Made by a program: the position numbers and the translations under genes
From: a virus
Lineage: Duplodnaviria; Caudoviricetes
IMG/VR virus record: IMGVR_UViG_3300044843_000038
Location: 1-37,240 of that record
Strand: one strand, 5' to 3'
Length of the DNA: 37,240 nucleotides
In this document: in pieces, positions 1-37,240 of the stretch
Numbering within the stretch: the stretch's first letter is position 1
Layout of the letters: each line of letters begins with the position of its first letter
Notes under the pieces: generated by a model
What the model was told of the DNA's origin: nothing
The model's input: only the letters and a program-made list of their open reading frames with translations
The model's database searches: none

Positions 1-127
1 CCAAGCAGAGACTTAACCTTGCCGCCCTTTGCGCTACCTGTTTGCTGCGCTGCATCGTCTGCCGCTTGTTGCGCCTGCTGCGCTGCTTGTTGAGCCAACT
101 GAGCGTCAGTCTTAGCCCAATCGTAGT
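1..127. repeat. Terminal direct repeat (copy 1), identical to 37114..37240; circular assembly overlap
   Basis: Exact 127-nt identity with the window end; an ORF reads through the junction in frame; 127 is a common assembler k-mer. Confidence 0.95.
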
Positions 128-1427
128 TAGCGATAAGACCTGAGCGGTTAAACGGCCCAGGCTGAAACTGTTGTACCTGAGATACGTTTGCAGGAACACC
201 AAACTCTAGGGTCATAGGGCGCAGGTTTGTGTACCCCGCTGCGCCAGATTGAAACTGGAATGGAACTTCAGGTGTTGGCGTTGTCTTGTAGAAGAAACCA
301 GTAGTAGGGGCAGCAAGGCTTGTCTGTCCACCGCCCGTAGCAAACGGCACAAAGTTAGTCGCAGGAAGATTGTAGGCAGGCGGCAAGAAATCTTCTGGCC
401 TAAAAGTTGGTGTCGTTGGTGTCGTTGGCGTTGTTGGTGTTGTTGTCGGTACTGAACCAAGCCCCAACGTAATCGCGCCCTGTACGTCCGTCTCAGGAAC
501 ACCCATTGCTCGCAGCATATCTGCTGTGACTTTGTTCTGGTTGTACCAATCAACCTTTTGTTGACCCGTAAAGGTAGACCAACCAGAAGGAAGCGTCATA
601 CCCGTTGGAAGCTGCCAAGATGGAGCAGGAGCGGTAGTTGTGCCGAGGCCTAGTTGTTTTGCGTAATCAATATCTGCTTGCGGAACCTTGTAGTCCTTAA
701 GGGTCTGCTCAGTAATCTTTTTGGCGTTAAACCAGTTAACCTTATCTTGTGCGGTGTAATAAGGCCATTCAGCAGGCAGCCCTAAACCTAACTGCGCCGC
801 CATCAGCGTTACAGCGTCTTGTGATGCGTCTCTTGGTTGCTCAACGATTGTCGTTGTTGGCGCAGTTACCGTAGGGGTAGGAGTTGGAGTTGGTGTTGGA
901 GTTGGAGTTGGTGTTGGAGTTGGTGTTGGTGTTGGAGTTGGGGCTGGAATACCAAGCAGATCGAAGTTAGCCTGTGTTGCGTTAGTTGGGTCTAACTCAG
1001 TAATCCTGGCCTTTATTTGATCTGGCGTAATACCTGCGGAAAGTAATGACTGAATGTATCCCTGCTTCGTTGCAAGGCTCGCACCAGAGTTCCAAGATAA
1101 ACCAAATACGTTGTAGGTCGGAGCGGTGGGAGGAGGCGTGTATACGGGTTGTGTATACACGGGCTCTTGGTAAACAGGCTCTTGATAAACAGGTTCTTGG
1201 TAAACGGGCTCCTGATATACGGGTTCTGGCTGTGTGTAGACAGGTTCTTGTTGCACAGGCTGCGGAGGGCTGAATCCATTAGACAGCATCCAGGTAATGT
1301 CTGACTGTGGAACCCCAGCGCCTACAAGTTCCTCGATAGTCGTTCCTGCCGCATTAAAGGCAGCGATCTTCTGCGAAGGTGTATAGCTGGCCCAGGCTGA
1401 GGTATAGACTGCTGATGGAATAGCCAT
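1..1427 (-). CDS. 5' part of a 526-aa Pro/Thr-rich repeat protein directly downstream of portal; continues across the origin to 36960
   Basis: Manual translation from ATG at 1427 (MAIPSAVYTSAWASY...) is open to position 1 and joins the 36960..37211 ORF; starts 3 nt after the portal stop; missed by the ORF track. Confidence 0.88.
   Translation of the reverse strand, partial: MAIPSAVYTSAWASYTPSQKIAAFNAAGTTIEELVGAGVPQSDITWMLSNGFSPPQPVQQEPVYTQPEPVYQEPVYQEPVYQEPVYQEPVYTQPVYTPPPTAPTYNVFGLSWNSGASLATKQGYIQSLLSAGITPDQIKARITELDPTNATQANFDLLGIPAPTPTPTPTPTPTPTPTPTPTPTPTVTAPTTTIVEQPRDASQDAVTLMAAQLGLGLPAEWPYYTAQDKVNWFNAKKITEQTLKDYKVPQADIDYAKQLGLGTTTAPAPSWQLPTGMTLPSGWSTFTGQQKVDWYNQNKVTADMLRAMGVPETDVQGAITLGLGSVPTTTPTTPTTPTTPTFRPEDFLPPAYNLPATNFVPFATGGGQTSLAAPTTGFFYKTTPTPEVPFQFQSGAAGYTNLRPMTLEFGVPANVSQVQQFQPGPFNRSGLIANYDWAKTDAQLAQQAAQQAQQAADDAAQQTGSAKGGKVKSLL
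871..945 (-). repeat. CCAACW hexamer tandem array encoding a (Pro-Thr)n linker
   Basis: About 12 copies of (a/t)gttgg on the + strand. Confidence 0.9.
1140..1256 (-). repeat. 15-bp degenerate tandem repeat encoding (Q/P)EPVY pentapeptides
   Basis: Translation QEPVYTQPEPVYQEPVYQEPVYQEPVYQEPVYTQPVY. Confidence 0.9.
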
Positions 1428-1430
1428 GAT

Positions 1431-3398
1431 TTACCCTGGTATCTCGATGTTGGAAGTAATACCCGCGCCGACCTTCATAGCCTTCATCTGAGCCTCGGCC
1501 TCGAACTCCATCTTCTTAAGCTCTAACTCTGCTATGGCCTTTTCTCTTGCAAGCTGAATGTCTGCCATTGCTTTCTGACGCTTGATCTCGATGTCTGCTT
1601 GAGCCTGCGCCATCATCATCTGAACCGCAGGATCTGGACCTTGTTGTTGAGGTTGTGCAAGGGCTTGATCGACCTCTTGCGTGACAGGCTTGAAGAACTC
1701 AGCAGAATCCGCAAACCCTGCCGCTTCAACCAGTTTTCCGAGCGTTGCGCGATATTGCGAGAGCGACACTAAAGGATTGTTTGGTCCCAGCATCTGGAGC
1801 ATTTGCTCTTGTTTTGAGAGAACCATTGAGAGCATCGCCATTTTTTGCTCGATGTTGCCTGTCCCAAGACCCACATTCACTGAGACATCGTATTGGTTCG
1901 ACCACTCTCTCGGATCGTACTGGACGTACTGCCCACGCATCCGAAGGATGACTGCCTTGTCCTGGTACTTGCATAAGAGGTGTAAGAGTCCTTTGAATAA
2001 GTCTTTTACACCCGTCTCCGCAAAAACACGAGCGATAAGTTCGATCTTGCCTTGTGACGCTTGCGTGAGCGCAGCAATAGCCGCAGCAGTCACGTTCTGT
2101 AGGATGTTGGGGTCTAAGCCCTGGGAAGCCTCTGTAAGGCCCGTTCTCTTGGCTTGTACCTGATCTAGGTATTCAAGAAGCGGAAAGGCTTGCTGGCCTA
2201 CAGGAGGTGTTTGTATGGGAACCAAAGCACCAGGATTCTTGAGCCTGATAACACCACCAGGTGTAACGCTTAAGAGGTCATCCAGGTTGACCTGACCTTC
2301 CACAGCACCCATGCGGGTATTGTTTTGAAGGTACATATTGTCCAGCATCTGCCTCGTTACAGTAGTCTTGATAAGCTGGAGATCAACTGTACGATCAGCA
2401 GGGCAATCCCCATAAAACCTATGAGGGATCGGAATAGGACAGATAGAGTAAAACGGCACATAGTCGGTTTCTTCATTCGCAAGTATCTCGTTTCCAGATA
2501 CATAGATTTGCCTTAACTCAGCAATCCCATCTCCGTCATAGTCTGTCTTTAGGTAGCACTCAAACACCTCAACCGTCTGCATACTCTTATCGAGACTAGG
2601 CTCCATGAAGGGCTGCTCGTCTCGGTTGTATCGAGCAATGTACTCAGCAGAGAACTCAAGGTCGTTGTAGACCGGCAGGTTCATGATGATCTCGGCATCG
2701 AACCCCATCGCTATTAAGTCAGACCTCGTAATGAGTTTCCTGTGCGCGACGAATGGCGTATCCCTAACGGTCTTGCCTGCCTTAGAGATCAAGAACTCCT
2801 CTGGAGGCACGTTCTCGACCTTGACCTTGCCTGCCTTAGTCTTTCTCATCAGAGCAACGTTATGGACACGCATGACTTGCCCGTCCATCTCTTGCTCTAT
2901 CGTCTCTTGACCTGCGATCTCCATCGTCCCATCAGACAGAAGCATCGCAAGTTCATCGTCGGTCAGGTTCGCGTACTGCTCCTTCGTAACCGAAATGGAG
3001 TCATCCCAATAAGCCTTGACGATCCCAACTTTCTGAAGGATCGCGTCCTTAAACCAATCGTGCATGATGCCAATACCTGGGTTCTGTTTCATCAGCACCC
3101 AGTTGCAGTATTCGGTAGCCTGCTCTGCTAATGGCTCATCGCCTGGTCCTACAGGCTCGAACACACCGATCTGATCCGCAGAGGTAAAGAGACGCATAAG
3201 AGGAGGCAGCATCCCGTCTACAGCCTCTGCGACCTCACCGGTGACAATCTGAGACCTGCCCTCGACCTCGTTGCCGTAGGGGTCTCTCATATACGCGGTA
3301 AGCGCGTTCTTGCGTTGCTCGACGGTCTCTGTCTCTAAGAAACCAATGGCGTTGTCGATCTCGCCTTGTAGGATTGCTTTTAGCCGACCATCATCCAT
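1431..3398 (-). CDS. Portal protein (P22/SU10-like podovirus type)
   Basis: 655 aa directly after TerL; GRSQIV, ENVPPEEFLI, PIPIPHRFYG and VNVGLG motifs; coiled-coil C-terminus. Confidence 0.92.
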   Translation of the reverse strand: MDDGRLKAILQGEIDNAIGFLETETVEQRKNALTAYMRDPYGNEVEGRSQIVTGEVAEAVDGMLPPLMRLFTSADQIGVFEPVGPGDEPLAEQATEYCNWVLMKQNPGIGIMHDWFKDAILQKVGIVKAYWDDSISVTKEQYANLTDDELAMLLSDGTMEIAGQETIEQEMDGQVMRVHNVALMRKTKAGKVKVENVPPEEFLISKAGKTVRDTPFVAHRKLITRSDLIAMGFDAEIIMNLPVYNDLEFSAEYIARYNRDEQPFMEPSLDKSMQTVEVFECYLKTDYDGDGIAELRQIYVSGNEILANEETDYVPFYSICPIPIPHRFYGDCPADRTVDLQLIKTTVTRQMLDNMYLQNNTRMGAVEGQVNLDDLLSVTPGGVIRLKNPGALVPIQTPPVGQQAFPLLEYLDQVQAKRTGLTEASQGLDPNILQNVTAAAIAALTQASQGKIELIARVFAETGVKDLFKGLLHLLCKYQDKAVILRMRGQYVQYDPREWSNQYDVSVNVGLGTGNIEQKMAMLSMVLSKQEQMLQMLGPNNPLVSLSQYRATLGKLVEAAGFADSAEFFKPVTQEVDQALAQPQQQGPDPAVQMMMAQAQADIEIKRQKAMADIQLAREKAIAELELKKMEFEAEAQMKAMKVGAGITSNIEIPG

Positions 3399-4655
3399 TT
3401 AGACCACCCAAGATACGTTAGGTTTCAGAGGCTTGGACCAACTTGTTGTCTCATTCATCCCGACCGCTAAATACCGAAATGCGTCTGCTGCGTGAGATGC
3501 CCAATCGTGAAGAGGCTTATCCCAGTAGACTTGACGCTTATCATCGTATTGTCTCCGATAATTGCGTAGCGCGTCCACACCGCGCTTAGTCTTAGGGTCG
3601 AACCAACAGTAAGGAATAAGCCTTCTCACGGCCTGTATCCCATCGTCCACGCCCATCCTTGGGACTATCGTGATGTTTAGCCCTGCCTCTTGTAGAAGTT
3701 CGAGCCTTGATCTACCTGAGCCTAATTCCCGTACTTGTACGTCATGCGGAAGTAACTGCTCTGCAAGCTCGTAGTTGTTTGTCCTGAGCCAGTTCACATA
3801 CCAATCCAAGCCTTGCCCGTGGTTCTCAACGAAGTCGATAAGCCTTGTCTCTAAACCTACCCTCTGACATACCCAAATAGCAGTGGAGTCGCCTATCCCT
3901 AGATCCCATGCGCAATAAGTCTTGGCTATACCGTCCCTTGGGATCTCTCCGAATCGCTCAGACGGTAACTCATTAAGAAGCTGTCCGTAGTACGCACCTT
4001 CGATAGCTGAGTCAAAGGAACACTCAAACTCTTGTAGGTACTTGTCATCTCCCATCTCTGATCGAGCGGCATCGAGTTCAGATTGAGGGATAAGACCTGT
4101 TTCTGACGCTCTGAACTCAAGCATGGCCCAATCGTGATGCTCTGCTGCATGGTCTCTCAAGGTCTTGAAGTGATTTGCGCCTTTTGGGGTTCCAAGGAAT
4201 AAGGCCCATCCCATCCTATCCGACAAGGCTGGACGAACCACCTCCGACCAGATACGCGGGTCTTGATCGCCAAATTCGTCGAATACAACGCCATCGAAAT
4301 ACTGTCCTCGCAGAGAGTCTGGGTTATCAGATCCTGCAAGCTGAATCCTTCTGCCCCAGAAATCAACCCGTAGCTCCGCAATATTCGCAGTGGCGTTGAG
4401 GGGTTGGGTAAACTTGAGGAGGTAATCCCAGATAACTCGTTTGGTTTGAGAGTAGGTAGGCCCAATGTAAGCATATCGGGGAGCCTCGCGGTTATTTTGT
4501 ACCGCCTCGCGTATAAGGTGATTAACCGCGGAGACCGACTTTCCTAATCTTCTGTGAGCCACTACAACAGCAAAACGCTTCTCTCCTAACGCTTCATGAA
4601 TCCTTAGCTGCTGAGGCCTTGGCGCATAAGGAATAATTATTCTGGTTGCGCCCAT
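3399..4655 (-). CDS. terL: Terminase large subunit
   Basis: Walker A-like AHRRLGKS, Walker B GVVFDE, GTPKG coupling motif, nuclease WDLG..D and HAADAFRY. Confidence 0.96.
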   Translation of the reverse strand: MGATRIIIPYAPRPQQLRIHEALGEKRFAVVVAHRRLGKSVSAVNHLIREAVQNNREAPRYAYIGPTYSQTKRVIWDYLLKFTQPLNATANIAELRVDFWGRRIQLAGSDNPDSLRGQYFDGVVFDEFGDQDPRIWSEVVRPALSDRMGWALFLGTPKGANHFKTLRDHAAEHHDWAMLEFRASETGLIPQSELDAARSEMGDDKYLQEFECSFDSAIEGAYYGQLLNELPSERFGEIPRDGIAKTYCAWDLGIGDSTAIWVCQRVGLETRLIDFVENHGQGLDWYVNWLRTNNYELAEQLLPHDVQVRELGSGRSRLELLQEAGLNITIVPRMGVDDGIQAVRRLIPYCWFDPKTKRGVDALRNYRRQYDDKRQVYWDKPLHDWASHAADAFRYLAVGMNETTSWSKPLKPNVSWVV

Positions 4656-4972
4656 GAGATCTGCATTGCAACTGGTTGGCCATTCTCACCTGTTATCTCG
4701 TGCTTAACGCTCTCATGCCATTTAGCCCTTGTCTTTAGCCAAAAGATCATCGCCGTGGTATTTCCTGACATGGCTTGTTGATAAAGGCTTTTCGCTACCG
4801 CGGCATTAGCATCCACGCGACCGTCATCAAGCTCCCTCTTGTAATACTTGACAAGCGTATCCGCGCTTAGGTCTACCTTTGCGGCAATATCCTCGTGACG
4901 AACGCCAACCGCGGCCAGCCCTCTGACTAGCTTTCTGTTCTCATCCGTTGGTTCATGCAACACGCCCTGCAT
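4637..4972 (-). CDS. terS: Terminase small subunit
   Basis: N-terminal HTH, AMIFWLKTRAKW motif, overlaps TerL start. Confidence 0.85.
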   Translation of the reverse strand: MQGVLHEPTDENRKLVRGLAAVGVRHEDIAAKVDLSADTLVKYYKRELDDGRVDANAAVAKSLYQQAMSGNTTAMIFWLKTRAKWHESVKHEITGENGQPVAMQISWAQPE

Positions 4973-4989
4973 ATTTTTAACTCCGAAAG

Positions 4990-6147
4990 TTAGTGCTCAC
5001 TAACTAATTCTGCCTTCTTGCCGGTGAATTCTTCCCATCGCTTGACGATGACATCGCAGTATTTTGGGTCTAGTTCCATCGTAAAGTTTATGCGACCCAG
5101 TTTTTCGCAAGTAATTAAAGTTGAACCTGATCCACCAAAAAAATCAAGTATGAGTCGCGGTTGTTTTTTTGCGTGTCTGTCTGCATATCCTATAGCCCAT
5201 TCTATGACCTCAATAGGCTTTTGAGTTGCGTGATGTTTTTCTTCTTGATTTGCCTTAGCCCTTGCATATTCTTTGATTCTCATCGCATTATTAAAAGAAG
5301 TCCACGCCATTTCACCGTCAGCTAAAGAAAATCCTCTTTGACCTTTGTCCCAAACAAGCCATCCCATAGTCGGAGGCAACAAATCCGAAAAATAATTCCC
5401 GCCCCAAATAATCCTATCTTTGCACTGCAATTCAGCTAAATCAAAAAATTCTTTCGGAGGTCTTTCTTCATCCCAGCCTCCAGAATGCTGTTTCCATCCA
5501 AACTTTTCCGACCCTAGTTTCATAGATCCTCCATAGCCTATGCCATAAGGAGGATCGGTATGAATCAAATCTATAGTCGCGCCATTTAATAACTTATCAA
5601 CCGCATCCACGCTCGTACTATCGCCGCACATCAATCGGTGCTTGCCTAGTATCCAGATGTCTCCGGGCTTTGTAATAGGCTCCTCTGGAGTCTCAGGAAC
5701 AGCATCCTCGTCCGTCAATCCCTCCGTTGGCTCGAGCGCATTTAAGAGACCGTCTAGCTCCTCTACAGAGAACCCAAGCATCTCGAGGTCAACGTCCTCT
5801 GCTTTTAGCTCGATCAACTCTAGCTTAAGTAAGTCGTTATCCCACCCTGCGTTTAGCGCAAGCCTGTTATCAGCAAGTACATACGCCTTACGTTGAGTGT
5901 CGCTTAAATGAGACAGTCTGATAACAGGAACTTCTGCTAACCCTAGCTTTCTCGCCGCGGCAAGCCTTCCGTGGCCAGCAATGATTGAGTAATCGTCAGA
6001 AATGAGGATTGGATTGTTAAACCCAAACTCTTTTATGGAAGCCGCAATCTGCGAGACCTGCGCTTCGTCATGTGTTCTTGCGTTCCTTGCGTAAGGAATG
6101 AGCTTTTCTATCAAAACTTTTTCTACTTGACTCACCGTATTCTCCAT
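4990..6147 (-). CDS. ParB-like N-terminal domain fused to N6A/N4C DNA methyltransferase (beta order)
   Basis: LIPYARNARTH...IIAGHGRL...ADNRL ParB/Srx motif; DPPY precedes DFFGGSGST; HATQKP. Confidence 0.92.
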   Translation of the reverse strand: MENTVSQVEKVLIEKLIPYARNARTHDEAQVSQIAASIKEFGFNNPILISDDYSIIAGHGRLAAARKLGLAEVPVIRLSHLSDTQRKAYVLADNRLALNAGWDNDLLKLELIELKAEDVDLEMLGFSVEELDGLLNALEPTEGLTDEDAVPETPEEPITKPGDIWILGKHRLMCGDSTSVDAVDKLLNGATIDLIHTDPPYGIGYGGSMKLGSEKFGWKQHSGGWDEERPPKEFFDLAELQCKDRIIWGGNYFSDLLPPTMGWLVWDKGQRGFSLADGEMAWTSFNNAMRIKEYARAKANQEEKHHATQKPIEVIEWAIGYADRHAKKQPRLILDFFGGSGSTLITCEKLGRINFTMELDPKYCDVIVKRWEEFTGKKAELVSEH

Positions 6148-6153
6148 TGGAGG

Positions 6154-6453
6154 TCATCGGTTTTTGTTCCTCGCCGAGATAGCCTTAGCCTTTGCCTTAG
6201 CATCAGCCTTGGAACTTGCGCCCCATGCCTTTAGGCTCAGGAGCAGTCTAGTAGGGCTTCCATCAGGCTTTCTCTCTGGGCCTGGCATGTTACCCATTCG
6301 CGCAAGAAAAGACGCTCTACGCGGGTTATCGCCTGACTTAACAGGAGCCTTTAGATCTGAGCCAGGATTCTCACGCTCGTAAGACTTCCGGCCTTTCTCG
6401 TTGAGACCACCTTTGGCGTTCTTGCCTTCCTTACGAGTCCAGGCGGCAGTCAT
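6154..6453 (-). CDS. Small basic phage protein (DUF6321-like)
   Basis: 99 aa, Lys/Arg-rich, KGGLN..GRKSY and RRASFLARM motifs; ATGA overlap with upstream gene. Confidence 0.75.
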   Translation of the reverse strand: MTAAWTRKEGKNAKGGLNEKGRKSYERENPGSDLKAPVKSGDNPRRASFLARMGNMPGPERKPDGSPTRLLLSLKAWGASSKADAKAKAKAISARNKNR

Positions 6454-6605
6454 TTTTTAGCCGTTTTAGCTGATTCTTTGAAAGCCTTAGCAGTTGGCGC
6501 ACCAGGACTACCAGGCTTACGCATCTTCTCTGGAGTCTTTCCCGCAGCCTTTTGCTTGGCTATGCGTTCACGCTTGGCGTGGATATTTGCGTATAAGCCT
6601 TTCAT
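6450..6605 (-). CDS. 51-aa Lys-rich protein (MKGLYANIHAKRERIAKQ...SAKTAKK)
   Basis: Manual translation; ATGA overlaps at both ends; below ORF-track cutoff. Confidence 0.85.
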   Translation of the reverse strand: MKGLYANIHAKRERIAKQKAAGKTPEKMRKPGSPGAPTAKAFKESAKTAKK

Positions 6606-6757
6606 TTCTTCTTGACCTTAGCTTCAGAAAGCGCAATCGCGAGGGCTTGCTTAGGGTTAGTCACGGTCGGACCTTTCTTGCTTCCAGAGTGCAACTTACC
6701 TTTGTTGTACTCAGTCATCACCTTGGAGATCTTCTTCTCCGCTTTCGTTTTCTTCAC
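6602..6757 (-). CDS. Small basic protein (DUF6496-like)
   Basis: KVMTEYNKGKLHSGSKKGP...KQALAIALSEA; GTG start at 6757 with GGAG upstream. Confidence 0.8.
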   Translation of the reverse strand: MKKTKAEKKISKVMTEYNKGKLHSGSKKGPTVTNPKQALAIALSEAKVKKK

Positions 6758-7094
6758 TTTTCCACTCCATACAAGATTTCTCAGGCGCACACATGAAGTT
6801 CCACTCGTGGCAGTAGCCGACACCTTCAGGTAGACAATCCTTCATCTCCATGTCGAAATATCCACAATTACCGCAGCGCCTCTCTTGAGCCTGGCTTGCA
6901 GAGATACGCCACTTTGCACCGAGATCGCGCCAGAACTGAGTGTCGCCCTCTCGTTCAGGACCGTACATACCCTCTTCCCTGGCGATCTGCTTGTTTTCCT
7001 CGTTGAGCTTCTCGTCTTGTGTCGGCAGTGGACACTCGTTTTCTTCTTCGTCCTTGATGACGATCATGACTTTAGGTGAGAGTAAGCCCTTCAT
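6711..7094 (-). CDS. Acidic Cys-rich protein, HiPIP-like Cys pattern
   Basis: RCGNCGYF...C...GYC...C...SCMEW. Confidence 0.7.
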   Translation of the reverse strand: MKGLLSPKVMIVIKDEEENECPLPTQDEKLNEENKQIAREEGMYGPEREGDTQFWRDLGAKWRISASQAQERRCGNCGYFDMEMKDCLPEGVGYCHEWNFMCAPEKSCMEWKSEENESGEEDLQGDD

Positions 7095-7168
7095 TTCTTG
7101 ACCTTTTTGGGTTGTAGAGGGATACCTACTTTTCGGTCGTATCGAATAGGAACCGGAGGAACCTTCAT
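7091..7168 (-). CDS. 25-aa basic micro-protein MKVPPVPIRYDRKVGIPLQPKKVKK
   Basis: Fills the gap exactly, with ATGA overlaps to both neighbours. Confidence 0.7.
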   Translation of the reverse strand: MKVPPVPIRYDRKVGIPLQPKKVKK

Positions 7169-7857
7169 TCGGTAGGGAGATGGTAGTGCCTTGCTATCCC
7201 TGGTTCGTTTTTCCACATCCATCGTGAAGCCTCCATGAGGTTTTTACGGTCATCCTTGCCGACTGTTTGAGAGCCAGCGTGATGAACGTAAGCCCTTGAT
7301 ACGAAATGCCTAAAGTCTAATACCGTAAGTGTATGACAAAACACATTATCTGAGAACCAATTTATCGGAGGGAACCTAACCGCTTGAAAAGCCTCCTTTG
7401 ATACGTAGGCAAAGATAGGCGCAATAACCGAGGCTTCCCTGATCGTCTCTTCCTCTGCCCATTTCATCCCGTTTCTTGGGCCAGACTCATACCTGATGTT
7501 CTGGGTATCCAGAATAAAGTCAGACCTGCAACCAATAACACCCAATTTATGCCCTGCGTCCTTAAGATGCTGGACATCTTCACAAAGCAATCTATACGAG
7601 TCAGGAGTCAGGCATATATCGTCGTTGGCTATGATGACTTCATCGTAATGCTGGAAGGCATCGTCCATGATCCTGTTGTATGCGTCACCGAAATTACTCT
7701 GCGAGTTGAGTAGCCACCTGAAAACTCGTGGGTCCATTGTCTCGGACCTACTCGACAGATAAACAGGCGCTTCTTTGGCGTATAGACCGATGCTCGACAG
7801 CGCGATTTCAAGGCTTGGCGATCCTGTTGTGCAGATGAGAATCGGTAACTTTTTCAT
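7165..7857 (-). CDS. Glycosyltransferase, GT-A fold (family 2-like)
   Basis: NFGDAYN, IIANDD (DxD-type), FSDN, VHHAGSQT motifs; ATG 7857 with GGAGGAG RBS. Confidence 0.85.
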   Translation of the reverse strand: MKKLPILICTTGSPSLEIALSSIGLYAKEAPVYLSSRSETMDPRVFRWLLNSQSNFGDAYNRIMDDAFQHYDEVIIANDDICLTPDSYRLLCEDVQHLKDAGHKLGVIGCRSDFILDTQNIRYESGPRNGMKWAEEETIREASVIAPIFAYVSKEAFQAVRFPPINWFSDNVFCHTLTVLDFRHFVSRAYVHHAGSQTVGKDDRKNLMEASRWMWKNEPGIARHYHLPTE

Positions 7858-8506
7858 ACTCCTCCATTCTGTGATGTGCAACCACCTGAAAATATTCGTT
7901 GTTCATGAGCGACTTATTGCAAACATTAACTTCTAAACCATGCTCTGACGCGACAATCGGGAATGAGAGTTGGTCTTGTAAGCTCCACTTCATCATCTCT
8001 TCCCACCATGCTTGGTTGGCTCTAGGATTGATGTAGGACAGCTTCCAACAGATAACCCCACCTGCGATAAGACCGCCGTTCTCAGGCCATCCTAAGTCCC
8101 TGTAGTGCTCAACCTGAGCCAAGATGGGTTGATCCCTGTACTTAAGCATGTCATGGCACTCTTGGGCTTCTTCGTAGATACAAGTCCTCCAAGGGTGCTG
8201 GAACGCTGCCATCGTATCTCCGGCCTGCTCGACCATGTACTCCACAAACTTAGCGCTCGTAATCCGTATGGAACCGTCCACCCAGATCACATAGTCCTCG
8301 TCAAACTCTAGTTTGTCAGGAAATACCTTGTACCACTTAGCTTCCATCCTGGGATCAGAGAACCGTCTCGTGGTTACGATCTGCTTCCAGCCCTGATGAG
8401 GTTTAGCCTCATCAACAATCGCGTAGAAGTTCGTAGGCACGGACTGCCTGACCGCGTAGTGCAGCGGGTCGTAACTCCCGAAAATAGATGTGTAGACAGC
8501 TATCAC
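7808..8506 (-). CDS. Glycosyltransferase (DUF616/TOD1-MUCI70-like)
   Basis: VYTSIFGSYD, IWVDGSI, FQHPWRTCIYEEA, DQLSF motifs; likely GTG start at 8506. Confidence 0.82.
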   Translation of the reverse strand: MIAVYTSIFGSYDPLHYAVRQSVPTNFYAIVDEAKPHQGWKQIVTTRRFSDPRMEAKWYKVFPDKLEFDEDYVIWVDGSIRITSAKFVEYMVEQAGDTMAAFQHPWRTCIYEEAQECHDMLKYRDQPILAQVEHYRDLGWPENGGLIAGGVICWKLSYINPRANQAWWEEMMKWSLQDQLSFPIVASEHGLEVNVCNKSLMNNEYFQVVAHHRMEEYEKVTDSHLHNRIAKP

Positions 8507-8533
8507 AAAAAAAAGCCTGGCATCGCGCCAGGC
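8507..8533 (-). terminator. Rho-independent terminator
   Basis: GCCTGGC-GCGAT-GCCAGGC perfect 7-bp stem followed by T8 on the minus strand. Confidence 0.88.
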
Positions 8534-8551
8534 AAACACAGGAGGAGTTCC
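8507..8551 (-). ncRNA. Putative ~45-nt anti-Shine-Dalgarno sRNA / late leader
   Basis: GGAACUCCUCCUGUGUUU plus terminator; 8535..8545 is the exact reverse complement of 11206..11216. Confidence 0.55.
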
Positions 8552-8557
8552 ATCGTT

Positions 8558-8586
8558 AGTTTACTCCCCCGTTAGAAAGTTGAGAA
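8558..8586 (-). promoter_or_regulatory. Putative sigma70 promoter
   Basis: TTCTCA-N17-TAAACT on the minus strand. Confidence 0.5.
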
Positions 8587-8743
8587 GCTCCTCGGCTTGT
8601 AGTCGAAGATCGATGCTTGCTTTGTGTAGTTCTACGCTCATGTTGACTAAAGCCAAGACTCGTGATTCTAGCTCACTGGAATCCATCGCGTCTTGAATAA
8701 CGTCTTGAGCAAGTGCTTTGGCTGCTGCTTCATTTAGATTCAT
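8561..8743 (-). CDS. Hypothetical helical protein (60 aa)
   Basis: Tight packing in operon; ATG at 8743. Confidence 0.7.
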   Translation of the reverse strand: MNLNEAAAKALAQDVIQDAMDSSELESRVLALVNMSVELHKASIDLRLQAEELLNFLTGE

Positions 8744-8942
8744 TACTGATCCTTTGTATCTCACGGTTGATATACCAGACTGCCTTCTTCAAATCCTCGA
8801 CCTGGTTTCCCTTGAGGTCAGCCCTCCAGATGTATTTCACTGCGTTGCCGAGGTTAAATCCCATGTGCTCCGTGATCTGGATGCACTCAACACCCGAAGG
8901 ATGCTTGGTGTAGTGTCTCGGATGGTTGACGTTGTCGCTCAC
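8730..8942 (-). CDS. DUF3310 family protein
   Basis: DNVNHPRHY...ECI...GNAVKYIWRA..K...EDLKKAVWY. Confidence 0.92.
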   Translation of the reverse strand: MSDNVNHPRHYTKHPSGVECIQITEHMGFNLGNAVKYIWRADLKGNQVEDLKKAVWYINREIQRISNESK

Positions 8943-9121
8943 AGCAACTCCTTTATGTGCTCAGGAACCTTTGGTAGCGGAGCCCAGGCAACCGCCCAAT
9001 CCGACCAATGCCCGATCACACAGACCCCTCCAGGGTTCAGCAAAAGCATCTTAGTTCCCAGTGGAGGTGTTTTGTCACTCGGTGTCATCCAGTGGGTATG
9101 CCCTGAAACGTAGTCTTTCAT
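8939..9121 (-). CDS. DUF551-like small protein
   Basis: W...DKTPP.G...AVAWAPLPKVP; ATGA-coupled start at 9121. Confidence 0.7.
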   Translation of the reverse strand: MKDYVSGHTHWMTPSDKTPPLGTKMLLLNPGGVCVIGHWSDWAVAWAPLPKVPEHIKELL

Positions 9122-9432
9122 TGCTTCCTCCGGTAATACCAGGCCCAAGCACCATGCCTTCCCTCTGTCCACCTATACCGAGATTCTCTCTCTATCAATC
9201 CCTTTGACATCAAGACCTTTAGATGCTTCCTTGCTCCCTCTGTTGTGCATCCAAAGTGCTCTGATAGCTCGATGAGCGAGTAAGGTTGAGTAAGATGGGC
9301 GAGATAGATCTTCTCGGTCTTTGTCAGCGGTTTATGTTTACGGAGAATCTGTTTCACCAACCACTTGACTTGATCGGTGTGGTGAACGATTCCGAGGTTG
9401 TGCGCCATCCGTTGGATTTCAGCTCCGTTCAT
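9118..9432 (-). CDS. Winged helix-turn-helix protein
   Basis: SLIELSEHFGCTTEGARKHLKVLMSKGLIER. Confidence 0.75.
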   Translation of the reverse strand: MNGAEIQRMAHNLGIVHHTDQVKWLVKQILRKHKPLTKTEKIYLAHLTQPYSLIELSEHFGCTTEGARKHLKVLMSKGLIERESRYRWTEGRHGAWAWYYRRKQ

Positions 9433-9680
9433 TGCTCACTCCTTGCTCGGATTGCTTCAGCGCACATCGCTGCAAGCCCCTTTGTGTAATACTTTTGAAA
9501 AACTTCTTGTCGCTCTTCACACACCTTCGCACACGCCTCACGCTCTGCTGCTGCTACAAGTGCAGCGAAAGCCATTAATCGTTGAGGACTCGCGTACATC
9601 TTGAAACCTTGCCGCGCTGGTGCTGGGCCTTTAATACCGGCATCGTTCGCCATCTTGATAATGTCTTCTCTATCCACCAT
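9429..9680 (-). CDS. Hypothetical phage protein (AEREACAKVCE family)
   Basis: FAALVAAAEREACAKVCE...CAEAIRAR motif common in proteobacterial phages. Confidence 0.8.
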   Translation of the reverse strand: MVDREDIIKMANDAGIKGPAPARQGFKMYASPQRLMAFAALVAAAEREACAKVCEERQEVFQKYYTKGLAAMCAEAIRARSEQ

Positions 9681-10062
9681 TCTTATCCTTTAATTTGGCT
9701 TCAATGGCTTGGGCAAATCCCCATCGATCAAACCACTCTGAATTACTTGCATCAAACTTTTCGGACAGATAACCTAAATCTTGTATCTCCTCATCCGTCA
9801 GCCCAACCCATTCACGCTTTGGTGGTGAAGCGTAAAGCGGCGTTACCCCAGGATCATCAAATACAGGGCCGTACTCAATCTGCTCACATTCACCGTCTTC
9901 ATTGACAAACATCCACGCCACTGGCTCTTGCTCTGTCTCCAGTGCTTGGCGTAAAACGGCAATGGCTTCGATGTAGTAATTTTTATCGCCTGTTTCCATC
10001 AGCATATCTGCGCTTGCATCCTCTAGCACTTCTATCGCTTCTTCAATAGCTTCTCTGCTCAT
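9670..10062 (-). CDS. Hypothetical phage protein (EPVAW...REWVGLT...EAKLK family)
   Basis: Motif pattern; overlap-coupled to neighbours. Confidence 0.8.
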   Translation of the reverse strand: MSREAIEEAIEVLEDASADMLMETGDKNYYIEAIAVLRQALETEQEPVAWMFVNEDGECEQIEYGPVFDDPGVTPLYASPPKREWVGLTDEEIQDLGYLSEKFDASNSEWFDRWGFAQAIEAKLKDKNGG

Positions 10063-10364
10063 GTGTTTTTATCCTTTAATTTAGCTTCGACATAGTTGGC
10101 AAACGCTTTGCACCAACCTTCCGGGTCATCGTTCCAATCCTGACTGGCATCGTATTCAGCGTGACAAAAGGCATCGTGAATATCATCGCCAGTAAGCCCG
10201 ACCCATTCACGCGGCGCAGCGTAAAGTTTTGCGCCAACCTCAATCCCACTTGCATCATCCCAGGCAACACAAGGTCTACCGTTTGGTTCAATCCGGTAAA
10301 CGTGAGCCACAGAATCATCTTCAGCCATGCCCTGCAACCTGTCAGTCATCTGTCTTTTCTTCAT
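10059..10364 (-). CDS. Hypothetical protein, paralogous C-terminus to 9670..10062
   Basis: LYAAPREWVGLT...EAKLKDKN. Confidence 0.8.
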   Translation of the reverse strand: MKKRQMTDRLQGMAEDDSVAHVYRIEPNGRPCVAWDDASGIEVGAKLYAAPREWVGLTGDDIHDAFCHAEYDASQDWNDDPEGWCKAFANYVEAKLKDKNT

Positions 10365-10681
10365 GATGCCCTCAGATTGAAAGGGTTGTTGAAATTGATC
10401 TCAAATACTTCCTCGACCGACCCGTTTTGCAGAATCTTCTTCTTCACTTTTGAGTCTGCTGCTAGATAAGAATAAGAGAGCCCCGCTTTCTTGGCAGGCG
10501 AAGATTGCTTCCAGACCATGCCCCTAATGACTTTGCCATCCAAGATGAGAGGCTCTAACGAGTTCTGGATAGACCGCGGGCTGACTTTTAACTTCTCTGC
10601 GAGTTCAATAGTCGTAACCGGTGTTGTTCTTGACTGTAGGTACTTTAGACAAAACTCACCCCTGCTAACCTTTTGTCTCAT
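10361..10681 (-). CDS. Winged helix-turn-helix protein
   Basis: VTTIELAEKLKVSPRSIQNSLEPLILDGKVIR; C-terminal NNPFNL. Confidence 0.75.
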   Translation of the reverse strand: MRQKVSRGEFCLKYLQSRTTPVTTIELAEKLKVSPRSIQNSLEPLILDGKVIRGMVWKQSSPAKKAGLSYSYLAADSKVKKKILQNGSVEEVFEINFNNPFNLRAS

Positions 10682-10842
10682 GCCATATCTCCTGTCATGT
10701 CGATTTCTGTTTCTTGCAAGGTCTTGGTTGCCAACTTCAAATCTTGCAAAAGAATCCGCAACTCTCGGCTGTGGACAATCACATAGTCGTTTTCTTCTGC
10801 CAGCTTGTGTAGCAGTTTGTATGCTCTTTCTTTCTCGTTCAT
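10678..10842 (-). CDS. Hypothetical protein (54 aa)
   Basis: ATGA-coupled at both ends. Confidence 0.7.
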   Translation of the reverse strand: MNEKERAYKLLHKLAEENDYVIVHSRELRILLQDLKLATKTLQETEIDMTGDMA

Positions 10843-11201
10843 GCTGCCCTCAGCTTCTCTGAGATCCTTGCCTTCCAAGAGTTCCAATCCTCTCCTGGCC
10901 TAGCTGGACAATTTACCTTTGCCGCCATCTCGGCAGTACCCTTCTCTGTAGCCCACCACACCACAACCTTCTCTTGTGTAGGTGCGATCTCTAGCTCATC
11001 TTCCCATCTTCCCTGGTTCAGCCAGGTAGCAGGATGCGGAATAAACTCCTGACCTGTTCCCTTCACCTGGTAATACTTGTTATGCGTCACCAGAGCCTCT
11101 ACAGCGGACTTTTGCTCACTAGGCGATAGTTTGTTCCATGCCTTCTGTGCAGCGCGTTTAGCGACCTTTCTTGGGTACTTACTCCAGAACTCTTCAAACA
11201 T
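10839..11201 (-). CDS. Replication-initiator C-terminal-like protein (no N-terminal HTH)
   Basis: FEEFWSKYPRKVAK..A.KAW...FIPHPATWLNQGRWEDE, typical of phage replisome-organiser C-termini; strong AGGAGG RBS. Confidence 0.8.
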   Translation of the reverse strand: MFEEFWSKYPRKVAKRAAQKAWNKLSPSEQKSAVEALVTHNKYYQVKGTGQEFIPHPATWLNQGRWEDELEIAPTQEKVVVWWATEKGTAEMAAKVNCPARPGEDWNSWKARISEKLRAA

Positions 11202-11265
11202 AAAACCTCCTGTGTTGGAGTTTTTACTGTAGACCTTTTTTTAATTGTTGAATGTCGCTGAAATG
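11202..11265 (-). promoter_or_regulatory. AT-rich leader with candidate -10 (TACAGT) and RBS-occluding hairpin
   Basis: AAAAACTCC-AACACA-GGAGGTTTT imperfect inverted repeat covering the RBS; A-tract upstream. Confidence 0.4.
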
Positions 11266-11269
11266 ACAT

Positions 11270-12085
11270 TTAATCCCCACAAAAGCAAGCCATAGCTTCT
11301 TCATCATCGCTAAACATGTCGGTTTGTTGCTCGCTGAACTTGAGCATCTCTGCATATCCTGCGCGATCTTTTCTGAACCTTGCCCCGCTCGGCTTCGATG
11401 CCAACGCCAACGCCTCCATCTTTGCCCACCAGATCGCTCGTTCTGGCTTTTCTTTAATGAGCGTAAATATTTGATTCGCAGGCTTTAGATAGCAAAGATC
11501 ACAATTGCCAGCGAGCGTTCTTCCTTGATAAGTCGGAAGGTTCAGATTAAAAGACTGCTTCGACCAAAATTTATTGACATCGTGAACAGTAATGCCAGCA
11601 GCAACCAACGGAGTGCGAGACCTGTCAATCTTTGCTGCGCGTCTGGCCTCATCCGCTCGTATACCGACCCAATCACTTGTTTCGTTGTGATCCCATTCAA
11701 GTGACTTTAAATACTTGTGAATGGTTCGGATCTTTAGTTCAGAAGTGCAAAATCTAGTCACTGGATTTGGCAAATAGCTGCGCTTAACAATCAAAGCCTC
11801 AAAAGGTTCGCCGTTCCTGCTTGCTGTTGAAAAATTGACTCGTTCAAATGATGGGTCTGCATTGCGATATTCGACCCAATGAATCTCTACGCCCCAGTGT
11901 TTCTCGCAGTCGCGCACAAACTCTAATGTCGCTTCCTCTTCCTTGCCTGTGTTTGCAAAACAAACAATCGCGTCATCAGGTAAACCATTGTTAGATTGCA
12001 AGACTCTCCAAAGCATGTAAGCACTAGTCCTGCCTCCTGAAAAACTAATGCAAGTAGGCTCGGTAATGCGGAAAGGATCAGACAT
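11270..12085 (-). CDS. PAPS-reductase-like (PP-loop) protein, 271 aa
   Basis: CISFSGGRTS, FANTGKE, CTSELKI, GIRADE, NCDLC; start revised to ATG 12085 with GAGG RBS. Confidence 0.88.
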   Translation of the reverse strand: MSDPFRITEPTCISFSGGRTSAYMLWRVLQSNNGLPDDAIVCFANTGKEEEATLEFVRDCEKHWGVEIHWVEYRNADPSFERVNFSTASRNGEPFEALIVKRSYLPNPVTRFCTSELKIRTIHKYLKSLEWDHNETSDWVGIRADEARRAAKIDRSRTPLVAAGITVHDVNKFWSKQSFNLNLPTYQGRTLAGNCDLCYLKPANQIFTLIKEKPERAIWWAKMEALALASKPSGARFRKDRAGYAEMLKFSEQQTDMFSDDEEAMACFCGD

Positions 12086-12097
12086 AGATATGTTCCT

Positions 12098-12315
12098 CGC
12101 AAAGACCCCCCTACCCCCAACGGGAGTAGAGAGAGATGGTTCCTCGGACGTTACCGTCATCTGCATGTGCCTTTCGACACCCCTCGGCTTGCAGATTCGA
12201 CCAGCCGCTGGATTCTTACGGATTTGCACCGGCTCACAAACATCGTGGCTTACCAGTAACCCTCTTCTTGTCAGCAGTCGGGATAACTCATTGCTTACGC
12301 GGACAGTACGGTCAG
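12098..12315 (-). ncRNA. Putative ~220-nt structured RNA
   Basis: GUGUC-GAAA-GGCAC and GACG-GUAA-CGUC GNRA hairpins, AUCUGCA/UGCAGAU helix, AGCCG/CGGCU helix, 3' G:U-rich hairpin. Confidence 0.65.
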
Positions 12316-12326
12316 CGCCAAAAGCA

Positions 12327-12435
12327 AAACCCCAGAACACTTAGGAGGGGCATGGCCCTTGGCATGGGCAATTACGCAGTCTCAGGAAGAAAGACCTTGT
12401 AACCACACAAGCCCCACCTAAACATTCTGGGGTTT
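12327..12435 (-). ncRNA. Cloverleaf RNA resembling P1 C4 / P4 CI antisense RNAs
   Basis: ~25-bp closing stem with three G:U pairs on the minus strand, enclosing three small hairpins whose loops match leader sequences. Confidence 0.7.
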
Positions 12436-12470
12436 ACTTCCTGGCTGCCAGTTGCCACGCTGACAGAACG

Positions 12471-12498
12471 ACTATATCACATCTCTATGACCTTACAA
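12471..12498 (-). promoter_or_regulatory. Sigma70 promoter with extended -10
   Basis: TTGTAA-N16-TATAGT with TG at the extended -10 position, immediately upstream of hairpin 12445..12466. Confidence 0.65.
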
Positions 12499-12827
12499 GT
12501 CCACCCTTCCTTTAGCTTGCCCCAGCCATGAACCTCTATCTTCCAGCCTGCTCTCAAGATAGCCGGAAGATGCTCACACTCGCTTATCTTCTTCACCCTA
12601 GCGTTGATATTGGCCCTGCTCGTTGTCTGCACCAGCAGCGTCTCTTCGTCTCTGAGGCAAAGTATGTCTCCGATACTGAAAAGGTCTTGTCGAATACGAG
12701 CCCAAGGGTTCCAGTGCTCGACTATTTGGCATAAATAACCTCGCTCCCTAAGTAAGGCTAGAGACCTCTGAGTAGGACTAACTGACGAACGGCGTGTTTT
12801 CTTGGTGTCAGTGGCAGAGATTGTCAT
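12477..12827 (-). CDS. PD-(D/E)XK-fold nuclease, Holliday-junction-resolvase-like
   Basis: LRERGY...DLFSIGDILCL...LLVQTT...AGWKIEVHGW. Confidence 0.65.
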   Translation of the reverse strand: MTISATDTKKTRRSSVSPTQRSLALLRERGYLCQIVEHWNPWARIRQDLFSIGDILCLRDEETLLVQTTSRANINARVKKISECEHLPAILRAGWKIEVHGWGKLKEGWTCKVIEM

Positions 12828-12912
12828 CGTGACGACAGTCTTAAAGGTTTTATTCGGTCAATATACACCCATGCAAACGAACTTATTAACCCGCTCTTCA
12901 AAGGAGATTCAA

Positions 12913-13089
12913 ATGAGCGACTTCCAAGTTCTTCCCTTCGATTTCTCAGCAACCACAGTTACTTTCGTGGCTAACAACACAAACGCTAAAGACCGCATTT
13001 GCGGCGGCGTTTCCTGCGAAGTTCGCAAGTCTGCTGCACCAGAGTTTGCAGCAAAACTCGAAGCTGAAGGCTTCACAGTTTCTTACTAA
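12913..13089 (+). CDS. Hypothetical early protein (58 aa)
   Basis: AAGGAG RBS then ATG 12913; first gene of the plus-strand block. Confidence 0.8.
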   Translation: MSDFQVLPFDFSATTVTFVANNTNAKDRICGGVSCEVRKSAAPEFAAKLEAEGFTVSY

Positions 13090-13094
13090 TAACC

Positions 13095-13110
13095 AGGGGC
13101 TCCGGCCCCT
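13095..13110 (+). other. GC-rich intergenic hairpin
   Basis: AGGGGC-TCCG-GCCCCT perfect stem, no U-tract. Confidence 0.65.
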
Positions 13111-13124
13111 ACCAGGAGAGCAAC

Positions 13125-13295
13125 ATGAAGATCACACTTACAGAAACCGAAGTCGCAAAGATCGTAGAAGATTTTTTTGATCTTAAGTACAAAATGAAGA
13201 TCACATCAACTGTGTTTCGCGCGAGCTACTCGTACAGCTCAGTTGATTTCTGCACACTTTCAACAGACGCAGAGGATAAAAAAGATGAACTATGA
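13125..13295 (+). CDS. Hypothetical protein (56 aa, MKITLTETEVAKIV...)
   Basis: AGGAG RBS; manual translation. Confidence 0.78.
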   Translation: MKITLTETEVAKIVEDFFDLKYKMKITSTVFRASYSYSSVDFCTLSTDAEDKKDEL

Positions 13296-13410
13296 CTGGT
13301 GGCTAGATAGACAACTTTGGGAATACGACAGGGAGAGAGAACGTGAGCACCAACAACAGCTGGAACAACAGGAGTTTGAACTTGGAGAAATGGAAACCGA
13401 CGAGGAGTGA
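13285..13410 (+). CDS. Acidic micro-protein (41 aa, MNYDWWLDRQLWEYD...ETDEE)
   Basis: GAGG RBS; overlaps upstream stop. Confidence 0.7.
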   Translation: MNYDWWLDRQLWEYDREREREHQQQLEQQEFELGEMETDEE

Positions 13411-13474
13411 TTGGATCTTATGCACGCTATTGGGAATATTCTACGGAACGCTGCTCTTCCTGTTCATAAAGTAA
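13382..13474 (+). CDS. 30-aa single-TM peptide (MEKWKPTRSDWILCTLLGIFYGTLLFLFIK)
   Basis: AGGAG 7 nt before TTG; hydrophobic stretch; stop abuts the next RBS. Confidence 0.55.
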   Translation: MEKWKPTRSDWILCTLLGIFYGTLLFLFIK

Positions 13475-13485
13475 AGGAGCCAAAC

Positions 13486-14016
13486 ATGAAATTCGCTGAA
13501 CTAAACAAAATCAACGTCAACAGCAAGATCGAGAAGAAAAACAACCTGTCGTATCTATCCTGGGCATGGGCTGTAGAACAACTTTTGCTTAACGATCCCT
13601 CTGCTACGTGGGAGTACAAGCCTCACCAAATATGGAATGAGACGGTCATGGTGTTCTGCGAGGTCAAAGCATTTGGAGTTTCTCGCACTGCACAACTTCC
13701 GGTTATGGACCACAGAAACAAGGCGATCTCTAATCCTGATGCTTTTGCAGTCAATACGGCTATGCAAAGGTGTTTAGCAAAGGCAATAGCTTTACACGGC
13801 ATCGGTTTGTATATCTATGCTGGAGAAGATCTTCCTTCAGAGGAAAAGGTCGATGAGCTTGAGGCCTACAAGGCAAAACTCGAAGCAGCAGAGTCTTTAG
13901 ACGCGCTTAAGGCTGAGTTCTCTCCGGCCTACAAAGCCATGAAAGACAAGCCAGAAATAAAAGAACTCGTCGCTGTTTACGAAGCCAAGAAGAAAGCACT
14001 TACGGAAGTCAAATGA
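13486..14016 (+). CDS. sak: Sak/Rad52-like single-strand annealing protein (DUF1071)
   Basis: LSYLSWAWA, LPVMDHRNKA, AMQRCLAKAIALHGIGLYIYAGEDLP; ATG 13486 with AGGAG. Confidence 0.9.
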   Translation: MKFAELNKINVNSKIEKKNNLSYLSWAWAVEQLLLNDPSATWEYKPHQIWNETVMVFCEVKAFGVSRTAQLPVMDHRNKAISNPDAFAVNTAMQRCLAKAIALHGIGLYIYAGEDLPSEEKVDELEAYKAKLEAAESLDALKAEFSPAYKAMKDKPEIKELVAVYEAKKKALTEVK

Positions 14017-14366
14017 ACCTAGACCGATTTGAAGAGGGTTTGATCGACGACATCCAGACTGACCGCTGCAAGAAACTCTTGTGGTCGGTCATCAACCTGG
14101 CAGTTGAAGATGCTTGCAGGGCTCCGTACAACAAAAATCCAAGCACCGAGTCAATCACCGCCATGAGGTTTTTAATCGGGAACGGCAAGGAAGCTGACGT
14201 TGATTCTTGGCTGATGTGGTTAGACGTAAACGGTCCGGTGTTTAGAAGGAGACTCTTGGAAGCCATGTTCTCGGATCACCACGATAGGTTTCCAGACATG
14301 GCAAGACGAGCGTTCAGAGCAAATTACAACTGGTGGAGACAAAATGCGACTGATTTTAACGACTGA
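14013..14366 (+). CDS. Hypothetical protein
   Basis: ATGA-coupled 117-aa ORF; LLWSVINLAVEDA. Confidence 0.75.
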   Translation: MNLDRFEEGLIDDIQTDRCKKLLWSVINLAVEDACRAPYNKNPSTESITAMRFLIGNGKEADVDSWLMWLDVNGPVFRRRLLEAMFSDHHDRFPDMARRAFRANYNWWRQNATDFND

Positions 14367-14763
14367 GAATGACCGTAGGAAGGCTATAGAGGCTCTACAA
14401 GCCGCTGAATTGGGTTACATGGTAACTATTACCAAACCTCCTCGCACAGCGGCTCAGAATCGGTTTTATTGGGCGATCCTTACTGCGTGTTCTGAACAAC
14501 TTATGAACCAAGAATATACGCAGGACATCTGGCACGAGTGGGCTAAGACTCGATTCTTGCCAACCAGGATCGTAGACCTCCCTGGAGGCCAGGTGAAGGA
14601 GATAGAACCGAGCACCGCTTCTCTCACGGTCTCTGAGTTCTCTGATCTTGTTGAACAACTCCTACAGTACGCATTGGAGAAAGGCTTGATTTGGACTGAT
14701 GAGATGAAAGACGCTGAACTAGACTTGAGGAAGATCAATGTACATAAACAAAAAGCTGCTTGA
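14344..14763 (+). CDS. ninB: NinB/Orf family recombination protein
   Basis: RTAAQNRFYWA and STASLTVSEFSDLVE motifs. Confidence 0.85.
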   Translation: MRLILTTENDRRKAIEALQAAELGYMVTITKPPRTAAQNRFYWAILTACSEQLMNQEYTQDIWHEWAKTRFLPTRIVDLPGGQVKEIEPSTASLTVSEFSDLVEQLLQYALEKGLIWTDEMKDAELDLRKINVHKQKAA

Positions 14764-15031
14764 GGCTTGCAGGCATATTCCCTGCGGGTCTTGTTTTGCA
14801 GAGGATGGGACTGTAGTAGCCGCACACAGGAATCAAGGAAAAGGCATGGGCATCAAGGTATCTGATGCTTTAGTAGCATCCCTATGCTTTCGTTGTCACA
14901 CATACTTAGACCAGGGAAAGGATATGTCTCGTGAAGAACGTCGAGACTTCTGGAACCAGGCTTACATAAACACAATGCAGGCAATGATCGAACGAGGATT
15001 TCTAAAGGTGCAAAATGGAACAAAGAACTGA
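14738..15031 (+). CDS. Zn-finger HNH-like nuclease (DUF1364/YbcO-like)
   Basis: CGSC...VVAAH.N.GKGMGIK..D...LCFRCH. Confidence 0.8.
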   Translation: MYINKKLLEACRHIPCGSCFAEDGTVVAAHRNQGKGMGIKVSDALVASLCFRCHTYLDQGKDMSREERRDFWNQAYINTMQAMIERGFLKVQNGTKN

Positions 15032-15611
15032 AGATTGGTACAAAGCAAGACTAGGCCACGTAACCGCGTCTAGGGCTTCAGACGCGATTGCAAAGCAAGG
15101 TACGGCTACTAGACGGAACTACGCAATCCAGCTCGTCACAGAGCGTTTAACGGGCTTGCAGAGCGATTCCTTCACGAACGCTGCTATGCAGTGGGGTACA
15201 GAACAAGAACCTATCGCTAGGGTCGCGTATGAGCAGCATACAGGCTCGATTGTGGAGCAGACAGGCTTTCACAAGCACAAGAGCATAGAATGGCTTGGAG
15301 CCTCTCCTGATGGGTTTGTAGGCTCAGGTCTGATTGAGATCAAGTGTCCTAACTCAAACACTCACGTTGATTATTTATTAGCAAAGGAGGTTCCCACTAA
15401 GTACAAGTCTCAAATGCTCACTCAAATGCTCGTGACAAACAAGACATGGTGCGACTTTGTAAGTTTCGACCCAAGGCTTCCCGATCACTTGCAGTTATTC
15501 ATTGTTAGATATGAACCAAAGCCAGAGGAGTTCAAGATCATTGAGCTACAACTCACGAACTTTCTAGCCGAGGTGTCAGAAATGGAGAAATCGCTATGCC
15601 AAAAGAACTAA
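15015..15611 (+). CDS. YqaJ/lambda-type exonuclease
   Basis: QRTEDW..ARLG..TAS, GASPDG, IEIKCP, FVSFDPR. Confidence 0.93.
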   Translation: MEQRTEDWYKARLGHVTASRASDAIAKQGTATRRNYAIQLVTERLTGLQSDSFTNAAMQWGTEQEPIARVAYEQHTGSIVEQTGFHKHKSIEWLGASPDGFVGSGLIEIKCPNSNTHVDYLLAKEVPTKYKSQMLTQMLVTNKTWCDFVSFDPRLPDHLQLFIVRYEPKPEEFKIIELQLTNFLAEVSEMEKSLCQKN

Positions 15612-15811
15612 CCGGAAGTATCAGCAAGAACAAGAAAAAAGAAAAAGACGCTCACCCTGATTACCGCGGGTCAGCGACTATAGGAGGGATTGACTACTGG
15701 GTATCAGGTTGGGTTAACGAGGGCTCTGATGGTAAGTATCTGGGTCTAAAGTTCCAACAGAAGGATGGAGAGTCAAAACCCGCAAAACAAGACGATGACG
15801 TACCGTTCTGA
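15596..15811 (+). CDS. Small SSB-like protein (DUF736-like)
   Basis: HPDYRG...YWVSGW; acidic DDDVPF tail. Confidence 0.8.
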   Translation: MPKELTGSISKNKKKEKDAHPDYRGSATIGGIDYWVSGWVNEGSDGKYLGLKFQQKDGESKPAKQDDDVPF

Positions 15812-15821
15812 GGAGAAAGAT

Positions 15822-16052
15822 ATGCACCTAAGCAAACACCAAAGCCTGTTGAGGCAGGCTTATATTGTTAGACCCAAGCTCATAACCGACGATTCTCCTG
15901 CTTTAGATAAAGCGATCAGGACCATCGAGAGCGAGAATCCCAGTGCTTTCTGGAAAGAGAAAGACTTTGAAAAGCGGAGGTTCTACCATGCGCCACGCCC
16001 AGGCACTCCTTATGCGTCTGCTGTCCATGCGTGGCCGAAAGATCTCTTATGA
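15822..16052 (+). CDS. Hypothetical protein (76 aa)
   Basis: AGGAG RBS, ATG 15822. Confidence 0.75.
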   Translation: MHLSKHQSLLRQAYIVRPKLITDDSPALDKAIRTIESENPSAFWKEKDFEKRRFYHAPRPGTPYASAVHAWPKDLL

Positions 16053-16234
16053 ACTGGAGAGAGCTAATCAAAAATCAAACCAGGAACGAGAAGTTCAGGC
16101 CCGTCGAAGAAATATGGAGGGAATACGGATGGAAGCCACCAAGTACCGAGTGTCCAGAGACGATGGCTAAACACAAAGCGTTTAAGGAATGGTCGATCCG
16201 TGGCATCGTGGATCAACCTTATCAAGCAAGTTAA
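16049..16234 (+). CDS. Hypothetical protein (61 aa)
   Basis: ATGA-coupled; WREYGWKPPS motif. Confidence 0.75.
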   Translation: MNWRELIKNQTRNEKFRPVEEIWREYGWKPPSTECPETMAKHKAFKEWSIRGIVDQPYQAS

Positions 16235-16475
16235 ATCTTCGGACGTTGAGGAGATCGCGGCAGCGTATGAGAAAGCGCTGCCGTTTGTCGTTCAGGATTG
16301 GGCGAAGATGATCCTAAAACTTCCTAGGACTAAAAGACTCCCAATTATCGAGAAGATAGACAGGGTTCACGGAGACAAGATTGGGCAAATGGTCAGGGAC
16401 GAAGTCACCGCGCAACACCGCGACTTTTCTCGAAAGACCTCATCCCAGCAATCCCCAACATCCCGCTCAAAATAA
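16200..16475 (+). CDS. Hypothetical protein
   Basis: GTG start, AAGGA upstream; last gene of the plus-strand block. Confidence 0.7.
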   Translation: MASWINLIKQVKSSDVEEIAAAYEKALPFVVQDWAKMILKLPRTKRLPIIEKIDRVHGDKIGQMVRDEVTAQHRDFSRKTSSQQSPTSRSK

Positions 16476-16818
16476 CCCATAGCGCGTCTGTGTCGAGCAT
16501 GGGAGGAGGCGATACCTCACGAGGAACATAACCCTCTGCCTGCAACCAGGTCCATGCCCAAACAAGTAAAGGGTAAAGCAGGAACTGGTAAAACATCGCA
16601 CCTGCACCAACCCAACCAATAGCAGGTCTCCAGCCGGCAACGAATAAGTTTTGGTTCGCAGCCTCGACCTTGTTGACTTCCATCTGACCGAGATCAATAG
16701 CCTGGTCAATGCGTTTGGCTTCGAGCTCAAGCTGCATCCGCTCTTTATCGGTTGTTATCAGGTCCGATGCGACCTTACCAACAGACTCGATCACCGACCC
16801 TATGCCTAAGAAGTTCAT
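16405..16818 (-). CDS. Holin of 3TMs (GTA-holin-like)
   Basis: NKVEA...FVAGWRPAIGW...GMLGIAGMRSFEK; ATGA-coupled to endolysin. Confidence 0.88.
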   Translation of the reverse strand: MNFLGIGSVIESVGKVASDLITTDKERMQLELEAKRIDQAIDLGQMEVNKVEAANQNLFVAGWRPAIGWVGAGAMFYQFLLYPLLVWAWTWLQAEGYVPREVSPPPMLDTDALWVILSGMLGIAGMRSFEKSRGVAR

Positions 16819-17324
16819 AATTTCAACGTCCGATTTAGCCAACCAAGTAAAAACTTCATCTGGCTTCTGTCTCTGGTCACGATGTCACGATAACGAGCGA
16901 TCTTTGCAAGCGCGTAGTAGGCCACAAATAGCTCAGGATTGGCTTGGTTGAGTGCTTGTACGGTCTTGGGTCCAATAGAACCGTCTGGAGCGGTTTTAAC
17001 GCATATCTGGGCGAGTTTAGAAGCGACAGAAACGCCTGTGTTGACTGCAAAGTTAAAGATAGAAGAAGCGATTACGTCTGACTCAATTTCATCGCCTCTG
17101 ATCTTGTTCCAGAAATTGACTTTGTAGAAGTCTCGGACCATTTGAGTAGGAGGTGTCTCTGTGTAGTCAATGTACTGCCAACCCTCCCAGTTAGGATTCA
17201 TCTTGCGAGCAATACCTGCGTAGGTCATTCCACCTCGATCACCAGGAACCTCATGGAGAACGTAACCGCCCTCGTCCTCCATCATCTTATCGAAAGCCGA
17301 CTCAAAGCTAGCCAATTGCTTCAC
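16815..17324 (-). CDS. Endolysin, glycoside hydrolase family 108 with C-terminal PG-binding domain
   Basis: EGGY...DRGGMTYAGI, FNFAVNTG, DGSIGPKT, GWLNR. Confidence 0.93.
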   Translation of the reverse strand: MKQLASFESAFDKMMEDEGGYVLHEVPGDRGGMTYAGIARKMNPNWEGWQYIDYTETPPTQMVRDFYKVNFWNKIRGDEIESDVIASSIFNFAVNTGVSVASKLAQICVKTAPDGSIGPKTVQALNQANPELFVAYYALAKIARYRDIVTRDRSQMKFLLGWLNRTLKL

Positions 17325-18246
17325 CCCTAAAATAAGCGGTTCCTTCTATAACCTCGCATAACTCCGGTGGAAGAAGCCTACCGTTTTGGAACTTTAGAAT
17401 CGCAAAGCCCTGACACCAAGGAACGGGATTATCCTCCATGTAATTAAACTGATCGCCATCAGGATCTGCAAGCATACCCGTAGACACACCATATCGACGA
17501 CCAGTGTAGTCGCCCCAACCTTTGACTTCTAAGAGGTGGGTATGCCCTGAGACGGTAGAGATGCCAGCTTTCAGGACATTGTTGTATCCAGAGTGGATGC
17601 CCCCGTGCTGAAGTCGATGCTTAACCATGCAGACCTCGTTGACCATCACCGACCAAGATACCGTCCATTCTGGGATATGGTCCTTAAGACATGTTCCACC
17701 GATACCCTTGAACTCAGGAACCTGCCCTGCCAAACGCCTATCGAAGCGTATATCGTGGTTTCCTGTTGTTCTATGCAGGAATGTTCCTAGACCCTTACAA
17801 GCCTTGACGATCTTATCCATGTGCCACTGGACCGCTTCGAGTTCATCCCTAAGACTCGCAACAGGACTCCAATCCATAGGACCGTATCTTGAGATGGTCC
17901 CTCCGTCCAAGATGTCGCCGTTAGCAATAATTGCTTTAGGCTTGAGCATCTTGATAACTTTAAGAAGCGCGTTAAACCCTACAGAAGGCTCGCCAGGCAT
18001 AAAGTGAGCGTCACTAAAAACCAAGACGTAACCATCAACGGTTAGGATAGACCTTTTGGCGTTTTGAGGAATAGTAAGAGAGTGATCTGAGTCGAGGAAT
18101 AAACCGTAACGTGACTCGATAGACCTGCGCCTGGCGTAGACACTGCGCTGCGAAGTTTTAAGAGCTCTTGCAACCGCAGCAGGACTTTTTAGCTCTCGGA
18201 ATAGCGCGATGAACTCATCGTCGCTGCATTTTGCGTTGTGAACCAT
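17308..18246 (-). CDS. Calcineurin-like metallophosphoesterase with N-terminal HTH-like segment
   Basis: SDAH, NGDILD, GNHD, GHTH motifs. Confidence 0.9.
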   Translation of the reverse strand: MVHNAKCSDDEFIALFRELKSPAAVARALKTSQRSVYARRRSIESRYGLFLDSDHSLTIPQNAKRSILTVDGYVLVFSDAHFMPGEPSVGFNALLKVIKMLKPKAIIANGDILDGGTISRYGPMDWSPVASLRDELEAVQWHMDKIVKACKGLGTFLHRTTGNHDIRFDRRLAGQVPEFKGIGGTCLKDHIPEWTVSWSVMVNEVCMVKHRLQHGGIHSGYNNVLKAGISTVSGHTHLLEVKGWGDYTGRRYGVSTGMLADPDGDQFNYMEDNPVPWCQGFAILKFQNGRLLPPELCEVIEGTAYFRGEAIG

Positions 18247-18490
18247 GAAGCCCCCAGTGCTCGACGCTTTGGATCATCTTTCGCGGGATCACTAGCGATT
18301 GAGCTATTGCGTCATCCGTAACGGACTGACAAATCTTCAGGCCACGCTCATTATCTGCAACTAAAAAGCCAATTGAAGTAACAAGCGGAATCTGAAACTC
18401 GGCGGCTTTTTCGAGGCTTTCACCCCACCCTAAAGTGTCATGCGCTGCATCTTCCCAAACTACTTTAACTATCTGAGGGAGATTTTTCAT
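18215..18490 (-). CDS. Hypothetical phage protein
   Basis: V.WEDA...W...SIGFL...IPR motif pattern; packed in the lysis region. Confidence 0.75.
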   Translation of the reverse strand: MKNLPQIVKVVWEDAAHDTLGWGESLEKAAEFQIPLVTSIGFLVADNERGLKICQSVTDDAIAQSLVIPRKMIQSVEHWGLHGSQRKMQRR

Positions 18491-18683
18491 TCTTCTTGTC
18501 TTTTATCGCGTGATACCACTTCCAGACAAGCCAACCGGATTGAAGCACAATATATAACAACGTGGCAAGTGCAACCCATTCATTGAGTGTTAATCCACCA
18601 ACAGTAACAGCCGTTGTTATGGCTATGGGAGGCGCTGCTTTTACAGCTTCCGTGATGACATCAGACTTTTGTTCCGGCGACAT
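18465..18683 (-). CDS. Putative holin
   Basis: GLTLNEWVALATLLYIVLQ hydrophobic segment, basic C-tail, first gene of the lysis block. Confidence 0.7.
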   Translation of the reverse strand: MSPEQKSDVITEAVKAAPPIAITTAVTVGGLTLNEWVALATLLYIVLQSGWLVWKWYHAIKDKKNEKSPSDS

Positions 18684-18690
18684 GACAACC

Positions 18691-19350
18691 TCATACGGCT
18701 ACTTTACGAATGGCTCTCACAACTAAGGATTGATTCTTAGCGTTGTTGAACTGACCACCGTCTATAAAGTCAATCCTCGTCGCTGTTGTCAAACCTACAC
18801 CTGCATTGGTAGAACTCCATGTTCTTGCTGACGTAGCAAAGGCTTCAGAGCCACCAGATTGAAAGGCAGCTACAGAGGTTTGTGCAGGCGTTCCTGTTGT
18901 GTAGTTAGAGCCTCTGGAAGGCACTGCATAAGAATTAGTGCCGTAAGACGTAGAGTTGGATGCCGTTGTCGGTTTCAGGTTGTAGTAACAGATCTCTAAT
19001 TCATACAAAGCAGGCAGATACCAGTCTGAGTAGCCGTTGATTGTTAGTGCGGCACACCACTGAGCAGCAGGATAAGTAGCTGAGTCTAGCTCTGCTGTGT
19101 TAGTCGCCCCATCGTAAGAAGATAAACCTAAAGAGTCTGAGGTTGCAGCGGTCTTGTAGTTGATAGACGCGTTCTCACCTGATGACTTAGGCGAGACAAG
19201 TAGGTAATAGGTATTGCCACCAAAGGAGATCTGTCCTGCGTAGTAGCCACCCTCCCAGAACTCACCGATAGCAGACGGTCCAAAGCGATTACGAGCACCT
19301 GGGCCAAAACCTCTGACAGAACCGCCTCCTAATGCTTCTAGGACAGGCAT
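18691..19350 (-). CDS. DUF1566/Lcl-like (C-type lectin fold) virion-associated protein
   Basis: GYSDWYLPALYEL...TWSST...VVRAIRK. Confidence 0.75.
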   Translation of the reverse strand: MPVLEALGGGSVRGFGPGARNRFGPSAIGEFWEGGYYAGQISFGGNTYYLLVSPKSSGENASINYKTAATSDSLGLSSYDGATNTAELDSATYPAAQWCAALTINGYSDWYLPALYELEICYYNLKPTTASNSTSYGTNSYAVPSRGSNYTTGTPAQTSVAAFQSGGSEAFATSARTWSSTNAGVGLTTATRIDFIDGGQFNNAKNQSLVVRAIRKVAV

Positions 19351-19913
19351 TATGCGTACCTGGATTGACTAGCCAAGACAGTAAATGCTGCTGATCCTGT
19401 CTTGATGATGGAGTAGGAATACACGTCGATAGAACTAGCATTACCCGCGGTAGGAGCAGTACCACCTAGCCATTTAGGTGTAACCGATGAACCATCTACT
19501 TGCACCGCAGAGTTGTAGTAAGCAGTGCTTCCATTAGTGACTAAGAAGGCACAGGTTAAGACTTCTCCGGTCGCCATTGCGGTATTCAGTGACGTACCAG
19601 AAGAGGCTCTGAAGTTAACTGTAAAGTTCCCAGAGGCATTGGTTGTGTAGTACAGAACGCCTTGGGTTGTCGTGTCAAAGTTAATCGTACCTGTTGCTGC
19701 TGTTGCTGATACCGTGATTGTCTCAACAACACCTTGCAGCTTTGCACCGATCTGCGAGGATGTGGATGCTAGAGAGAGTTGTTTAGCAAAGGTTGCAGCC
19801 TGTGCAGAGGAAATCGTAAGTGCTAGCGTACCTCCGGTCTTGACCTCAAGAATGTCTGTGTTGTCAGACGTAATCGAGGTTCCAGCGGTAGCTGCATTAA
19901 GGACGTTAGCCAT
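19350..19913 (-). CDS. Tail-fibre-related structural protein
   Basis: Thr/Ser/Ala-rich; KWLGGTAPT...DVYSY motif of fibre C-terminal domains. Confidence 0.7.
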   Translation of the reverse strand: MANVLNAATAGTSITSDNTDILEVKTGGTLALTISSAQAATFAKQLSLASTSSQIGAKLQGVVETITVSATAATGTINFDTTTQGVLYYTTNASGNFTVNFRASSGTSLNTAMATGEVLTCAFLVTNGSTAYYNSAVQVDGSSVTPKWLGGTAPTAGNASSIDVYSYSIIKTGSAAFTVLASQSRYA

Positions 19914-20268
19914 TATTAACCTCTACCCAATTGACTGCTTCTTCATCCCACGAATACATCTTACCGTCTGTGGGCATCGCTACTGGAGCTTCCCACTGAG
20001 CATTAGCGTTTAATAGCCAGCTAGCAAAGGGCTTAGGCGGCACAAACGCCTCAATGTCTGCTCGGTAGGTGTAGCCAATCCCTGCGTAATTCTTTCTGAT
20101 GTTGCCGTTGTAGCTTGTCTGCTTCCACGTTCCACCGAGAATCTTCTCAAGGTGTGCAGCACCGATGTGTTCTTTCTCAACACCGCTAGCGTCTGAAGTG
20201 TCCTTGTTATCAACAACGACAACCTGCGTGACGATGTTGTTTTCATCAATCTTTGCGAAGTGAGCCAT
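19906..20268 (-). CDS. Tail-fibre-associated small protein
   Basis: MAHFAKID...WKQTSYN...RKNYAGIGYTY motif typical of aquatic phage tail modules. Confidence 0.7.
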   Translation of the reverse strand: MAHFAKIDENNIVTQVVVVDNKDTSDASGVEKEHIGAAHLEKILGGTWKQTSYNGNIRKNYAGIGYTYRADIEAFVPPKPFASWLLNANAQWEAPVAMPTDGKMYSWDEEAVNWVEVNNG

Positions 20269-20876
20269 TACGCCTCCAGCCTAAGTCCGGTTAAATCCAT
20301 TTCTTCCCCGACAACACCGACAGGAAAGGTATTAAAACTGAGTGAGATTCTTGTTTCTTCGCCTTTGACTTCAGGAACCATATGCGTGAGCGACGAAGGA
20401 AAGAGAATTAAACGCCCTGCATAAGCCTCAAACCACCACGATTCAGAGTTGTACGGGTTCCACTGGTCAGGTGGGAATTTGATCTGCTGCCAGCCATCTT
20501 TGTAGAAGTAAATCCTGTCATCAGGGTTGGTCTGGACGTAGAACACACCTGAGATGTAGCTATTAGGATGAGCGTGTTTGTGGTGGTACTGACCTTGCTC
20601 GCTATAGTTGCACCAGCTTTGCGTCACTCTCAGACTTACATTGTGCTTAGGATTGACTGTGGACTTGAAGTATTCCGATACAGCATCCTCTATGAACGAT
20701 CTTAGGTTCGTCAGTACAGGGCTACGAAGTACGAAGTTATCAGTGCTTGTGGTATTTCCCTGATTAGGTCTTGTCTGCAACTCACGGATGAAGAACAACT
20801 CCTCATCGCTTAATGGGCGACCTAGTTCAGCAAAGCCTACAGGTGTCGGAAAGAGATTATGCAATTGCATCTTCAA
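20268..20876 (-). CDS. 2OG-Fe(II) oxygenase (TIGR02466-like)
   Basis: LFPTP, SW.N, H.H.NS.ISGVFY, LILFPSSL.H.V, RISLSFN. Confidence 0.9.
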   Translation of the reverse strand: MKMQLHNLFPTPVGFAELGRPLSDEELFFIRELQTRPNQGNTTSTDNFVLRSPVLTNLRSFIEDAVSEYFKSTVNPKHNVSLRVTQSWCNYSEQGQYHHKHAHPNSYISGVFYVQTNPDDRIYFYKDGWQQIKFPPDQWNPYNSESWWFEAYAGRLILFPSSLTHMVPEVKGEETRISLSFNTFPVGVVGEEMDLTGLRLEA

Positions 20877-21111
20877 TTTCCTTTTGCTTGATGCCCATCT
20901 CTTCTAACTGTTCAGGTAGCCAGATCGTTGGGATGCTGTCCTCAAACTCCTTGATCTTGTCTATCACCCAATAAACTTCCTCAATACTCGGACAAGGTCT
21001 CGGATCATCCCAGCGTGTAAAGACGTTGTTAGAGATTTCCCACTTCGCCCCAGGACGAAGCAGGTGCATTGCTGTGTCTATTCCTAGGAACTTATAAACT
21101 TTTGTAGTCAT
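20857..21111 (-). CDS. XkdW-like tail assembly/chaperone protein
   Basis: LRPGAKW...W.DPRPCPS.EEV; follows the glycine-rich protein. Confidence 0.55.
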   Translation of the reverse strand: MTTKVYKFLGIDTAMHLLRPGAKWEISNNVFTRWDDPRPCPSIEEVYWVIDKIKEFEDSIPTIWLPEQLEEMGIKQKEIEDAIA

Positions 21112-21112
21112 G

Positions 21113-22705
21113 TTATTGATTGATTTTGATGATTACGATACCGGAGGAACCCGCAGCAGCAGAAGAAGGATTGATGGAACCGCCACCACCGCAACCACTA
21201 AATACAGGCCCGGGGCTTGCATTGCTTGTCGGTGTTCCTCCGTTATTGCCTAATGACGAACCACCCGTACCGGCAACAGGTGTTCCACCTCCAGCACCAC
21301 CTCCACCACCACTAGCATAAGTTACTGAAGAACCGGATATGGAGTTTGCAGTTCCAGCACCACCGTTTCCGGCAACGACTTGAACACCATTGGTTCCTGC
21401 ACCAGCAGAGCCACCACCACCACCACCGGATAAACCAACTCCGGGTTGATTTCCTGCTGCGCCGCCATTATTTCCCTGACTAGGACTTGTTGAAGGTGTA
21501 TTACCTGTTCCACCAGTACCAGTACCGTCGCCACCACCACCACCTGATCCACCGTTTGCGCCATTTGCCGCACCTGTGTAACCACCTCTTCCACCGGCAG
21601 TAGAAACAATTCCGGGCGATGCAAAAGGAGATGGGCTAGAACCACCAACAATAGATGAGTTGTTGCCGCTATTATTAGCCGCACCCCCACCACCTACAGT
21701 AATCGTGTAATCGCTTCCAGCGCTAACTGATTGTGCCGATCCAGTTCTATACCCACCTGCTCCACCGCCGCCACCTGCTCCACCGCTTGTGCTACCACCC
21801 CCACCACCCGCAACCACAAGGTAGTCAACAGAGGTCACACCAGTAGGACATTTCCACGTAGTCGTGCCTTTGAATACAAAGACGGTTTGGCTAGCAACGG
21901 TGTACTTTAGGATGACGATACCGGAGCCGCCTGTGCCTCCCGCTGTTCCGCCACCCCCACCACCACCGCCTGTATTTGCAGTCCCGTTTACACCAGGATC
22001 TCCTCCTGCCCCGCCTCCTCCTGCCCCGCCCGAACCCTGTGTTCCTGGGCCACCAGCGTTACGACCCCCGCCACCGCCAGCATAGGTTACGGATGAGCCA
22101 GAAATTGATGATGCCGCTCCAGCACCACCGTTACCCGCGCCGCTTGGTCCAGCAGCGCCGCCTACAGCACTTGCGCCACCACCACCACCACCTTGGGTAT
22201 AAGTAACAAGATTACTAAAACCAAGCCCACCGTTATTTCCTTGACTCGGAGAAACTGCCGGAGTGTTGCCAGAACCAACTACCCCGCCCCTGTTTGAATC
22301 AGCACAGCCACCACCAGACCCTCCGGAACCTGCCTGAGCAGCTCGTGCGCCACCACCACCGCCAGCAGATGTAATTGTATTAAAAACAGAATTGTTTCCG
22401 TTACCACCAATATTCCCTGGGTTAGTAAGTCCAGTACCTCCGGCTCCTACGGTAATTGTGTAATCCGTTCCTGCCGTGACGCTTAATCCAGTTCCAGTTC
22501 TAAACCCACCCGCACCTCCACCACCGCTCTCGTAGTCACCGCCAGCCCCACCACCAGCCACTACCAAATACTCCACACTCGTCACCCCAGCAGGGCATGT
22601 CCACGTAGAGGTAGCTGTAAAGGTTTGGATGACGGTGTAGCCACCACCGCCGCCCCCTGAACCAGCAAAGGCAGCAGCAATCATTGCACTTAATGCACCA
22701 GCCAT
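21113..22705 (-). CDS. Glycine-rich tail/adhesin protein with two tandem domains
   Basis: Two copies of TW.CP.GVTSV.YLVVAGGG...GGGGAGG...YTITVG.GG...GSGIVI. Confidence 0.85.
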   Translation of the reverse strand: MAGALSAMIAAAFAGSGGGGGGYTVIQTFTATSTWTCPAGVTSVEYLVVAGGGAGGDYESGGGGAGGFRTGTGLSVTAGTDYTITVGAGGTGLTNPGNIGGNGNNSVFNTITSAGGGGGARAAQAGSGGSGGGCADSNRGGVVGSGNTPAVSPSQGNNGGLGFSNLVTYTQGGGGGGASAVGGAAGPSGAGNGGAGAASSISGSSVTYAGGGGGRNAGGPGTQGSGGAGGGGAGGDPGVNGTANTGGGGGGGGTAGGTGGSGIVILKYTVASQTVFVFKGTTTWKCPTGVTSVDYLVVAGGGGGSTSGGAGGGGGAGGYRTGSAQSVSAGSDYTITVGGGGAANNSGNNSSIVGGSSPSPFASPGIVSTAGGRGGYTGAANGANGGSGGGGGDGTGTGGTGNTPSTSPSQGNNGGAAGNQPGVGLSGGGGGGSAGAGTNGVQVVAGNGGAGTANSISGSSVTYASGGGGGAGGGTPVAGTGGSSLGNNGGTPTSNASPGPVFSGCGGGGSINPSSAAAGSSGIVIIKINQ

Positions 22706-22706
22706 A

Positions 22707-23453
22707 TTAGGTCACTCCTGCACCAGAGACATACCATGTATCCGTAGCAACCTTAAGTAAGGTAGCCATTCCTTTTGTCGCCACTGTCCTGTTACCCGTA
22801 GCACCATTGGCAAGCTGAAAGGTAACACCAGCACCAGAGATCGTAAGGTTTCCAGAGTTGTTATTAACGACAAGGATCGTTGTACCCACATCAATCGCAG
22901 TAGTTGCGTTTGTGTTTACCGTAAGGGTTGCTGTAGAGCCACCAGTGAAGTAAATATGTTTACCTGCATCGCTTGCAGCCACAGTCGTATTCGTGCTCTG
23001 TGGAGCGCCGATATAACCAACCTTGTTAGTACCGTCTACCGTGCAGTTAGATAAGTTACCCGATGTAGGTGTGCCTAAGATCGGAGTTACTAAGGTAGGT
23101 GTATTAGCAAAAACATTAGCACCTGTACCTGTCTCATCCGTTAGTGCTGCTGCTAAGTTTGCAGACGATGGTGTGGCTAGGAAGGTAGCTACGTTAGAAC
23201 CTAGACCCGATACACCTGAAACTGGTAAGCCTGTACAGTTTGTAAGCGTACCTGACGATGGTGTGCCTAACGCACCGCCAGAGGTTAGTCCTGTAGCAAA
23301 GGTTAAGTTGCCTGAGCCATCAGTTTGTAGAAACTGATTAGCGCTACCGTCTGTGCCAGGAAGCGTAAAGGTTGTGTTGCTGCTGGTATTGGCAGATTGG
23401 ACGGTTGTTGTCCCTGTCCCAGAAGCGTTACCCTGAAGTTTGATCTTTGACAT
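22707..23453 (-). CDS. Tail fibre-like protein
   Basis: TLPGTDGSANQFLQTDGSGNLTF and LGTPSSGTLTNCTGLP fibre motifs. Confidence 0.75.
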   Translation of the reverse strand: MSKIKLQGNASGTGTTTVQSANTSSNTTFTLPGTDGSANQFLQTDGSGNLTFATGLTSGGALGTPSSGTLTNCTGLPVSGVSGLGSNVATFLATPSSANLAAALTDETGTGANVFANTPTLVTPILGTPTSGNLSNCTVDGTNKVGYIGAPQSTNTTVAASDAGKHIYFTGGSTATLTVNTNATTAIDVGTTILVVNNNSGNLTISGAGVTFQLANGATGNRTVATKGMATLLKVATDTWYVSGAGVT

Positions 23454-23456
23454 AAG

Positions 23457-26291
23457 TTACCCCAAAACCATCCACGATTGACCATCTGGAACCGTCACAG
23501 CATAACCTGCCGCGACCGTGACAGGACTGACAGACAGTCCGTTTGTGTTGCTCGTAAGTGTGACATTGCTCGAAATCAAAATTTGCGATTCTAGGATTGG
23601 CCCACCTGCGCCACCACCTGTAGCCGACAGCGTACCAGCCGACAAACTAAGGCCAGAACCTACCGTGACGTTACTAAAACCGCCCGTACCGTTGTTGGCT
23701 AAAAGCTCTGTACTTGTACCCGTAGGAGCAGGAGCAGCACCTATCGTATTGTAGGAAAGCGTGACTGCTGTAGAACCGTTGAATGTCGTTCCTGACGCTG
23801 CGCCAGAACCAGAGTTATTGAGTGTTAAAGCATTGGTTGTTGTGCCACTCCCTCCGGTTGCGCTTAACGTACCAGCAGAGAACGATAATCCGGTTCCTAC
23901 CGTGACATTAGAAAAGCCACCAGACCCGTTTCCATACAGGATTGACGTACCACTAGTAGCAGGAGCGTAGTCCGTACCTGATGTGGCTGTCGTAAAGCCT
24001 GAGCCATTGCCTTTTAAGATGCCGCTTAAACTTGTTGTGACTGCAAGCGTTCCTGAACTCGTTACCGGAGAATTGGAAACCGTAAAGCCAGAAGGCATGG
24101 TGAGGCCAACTGAAGTAACTGTCCCAGAGCCACTTCCTGCCGATGCCCATACAAACGCTGAACCATTCCACTGTAAATAAGTAGATGATGTCGTAGGAGC
24201 ATCTATAAACGATGTCGCACCTACACCCGTCTGGTACACAATCTTGTTAGCAGAACCTCCAGATACATTCTGTGCGCCTGTTGCCGTTGTTGCAGAGGCT
24301 GCGCTTCCAGTAATTGATATTGACCAGGTTCCGCTAGCGTTAGTACCCGTTGTGGATGGAGCGCCAATCGTGTTGTAGCTGATGGTTCGTGCTACCGATC
24401 CATCGAAGGTTGTTCCTGAAGCAGCACCGGAGCCTGAGTTGTTGAAGGTTGCAGCATTGGTAGTCGTTCCACCGCCACCAGACGCAGCAGCCCAAACAAA
24501 CCCCGTTCCATTCCAAGAGAGGTAAGTCGAGCTAACCGTTGGGCCTGCAATAAAACTCGTGGTTCCAGAACTCGTCTGGTAAGGGATCTGGTTAGGACCG
24601 CCGCTAGCAAGGTTTGTGGAGGTTGTCGCAGAGGTTGCAGACGTTGCACTTGTCGCCGTTGCCGCGTTGATATTCCATGAGCCTGTCGCGCCTGTACCTG
24701 TGATCGGCACATAGTCCGTACCAGCAGTTGCATTTGCAAAGCCACCAGAACCGTTAGCCTTTAAGATCGAGGTTCCTGTTGTCGCAGGAGCGTAGTCAAT
24801 CCCAGACGATGCAGTAGAAAAGCCACCTGCGTTGTCGCCTTTTAGGATGCCTGTGCCTGACGTTGGTGGAGCGAAGTCAGTACCAGACACTGCCGCAGAG
24901 ATAACGCCGCTAGCAGCCTTCAGAACGCCCGTAGTGCCTGCTGCTTTAACCAACTTGCCCGTACTACCATCAAACAAAACGATTTGATTCGCGGTCGCTC
25001 CAGACGGTCCTACAACGTCACCCGTTCCTGCTGGAGTCGCCCAGGTTAGTGCGGTCCCATTCCACGAGAGGTAAGTACCCGACGAGGATGGAGCGGTTAC
25101 GAAGCCCGTTGTATTAGATGCGGTCTGTACCGCAAGACGATTGGCAGCGCCGCCTGCAAGATTGGTTGCGGTTGTTGCCGATGTTGCACTTGTCGCACTA
25201 TTGGCAGAACCAAGAATGTCGATGTTCCAGGTTCCAGTAGCGCCAGAACCCGTGTTAGAAGGAACGCCTAGATTGGTGCGAGCGTCACTTGCTGTAGAAG
25301 CGCCAGTACCACCATCTGCAACAGCCAGGTCTGTAATCCCTGTGATCGAGCCACCGGAGATAGAAACCGAGTTAGCCGCTTGTGTAGCGATAGACCCAAG
25401 ACCGAGGTTCGTTCTTGCGGTCGAGGCTGACGATAGGTCAGAGAGATTATTGGCCCTGTAAGCGTAGGTTGTATCCTGGCCTGTCGCGGTCACTCCTAAG
25501 TTAGTGCGAGCATCCAGCGCAGAAGAAGCTCCGGTCCCACCGTCTGCCACGGCAAGATCGGTAATTCCTGTAATTGAACCGCCAGTAATAGATACGCTAG
25601 CAGCGGACTGTGTGGCAATCGTGCCTAAGCCTAGATTCGTGCGAGCAGTCGAGGCCGAGGAGAGATCAGAGAGGTTATTGGACCTAAAGGCATAGGTTGT
25701 ATCTTGACCTGTCTCAGTAACGCCTAAGTTAGTCCTCGCTGTTGCCGCATCTGTCGCACCCGTACCACCACGAGCAACCGTCAAAGTTCCTGTCGTTCCC
25801 GCAATAAGAGGAAGGCCAGTACCGTTGGTTAGGGTTACAGCAGAAGGTGTACCGAGATCAGGTGTCGTTAGCGCCGGAGATGTTGCGCGAACAACATTGC
25901 CCGTGCCCGTAACGGACGAGAAAGAAAGGTTTCCAGAACCGTCTGTGCCTAATAGGGTGTTGGCAGCACCATCAGCAGAGGGAAGTACAAAGGTTGTGTT
26001 GGTGGAGATAGAAGCGGCAGCGCGTAACTCAACGTAGTTAGAACCGTTGTCTGCATCCTCACCGAGACGAACGCGACCTGCGTTAGCCGTTACACCCTGA
26101 ACCGTTAAAACATCAGAAGAGGTAAACGAGTCGCCATCTAAGCCTGCCTGTTGATTCTTGAGCTGCGACATAAGCTCACGAATCGCGTTATTGATGTTAC
26201 TAGGAGCGCAGCCCTCAGCAATATCGATGCCATCAATATCGGTGTTGTTGCCTGGAGTTGAGGAGAACTCGGAAATCTTTGTCTTTGCCAT
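23457..26291 (-). CDS. Major tail fibre with internal repeats
   Basis: N-terminal anchor (IAEGCAPSNINNAIRELM), ARTNLG, NNLSDL and GGTGA repeats. Confidence 0.88.
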   Translation of the reverse strand: MAKTKISEFSSTPGNNTDIDGIDIAEGCAPSNINNAIRELMSQLKNQQAGLDGDSFTSSDVLTVQGVTANAGRVRLGEDADNGSNYVELRAAASISTNTTFVLPSADGAANTLLGTDGSGNLSFSSVTGTGNVVRATSPALTTPDLGTPSAVTLTNGTGLPLIAGTTGTLTVARGGTGATDAATARTNLGVTETGQDTTYAFRSNNLSDLSSASTARTNLGLGTIATQSAASVSITGGSITGITDLAVADGGTGASSALDARTNLGVTATGQDTTYAYRANNLSDLSSASTARTNLGLGSIATQAANSVSISGGSITGITDLAVADGGTGASTASDARTNLGVPSNTGSGATGTWNIDILGSANSATSATSATTATNLAGGAANRLAVQTASNTTGFVTAPSSSGTYLSWNGTALTWATPAGTGDVVGPSGATANQIVLFDGSTGKLVKAAGTTGVLKAASGVISAAVSGTDFAPPTSGTGILKGDNAGGFSTASSGIDYAPATTGTSILKANGSGGFANATAGTDYVPITGTGATGSWNINAATATSATSATSATTSTNLASGGPNQIPYQTSSGTTSFIAGPTVSSTYLSWNGTGFVWAAASGGGGTTTNAATFNNSGSGAASGTTFDGSVARTISYNTIGAPSTTGTNASGTWSISITGSAASATTATGAQNVSGGSANKIVYQTGVGATSFIDAPTTSSTYLQWNGSAFVWASAGSGSGTVTSVGLTMPSGFTVSNSPVTSSGTLAVTTSLSGILKGNGSGFTTATSGTDYAPATSGTSILYGNGSGGFSNVTVGTGLSFSAGTLSATGGSGTTTNALTLNNSGSGAASGTTFNGSTAVTLSYNTIGAAPAPTGTSTELLANNGTGGFSNVTVGSGLSLSAGTLSATGGGAGGPILESQILISSNVTLTSNTNGLSVSPVTVAAGYAVTVPDGQSWMVLG

Positions 26292-26293
26292 GA

Positions 26294-28198
26294 TTACTCC
26301 GCTAGCAACGATGGGGTTAAATAAGCCCCAGCGCCATACGCCCCTGCGCTTCTTGCGCCTACCGCAGTGCCGCCCATAATTTGACCGACCCTACGCTGTA
26401 AATCTGCCATCACGCTATCGTCCTGTAACGCCCTTCTAACAAGAGTTGGGTCTGTTTCAACCAAAATCTTTGCAACACGCTCACGATCAGGCTCGGAAAG
26501 ATTTTGAGTTTTGCTACTCAGGATTTTACGGGTTACGTTCAATAAAGCGAAGGGATCTCCGCTCATAGCCGAAACCATCTCCTGAGCAGAAACGTTAGAA
26601 CCAACTTTTTGAGCCTGTAACAGGCTAGGAGCAGTTTGAGATCCACCAAGAACCGAAGTGGCTGTTTTTTGAGATTGAGACGCAAGATCAATTTTCTTCA
26701 TCAAGTCGGAAAGCGAATCTTGAGGGTACACAGACCTTAAGATTTTTGCTTCTTTGCTCTCAGGGTCTGCGAGCGTTGTCATTAAAGACTTGCGCTGCCC
26801 AGTTGTGAACTTGTTGCGGAATGAGTCCATAACGCCAGAGCGATATGCTTGTAATTGCTGTGCGTTTAGTCCCTGAACTTCCAAATCAACCTGGTCTGCA
26901 CTTTTCGTAAGAGCTTTCCTGCCCTCGCCAAAAGCGTCTCTTGCTTGACGCAATGCAGCAGCACCTGCCCTGGCTTTGGCTAATGGCTGAGATGCTGCGT
27001 CCAGTGCCGTTTTGATGTTTAACTCAAGGTTTTTAAGGATCTCTCCATAAGACCCCTGCCCTGCTCGATAGGCTTGATCTGCCTCGTCGCGCAAAGCCCT
27101 TCTTGCAATCTCGAAATCTTCAAGTGTTGCGCCTTTATCAAACTTCACATTGCCATCAACAACCTCAAAAAAGTTTTTCTTACCTGTTTCTGCTCGGTAA
27201 TTGCGGTTGATGTTTTCAACTACATTGGGAACTTTTTTGATTGCATCGCCAAAGGCTAGTGTTAACTCAGGAGATATGATCCCGCCTTGTTCAAAGGCTT
27301 GTTTGTATGCCTGGCGCTCTGCTGCTCTTGCAGCGTCATCAGTCATCTTCATGGAGCGAAGCACGCTCTTATTAACGCCAGGCGTTAATCCTGCCTGCAT
27401 CATGCTTTGAGCAGACTTTCTAAACGCTTCAGGTCGGACCGTTAATGCTTCTCTAAGAATATTGGAAGCAGAGCCACCCTGTGAGTACAGCGCACGAACC
27501 GCTGTTCTCAGCGTCTCGTTTTCTGCCATGATTTCGCCCTTAGCGATACGATCAACGATCTCATCTGTTGTCATGCCGCTAGTGCTTGCGAGCCTTTGGA
27601 TTTCCGTTTCGACAGCCTTACTTCCTCGACCGCCTATGTTGCGCCTCGCCCAATCAACAACCTTGTCGGCAGTAAACCCAAGAGCCTCCATGCCCTTCTG
27701 AGCAATCGGACCTAGCGCAGCGCCTGTAACCGCTCCGGTAACCGCACCAGCGCCACGCTCTTGCATACCACCCTCAGCAGACGCAAATCCAGTTATACCA
27801 CCTTGCGCTCCACTGAGCGCAGCAGCGCGTCCTAACGTCATTGGAATAGATGCGCCGCCAGTAAGCGGAGCGGTTAGTAAACCCATACCAGCCGCACCCA
27901 TCAATTCAGCACCAGTTGATTCAACGGGCTGTGCTTGCTGGTAAGCCTTGATTTTTGTACGGATCTCGCTAAGAACCTCGTCGTACGGCCTTCCCGTCCA
28001 TCGAGAAACAATCGCGGCCTCAGCCTCGTCAGATGCTCCCATCGTAAAACCTTGGGCGGCAGTACGAAGTCTTTGCGTAGGAGGCTCCTTTTGAGCTTGC
28101 ATTAGTGCCGCCTGATACGCTTGCTCGTCCGTAAGTTCTTGCTCGGACTCTACGCGAAACCGACCTTGGCCTGGAATCTCGACGCTGTAGGTTTTCAT
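26294..28198 (-). CDS. Putative DNA ejection/internal virion protein (large)
   Basis: 634 aa, Ala/Gly-rich helical, QGFTMGASDEAEA motif; third of three ORFs before the fibre. Confidence 0.65.
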   Translation of the reverse strand: MKTYSVEIPGQGRFRVESEQELTDEQAYQAALMQAQKEPPTQRLRTAAQGFTMGASDEAEAAIVSRWTGRPYDEVLSEIRTKIKAYQQAQPVESTGAELMGAAGMGLLTAPLTGGASIPMTLGRAAALSGAQGGITGFASAEGGMQERGAGAVTGAVTGAALGPIAQKGMEALGFTADKVVDWARRNIGGRGSKAVETEIQRLASTSGMTTDEIVDRIAKGEIMAENETLRTAVRALYSQGGSASNILREALTVRPEAFRKSAQSMMQAGLTPGVNKSVLRSMKMTDDAARAAERQAYKQAFEQGGIISPELTLAFGDAIKKVPNVVENINRNYRAETGKKNFFEVVDGNVKFDKGATLEDFEIARRALRDEADQAYRAGQGSYGEILKNLELNIKTALDAASQPLAKARAGAAALRQARDAFGEGRKALTKSADQVDLEVQGLNAQQLQAYRSGVMDSFRNKFTTGQRKSLMTTLADPESKEAKILRSVYPQDSLSDLMKKIDLASQSQKTATSVLGGSQTAPSLLQAQKVGSNVSAQEMVSAMSGDPFALLNVTRKILSSKTQNLSEPDRERVAKILVETDPTLVRRALQDDSVMADLQRRVGQIMGGTAVGARSAGAYGAGAYLTPSLLAE

Positions 28199-29658
28199 TA
28201 GCGTTCCCTAGTAACTCTTACGCCTGGAGGTAATCCGGCAGAACCAACGGACCTAAGCCCTTCAAACTTGCGCCTCAATTGATCTCCAGACGTTGTGTAA
28301 ACAGGAGACGTTTGCCTAAAGTTTTCCAAAGCCCTGTCTTGTTCAGCCTTAGCTTTGATAGGGTTTGACGCAATAATTTTTTCGTTTTCTTGAACCCATC
28401 TTGAAGAGAAATCAGCGTCAGCAAGTTGCCGCTCCGCTTTAACTCGTAATGCTTCGAGTATTAGTTTATTACCTTCAACTGACTTGGATAATTCCGGCGA
28501 TGATTTAGCAATAAACGCCAAATCCTTGTCTGTTGGATTTGCGCCAAGCGATTTAACCTGCGGCAAAACAAGCTGCGCCGTAGCCGCCTGAACAGCCTCA
28601 ATACCAGCGGTTTCTGGAACCTTAAAGTTAGGATCAATTGCCTGACCAATTCGATTAAGAGTTGCCCTAGACTCGGCCCCAAAACCTGTTTTTACTCCAG
28701 CATCAAGGAATCCTTGTAGCTGACCAACAACACCAAGCGTTGTTCTTGCGTTGCCAGCAGCCTCTTGAATACCCTGATAGCTAGCAAAAACACCTTTGCC
28801 AAATTCACTTTGAGTCGGGACGTTAACCCCAACATTAGTCGCCCCAGCTTTTTTAGACTCTATGACACCTTTCTGCCAAACGTCTTGCCTTTGTTTTGGG
28901 GTTAATTTTGCAGGATCGCTAGTGCCATATTCACTAAGGGCATAATTTGCCGCCTCCCCTGTAAACCCTTTGCCGCCAGCATCCATAACTCTTACTAAAG
29001 ACGGTGTTTTTGCATTTTTGTCATAAGCAAAAATACCCTGGTCTGTTGACATATAGCCCATCTCAGACTTTTCTGGGACGGTATGCAGCACCTGCCCAGT
29101 TACTTCGTCCATGATTACATCACCAGGCTTGTAAACCTTTGTTTGCGGTTTAGTAAATGATTGAATCTGTTGGCCCAGCGGAATAGCAACCGTGGGCGAC
29201 ACACCGGCAGCAGTTGCTCTTTGCAAAAACTGTTGAGGATCAAATCGAGCTGGACCCGTAGCAACAGAAGGAGTTCTCATTTCCATCCGCTCAAGATCCG
29301 TCAACTCTCTTTGAGGAGCGACCATAGCGCCCTGAATAAGGCCAGGTAATGCTTGTTCAGCTCTTTGTTTCTTCGCCATCTCGCCAAGCTGTAGCGCAGT
29401 CATCTTGTCCTGCACCGCTTGCTGCACAGCACCACGATAGGCTTGCTGGCCTGCCTGTAAACCTTGCGCCACAAGCTCGCCCGTAGACCTTCTAACAGGG
29501 CTTCTTCCAGATCCGGCCAACAGAGAAAGCCCTAAGTTAAGCAAACCTTGGTCTTGTGCTTGTTGGCGTAACTTCTCCTGCTCTTCAGCGCCTAACAGGC
29601 CACCCATGTAAGAAGGCATGTCGCCAAATATGCCGCCAAGGAAATTAGATGTAGACAC
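28198..29658 (-). CDS. Putative DNA ejection/internal virion protein
   Basis: 486 aa, GLL-rich N-terminus, Gln/Ala-rich; synteny. Confidence 0.65.
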   Translation of the reverse strand: MSTSNFLGGIFGDMPSYMGGLLGAEEQEKLRQQAQDQGLLNLGLSLLAGSGRSPVRRSTGELVAQGLQAGQQAYRGAVQQAVQDKMTALQLGEMAKKQRAEQALPGLIQGAMVAPQRELTDLERMEMRTPSVATGPARFDPQQFLQRATAAGVSPTVAIPLGQQIQSFTKPQTKVYKPGDVIMDEVTGQVLHTVPEKSEMGYMSTDQGIFAYDKNAKTPSLVRVMDAGGKGFTGEAANYALSEYGTSDPAKLTPKQRQDVWQKGVIESKKAGATNVGVNVPTQSEFGKGVFASYQGIQEAAGNARTTLGVVGQLQGFLDAGVKTGFGAESRATLNRIGQAIDPNFKVPETAGIEAVQAATAQLVLPQVKSLGANPTDKDLAFIAKSSPELSKSVEGNKLILEALRVKAERQLADADFSSRWVQENEKIIASNPIKAKAEQDRALENFRQTSPVYTTSGDQLRRKFEGLRSVGSAGLPPGVRVTRER

Positions 29659-29660
29659 AA

Positions 29661-30620
29661 TTACCTCCCAAGCAAGCCAAGCAATCCACCTGCCGCTGCG
29701 CCCAACCCAGTACCAAGACCAGGAACCATACTGCCTAATCGAGCGCCTGTTAAAGCGCCGCCTAGAGCACCTGCCAGCGGATTAGAGTAGGTCGGCTGAA
29801 TAGTCTGCTGCCCAGCAGGAGCGCCATAAGCACTCGACAAGAACGACTGTAAGTTCGCGTAAGGTTGCTGTTGTTGGTAGTTGAACTTCTGAATGGCATC
29901 CGCAAGAGCAGCCTGTTGGTATTGCTCTGCTGTCTGACCAACCTGAGCAAGTTGTGCAATGTCCGTGTAGTCCTGAGCAGCAAGACCTGGCGCAGCACCG
30001 ATAGCCGCCTGTTGTCTAGCCTTCTCTTGCTCGTAAAGGTTTGCACTGAGACCAAGCGCAGACTGCTGCCTTGCTCGCTCGTCTGCATAGTTCTGGTAAG
30101 CAAGCTGACCAGCCTGAGAAGTTAGCGCATTTGCTAACGCGCCCTGAGCACGAGCCTCTTGAGACATCAAAGCCTCGTTCATCCCGTAGCGACCAGAAGC
30201 AGACGCTTTAGACCTCATTTGGTTGATTGCGTCTTGATAAGACTGCGTTGCTTGGTTAAAGCCAGGCTGTAAGGCTTGCGTAAGGTAAGGATTCGGGTTG
30301 AGGTAACTACCTGTAATTGTGCTTTGCAACAACGGGTTAAATTGACCTTGTAAAGCTGTAGCCTGAGCGCCGCCTATCTGGCCTGCAAGTTGTTGTTGGG
30401 CTAAAGGTACAAGCGGATTGCCTTGCATAGCCCTTGTCTGCATCGCAGACATTGCTGCCTGAGTCTGTTGCGATGGTCCAACGTACGTCTGCCCTGTGTA
30501 GGCTTGTGGGCCTCCAGTTGCGTATAGACGTTGAGCCTCAGATAGGCCGTACTGAACGTACGGCTGCATAGACGGATCTAATTCCGTCCTGGTTACTGTG
30601 TTTGTTGACCCGCCAGACAT
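29661..30620 (-). CDS. Putative DNA ejection (pilot-like) protein
   Basis: Gln/Ala-rich, NPYL motif, Gly/Ala hydrophobic C-terminus; synteny. Confidence 0.65.
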   Translation of the reverse strand: MSGGSTNTVTRTELDPSMQPYVQYGLSEAQRLYATGGPQAYTGQTYVGPSQQTQAAMSAMQTRAMQGNPLVPLAQQQLAGQIGGAQATALQGQFNPLLQSTITGSYLNPNPYLTQALQPGFNQATQSYQDAINQMRSKASASGRYGMNEALMSQEARAQGALANALTSQAGQLAYQNYADERARQQSALGLSANLYEQEKARQQAAIGAAPGLAAQDYTDIAQLAQVGQTAEQYQQAALADAIQKFNYQQQQPYANLQSFLSSAYGAPAGQQTIQPTYSNPLAGALGGALTGARLGSMVPGLGTGLGAAAGGLLGLLGR

Positions 30621-30621
30621 A

Positions 30622-31008
30622 TTAAACCTCTCTTACCCATTTCCTGGGCCTGAAACCCAACGCTTGAGCTTTGCGATCCCAGCCTTTACGCCACGAATCA
30701 AAGCTGATAGTCCTTGCGCCACCTTCTCGCGCAATGCGGAGAACATGATCCATGCCTGCATCAAAATCTCCCTTGCCATAAGCGCACCAAATATGCAAAT
30801 TATCGCCGATAGGCTGCAAAACAACAAAGCCGCAAGGATAAGTATCCTCAACAAAGACCCAAAGAAGTGATCGCCCTGCAAAACAGTCCGCGTAAATGTC
30901 TTCGGGTATCCATGCTTCTGGACTCTTTCTGAGAATGACTTCCAATCCCTGCCTAACGAACGGCCAGATCTTGCGAAGATTTTCCGGCTTAACGTATTGA
31001 ACATTCAT
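30622..31008 (-). CDS. GNAT-like protein preceding ejection genes
   Basis: GFVVL...LHIWCAYG...GARTISFDSWRKGW; position typical of podoviruses. Confidence 0.55.
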   Translation of the reverse strand: MNVQYVKPENLRKIWPFVRQGLEVILRKSPEAWIPEDIYADCFAGRSLLWVFVEDTYPCGFVVLQPIGDNLHIWCAYGKGDFDAGMDHVLRIAREGGARTISFDSWRKGWDRKAQALGFRPRKWVREV

Positions 31009-31787
31009 CCAACCACCACATAACCGTACGTCTTATCGGAGGTAGCGTTAGGAAAATGCGTAATCGTCGCGGAGCCATTCGTAACCGAAGAGATATACAC
31101 CCCACCGTTAGAAAACCCCCCAACAAACTGCATCGTGGCAATCACAGAAGGAGTCGCAGGTCTCGTCGGACTCGTTTGAGTGGGGATGTGCTCGATGATG
31201 GCAAGCGTTGATGTTGTAGACCACATAAGCTCAATGTAGTCATTGGCCGCCAGGTCCAAGAAGATGTTAAGCGCAGCAATGATGTGGCCTTTGACCGACC
31301 CGTGTTTTGAGTCAATCGAAAACTTAGAGTTGCTGTCAGCAACGTCAGTGCCGTTTTTTCTTATCCAAACATCTACATCCTGTATCTGCGAGTCATCGTT
31401 AGCAAACTGAATCGAGAACTGGAAGTTGTACTTACCAGCAGCCCTTACATTGATCCTCGACGAGTTTGATAGGTAGACGTTATTAGACAGGTCGGTGTTA
31501 GATAACGTAATGGCATAGGCTGTTGTGGTGCTTGCAGCGGATTGGTCTGTAACGTCAAAAAACGACCCATAAGGGACCGCATCTGCGTAGGCATTGGCAG
31601 AGTAAGGAACGAGGATGATCTTGCTTTCTACCCCTATTCTCGCGTCTGTAATCGTGGTTGTGGTGGCGTTTCCGGTATTAAGCGTTACCGTTCCCGTGTT
31701 GTTTGTCTTACCGTCCATGATGTTACGGACGATTTCGGCAACCGCTCTCGCATCGCCACCAAACGGAGGCAGCGTACGGAAGATCAT
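31005..31787 (-). CDS. Tail structural protein with inserted C1q/TNF-like beta domain
   Basis: GKTNNTGTVTL N-terminus; AAGKYNFQFSIQF...WIRKNG...LAANDYIELMW. Confidence 0.6.
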   Translation of the reverse strand: MIFRTLPPFGGDARAVAEIVRNIMDGKTNNTGTVTLNTGNATTTTITDARIGVESKIILVPYSANAYADAVPYGSFFDVTDQSAASTTTAYAITLSNTDLSNNVYLSNSSRINVRAAGKYNFQFSIQFANDDSQIQDVDVWIRKNGTDVADSNSKFSIDSKHGSVKGHIIAALNIFLDLAANDYIELMWSTTSTLAIIEHIPTQTSPTRPATPSVIATMQFVGGFSNGGVYISSVTNGSATITHFPNATSDKTYGYVVVG

Positions 31788-33235
31788 CTCAGCCCCTGCG
31801 GTACAACCGTGACATCTATTCCAACCGCAGAAGTCCAGACCCCAGAAGGCCTTACCTGCAACCGATGGTAGGTTCCAGAAGAACGCAAACCAATGCGGTT
31901 GTCATCGTTTGCCGTGTAGCTCGAACCCGTAAACTGAGCAACCTGGCCCAAACGCTTTCTCGACGAGATTTGCACTGAGCACGATCCCGTATCAATCACG
32001 GGTCTTACTAGCGTCACTACGCTAGGTGTATCGTTGAGCGATAAATCAGGTGTAATGATGTTTGCCGTTAATGCCGACCCAGAGAAAGCCACAATCTTCG
32101 CGCCTAGCGTACCCGTAAGCAGGTTGGATGTGACCGTATATCCAAAGGAATCAAGGCTTGCAGGAAGCGAATCAATGCTTCCGTAAGCGTCTAATTGCTC
32201 TAAGGTTAAGCCAGACGAAGAGGTTGTTGTGATGGCAGTCGAAGATGAGATCGTGTCTACATTCACTTCACCATAAGACCACTTGTTAAGGTTGAAGTTG
32301 TAGATCAGGACGTTGGTTGATTGACTTGTTGTCTTAAAGCACCAGATAACAAGGTTTTTAAGCGGGTCAATCGCAGCGCTCATCGTAGATAACTGCGATA
32401 TATCTACGTTGTTAAAGAACCACCTGTCTACCTTCTCGACAGAAATAGACTCGACTGCCTGACCATTACAGCGATAAAACCCGTCATCAGACAAAAAGAA
32501 CGACATGCCGCCATACTGGATGATCGAGTTGGGCTCCATACAACCTAAGCCCCTAGAGATCGTGTCAAACTGGAATACAAGAGGGCTTCCAACGTAGGAC
32601 ATACGGACAACCGCACGATCCATGTACACCAATCCATACTCACCACCCGTCAACCCCTTCACATGCCCACCGTCAGGAATGTCCTGGTAGTCAGACTGTG
32701 TAAGAGCAGACGGGGTCCAATCGGTTTCATCGCCCAACGCGCACCATTCGACACGGTTAGGGTAAATCGTTGCCCCGTTGTTAAAGCCTGCGACCACAAA
32801 GTCTCTAACCGTAGTGACGTACCGAGACTTAGGAGCAGCAGCACCAAGGTCTGCAAAGAGCGTCGATGAGCCCATGAGGTAGCCCTGGAGCCTGTCACCA
32901 CCGTTAGCTGCAATCACTCGGTTGCCGAATTGGGTAAACCGCCACTTCTGGTCCGATGGCGTTGTGTAGCCACCAGACTTTGATACGTCAGACAGAGCTA
33001 AGTTCGTACCTAACTTGAACAACTTCGTATCACCGCCAGCAAAGACCGTAACTGCTTCACTAGGTGCAGCAGCAGCAACAACCGAGTTAAGCGTTTCTGA
33101 TGCTGCGTTAGACCACTCAGCGGGAGCAGGAAGCGGTCCGTATCCTACCTGTTGCGGAATGACGTTCTTAGCATCCACGAGCGCACCAGCCACGCCTGGC
33201 TGATCGGGTAACCACTCACCAAAGTTAACTCTCAT
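31784..33235 (-). CDS. Tail hub/nozzle (P22 gp10-like stabilisation protein)
   Basis: FGEWLPDQP N-terminus, beta-rich, FFLSDDGFY motif; follows adaptor. Confidence 0.75.
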   Translation of the reverse strand: MRVNFGEWLPDQPGVAGALVDAKNVIPQQVGYGPLPAPAEWSNAASETLNSVVAAAAPSEAVTVFAGGDTKLFKLGTNLALSDVSKSGGYTTPSDQKWRFTQFGNRVIAANGGDRLQGYLMGSSTLFADLGAAAPKSRYVTTVRDFVVAGFNNGATIYPNRVEWCALGDETDWTPSALTQSDYQDIPDGGHVKGLTGGEYGLVYMDRAVVRMSYVGSPLVFQFDTISRGLGCMEPNSIIQYGGMSFFLSDDGFYRCNGQAVESISVEKVDRWFFNNVDISQLSTMSAAIDPLKNLVIWCFKTTSQSTNVLIYNFNLNKWSYGEVNVDTISSSTAITTTSSSGLTLEQLDAYGSIDSLPASLDSFGYTVTSNLLTGTLGAKIVAFSGSALTANIITPDLSLNDTPSVVTLVRPVIDTGSCSVQISSRKRLGQVAQFTGSSYTANDDNRIGLRSSGTYHRLQVRPSGVWTSAVGIDVTVVPQGLR

Positions 33236-33852
33236 CGTTTAGCAAGCGCCATCGCAAGAGGAACGCCTGAATACTGGCTCTCCTCGTCGGATCTCGTAAG
33301 CGCAGTGATCGCACGATCATACAAAACACCCCAGGTCTGCAACCGAGGGTCATTCATGAGATAAGGCTCAGCCTCTCCTAAAGCGCCGTACAAAAGCGCA
33401 TCAGGGCAAGTCGTTAGGAAGAGGTTTGTTGTGTTGGAAGTCGAGAGAAAAGCAGGCGCTGCGTAGTAGAGGATCTTAATCGTGTAATTGCTGTCAGGAA
33501 TTGGCGCAAGCTGAATGGTCGAACCGAGGATCGTGTAGAAAGCCGGTACACCACTCTCATTCGTCCTGCCGTTCCTGATGAAGATACTCGGCGTTGCGAA
33601 CGTGATCGGGAAGTCGGGATCAGAGTCAACGTACACATCCCGCGCTTGCAGGAAGTCAGTAGGGAGGTTAATTGTTGCGCCGCCACCAGTCGCCGCGATC
33701 GATGTCTGGGTAAGCATCTGTCGCAGGCGTAGATCTCTACGGAGGCGTATTTCCGCGAGTTGGATGAAGTCAGGGATCGCGGTAGTAAGATCATCTCTAC
33801 TGAGATAATTAGCTATCGTCGTTTGTAGTTCGCTGTAAGTGCTTAGGGCCAT
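33232..33852 (-). CDS. Head-tail adaptor
   Basis: TYSELQTTIANYL.R.DL...IPDFI.LAE...PDALLYGAL.EA. Confidence 0.8.
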   Translation of the reverse strand: MALSTYSELQTTIANYLSRDDLTTAIPDFIQLAEIRLRRDLRLRQMLTQTSIAATGGGATINLPTDFLQARDVYVDSDPDFPITFATPSIFIRNGRTNESGVPAFYTILGSTIQLAPIPDSNYTIKILYYAAPAFLSTSNTTNLFLTTCPDALLYGALGEAEPYLMNDPRLQTWGVLYDRAITALTRSDEESQYSGVPLAMALAKR

Positions 33853-34474
33853 ATTCGACATCGCTCCATCGATATTCGTACGTCCCGATGTGTCCTATCT
33901 CAAGACTCAATTCGTGATCCACGAACGTCTGAATACCGTGATCTAGGGCTTTTACACAGAAATGCACATCTTCGCCAATTAGACCACCCGCCCCCCATAC
34001 TACATCAAACCAAGGTTGGGGCATAGCCTCAAACACAGATTTGTGGGTTAGCACAACCCCAAAACCTACAGCAGTGACAGCCTCGATACCCTTCTTGCCT
34101 CTGCTCTCAATTTTCTCGAAGATTTCCTTGTCTTGATGGAAGTTAATAGCCGTAGGTAAAACGGGCTTTCGTCTCGTGACTGCGTTAACCCCGACGATCT
34201 GTTTGCCGTGAGCTAACAGACGCTCCAAGGTGTTCTTGGGGAACCTCATATCCGAGTCAACCCAGAGAATGTATTCCGCACCGTCTGCCAGCGCTTCTTT
34301 CGCTAGAGACTCGCGTTGAGAGAAGATCAGCGTGCCTGGCGCTGTGTAGAGCAATAAAGCACCACCGTGTTTGCCGACCCGATTAGCACCGTCATAAGCA
34401 GCCAATCGAGCCATGTCAAAAGATGTGCCGGTCATCATCGTGTCCCTGCATGGGACGCATAGAGCTACTTTCAT
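33809..34474 (-). CDS. Glycosyltransferase, GT-A fold, inside the head-tail module
   Basis: ILWVDSDM (DxD), VGFGVVL, GEDVHFC, IGHIG; ATGA-coupled start 34474. Confidence 0.85.
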   Translation of the reverse strand: MKVALCVPCRDTMMTGTSFDMARLAAYDGANRVGKHGGALLLYTAPGTLIFSQRESLAKEALADGAEYILWVDSDMRFPKNTLERLLAHGKQIVGVNAVTRRKPVLPTAINFHQDKEIFEKIESRGKKGIEAVTAVGFGVVLTHKSVFEAMPQPWFDVVWGAGGLIGEDVHFCVKALDHGIQTFVDHELSLEIGHIGTYEYRWSDVEYGPKHLQRTTNDDS

Positions 34475-34758
34475 ACTTTTCCTGGCCTCGTCCTGAAGTG
34501 TCTGTTTTCTGGGTCGTTCATCCACGCCCTAAATCTTTTCTCGTCAATCACCGCAAACCCACGCATGATGCCCTTGGCGTTTAGGTCATCAACCACAACA
34601 AAGGGAAGTTGTGCGTAGCGTGTCCATTCACCCCATCGCTCACGCTCGTCTGTCGCGTTGTACAGGGCTTTATTCTGCTCGACGATGTCAGTTATCTCTT
34701 GCGTTCTCTGGAACACAAACTGATCGTCGGTAGCGTGAAATGTTGTCTTTGTGCTCAT
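34471..34758 (-). CDS. Hypothetical protein downstream of capsid gene
   Basis: 95 aa, W.NDPENR.FRT motif; synteny. Confidence 0.75.
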   Translation of the reverse strand: MSTKTTFHATDDQFVFQRTQEITDIVEQNKALYNATDERERWGEWTRYAQLPFVVVDDLNAKGIMRGFAVIDEKRFRAWMNDPENRHFRTRPGKV

Positions 34759-34793
34759 AAAAAAAGGGAGGTTGTTACGCCTCCCTTCTTTTT
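34759..34793 (-). terminator. Rho-independent terminator after major capsid gene (possibly bidirectional)
   Basis: AAGGGAGG-CGTAACAA-CCTCCCTT stem flanked by A/T tracts. Confidence 0.85.
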
Positions 34794-34808
34794 ACCACAG
34801 TTTATAAC

Positions 34809-35765
34809 TTAGGCAGACTTCAGATCCGCGAGGATACCGTGAGCTGCCTCGTTACGCATTTCCATCGTGAACTCAGCAAGGATCTGGGTCTTTTCAGAGT
34901 CACCAGTTTTTGCAAGTTCGTTCGTCTGGAACGGACGCAGGTAACCAATCGCTGCGTACTCAGGGTCAAGGATGAACGCATCACGGCTACGAATGAAACG
35001 ATCTGGTACAACAGAGATCGAACCAAAGTCGCTGAGATAAACGTCAGCCGCGCCGATGATGGTCGTAGGAGCATCCGAAGGAGCCATGTAACGCTGTGCT
35101 GCGATACCAGCAAAGGTAGATACAGTCTGCTTCAGTGCAGGACCAACAACGAGGATCTTGGGGCTGCCGCCAGAGGTGTAAACCTGCTGAACGCCATCCT
35201 TAAGGATTGCCTCGGTAAAGGTACGGGTCGTACCGTCGCTACGGGTCGAAACACCGATGGTGGTGGGGTTAGCACCGTCCGAGGTGTTGTAGTTCGAGTT
35301 GGTCTTGAGCCAAGAAAGCAACGAACCCATCTTACGAGCGGTCGATGCGCCACCAGCAGAACGGCCCTGGTTAGCAGAAATGATCGTCTCTTGGTCACGC
35401 TTGAGTTCCTGCGAAGCCTTCGAGAGCTGGTAAGCCTTCTCTGCGCGGCGACCTGCAAGATCAACAGCCATCATCGTGCCGGAAACCTGGATCGTCTTAG
35501 CAACGATCTGGGTATAGTTACCGAGACGGGTTGTGGGCGAAAGCGTTGCAGCCGTAGCATCGTCACCTTCAACCTGTGCGTTGTTGGTGGTTGCTGCTGC
35601 GAGGGTATCCGTCTGCCACTCGTGGTAAACAGCGGTTGCCTTCGTGCGAGCAAGCGACGAAAGGATAGGGGTTTCTGTGGGGCTGATGTTGTAGATAACA
35701 TCAGTCAAGTCCTCACGCTGACCGACAGCCGTGAAGGTTTGGTATGTACCTGAAGGGACAGACAT
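34809..35765 (-). CDS. Major capsid protein (SU10/DUF5309-type)
   Basis: GQREDLTDVIYNISPTETP, HEWQTD.L, GNYTQI, Y.SDFG, LAKTGD motifs; AGGAG RBS; strong codon bias; terminator follows. Confidence 0.92.
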   Translation of the reverse strand: MSVPSGTYQTFTAVGQREDLTDVIYNISPTETPILSSLARTKATAVYHEWQTDTLAAATTNNAQVEGDDATAATLSPTTRLGNYTQIVAKTIQVSGTMMAVDLAGRRAEKAYQLSKASQELKRDQETIISANQGRSAGGASTARKMGSLLSWLKTNSNYNTSDGANPTTIGVSTRSDGTTRTFTEAILKDGVQQVYTSGGSPKILVVGPALKQTVSTFAGIAAQRYMAPSDAPTTIIGAADVYLSDFGSISVVPDRFIRSRDAFILDPEYAAIGYLRPFQTNELAKTGDSEKTQILAEFTMEMRNEAAHGILADLKSA

Positions 35766-35779
35766 CTTAATCTCCTAAA

Positions 35780-36715
35780 TCATAAAAATCGTTCAAACAC
35801 TCTGGCAGCGTCTTGACGAGATCCCGTCTTTTTTAGCCGCGCAAAGTCCTGTTTTGCAGCCTCTGTGGCTATGGTCTTACCTGTTGCGTTCCCAGCCCTT
35901 AGCATCTTGGGAGCCTCGGTAACCTTCTTGGTTACACCAGGCTTTGCCTTCTGCAACTTCTGGTACTGGCTTGCCATCCACAACGTCAATACAGCACGAG
36001 AGTCTGTCGCGTTAGCCAACTCGGTATCTGAATACCCGATTGACTTTGCAAAGCTACGAAGTTCAGACCGAACCTTCTCACCCTTTTCGGGGTGGGCATA
36101 GTCAGGAATTGCTTCTGCAACCCTCTTAGCCTCCTCAACAAGATGCTTCTCCAAATGTGCCTCGCGCTCTGCCTGTTGCTCTCTAGCAATGCGTTGCTGC
36201 TCTGCACGAATCTGCTGGACCTGCTTTTCCTGCTGGGTTCGTTCTGCGACCTTCACTGCGTAAGCAATGGGGTCGGTTTCCTTCAAGCTCTCAATATCCT
36301 CGCCACGCATTTGTTGGCTCAGGAAGTTATCCATCGCCTGCAAACGCTGCGAGTACGCATCTCTCGCCTGCTTTGCTTGCTCGATTGCGGTCTTTTCTGC
36401 CTCTACTGCCTTCCGCTGCTCGGCAAGCTGATTAGTCTTTTTGTGGTAATCCGTACCCTTTTGGTAGCCTTCGATCAGTTCTTGGAGGGTCACCTCGCGT
36501 TCTTCGCCTGCTGCTTTGACGATAAAACGCTGTTCCTCCTCTTGAACTTCCTCTCCAGACTCCTCGGACTCAGATTCACTGGCAACAAGTTCTTGCTCGT
36601 CTGTCTGGTCTTGAACTTGCTCCTGCGGAGGTTCGCCACCATCCATCATCCCTAAGAACGCATTTGCTGCCTGTCCCACCGTCAAGCTAGTCCCTTGCGG
36701 GTTGCTGCTATCCAT
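35780..36715 (-). CDS. Capsid scaffolding protein
   Basis: Acidic N-terminus, VTLQELIEGYQ...DY.KKT, coiled coil; precedes the capsid gene. Confidence 0.85.
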   Translation of the reverse strand: MDSSNPQGTSLTVGQAANAFLGMMDGGEPPQEQVQDQTDEQELVASESESEESGEEVQEEEQRFIVKAAGEEREVTLQELIEGYQKGTDYHKKTNQLAEQRKAVEAEKTAIEQAKQARDAYSQRLQAMDNFLSQQMRGEDIESLKETDPIAYAVKVAERTQQEKQVQQIRAEQQRIAREQQAEREAHLEKHLVEEAKRVAEAIPDYAHPEKGEKVRSELRSFAKSIGYSDTELANATDSRAVLTLWMASQYQKLQKAKPGVTKKVTEAPKMLRAGNATGKTIATEAAKQDFARLKKTGSRQDAARVFERFL

Positions 36716-36729
36716 AAACTAACCTCAAT

Positions 36730-36963
36730 TCAAAAAATACGAAACCGTTTCTTGACCATCTCGCCTTCGGCGGCAATAGCCTCCAAACGGGCTTTTACCT
36801 GATTGACTGCGCGAATCGAGCTGTAAGCCTCTTCACGTTGGTCAATCTCATCAGGATTGCTTCGGATGATACGCTCGATGTTGTCTTTTTCCAACTCAGC
36901 AAAGACTTCTTGCAAAAACTCATCGCCGAGTAATGCCTTGGCTCGTTCCCATCGTTGCGTCAT
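36730..36963 (-). CDS. Small helical protein upstream of scaffold
   Basis: 77 aa, ATGA-coupled. Confidence 0.75.
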   Translation of the reverse strand: MTQRWERAKALLGDEFLQEVFAELEKDNIERIIRSNPDEIDQREEAYSSIRAVNQVKARLEAIAAEGEMVKKRFRIF

Positions 36964-37240
36964 AACAGGCTCTTCACTTTCTCTTTAGGAATCCTTGACT
37001 CGTTCAAGGCTTCTAGGAAATCTTCGCCGTACTTGTTTACAGCCTTCTTCCTGATGACAAACTCTCCGTACTGGAGCGCACCAAAACCATCGTCATCGTT
37101 GCTTGGGTTAGGCCCAAGCAGAGACTTAACCTTGCCGCCCTTTGCGCTACCTGTTTGCTGCGCTGCATCGTCTGCCGCTTGTTGCGCCTGCTGCGCTGCT
37201 TGTTGAGCCAACTGAGCGTCAGTCTTAGCCCAATCGTAGT
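36960..37240 (-). CDS. 3' part of the origin-spanning 526-aa protein
   Basis: In frame with 1..1427; AKGGKV...GPNP...GEFVIRKKAVNKYG..FL..LN. Confidence 0.88.
   Translation of the reverse strand, partial: YDWAKTDAQLAQQAAQQAQQAADDAAQQTGSAKGGKVKSLLGPNPSNDDDGFGALQYGEFVIRKKAVNKYGEDFLEALNESRIPKEKVKSLL
37114..37240. repeat. Terminal direct repeat (copy 2)
   Basis: Identical to 1..127. Confidence 0.95.

Follow-up and report, generated by a model that had tools for sequence, protein, structure and literature searches.

We identified an RNA gene of ~215 bases with three pseudoknots that is carried by many uncultured aquatic phages, and we are highly confident that it represents a real, uncatalogued structured RNA class. 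Given that this RNA occupies the spot in which relatives hold their initiator and origin, its likely role is to initiate replication of the phage genome through pairing with the DNA template from which it is transcribed. On the comparative evidence presented here, we lean towards an RNA-built replication origin acting in cis, in which the RNA would serve as R-loop primer in a manner similar to ColE1 RNA II, while belonging to another family.

The window, that is, the whole stretch of DNA analysed, is a complete phage of 37,240 bases with direct terminal repeats; a C-terminal gene segment at 1-1427 recurs at 36960-37240, as a circular assembly with a terminal repeat should show. The RNA element belongs to the early operon and is encoded on the minus strand, flanked by a 116-aa gene (12477-12827, minus strand), which had no family match and served as the anchor for finding relatives, and a PAPS-reductase-family cargo gene (11270-12085, minus strand) that is interchangeable or missing in relatives. 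The end of the upstream small gene holds a promoter-like site (12471-12498, minus strand; TTGTAA, 16 nt, TG-extended TATAGT) with a predicted start at ~12464, and 81 of 111 element loci have a -10-like hexamer 60-260 nt upstream, compared to 52 in shuffles (maximum 64). A consensus promoter scan revealed no plus-strand promoter. Next comes a leader RNA (12320-12465, minus strand) that, from the anatomy of c4 RNAs, we take to be c4-antisense-like: it has a long stem (12435-12327) and a U tract, and its inner segments are complementary to CAGGAAG (12443) and GGCAA (12456), both just upstream. The Rfam C4 model did not match this leader, which is a swappable module outside the core RNA, exchanged independently of it among close relatives and present in at least four unrelated versions.

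Further downstream, 10839-11201 (minus strand) encodes an initiator stub of 120 aa, in which the C-terminal domain of an O-type replication initiator stands alone, without the N-terminal DNA-binding domain. The stub matches phrog_270, a replication-initiator family, at positions 179-257 only, and its longer homologues have HTH_36, DUF1376, PF19808 or phage O N-termini. Its structure prediction was weak (pLDDT 70, pTM 0.38); neither Foldseek nor a sequence search matched the stub to a PDB entry, and its low-Z likeness to DnaD domains (3.5) and to SAP/LEM/Rho-N folds (3.5-3.9) was not counted as evidence. A split initiator built from the small HTH genes of the window was judged unlikely because the 106-aa one is also present in phages with a full-length initiator. 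GC skew, which the sequence-only reading had proposed for locating the origin, was calculated and tracks gene strand, and therefore cannot place an origin.

Positions 12311-12101 (minus strand) are one copy of a structured RNA family. The ~220-nt element first delimited by eye at 12098-12315 is real, but its conserved 5' end is 12311 rather than 12315. The family-defining 5' domain (12255-12311, minus strand; model R1 match 47.6 bits) comprises P1 (12305-02/12272-69) and P2, and the 63-homologue alignment places two pseudoknots in it (12310-08/12300-298, mostly invariant, and 12282-80/12262-60, minus strand). It is followed by a three-way junction, P3 (12208-12256, minus strand), with a variable hairpin and a T-loop-like hairpin, GG-UGCAAAU-CC (12231-12219). 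In L318, L326, L335, L360, L363, and L496, the P3 side hairpin carries variable inserts of 100-170 nt flanked by a conserved long inverted repeat. The next segment in the alignment (12159-12207, minus strand) combines a pseudoknot between CGGCU (12207-03) and AGCCG (12189-85) with helix P4 (AUCUGCA/UGCAGAU, 12196-90/12165-59) and the hairpin GUGUC-GAAA-GGCAC (12180-12167); both-side changes occur in 5/7 P4 pairs and 3/5 pseudoknot pairs. P5 (GACG-GUAA-CGUC, 12158-12147, minus strand) changes on both sides in all four of its pairs. The two hairpins, the enclosing helix P4 and the G-tract had all been recognized in the sequence-only reading and are present as described there. That reading had also given CGGCU two alternative AGCCG partners; both copies exist, but only the one at 12189-85 is a real partner, with four central pairs possible in 60/63 homologues, and the partner at 12234-30 was discarded since all five pairs can form in only 2/63.

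Past P5 lies X1 (CGAGGAAC, 12139-12146, minus strand), the RNA copy of a direct repeat that co-varies with X2 (see below), and the RNA then closes with a terminal hairpin (12101-12134, minus strand) made of a pyrimidine arm (12134-22), the G-tract GGGGGUAGGGGGG (12118-06) and UCUUU (12105-01), the likely 3' end or pause site; TCTTT is found at the end of this hairpin in 56/63 homologues. The G5-UA-G6 ending, originally taken to mark the element, holds for one subfamily only, and other members share the 5' domain but end differently. X2 (CGAGGAAC, 12092-12099, minus strand), the downstream repeat copy, is the predicted DNA landing site and can double here as the ribosome site of the next gene.

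A single-sequence fold was no better than shuffles (z of -0.07 for RNA and -0.03 for DNA), and support for the structure is therefore entirely comparative. Alignment A1 holds 63 of 70 non-redundant copies of the G-tract subfamily, with L496 (false 5' end) and six divergent copies set aside. In A1, 95.2% of cells pair across 55 proposed pairs, a value reached by 0/500 shuffles, and sliding partners by 1-3 columns cuts pairing to 40-49%, although this control leans in favor of the structure because it was drawn from A1 itself. Mutual information, RNAalifold and pair counts concur on the fold in these 63 copies, and 34 of the 55 pairs change on both sides. Two of the three pseudoknots have good double-change support, while in the 5'-most one two of the pairs are invariant and the third shows 2 double changes. 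Of 112 sense-strand loops, 80 are RNA-type tetraloops (GNRA/UNCG/CUUG), with ~5% expected by chance, and G-U pairs are abundant; the terminal hairpin, previously suggested to prefer the minus strand, is indeed more stable in that form in 61/63 homologues. Conservation of an overlapping reading frame, the alternative raised beforehand, was ruled out: codon positions across the 356-codon frame are equally conserved (0.78/0.78/0.77), length differences are not multiples of 3 in 42/63 homologues, and 50/63 have no open sense frame.

Rfam 15 contained no family matching the element at gathering or E-value thresholds, in agreement with the initial suggestion of a novel structured RNA. Pattern scans gave estimates of at least 390 and at least 210 stretches in viral contigs and at least 420 in metagenomes (stretches, not genomes). 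The first 5' pattern matched mostly by chance, and copies were kept only if the P1 stem was present; 86 of 116 G-tract matches fit the 5' expression, and the remaining 30 were taken as members by eye. The 166 distinct copies form 52 clusters, all with the 57-nt 5' domain and differing in the 3' half. BLAST against GenBank phages and PLSDB plasmids returned nothing real, so that a cultured carrier is not known, and homologue L319 had no real match among 72,556 plasmids. One integrated copy was detected in a Sulfuritalea MAG contig (L435), and other genome matches were short MAG contigs. No description of this RNA was found in the literature, including motif searches of four supplements of Fremin 2023 (PMC10690425); it might be an unnamed entry in the alignments of that study or in those of Weinberg 2017.

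The genomic position of the RNA points to replication. Relatives have the same promoter followed by one of two cassettes: either a short int-alpA leader and a full-length DUF1376 initiator holding iteron-like repeats, or a c4-like leader and the RNA, followed by the initiator stub with or without cargo in between. Of 80 loci located through the upstream gene as anchor, 15 were too short for classing, and among the rest the RNA was found in 0/28 with a full-length DUF1376 initiator and in 33/37 with a stub; given that anchored loci are close kin, this split reflects few independent cassette swaps. The remaining four stub loci have an unrelated ~230-nt non-coding element instead. Iteron-like 8-mers occur 3-4 times in the full-length initiator genes and are absent from the window region. 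The neighbours of 113 non-redundant element loci included no N-terminal initiator domain, two weak matches being judged spurious. Other observations concern the slot itself. In L016, L025, and L080, the int-alpA RNA (RF02996) leads the cassette of the full-length DUF1376 initiator. In L041, L049, L062, L077 (L049:636-871), and L145, further unrelated non-coding fillers of ~230 nt, without Rfam match, lie upstream of the stub. The Betaproteobacteria-1 RNA takes the same slot in L151:2013-2210, L156:177-380, and L158:2175-2375, where conservation extends ~75 nt beyond the Rfam model and covers a GGCGAA word that is repeated.

Whole genomes gave a similar picture, with a single RNA copy in 41/42 chosen carriers and none in 8/8 initiator controls. 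The 41 carriers comprised 17 with a stub, 14 with a primase, 3 with a DnaB-type primase-helicase, 1 (G007) with a full initiator and 6 with none of these; PolA was found in none of the 41, DUF1376 was missing from 40/41, and a full-length phrog_270 match was obtained in 0/41, although these searches are blind to unknown initiator families and short HTH frames occur in carriers. G039, G041, and G042 (L595-L597), three of these six, are 95-99% complete and have the RNA and no detected initiator, primase, DnaB or PolA; their early regions encode RecE, RecT-like, SSB, RusA and anti-restriction genes, and the scanned proteins had recombination functions only. G023 is likewise a near-complete RNA carrier in which no initiator, primase, DnaB or PolA was detected. 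The exceptions are G007 and L580, in which the RNA occurs alongside a full-length initiator and a DnaB-type helicase; L580 was the one locus with the RNA, 2.4 kb downstream, among 37 fetched for a full-length initiator. In G007:12035-12090 (L594), promoter, c4-like leader and RNA form an antisense cassette behind the terminase gene (terL). Copies outside replication modules also lie before a major capsid gene (L369) or, in L305, L188, and L256, within an element with ParA and capsid genes or beside virion-like genes.

The 3' part of the RNA holds two further signals. First, the G-tract side of the terminal hairpin is invariant across the 63 homologues while its partner strand toggles between C and U only, in 9/10 pairs, which argues for a role of the G-tract beyond the hairpin; nearest-neighbour sums, which speak to plausibility only, put the RNA:DNA hybrid of the G-tract ~8 kcal/mol ahead of the DNA duplex in stability. 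Second, the RNA contains a 5-8-base word (X1) that is repeated immediately beyond the G-tract hairpin (X2), the two copies changing together, and columns 12146/12099, 12144/12097, and 12142/12095 co-vary by identity and not by complementarity. The 5-base core of X2 recurs upstream in 63/63 copies at a spacing of 43-59 nt in nearly all, X1 equals X2 in 18/18 variant classes better than cross-matches do, and ~ten separate joint changes were counted by hand on a tree built without those columns. In a held-out set found by the 5' motif alone, the repeat was present in 41/42 copies (of 44 rows, 42 are covered by this count) compared to 2.1 in shuffles, and in 28/29 new copies, including new variants. 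The template strand under X2 always has the complement of X, and a 6-base Watson-Crick complement was absent from 107/107 RNAs; therefore, X1 probably pairs with template DNA. An RNA-RNA switch is also possible given that wobble-tolerant complements of X are common in these RNAs (5-mer in 82/107). Sister subfamilies without the G-tract have a weak repeat signal (5.58 vs 5.29 of 8).

The X words look like ribosome-binding sequences, and X1 and X2 could instead be alternative partners or twin protein sites of an RNA that regulates the early operon in cis. As an attenuator or put-like antiterminator, this RNA would decide at the terminal hairpin whether transcription continues into the cargo and replication genes. 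Such a role would suit an RNA that follows a promoter and c4-like leader and ends in a hairpin with UCUUU, in a slot where loci with a full-length initiator carry their own leader RNA (int-alpA). However, a start codon follows X2 in only 10/96 copies, too few for a ribosome site to explain X2 in general, the downstream genes vary freely, and regulation would leave the loss of the initiator N-terminus and iterons and the invariant G side unexplained. We thus consider this explanation unlikely, though the best of the alternatives.

Metatranscriptomes provided contigs near-identical to the locus in five runs (run labels X1-X5, distinct from the repeat copies), all within 12100-12451. Two RNA-run contigs, one of them from a diverged relative, end at 12100/12101 without a loose end, and none passes 12100, while a run of unrecorded type continues across it; runs X12 and X13 were not counted, as their identical contigs had conflicting DNA/RNA labels. 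Because the contigs are low-depth, reveal neither strand nor ends, and come from runs chosen with this region, they give a weak hint of a transcript covering leader and RNA and ending after UCUUU. The same confinement would be expected of a free trans-acting RNA (a ribozyme, protein sponge or scaffold, for instance for the initiator stub), as would the ornate fold with three pseudoknots and the presence in the same slot of Betaproteobacteria-1, an sRNA in Rfam. Nevertheless, a trans-acting RNA would not be expected to match a word probably located downstream of its own 3' end, and the stub is missing from over half of the carriers, making this option distinctly improbable.

We are still more doubtful that the structure works as single-stranded DNA, as a displaced-strand primosome site or single-strand origin for which transcription merely opens the duplex. 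This would suit the replication slot, and comparative searches pick up single-stranded DNA motifs too, according to PMC5737381; yet the RNA-type tetraloops, many G-U pairs, T-loop-like motif and contigs in RNA libraries favor RNA. Finally, that promoter, leader and RNA travel together antisense behind terL in G007 might suggest a dispensable mobile cassette moving with the stub gene by recombination, which is very hard to reconcile with strong compensatory conservation, the presence of just one copy, and genomes in which no other origin system is visible.

For the RNA-primed origin that we favor, we infer a course of events from the observed fold, strand, repeat co-variation and exclusion pattern. 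Host RNA polymerase would read through the c4-like leader, the RNA would fold and display X1, and the polymerase would pause or stop at UCUUU, past the G-tract. The terminal hairpin could then exchange partners, such that the RNA G-tract pairs with the C-tract of the template and X1 with template DNA at X2, and the released pyrimidine arm could hold the displaced strand. The primer might be the RNA 3' end or a product of RNase H cutting within the R-loop, after which helicase loading may fall to the initiator stub, to a phage primase-helicase or to host restart proteins. The P4 immunity RNA gates the P4 replication operon, and the c4-like leader could similarly gate primer synthesis. The origin proposed in the sequence-only reading thus gains partial support: initiator exclusion, the invariant G-tract and the co-varying direct repeat speak for it, but two genomes hold both systems. 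L580 and G007 count against it, as do the out-of-module copies, the sister subfamilies lacking the G-tract, the few independent swaps, and the primase or primase-helicase encoded by 17/41 carriers, which could therefore prime without the RNA.

Known systems offer partial parallels. Lambda O-type initiators contain internal iterons; the RNA sits at the operon position of lambda O, and the stub is homologous to the O-type C-terminal domain, with DNA-binding domain and iterons gone here. T4 R-loop origins prime from an origin transcript, to which the proposed phage RNA primer can be likened, and we know of no need for a covarying RNA fold at T4 origins. ColE1 RNA II is ~550 nt long, and a finer model of its priming involves pairing of a G-tract with a C-tract. 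The phage RNA, in contrast, is ~215 nt long, has three pseudoknots, is carried by tailed phages, has an RNA/DNA repeat that varies among relatives and has upstream control that is c4-like in look; no sequence or Rfam likeness to ColE1 RNA II or RNA I was found. According to PMC6317783, ColE1 has a G-rich stretch upstream of the origin, an R-loop and RNase H. The phage RNA likewise has a G-rich stretch, as a sequence feature, immediately before its presumed start point; further likenesses would be a promoter-driven transcript (here a promoter-like site) and independence from a DNA-binding Rep. Mitochondrial CSB II (PMC3488243), which points to a quadruplex version of the model, similarly has two G runs, on transcript and non-template strand alike, close to a transcript end, but forms an RNA-DNA hybrid quadruplex, while the phage G-tract has a conserved hairpin partner. 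The plasmid motifs ARRPOF, PAGEV, and GEBRO are similar in length (223-349 nt) and differ in their hosts and in being on plasmids rather than phages; ARRPOF, found in a region replicating without a rep gene (PMC5737381), comes closest among orphan motifs linked to Rep-free replication. Betaproteobacteria-1 (RF02932), listed as sRNA, shares the slot upstream of the stub and is unrelated in sequence and fold. The Rfam covariance models of these four motifs did not match the phage RNA.

A bolder proposal, which we advance tentatively as a possibility, is an RNA-guided origin: the folded RNA would replace the initiator DNA-binding domain, pair with both strands of its own DNA (X1 with the template, the pyrimidine arm with the displaced strand) and prime from its own end; several unrelated RNA classes, including Betaproteobacteria-1, would serve as origins that can stand in for one another, and some tailed phages of 34 kb would need no replication protein of their own. 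If the origin reading is right, tailed phages can trade a protein initiator for an RNA, and ColE1-type priming would reach beyond small plasmids to aquatic phages of a widespread group. RNA-DNA recognition could be probed in a one-step compensatory test through the co-varying X1/X2 word, and the slot logic gives a testable function to orphan motifs such as Betaproteobacteria-1. Even without an origin role, these phages carry a compact, well-supported three-pseudoknot RNA class missing from Rfam.

Follow-up and report, generated by a model that had tools for sequence, protein, structure and literature searches.

In temperate coliphages, RNAs of the C4/CI type constitute one of the known layers of immunity. 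The C4 alignment of Weinberg places P1 C4, P4 CI and N15 CA in a single family, in which a' resides in a hairpin loop and is followed by b' in the junction, and the targets are arranged in the order b, within a loop, and then a (PMC2864571). P4 CI stops the expression of the replication genes by termination via seqA upstream and seqC downstream (PMC4825925). The C4 RNA comprises 77 nt, which serves as the basis of analogy for the mature RNA proposed below, and the versions of phages P1 and P7 differ by four changes in a' (PMC5320573). Both C4 and CA act beneath a protein repressor, where their role is to shut down an antirepressor operon (PMC5320573, PMC8198154). Here we describe an element of a freshwater phage which likely works like C4/CI yet stands outside the Rfam C4 family, and which is regarded as a well-supported, uncatalogued variant of C4/CI-type control.

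The element is located on the minus strand of a complete phage record of 37.2 kb, which in its full length of 37,240 nt is referred to as the window. A sequence-only reading of the window had proposed a C4/CI-like antisense RNA, and most of its parts were confirmed on the sequence: the promoter, the leader hairpin (12445-12466), the CAGGAAG motif (12437-12443) and a stem of about 25 bp with 25-nt arms at 12411-12435 and 12327-12351 are present at the positions claimed, as is the complementarity of CUUCCUG to CAGGAAG and of UGCCA to UGGCA (Table 1). The promoter pattern alone does not exceed chance (3 sites vs 2.4 expected). A -10-like hexamer is found 4-9 nt ahead of the leader in 60 of 66 family members, compared to 8.5 at control offsets, and transcription would start near 12464. 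The region 12325-12437 folds with a z-score of -6.6, and none of 200 shuffled sequences was equally stable; 12 of 100,000 shuffled leaders carry both target sites in order, the pattern having been chosen after the fact. The leader hairpin contains one compensatory pair in three of the eight closest sequences. Of the three hairpins that had been placed within the long stem, two remain. In the eight closest sequences, two of the five pairs of the GUGGUU hairpin are broken in three members and compensatory changes do not occur, whereas an alternative helix, GGUUAC/GUAAUU, stays paired throughout (100%) and includes one compensatory change, and the fold that includes it is more stable by 6.5 kcal/mol. 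Thus, the core of the element is a three-way junction formed by P1, P2 and P3. The UUGGCG sequence at 12316-12321, suggested as a further pairing partner, is present in the window but is not a conserved target, as UGGCR occurs 3' of the stem in only 16 of the 66 members, and a second target for a was not found downstream in the window. What is retained 3' of the stem is a GCUGAC-like segment able to pair with the 5' end of the transcript. This pairing, the U-tract behind the long stem and the module swap with a conventional initiator described below had not been part of the sequence-only reading. At three loci (L090, L109, L157), an extra gene is located between the upstream gene and the RNA cassette.

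Table 1. Positions of the element and of the features that follow it in the window.
Feature	Position	Strand	Remarks
Sigma-70-type promoter, extended -10	12471-12498	-	TTGTAA-16-TG-N-TATAGT; overlaps the end of the 116-aa gene lying upstream (12477-12827)
Leader hairpin	12447-12464 (12445-12466 in the sequence-only reading)	-	Loop CGUGGCAA; site b = UGGCA (12453-12457) in the loop; 5' strand X = 12458-12464
Variable target a	12437-12449	-	Core CAGGAAG 12437-12443; co-varies with a'
P1, long interrupted stem	12326-12436	-	5' arm 12408-12436, 3' arm 12326-12354; closes the three-way junction; predicted terminator hairpin
P2 arm with a'	12370-12404	-	CUUCCUG 12383-12389 and ACUGC 12376-12380; from fold and co-variation
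P3	12355-12369	-	4-bp stem, 7-nt loop AUGCCAA = b' (12359-12365); T-arm-like
Predicted mature RNA, ~74 nt	12342-12415	-	8-bp acceptor-like stem on 4-bp stem; putative ends
U-tract	12320-12329	-	Directly 3' of P1
Y = CGCUGAC	12311-12317	-	Complementary to X
Region 2, second structured RNA, ~230 nt	12090-12315	-	T-loop-like GGUGCAAAUCC, GNRA hairpins, last hairpin with G-tract 12106-12118
Cargo gene, PAPS-reductase-like	11270-12085	-	phrog_424; the slot holds other genes in relatives
Headless initiator, 120 aa	10839-11201	-	phrog_270 positions 179-257 of 383; C-terminal initiator part only

Relatives were collected using a pattern that consisted of P3 and the 3' arm of P1 only, which yielded 114 viral loci; a first pattern that included the window phage's own barcode had returned seven loci, five near-identical relatives and two chance matches. 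Applied to all collected loci, the pattern gave 125 matches, 109 of which were parsed, resulting in 66 distinct a/a' pairs. In the other 16, no stem or leader was recognized; they were dropped and seem to comprise chance matches, truncated contigs and several genuine members that escaped the parser, four of which were scored at 63-90 bits by R1, the model of the antisense RNA built in this analysis. As the P3 loop belonged to the search pattern, its invariance within type A is imposed. Site b reads YGGCA in all 66 parsed members, which was demanded by the parser and not by the search pattern, and is unpaired in the free fold of 57 of them.

An antisense arrangement is supported by the variable sites. 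The a/a' duplexes of the 66 pairs have a mean energy of -25.3 kcal/mol with the own target and of -13.6 kcal/mol with foreign targets, and the own target ranks best in 34 and among the top three in 49 of the 66 members (0 of 10,000 permutations, in a test that ignores relatedness); the cognate rank is poor in some members (20, 35, 56 and others), in part due to parser errors. Among six alleles of the closest subfamily, the scaffold is 94% identical, while identity drops to 29% in a and 44% in a', and in a 7-by-7 matrix every leader binds the arm of its own allele best. Similarly, the 60 distinct X/Y pairs average -10.4 for own vs -8.3 for foreign partners (permutation 0/10,000). A sister type, E, behaves alike, with -15.1 for own and -9.2 for foreign partners among 49 distinct a/a' pairs (permutation 0/10,000), 13 of which are misparsed and were left in; these pairs stem from 100 loci with 103 matches, 34 of which were dropped, and R1 scores type E weakly (E 0.02-0.16). 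The b/b' pair is invariant within type A, partly by construction, and co-varies between the types: UGGCA/UGCCA in type A, UGACR/UGUCA in type E, three matched variants in type B (GUGGAAG/CUUCCAC, GUGGUAG/CUACCAC and GUGGUG/CACCAC) and five matched variants in type C. Accordingly, the loop-target co-variation on which the sequence-only reading had staked its proposal is borne out across relatives, for a/a' within types A and E and for b/b' between types. A genome-wide scan of the window for trans targets of a' gave no site that stood out. Taken together, the element is real and represents one of 66 distinct versions of a well-supported, uncatalogued RNA of aquatic phages without an Rfam match. 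Our literature search retrieved no description of this RNA family. Fremin et al. mined the same viral collection (PMC10690425), and as their alignments lie outside the coverage of that search, parts of the family may already be listed there. In five type B loci (L125, L131, L132, L133, L142) and one type C locus (L101), a pyrimidine-rich variable hairpin looks by eye complementary to the ribosome-binding site of the headless initiator at the same locus; judged from these letters, the ribosome-binding site is a possible second, translational target of the type B/C hairpin.

Like C4, CI and CA, the element forms a three-stem junction with the variable a' located 5' of b', and its upstream targets, b in a hairpin loop and then a, co-vary with the RNA. 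The proposed likeness to C4/CI thus holds for the antisense arrangement, i.e. the co-variation and the site order of P1 C4, P4 CI and N15 CA, but not for membership in the Rfam C4 or c4-2 families: cmscan gave no C4 (RF01695) or c4-2 match at the gathering threshold in the window, and no rows for C4-type models were obtained at E <= 10 in the region 11900-12950, at E <= 1 in 18 type A loci or at E <= 5 in one type B locus. In contrast to the known members, the element has no UUCG-type first hairpin, type A possesses one long arm, and its b' lies in a 7-nt hairpin loop, whereas that of C4 lies in the junction; in type B the junction b' is present and the UUCG hairpin is absent. As for P4 CI, the small RNA is located inside the leader of a replication operon, with a' and then b' pairing with an upstream b-loop and then a (PMC4825925, PMC3632133, PMC2864571), and termination is the likely output, with no protein repressor needed (PMC4825925). 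Unlike P4 CI and P1 C4, the element has no conserved downstream target (a2-b2 or seqC). It also differs from P4 CI in that its P1 stem itself ends in a U-tract, that a second large RNA follows, and that nearly all carriers lack an integrase. Three stems and a variable a' that sets specificity are shared with C4 of P1/P7 and CA of N15 (PMC5320573, PMC8198154), but the a' arm is longer here, with a duplex of up to ~25 bp, which invades the leader hairpin by at least 2 nt in 65 of 66 members; in addition, the antirepressor, icd and a cI-type gene, which belong to the described C4 and CA settings, were not found here. The b' of phage P1, UGUCAA, is identical to the type E loop and one base off the UGCCAA of the window, and the type B leader loops equal loops given for c4-a1b1 in the supplement (PMC2864571). 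A functional parallel is offered by STnc6030 of BTP1, a phage RNA with phage-specific superinfection exclusion, which is structurally unlike the element, being a 786-nt true antisense RNA to late genes of a prophage with cI (PMC7067206).

How might such an RNA act? Directly behind P1, a U-tract is found in types A, B, C and E, with 3.6 T in 5 nt beyond the four imposed by the pattern in the 66 type A members, and with T5-T7, which was not imposed, in all 11 distinct type B and C ends. Given this position, P1 is a likely intrinsic terminator with a very large loop. Folding snapshots of the window transcript were calculated from equilibrium energies at selected lengths. At 123 nt, the most stable structure is a cis duplex between the leader and a'/b', which encloses the 5' arm of P1; P1 prevails at 139 nt, and X:Y appears at 160 nt. 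When 12 nt of the 3' arm are made, the probability of the inner stem is below 0.5 in 46 of the 66 members with their own leader, in 22 with foreign leaders and in 3 with a blocked leader. At earlier cut points the contrast fades, as the blocked leader leaves the inner stem below 0.5 in 52 of 66 (6 nt) and 33 of 66 (9 nt), and for the window itself the inner stem reaches a probability of only 0.53 with the leader blocked and 9 nt of the 3' arm. From the snapshots and the U-tract we infer a cis antiterminator that would be defeated in trans by a processed copy of the RNA, much as P4 CI forces termination ahead of replication genes (PMC4825925). We propose, at a probability of roughly 0.6, that the leader RNA acts as a termination switch with sequence specificity, whose processed copies would attach to newly made transcripts and thereby silence the downstream genes. 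The element likely works as a protein-free, self-specific off-switch in the manner of C4/CI.

According to the order seen in the sequence and its relatives, the transcript would begin at the promoter and pass through the leader with b and then a, P1 enclosing a' and then b', the U-tract, the second RNA and the replication genes. During synthesis, the leader is predicted by folding to pair in cis with a'/b' and to lock the 5' arm of P1, resulting in read-through of the U-tract. By analogy with C4/CI, RNase P and 3' trimming would release a stable RNA of ~74 nt; a 12-bp geometry suggestive of the RNase P ruler is found in the closest subfamily (8 sequences) only, while a count of acceptor lengths across the family was uninformative. 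Accumulated RNA is then predicted to dock on loop b and to zip along a in nascent leaders, preventing the cis pairing, so that P1 would close and transcription would stop near 12322, which would also yield more precursor. The X:Y pairing might serve to reset transcripts that have passed the U-tract, or to change how region 2 folds. As a consequence, expression of the replication genes would be limited late in infection or at high copy number, and a co-infecting phage with the same barcode would be blocked while one with another barcode would remain unaffected. Such exclusion would explain why a/a' have diversified on a fixed scaffold.

As the complementarity is equal in cis and in trans, it is solely this diversification that argues for trans action, and it matches the published case of P1 and P7 (PMC5320573). 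A purely cis-acting folding switch or timer, in which the leader pairs with a'/b' of the same molecule and no free antisense RNA arises, would be in line with the fact that all pairings are possible in cis, with the lack of a second target and with the lack of a processed RNA among public contigs, which cannot show ends. However, such a switch offers no reason for the divergence of a/a' to 29-44% on a scaffold that is 94% identical, and the T-arm-like hairpin on an acceptor-like stem as well as the kinship to C4 point to processing; we consider it improbable. Even less credit is due to the idea that the element is a tRNA mimic or decoy, directed against host anticodon nucleases or serving as a punctuation mark for RNase P, or a leader-peptide attenuator, with the complementarity being secondary. 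The acceptor-like and T-like stems and the AGGAAG preceding the AUG at 12425 would be consistent with these functions, but ARAGORN finds no tRNA in the element of the window, the four-way cloverleaf and the D arm are absent, and the length of the variable arm differs across members. A leader mini-ORF starting from AUG 12425 was rejected since Shine-Dalgarno sequence and ATG occur together in only 6 of the 66 members, and the co-variation of the leader would be left unexplained by either function.

The termination switch would gate what lies behind it, and the claimed place of the element ahead of a downstream RNA and an initiator was confirmed: it heads a replication operon in which a PAPS-reductase-like gene is followed by the gene for the headless initiator of 120 aa. 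In region 2, two-sided changes occur in 15 of the 36 predicted pairs (13 sequences); the folding energy is ordinary (z = 0.05), and a search of region 2 against Rfam gave no match. Its last hairpin is flanked by a direct repeat (12139-12146 and 12092-12099), and its G strand does not change among the members, for whose selection the G-tract was used, whereas the partner strand varies between C and U. The region-2 family of the window is uncatalogued and was also observed in L095, L103, L181, L217, L221, L232, L244, L283, L080 and L158; by eye, the letters of the 7-9-nt direct repeat vary between members and match within each. A second uncatalogued region-2 family of ~250 nt comprises 33 distinct sequences (L091, L179, L205, L240, L259 and others) and shows apparent co-varying long-range pairs, including a segment near the 3' end for which two alternative partners, copies of each other, exist upstream; the members scanned gave no Rfam match. 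A further region-2 family (5 loci) is Betaproteobacteria-1 (RF02932), for which the window has no match. In these loci (L028-L030, L260, L280) the motif starts right after Y, and as conservation extends ~110 nt past the model, a longer RNA probably exists, of which Rfam covers the 5' half.

The interval separating region 2 from the headless initiator is a hot spot for cargo, occupied by PAPS-reductase-like, queuine tRNA-ribosyltransferase-like, HNH and methyltransferase genes. A reading of 12340-12086 as an N-terminal extension of the cargo gene was dismissed, as the frame is broken in L095 and L115. The headless protein is predicted with a pLDDT of 85.7. It has no Foldseek match at E <= 0.001, its best profile search result has an E of 0.15, and the best structural comparisons (VIA, Z 5.6; SPP1 G39P, Z 4.2, rmsd 2.5 over 55 residues) are uninformative and exclude no family.

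Among 80 loci fetched via the Sak gene, i.e. blind to the RNA, 46 carry an antisense cassette (3 of type A, 20 of type B and 23 of type C), 20 carry int-alpA and 14 neither. Cassette or int-alpA stands behind the same upstream gene, and in close relatives int-alpA (RF02996, without a match in the window) fills the slot of the cassette behind the same promoter region; Rfam lists both int-alpA and Betaproteobacteria-1 as sRNAs. Immediately behind int-alpA comes a complete DUF1376 initiator, the linker of which is encoded by repeats; most cassettes are followed by a non-coding stretch of 230-280 nt that belongs to several families and is mixed freely with the cassette type. Within 3 kb of 157 cassette matches, in which contigs fetched twice are counted twice, a headless initiator was found in 79 and a borderline one in a single case; 20 matches had none in at least 1.5 kb, and 57 were too short. 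Of the 80 loci with an initiator domain in the 3 kb following a cassette, 79 have the headless form, and this domain occurs in none of 21 int-alpA loci. In 34 whole records of 30 kb or more (31 with cassette, 3 with int-alpA), DUF1376 was present in 3/3 int-alpA and 0/31 cassette records, and the headless domain in 17/31 cassette and 0/3 int-alpA records. In close relatives, cassette, ~230-nt RNA and headless initiator jointly alternate with int-alpA and the full DUF1376 initiator, which makes an RNA-based origin possible. In three loci (L150, 3055-3123; L114, 2260-2328; L008, 1032-1099), int-alpA lies directly ahead of the start of the DUF1376 initiator. The sequence immediately ahead of the start codon seems able to pair with bases in the second loop of int-alpA, and these bases vary from allele to allele, suggesting that int-alpA, too, controls translation of the initiator.

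In ColE1, a replicon without a DNA-binding initiator, a small tRNA-like inhibitor, RNA I, whose loops encode incompatibility, lies ahead of a larger structured RNA with a G-rich tract and is transcribed antisense. The present locus would share this layout; in contrast to ColE1, its inhibitor would derive from the very strand that it controls, part of an initiator persists as a short domain, and priming is hypothetical. A search for a consensus promoter on the plus strand in 11000-13500, which is a weak test, found none. By this comparison, region 2 might be a pre-primer or origin RNA that replaces the DNA-binding domain of the initiator and its iterons, with the antisense RNA controlling its synthesis or folding. 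Copy control and incompatibility groups would be predicted; the idea is compatible with the termination switch and differs in what is gated. It would fit the distribution of cassette and int-alpA among the Sak-fetched loci, the association of the headless domain with the cassette and of DUF1376 and its repeat-coded linker with int-alpA, the non-coding stretch behind most cassettes and, among members picked by the G-tract, the fixed G strand. The ARRPOF and PAGEV motifs of 223-349 nt provide a precedent for structured RNAs tied to plasmid replication (PMC5737381). However, L203 carries a type A cassette ahead of a 236-aa O-like initiator and DnaB, and phages of 57-65 kb have ParB-like and helicase genes behind the cassette, so the cassette accompanies replication genes of several kinds. 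Furthermore, the headless domain is absent in 14 of the 31 cassette records and the G-tract is confined to one region-2 family. The GC-skew minimum of the window at 12-13 kb proves nothing, as it coincides with a switch of gene strand. We therefore regard ColE1-like control as rather unlikely, although less so than a switch acting solely in cis.

Parts of the region 11900-13100 are contained in 24 public runs, 21 of which are recorded as RNA. Among four runs examined, two from different studies contain contigs of 339 nt (12100-12438) and 341 nt (12101-12440), and a third has a 238-nt contig inside the 12100-12440 span; the small shares present in the remaining 20 runs do not count as evidence. 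At most, these contigs hint weakly at a single RNA that starts in P1 and extends to where region 2 ends: contigs of RNA libraries also cover genes across the whole stretch, so that DNA or lytic transcripts are present, and a contig spanning 12100-12440 as one piece fits read-through as well as DNA. They gave no sign of a 74-nt or 143-nt species, although contigs cannot show ends.

The gene content of the phage bears on the setting of the proposed termination switch. The record has a terminal overlap of 127 nt and is classed as having direct terminal repeats; matches to PHROGs include portal, terminase, capsid, ejection, lysis and Sak/exonuclease genes. That the phage would lack repressor and integrase, as proposed from the sequence, is supported: no integrase, repressor or antirepressor was found by PHROGs among its 62 proteins, and integrase, S24 repressor, HTH_3 over the cut-off, ParA and resolvase were not detected in the genome. 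In the 34 whole records, a tyrosine integrase occurs in two, both of type E, HTH_3 exceeds the cut-off in one, which is not the window, and S24, ParA and resolvase were each found in 0/34. A plasmid-like carrier state of the window phage, which had been suggested as well, is unsupported. Downstream in the operon, two small winged-helix-like proteins are encoded on the minus strand (9118-9432 and 10361-10681), both below Pfam cut-offs, which may have a regulatory role. The best matches of the capsid protein are freshwater-spring phages (78%) and, among cultured phages, the Methylophilales phage Venkman (56% identical); as the Venkman genome gave no match to R1, the host of the window phage is not deduced from it. 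The element had no blastn match among GenBank phages and plasmids, and one scan of prokaryote genomes gave two matches, both on MAG contigs. L283, in which phage DNA meets host-like DNA at a GC step, was rejected as a prophage, since none of 31 ORFs scanned encodes an integrase and misassembly is possible. On the same contig, a diversity-generating retroelement with reverse transcriptase, Avd and tail protein is located at 16382-19386 (minus strand), the phage segment being joined to host-like DNA of an Akkermansiaceae MAG.

A design related to C4 is the only visible regulator ahead of the replication genes in a large group of phages from aquatic habitats, most of which have neither integrase nor repressor (an integrase occurs in 2 of 34 records), and dozens of barcodes are carried on one fixed scaffold. 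As a natural allele series, these represent a ready set of orthogonal RNA terminator switches. It might even be speculated, albeit with considerable doubt, that the locus is a protein-free replicon and immunity module of non-integrating aquatic phages, in which a C4-like RNA bearing a barcode controls a large RNA, and the latter serves as origin or primer in place of the initiator's iterons and DNA-binding domain. Both RNAs would recombine freely into many incompatibility groups, and the phage would persist or compete in the cell without repressor, integrase or partition system. If the second RNA indeed replaces the DNA-binding domain of the initiator, a function would be provided for orphan motifs such as Betaproteobacteria-1. 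More generally, the findings suggest that even phages regarded as strictly lytic may recognize and shut out phages of their own kind by RNA alone.
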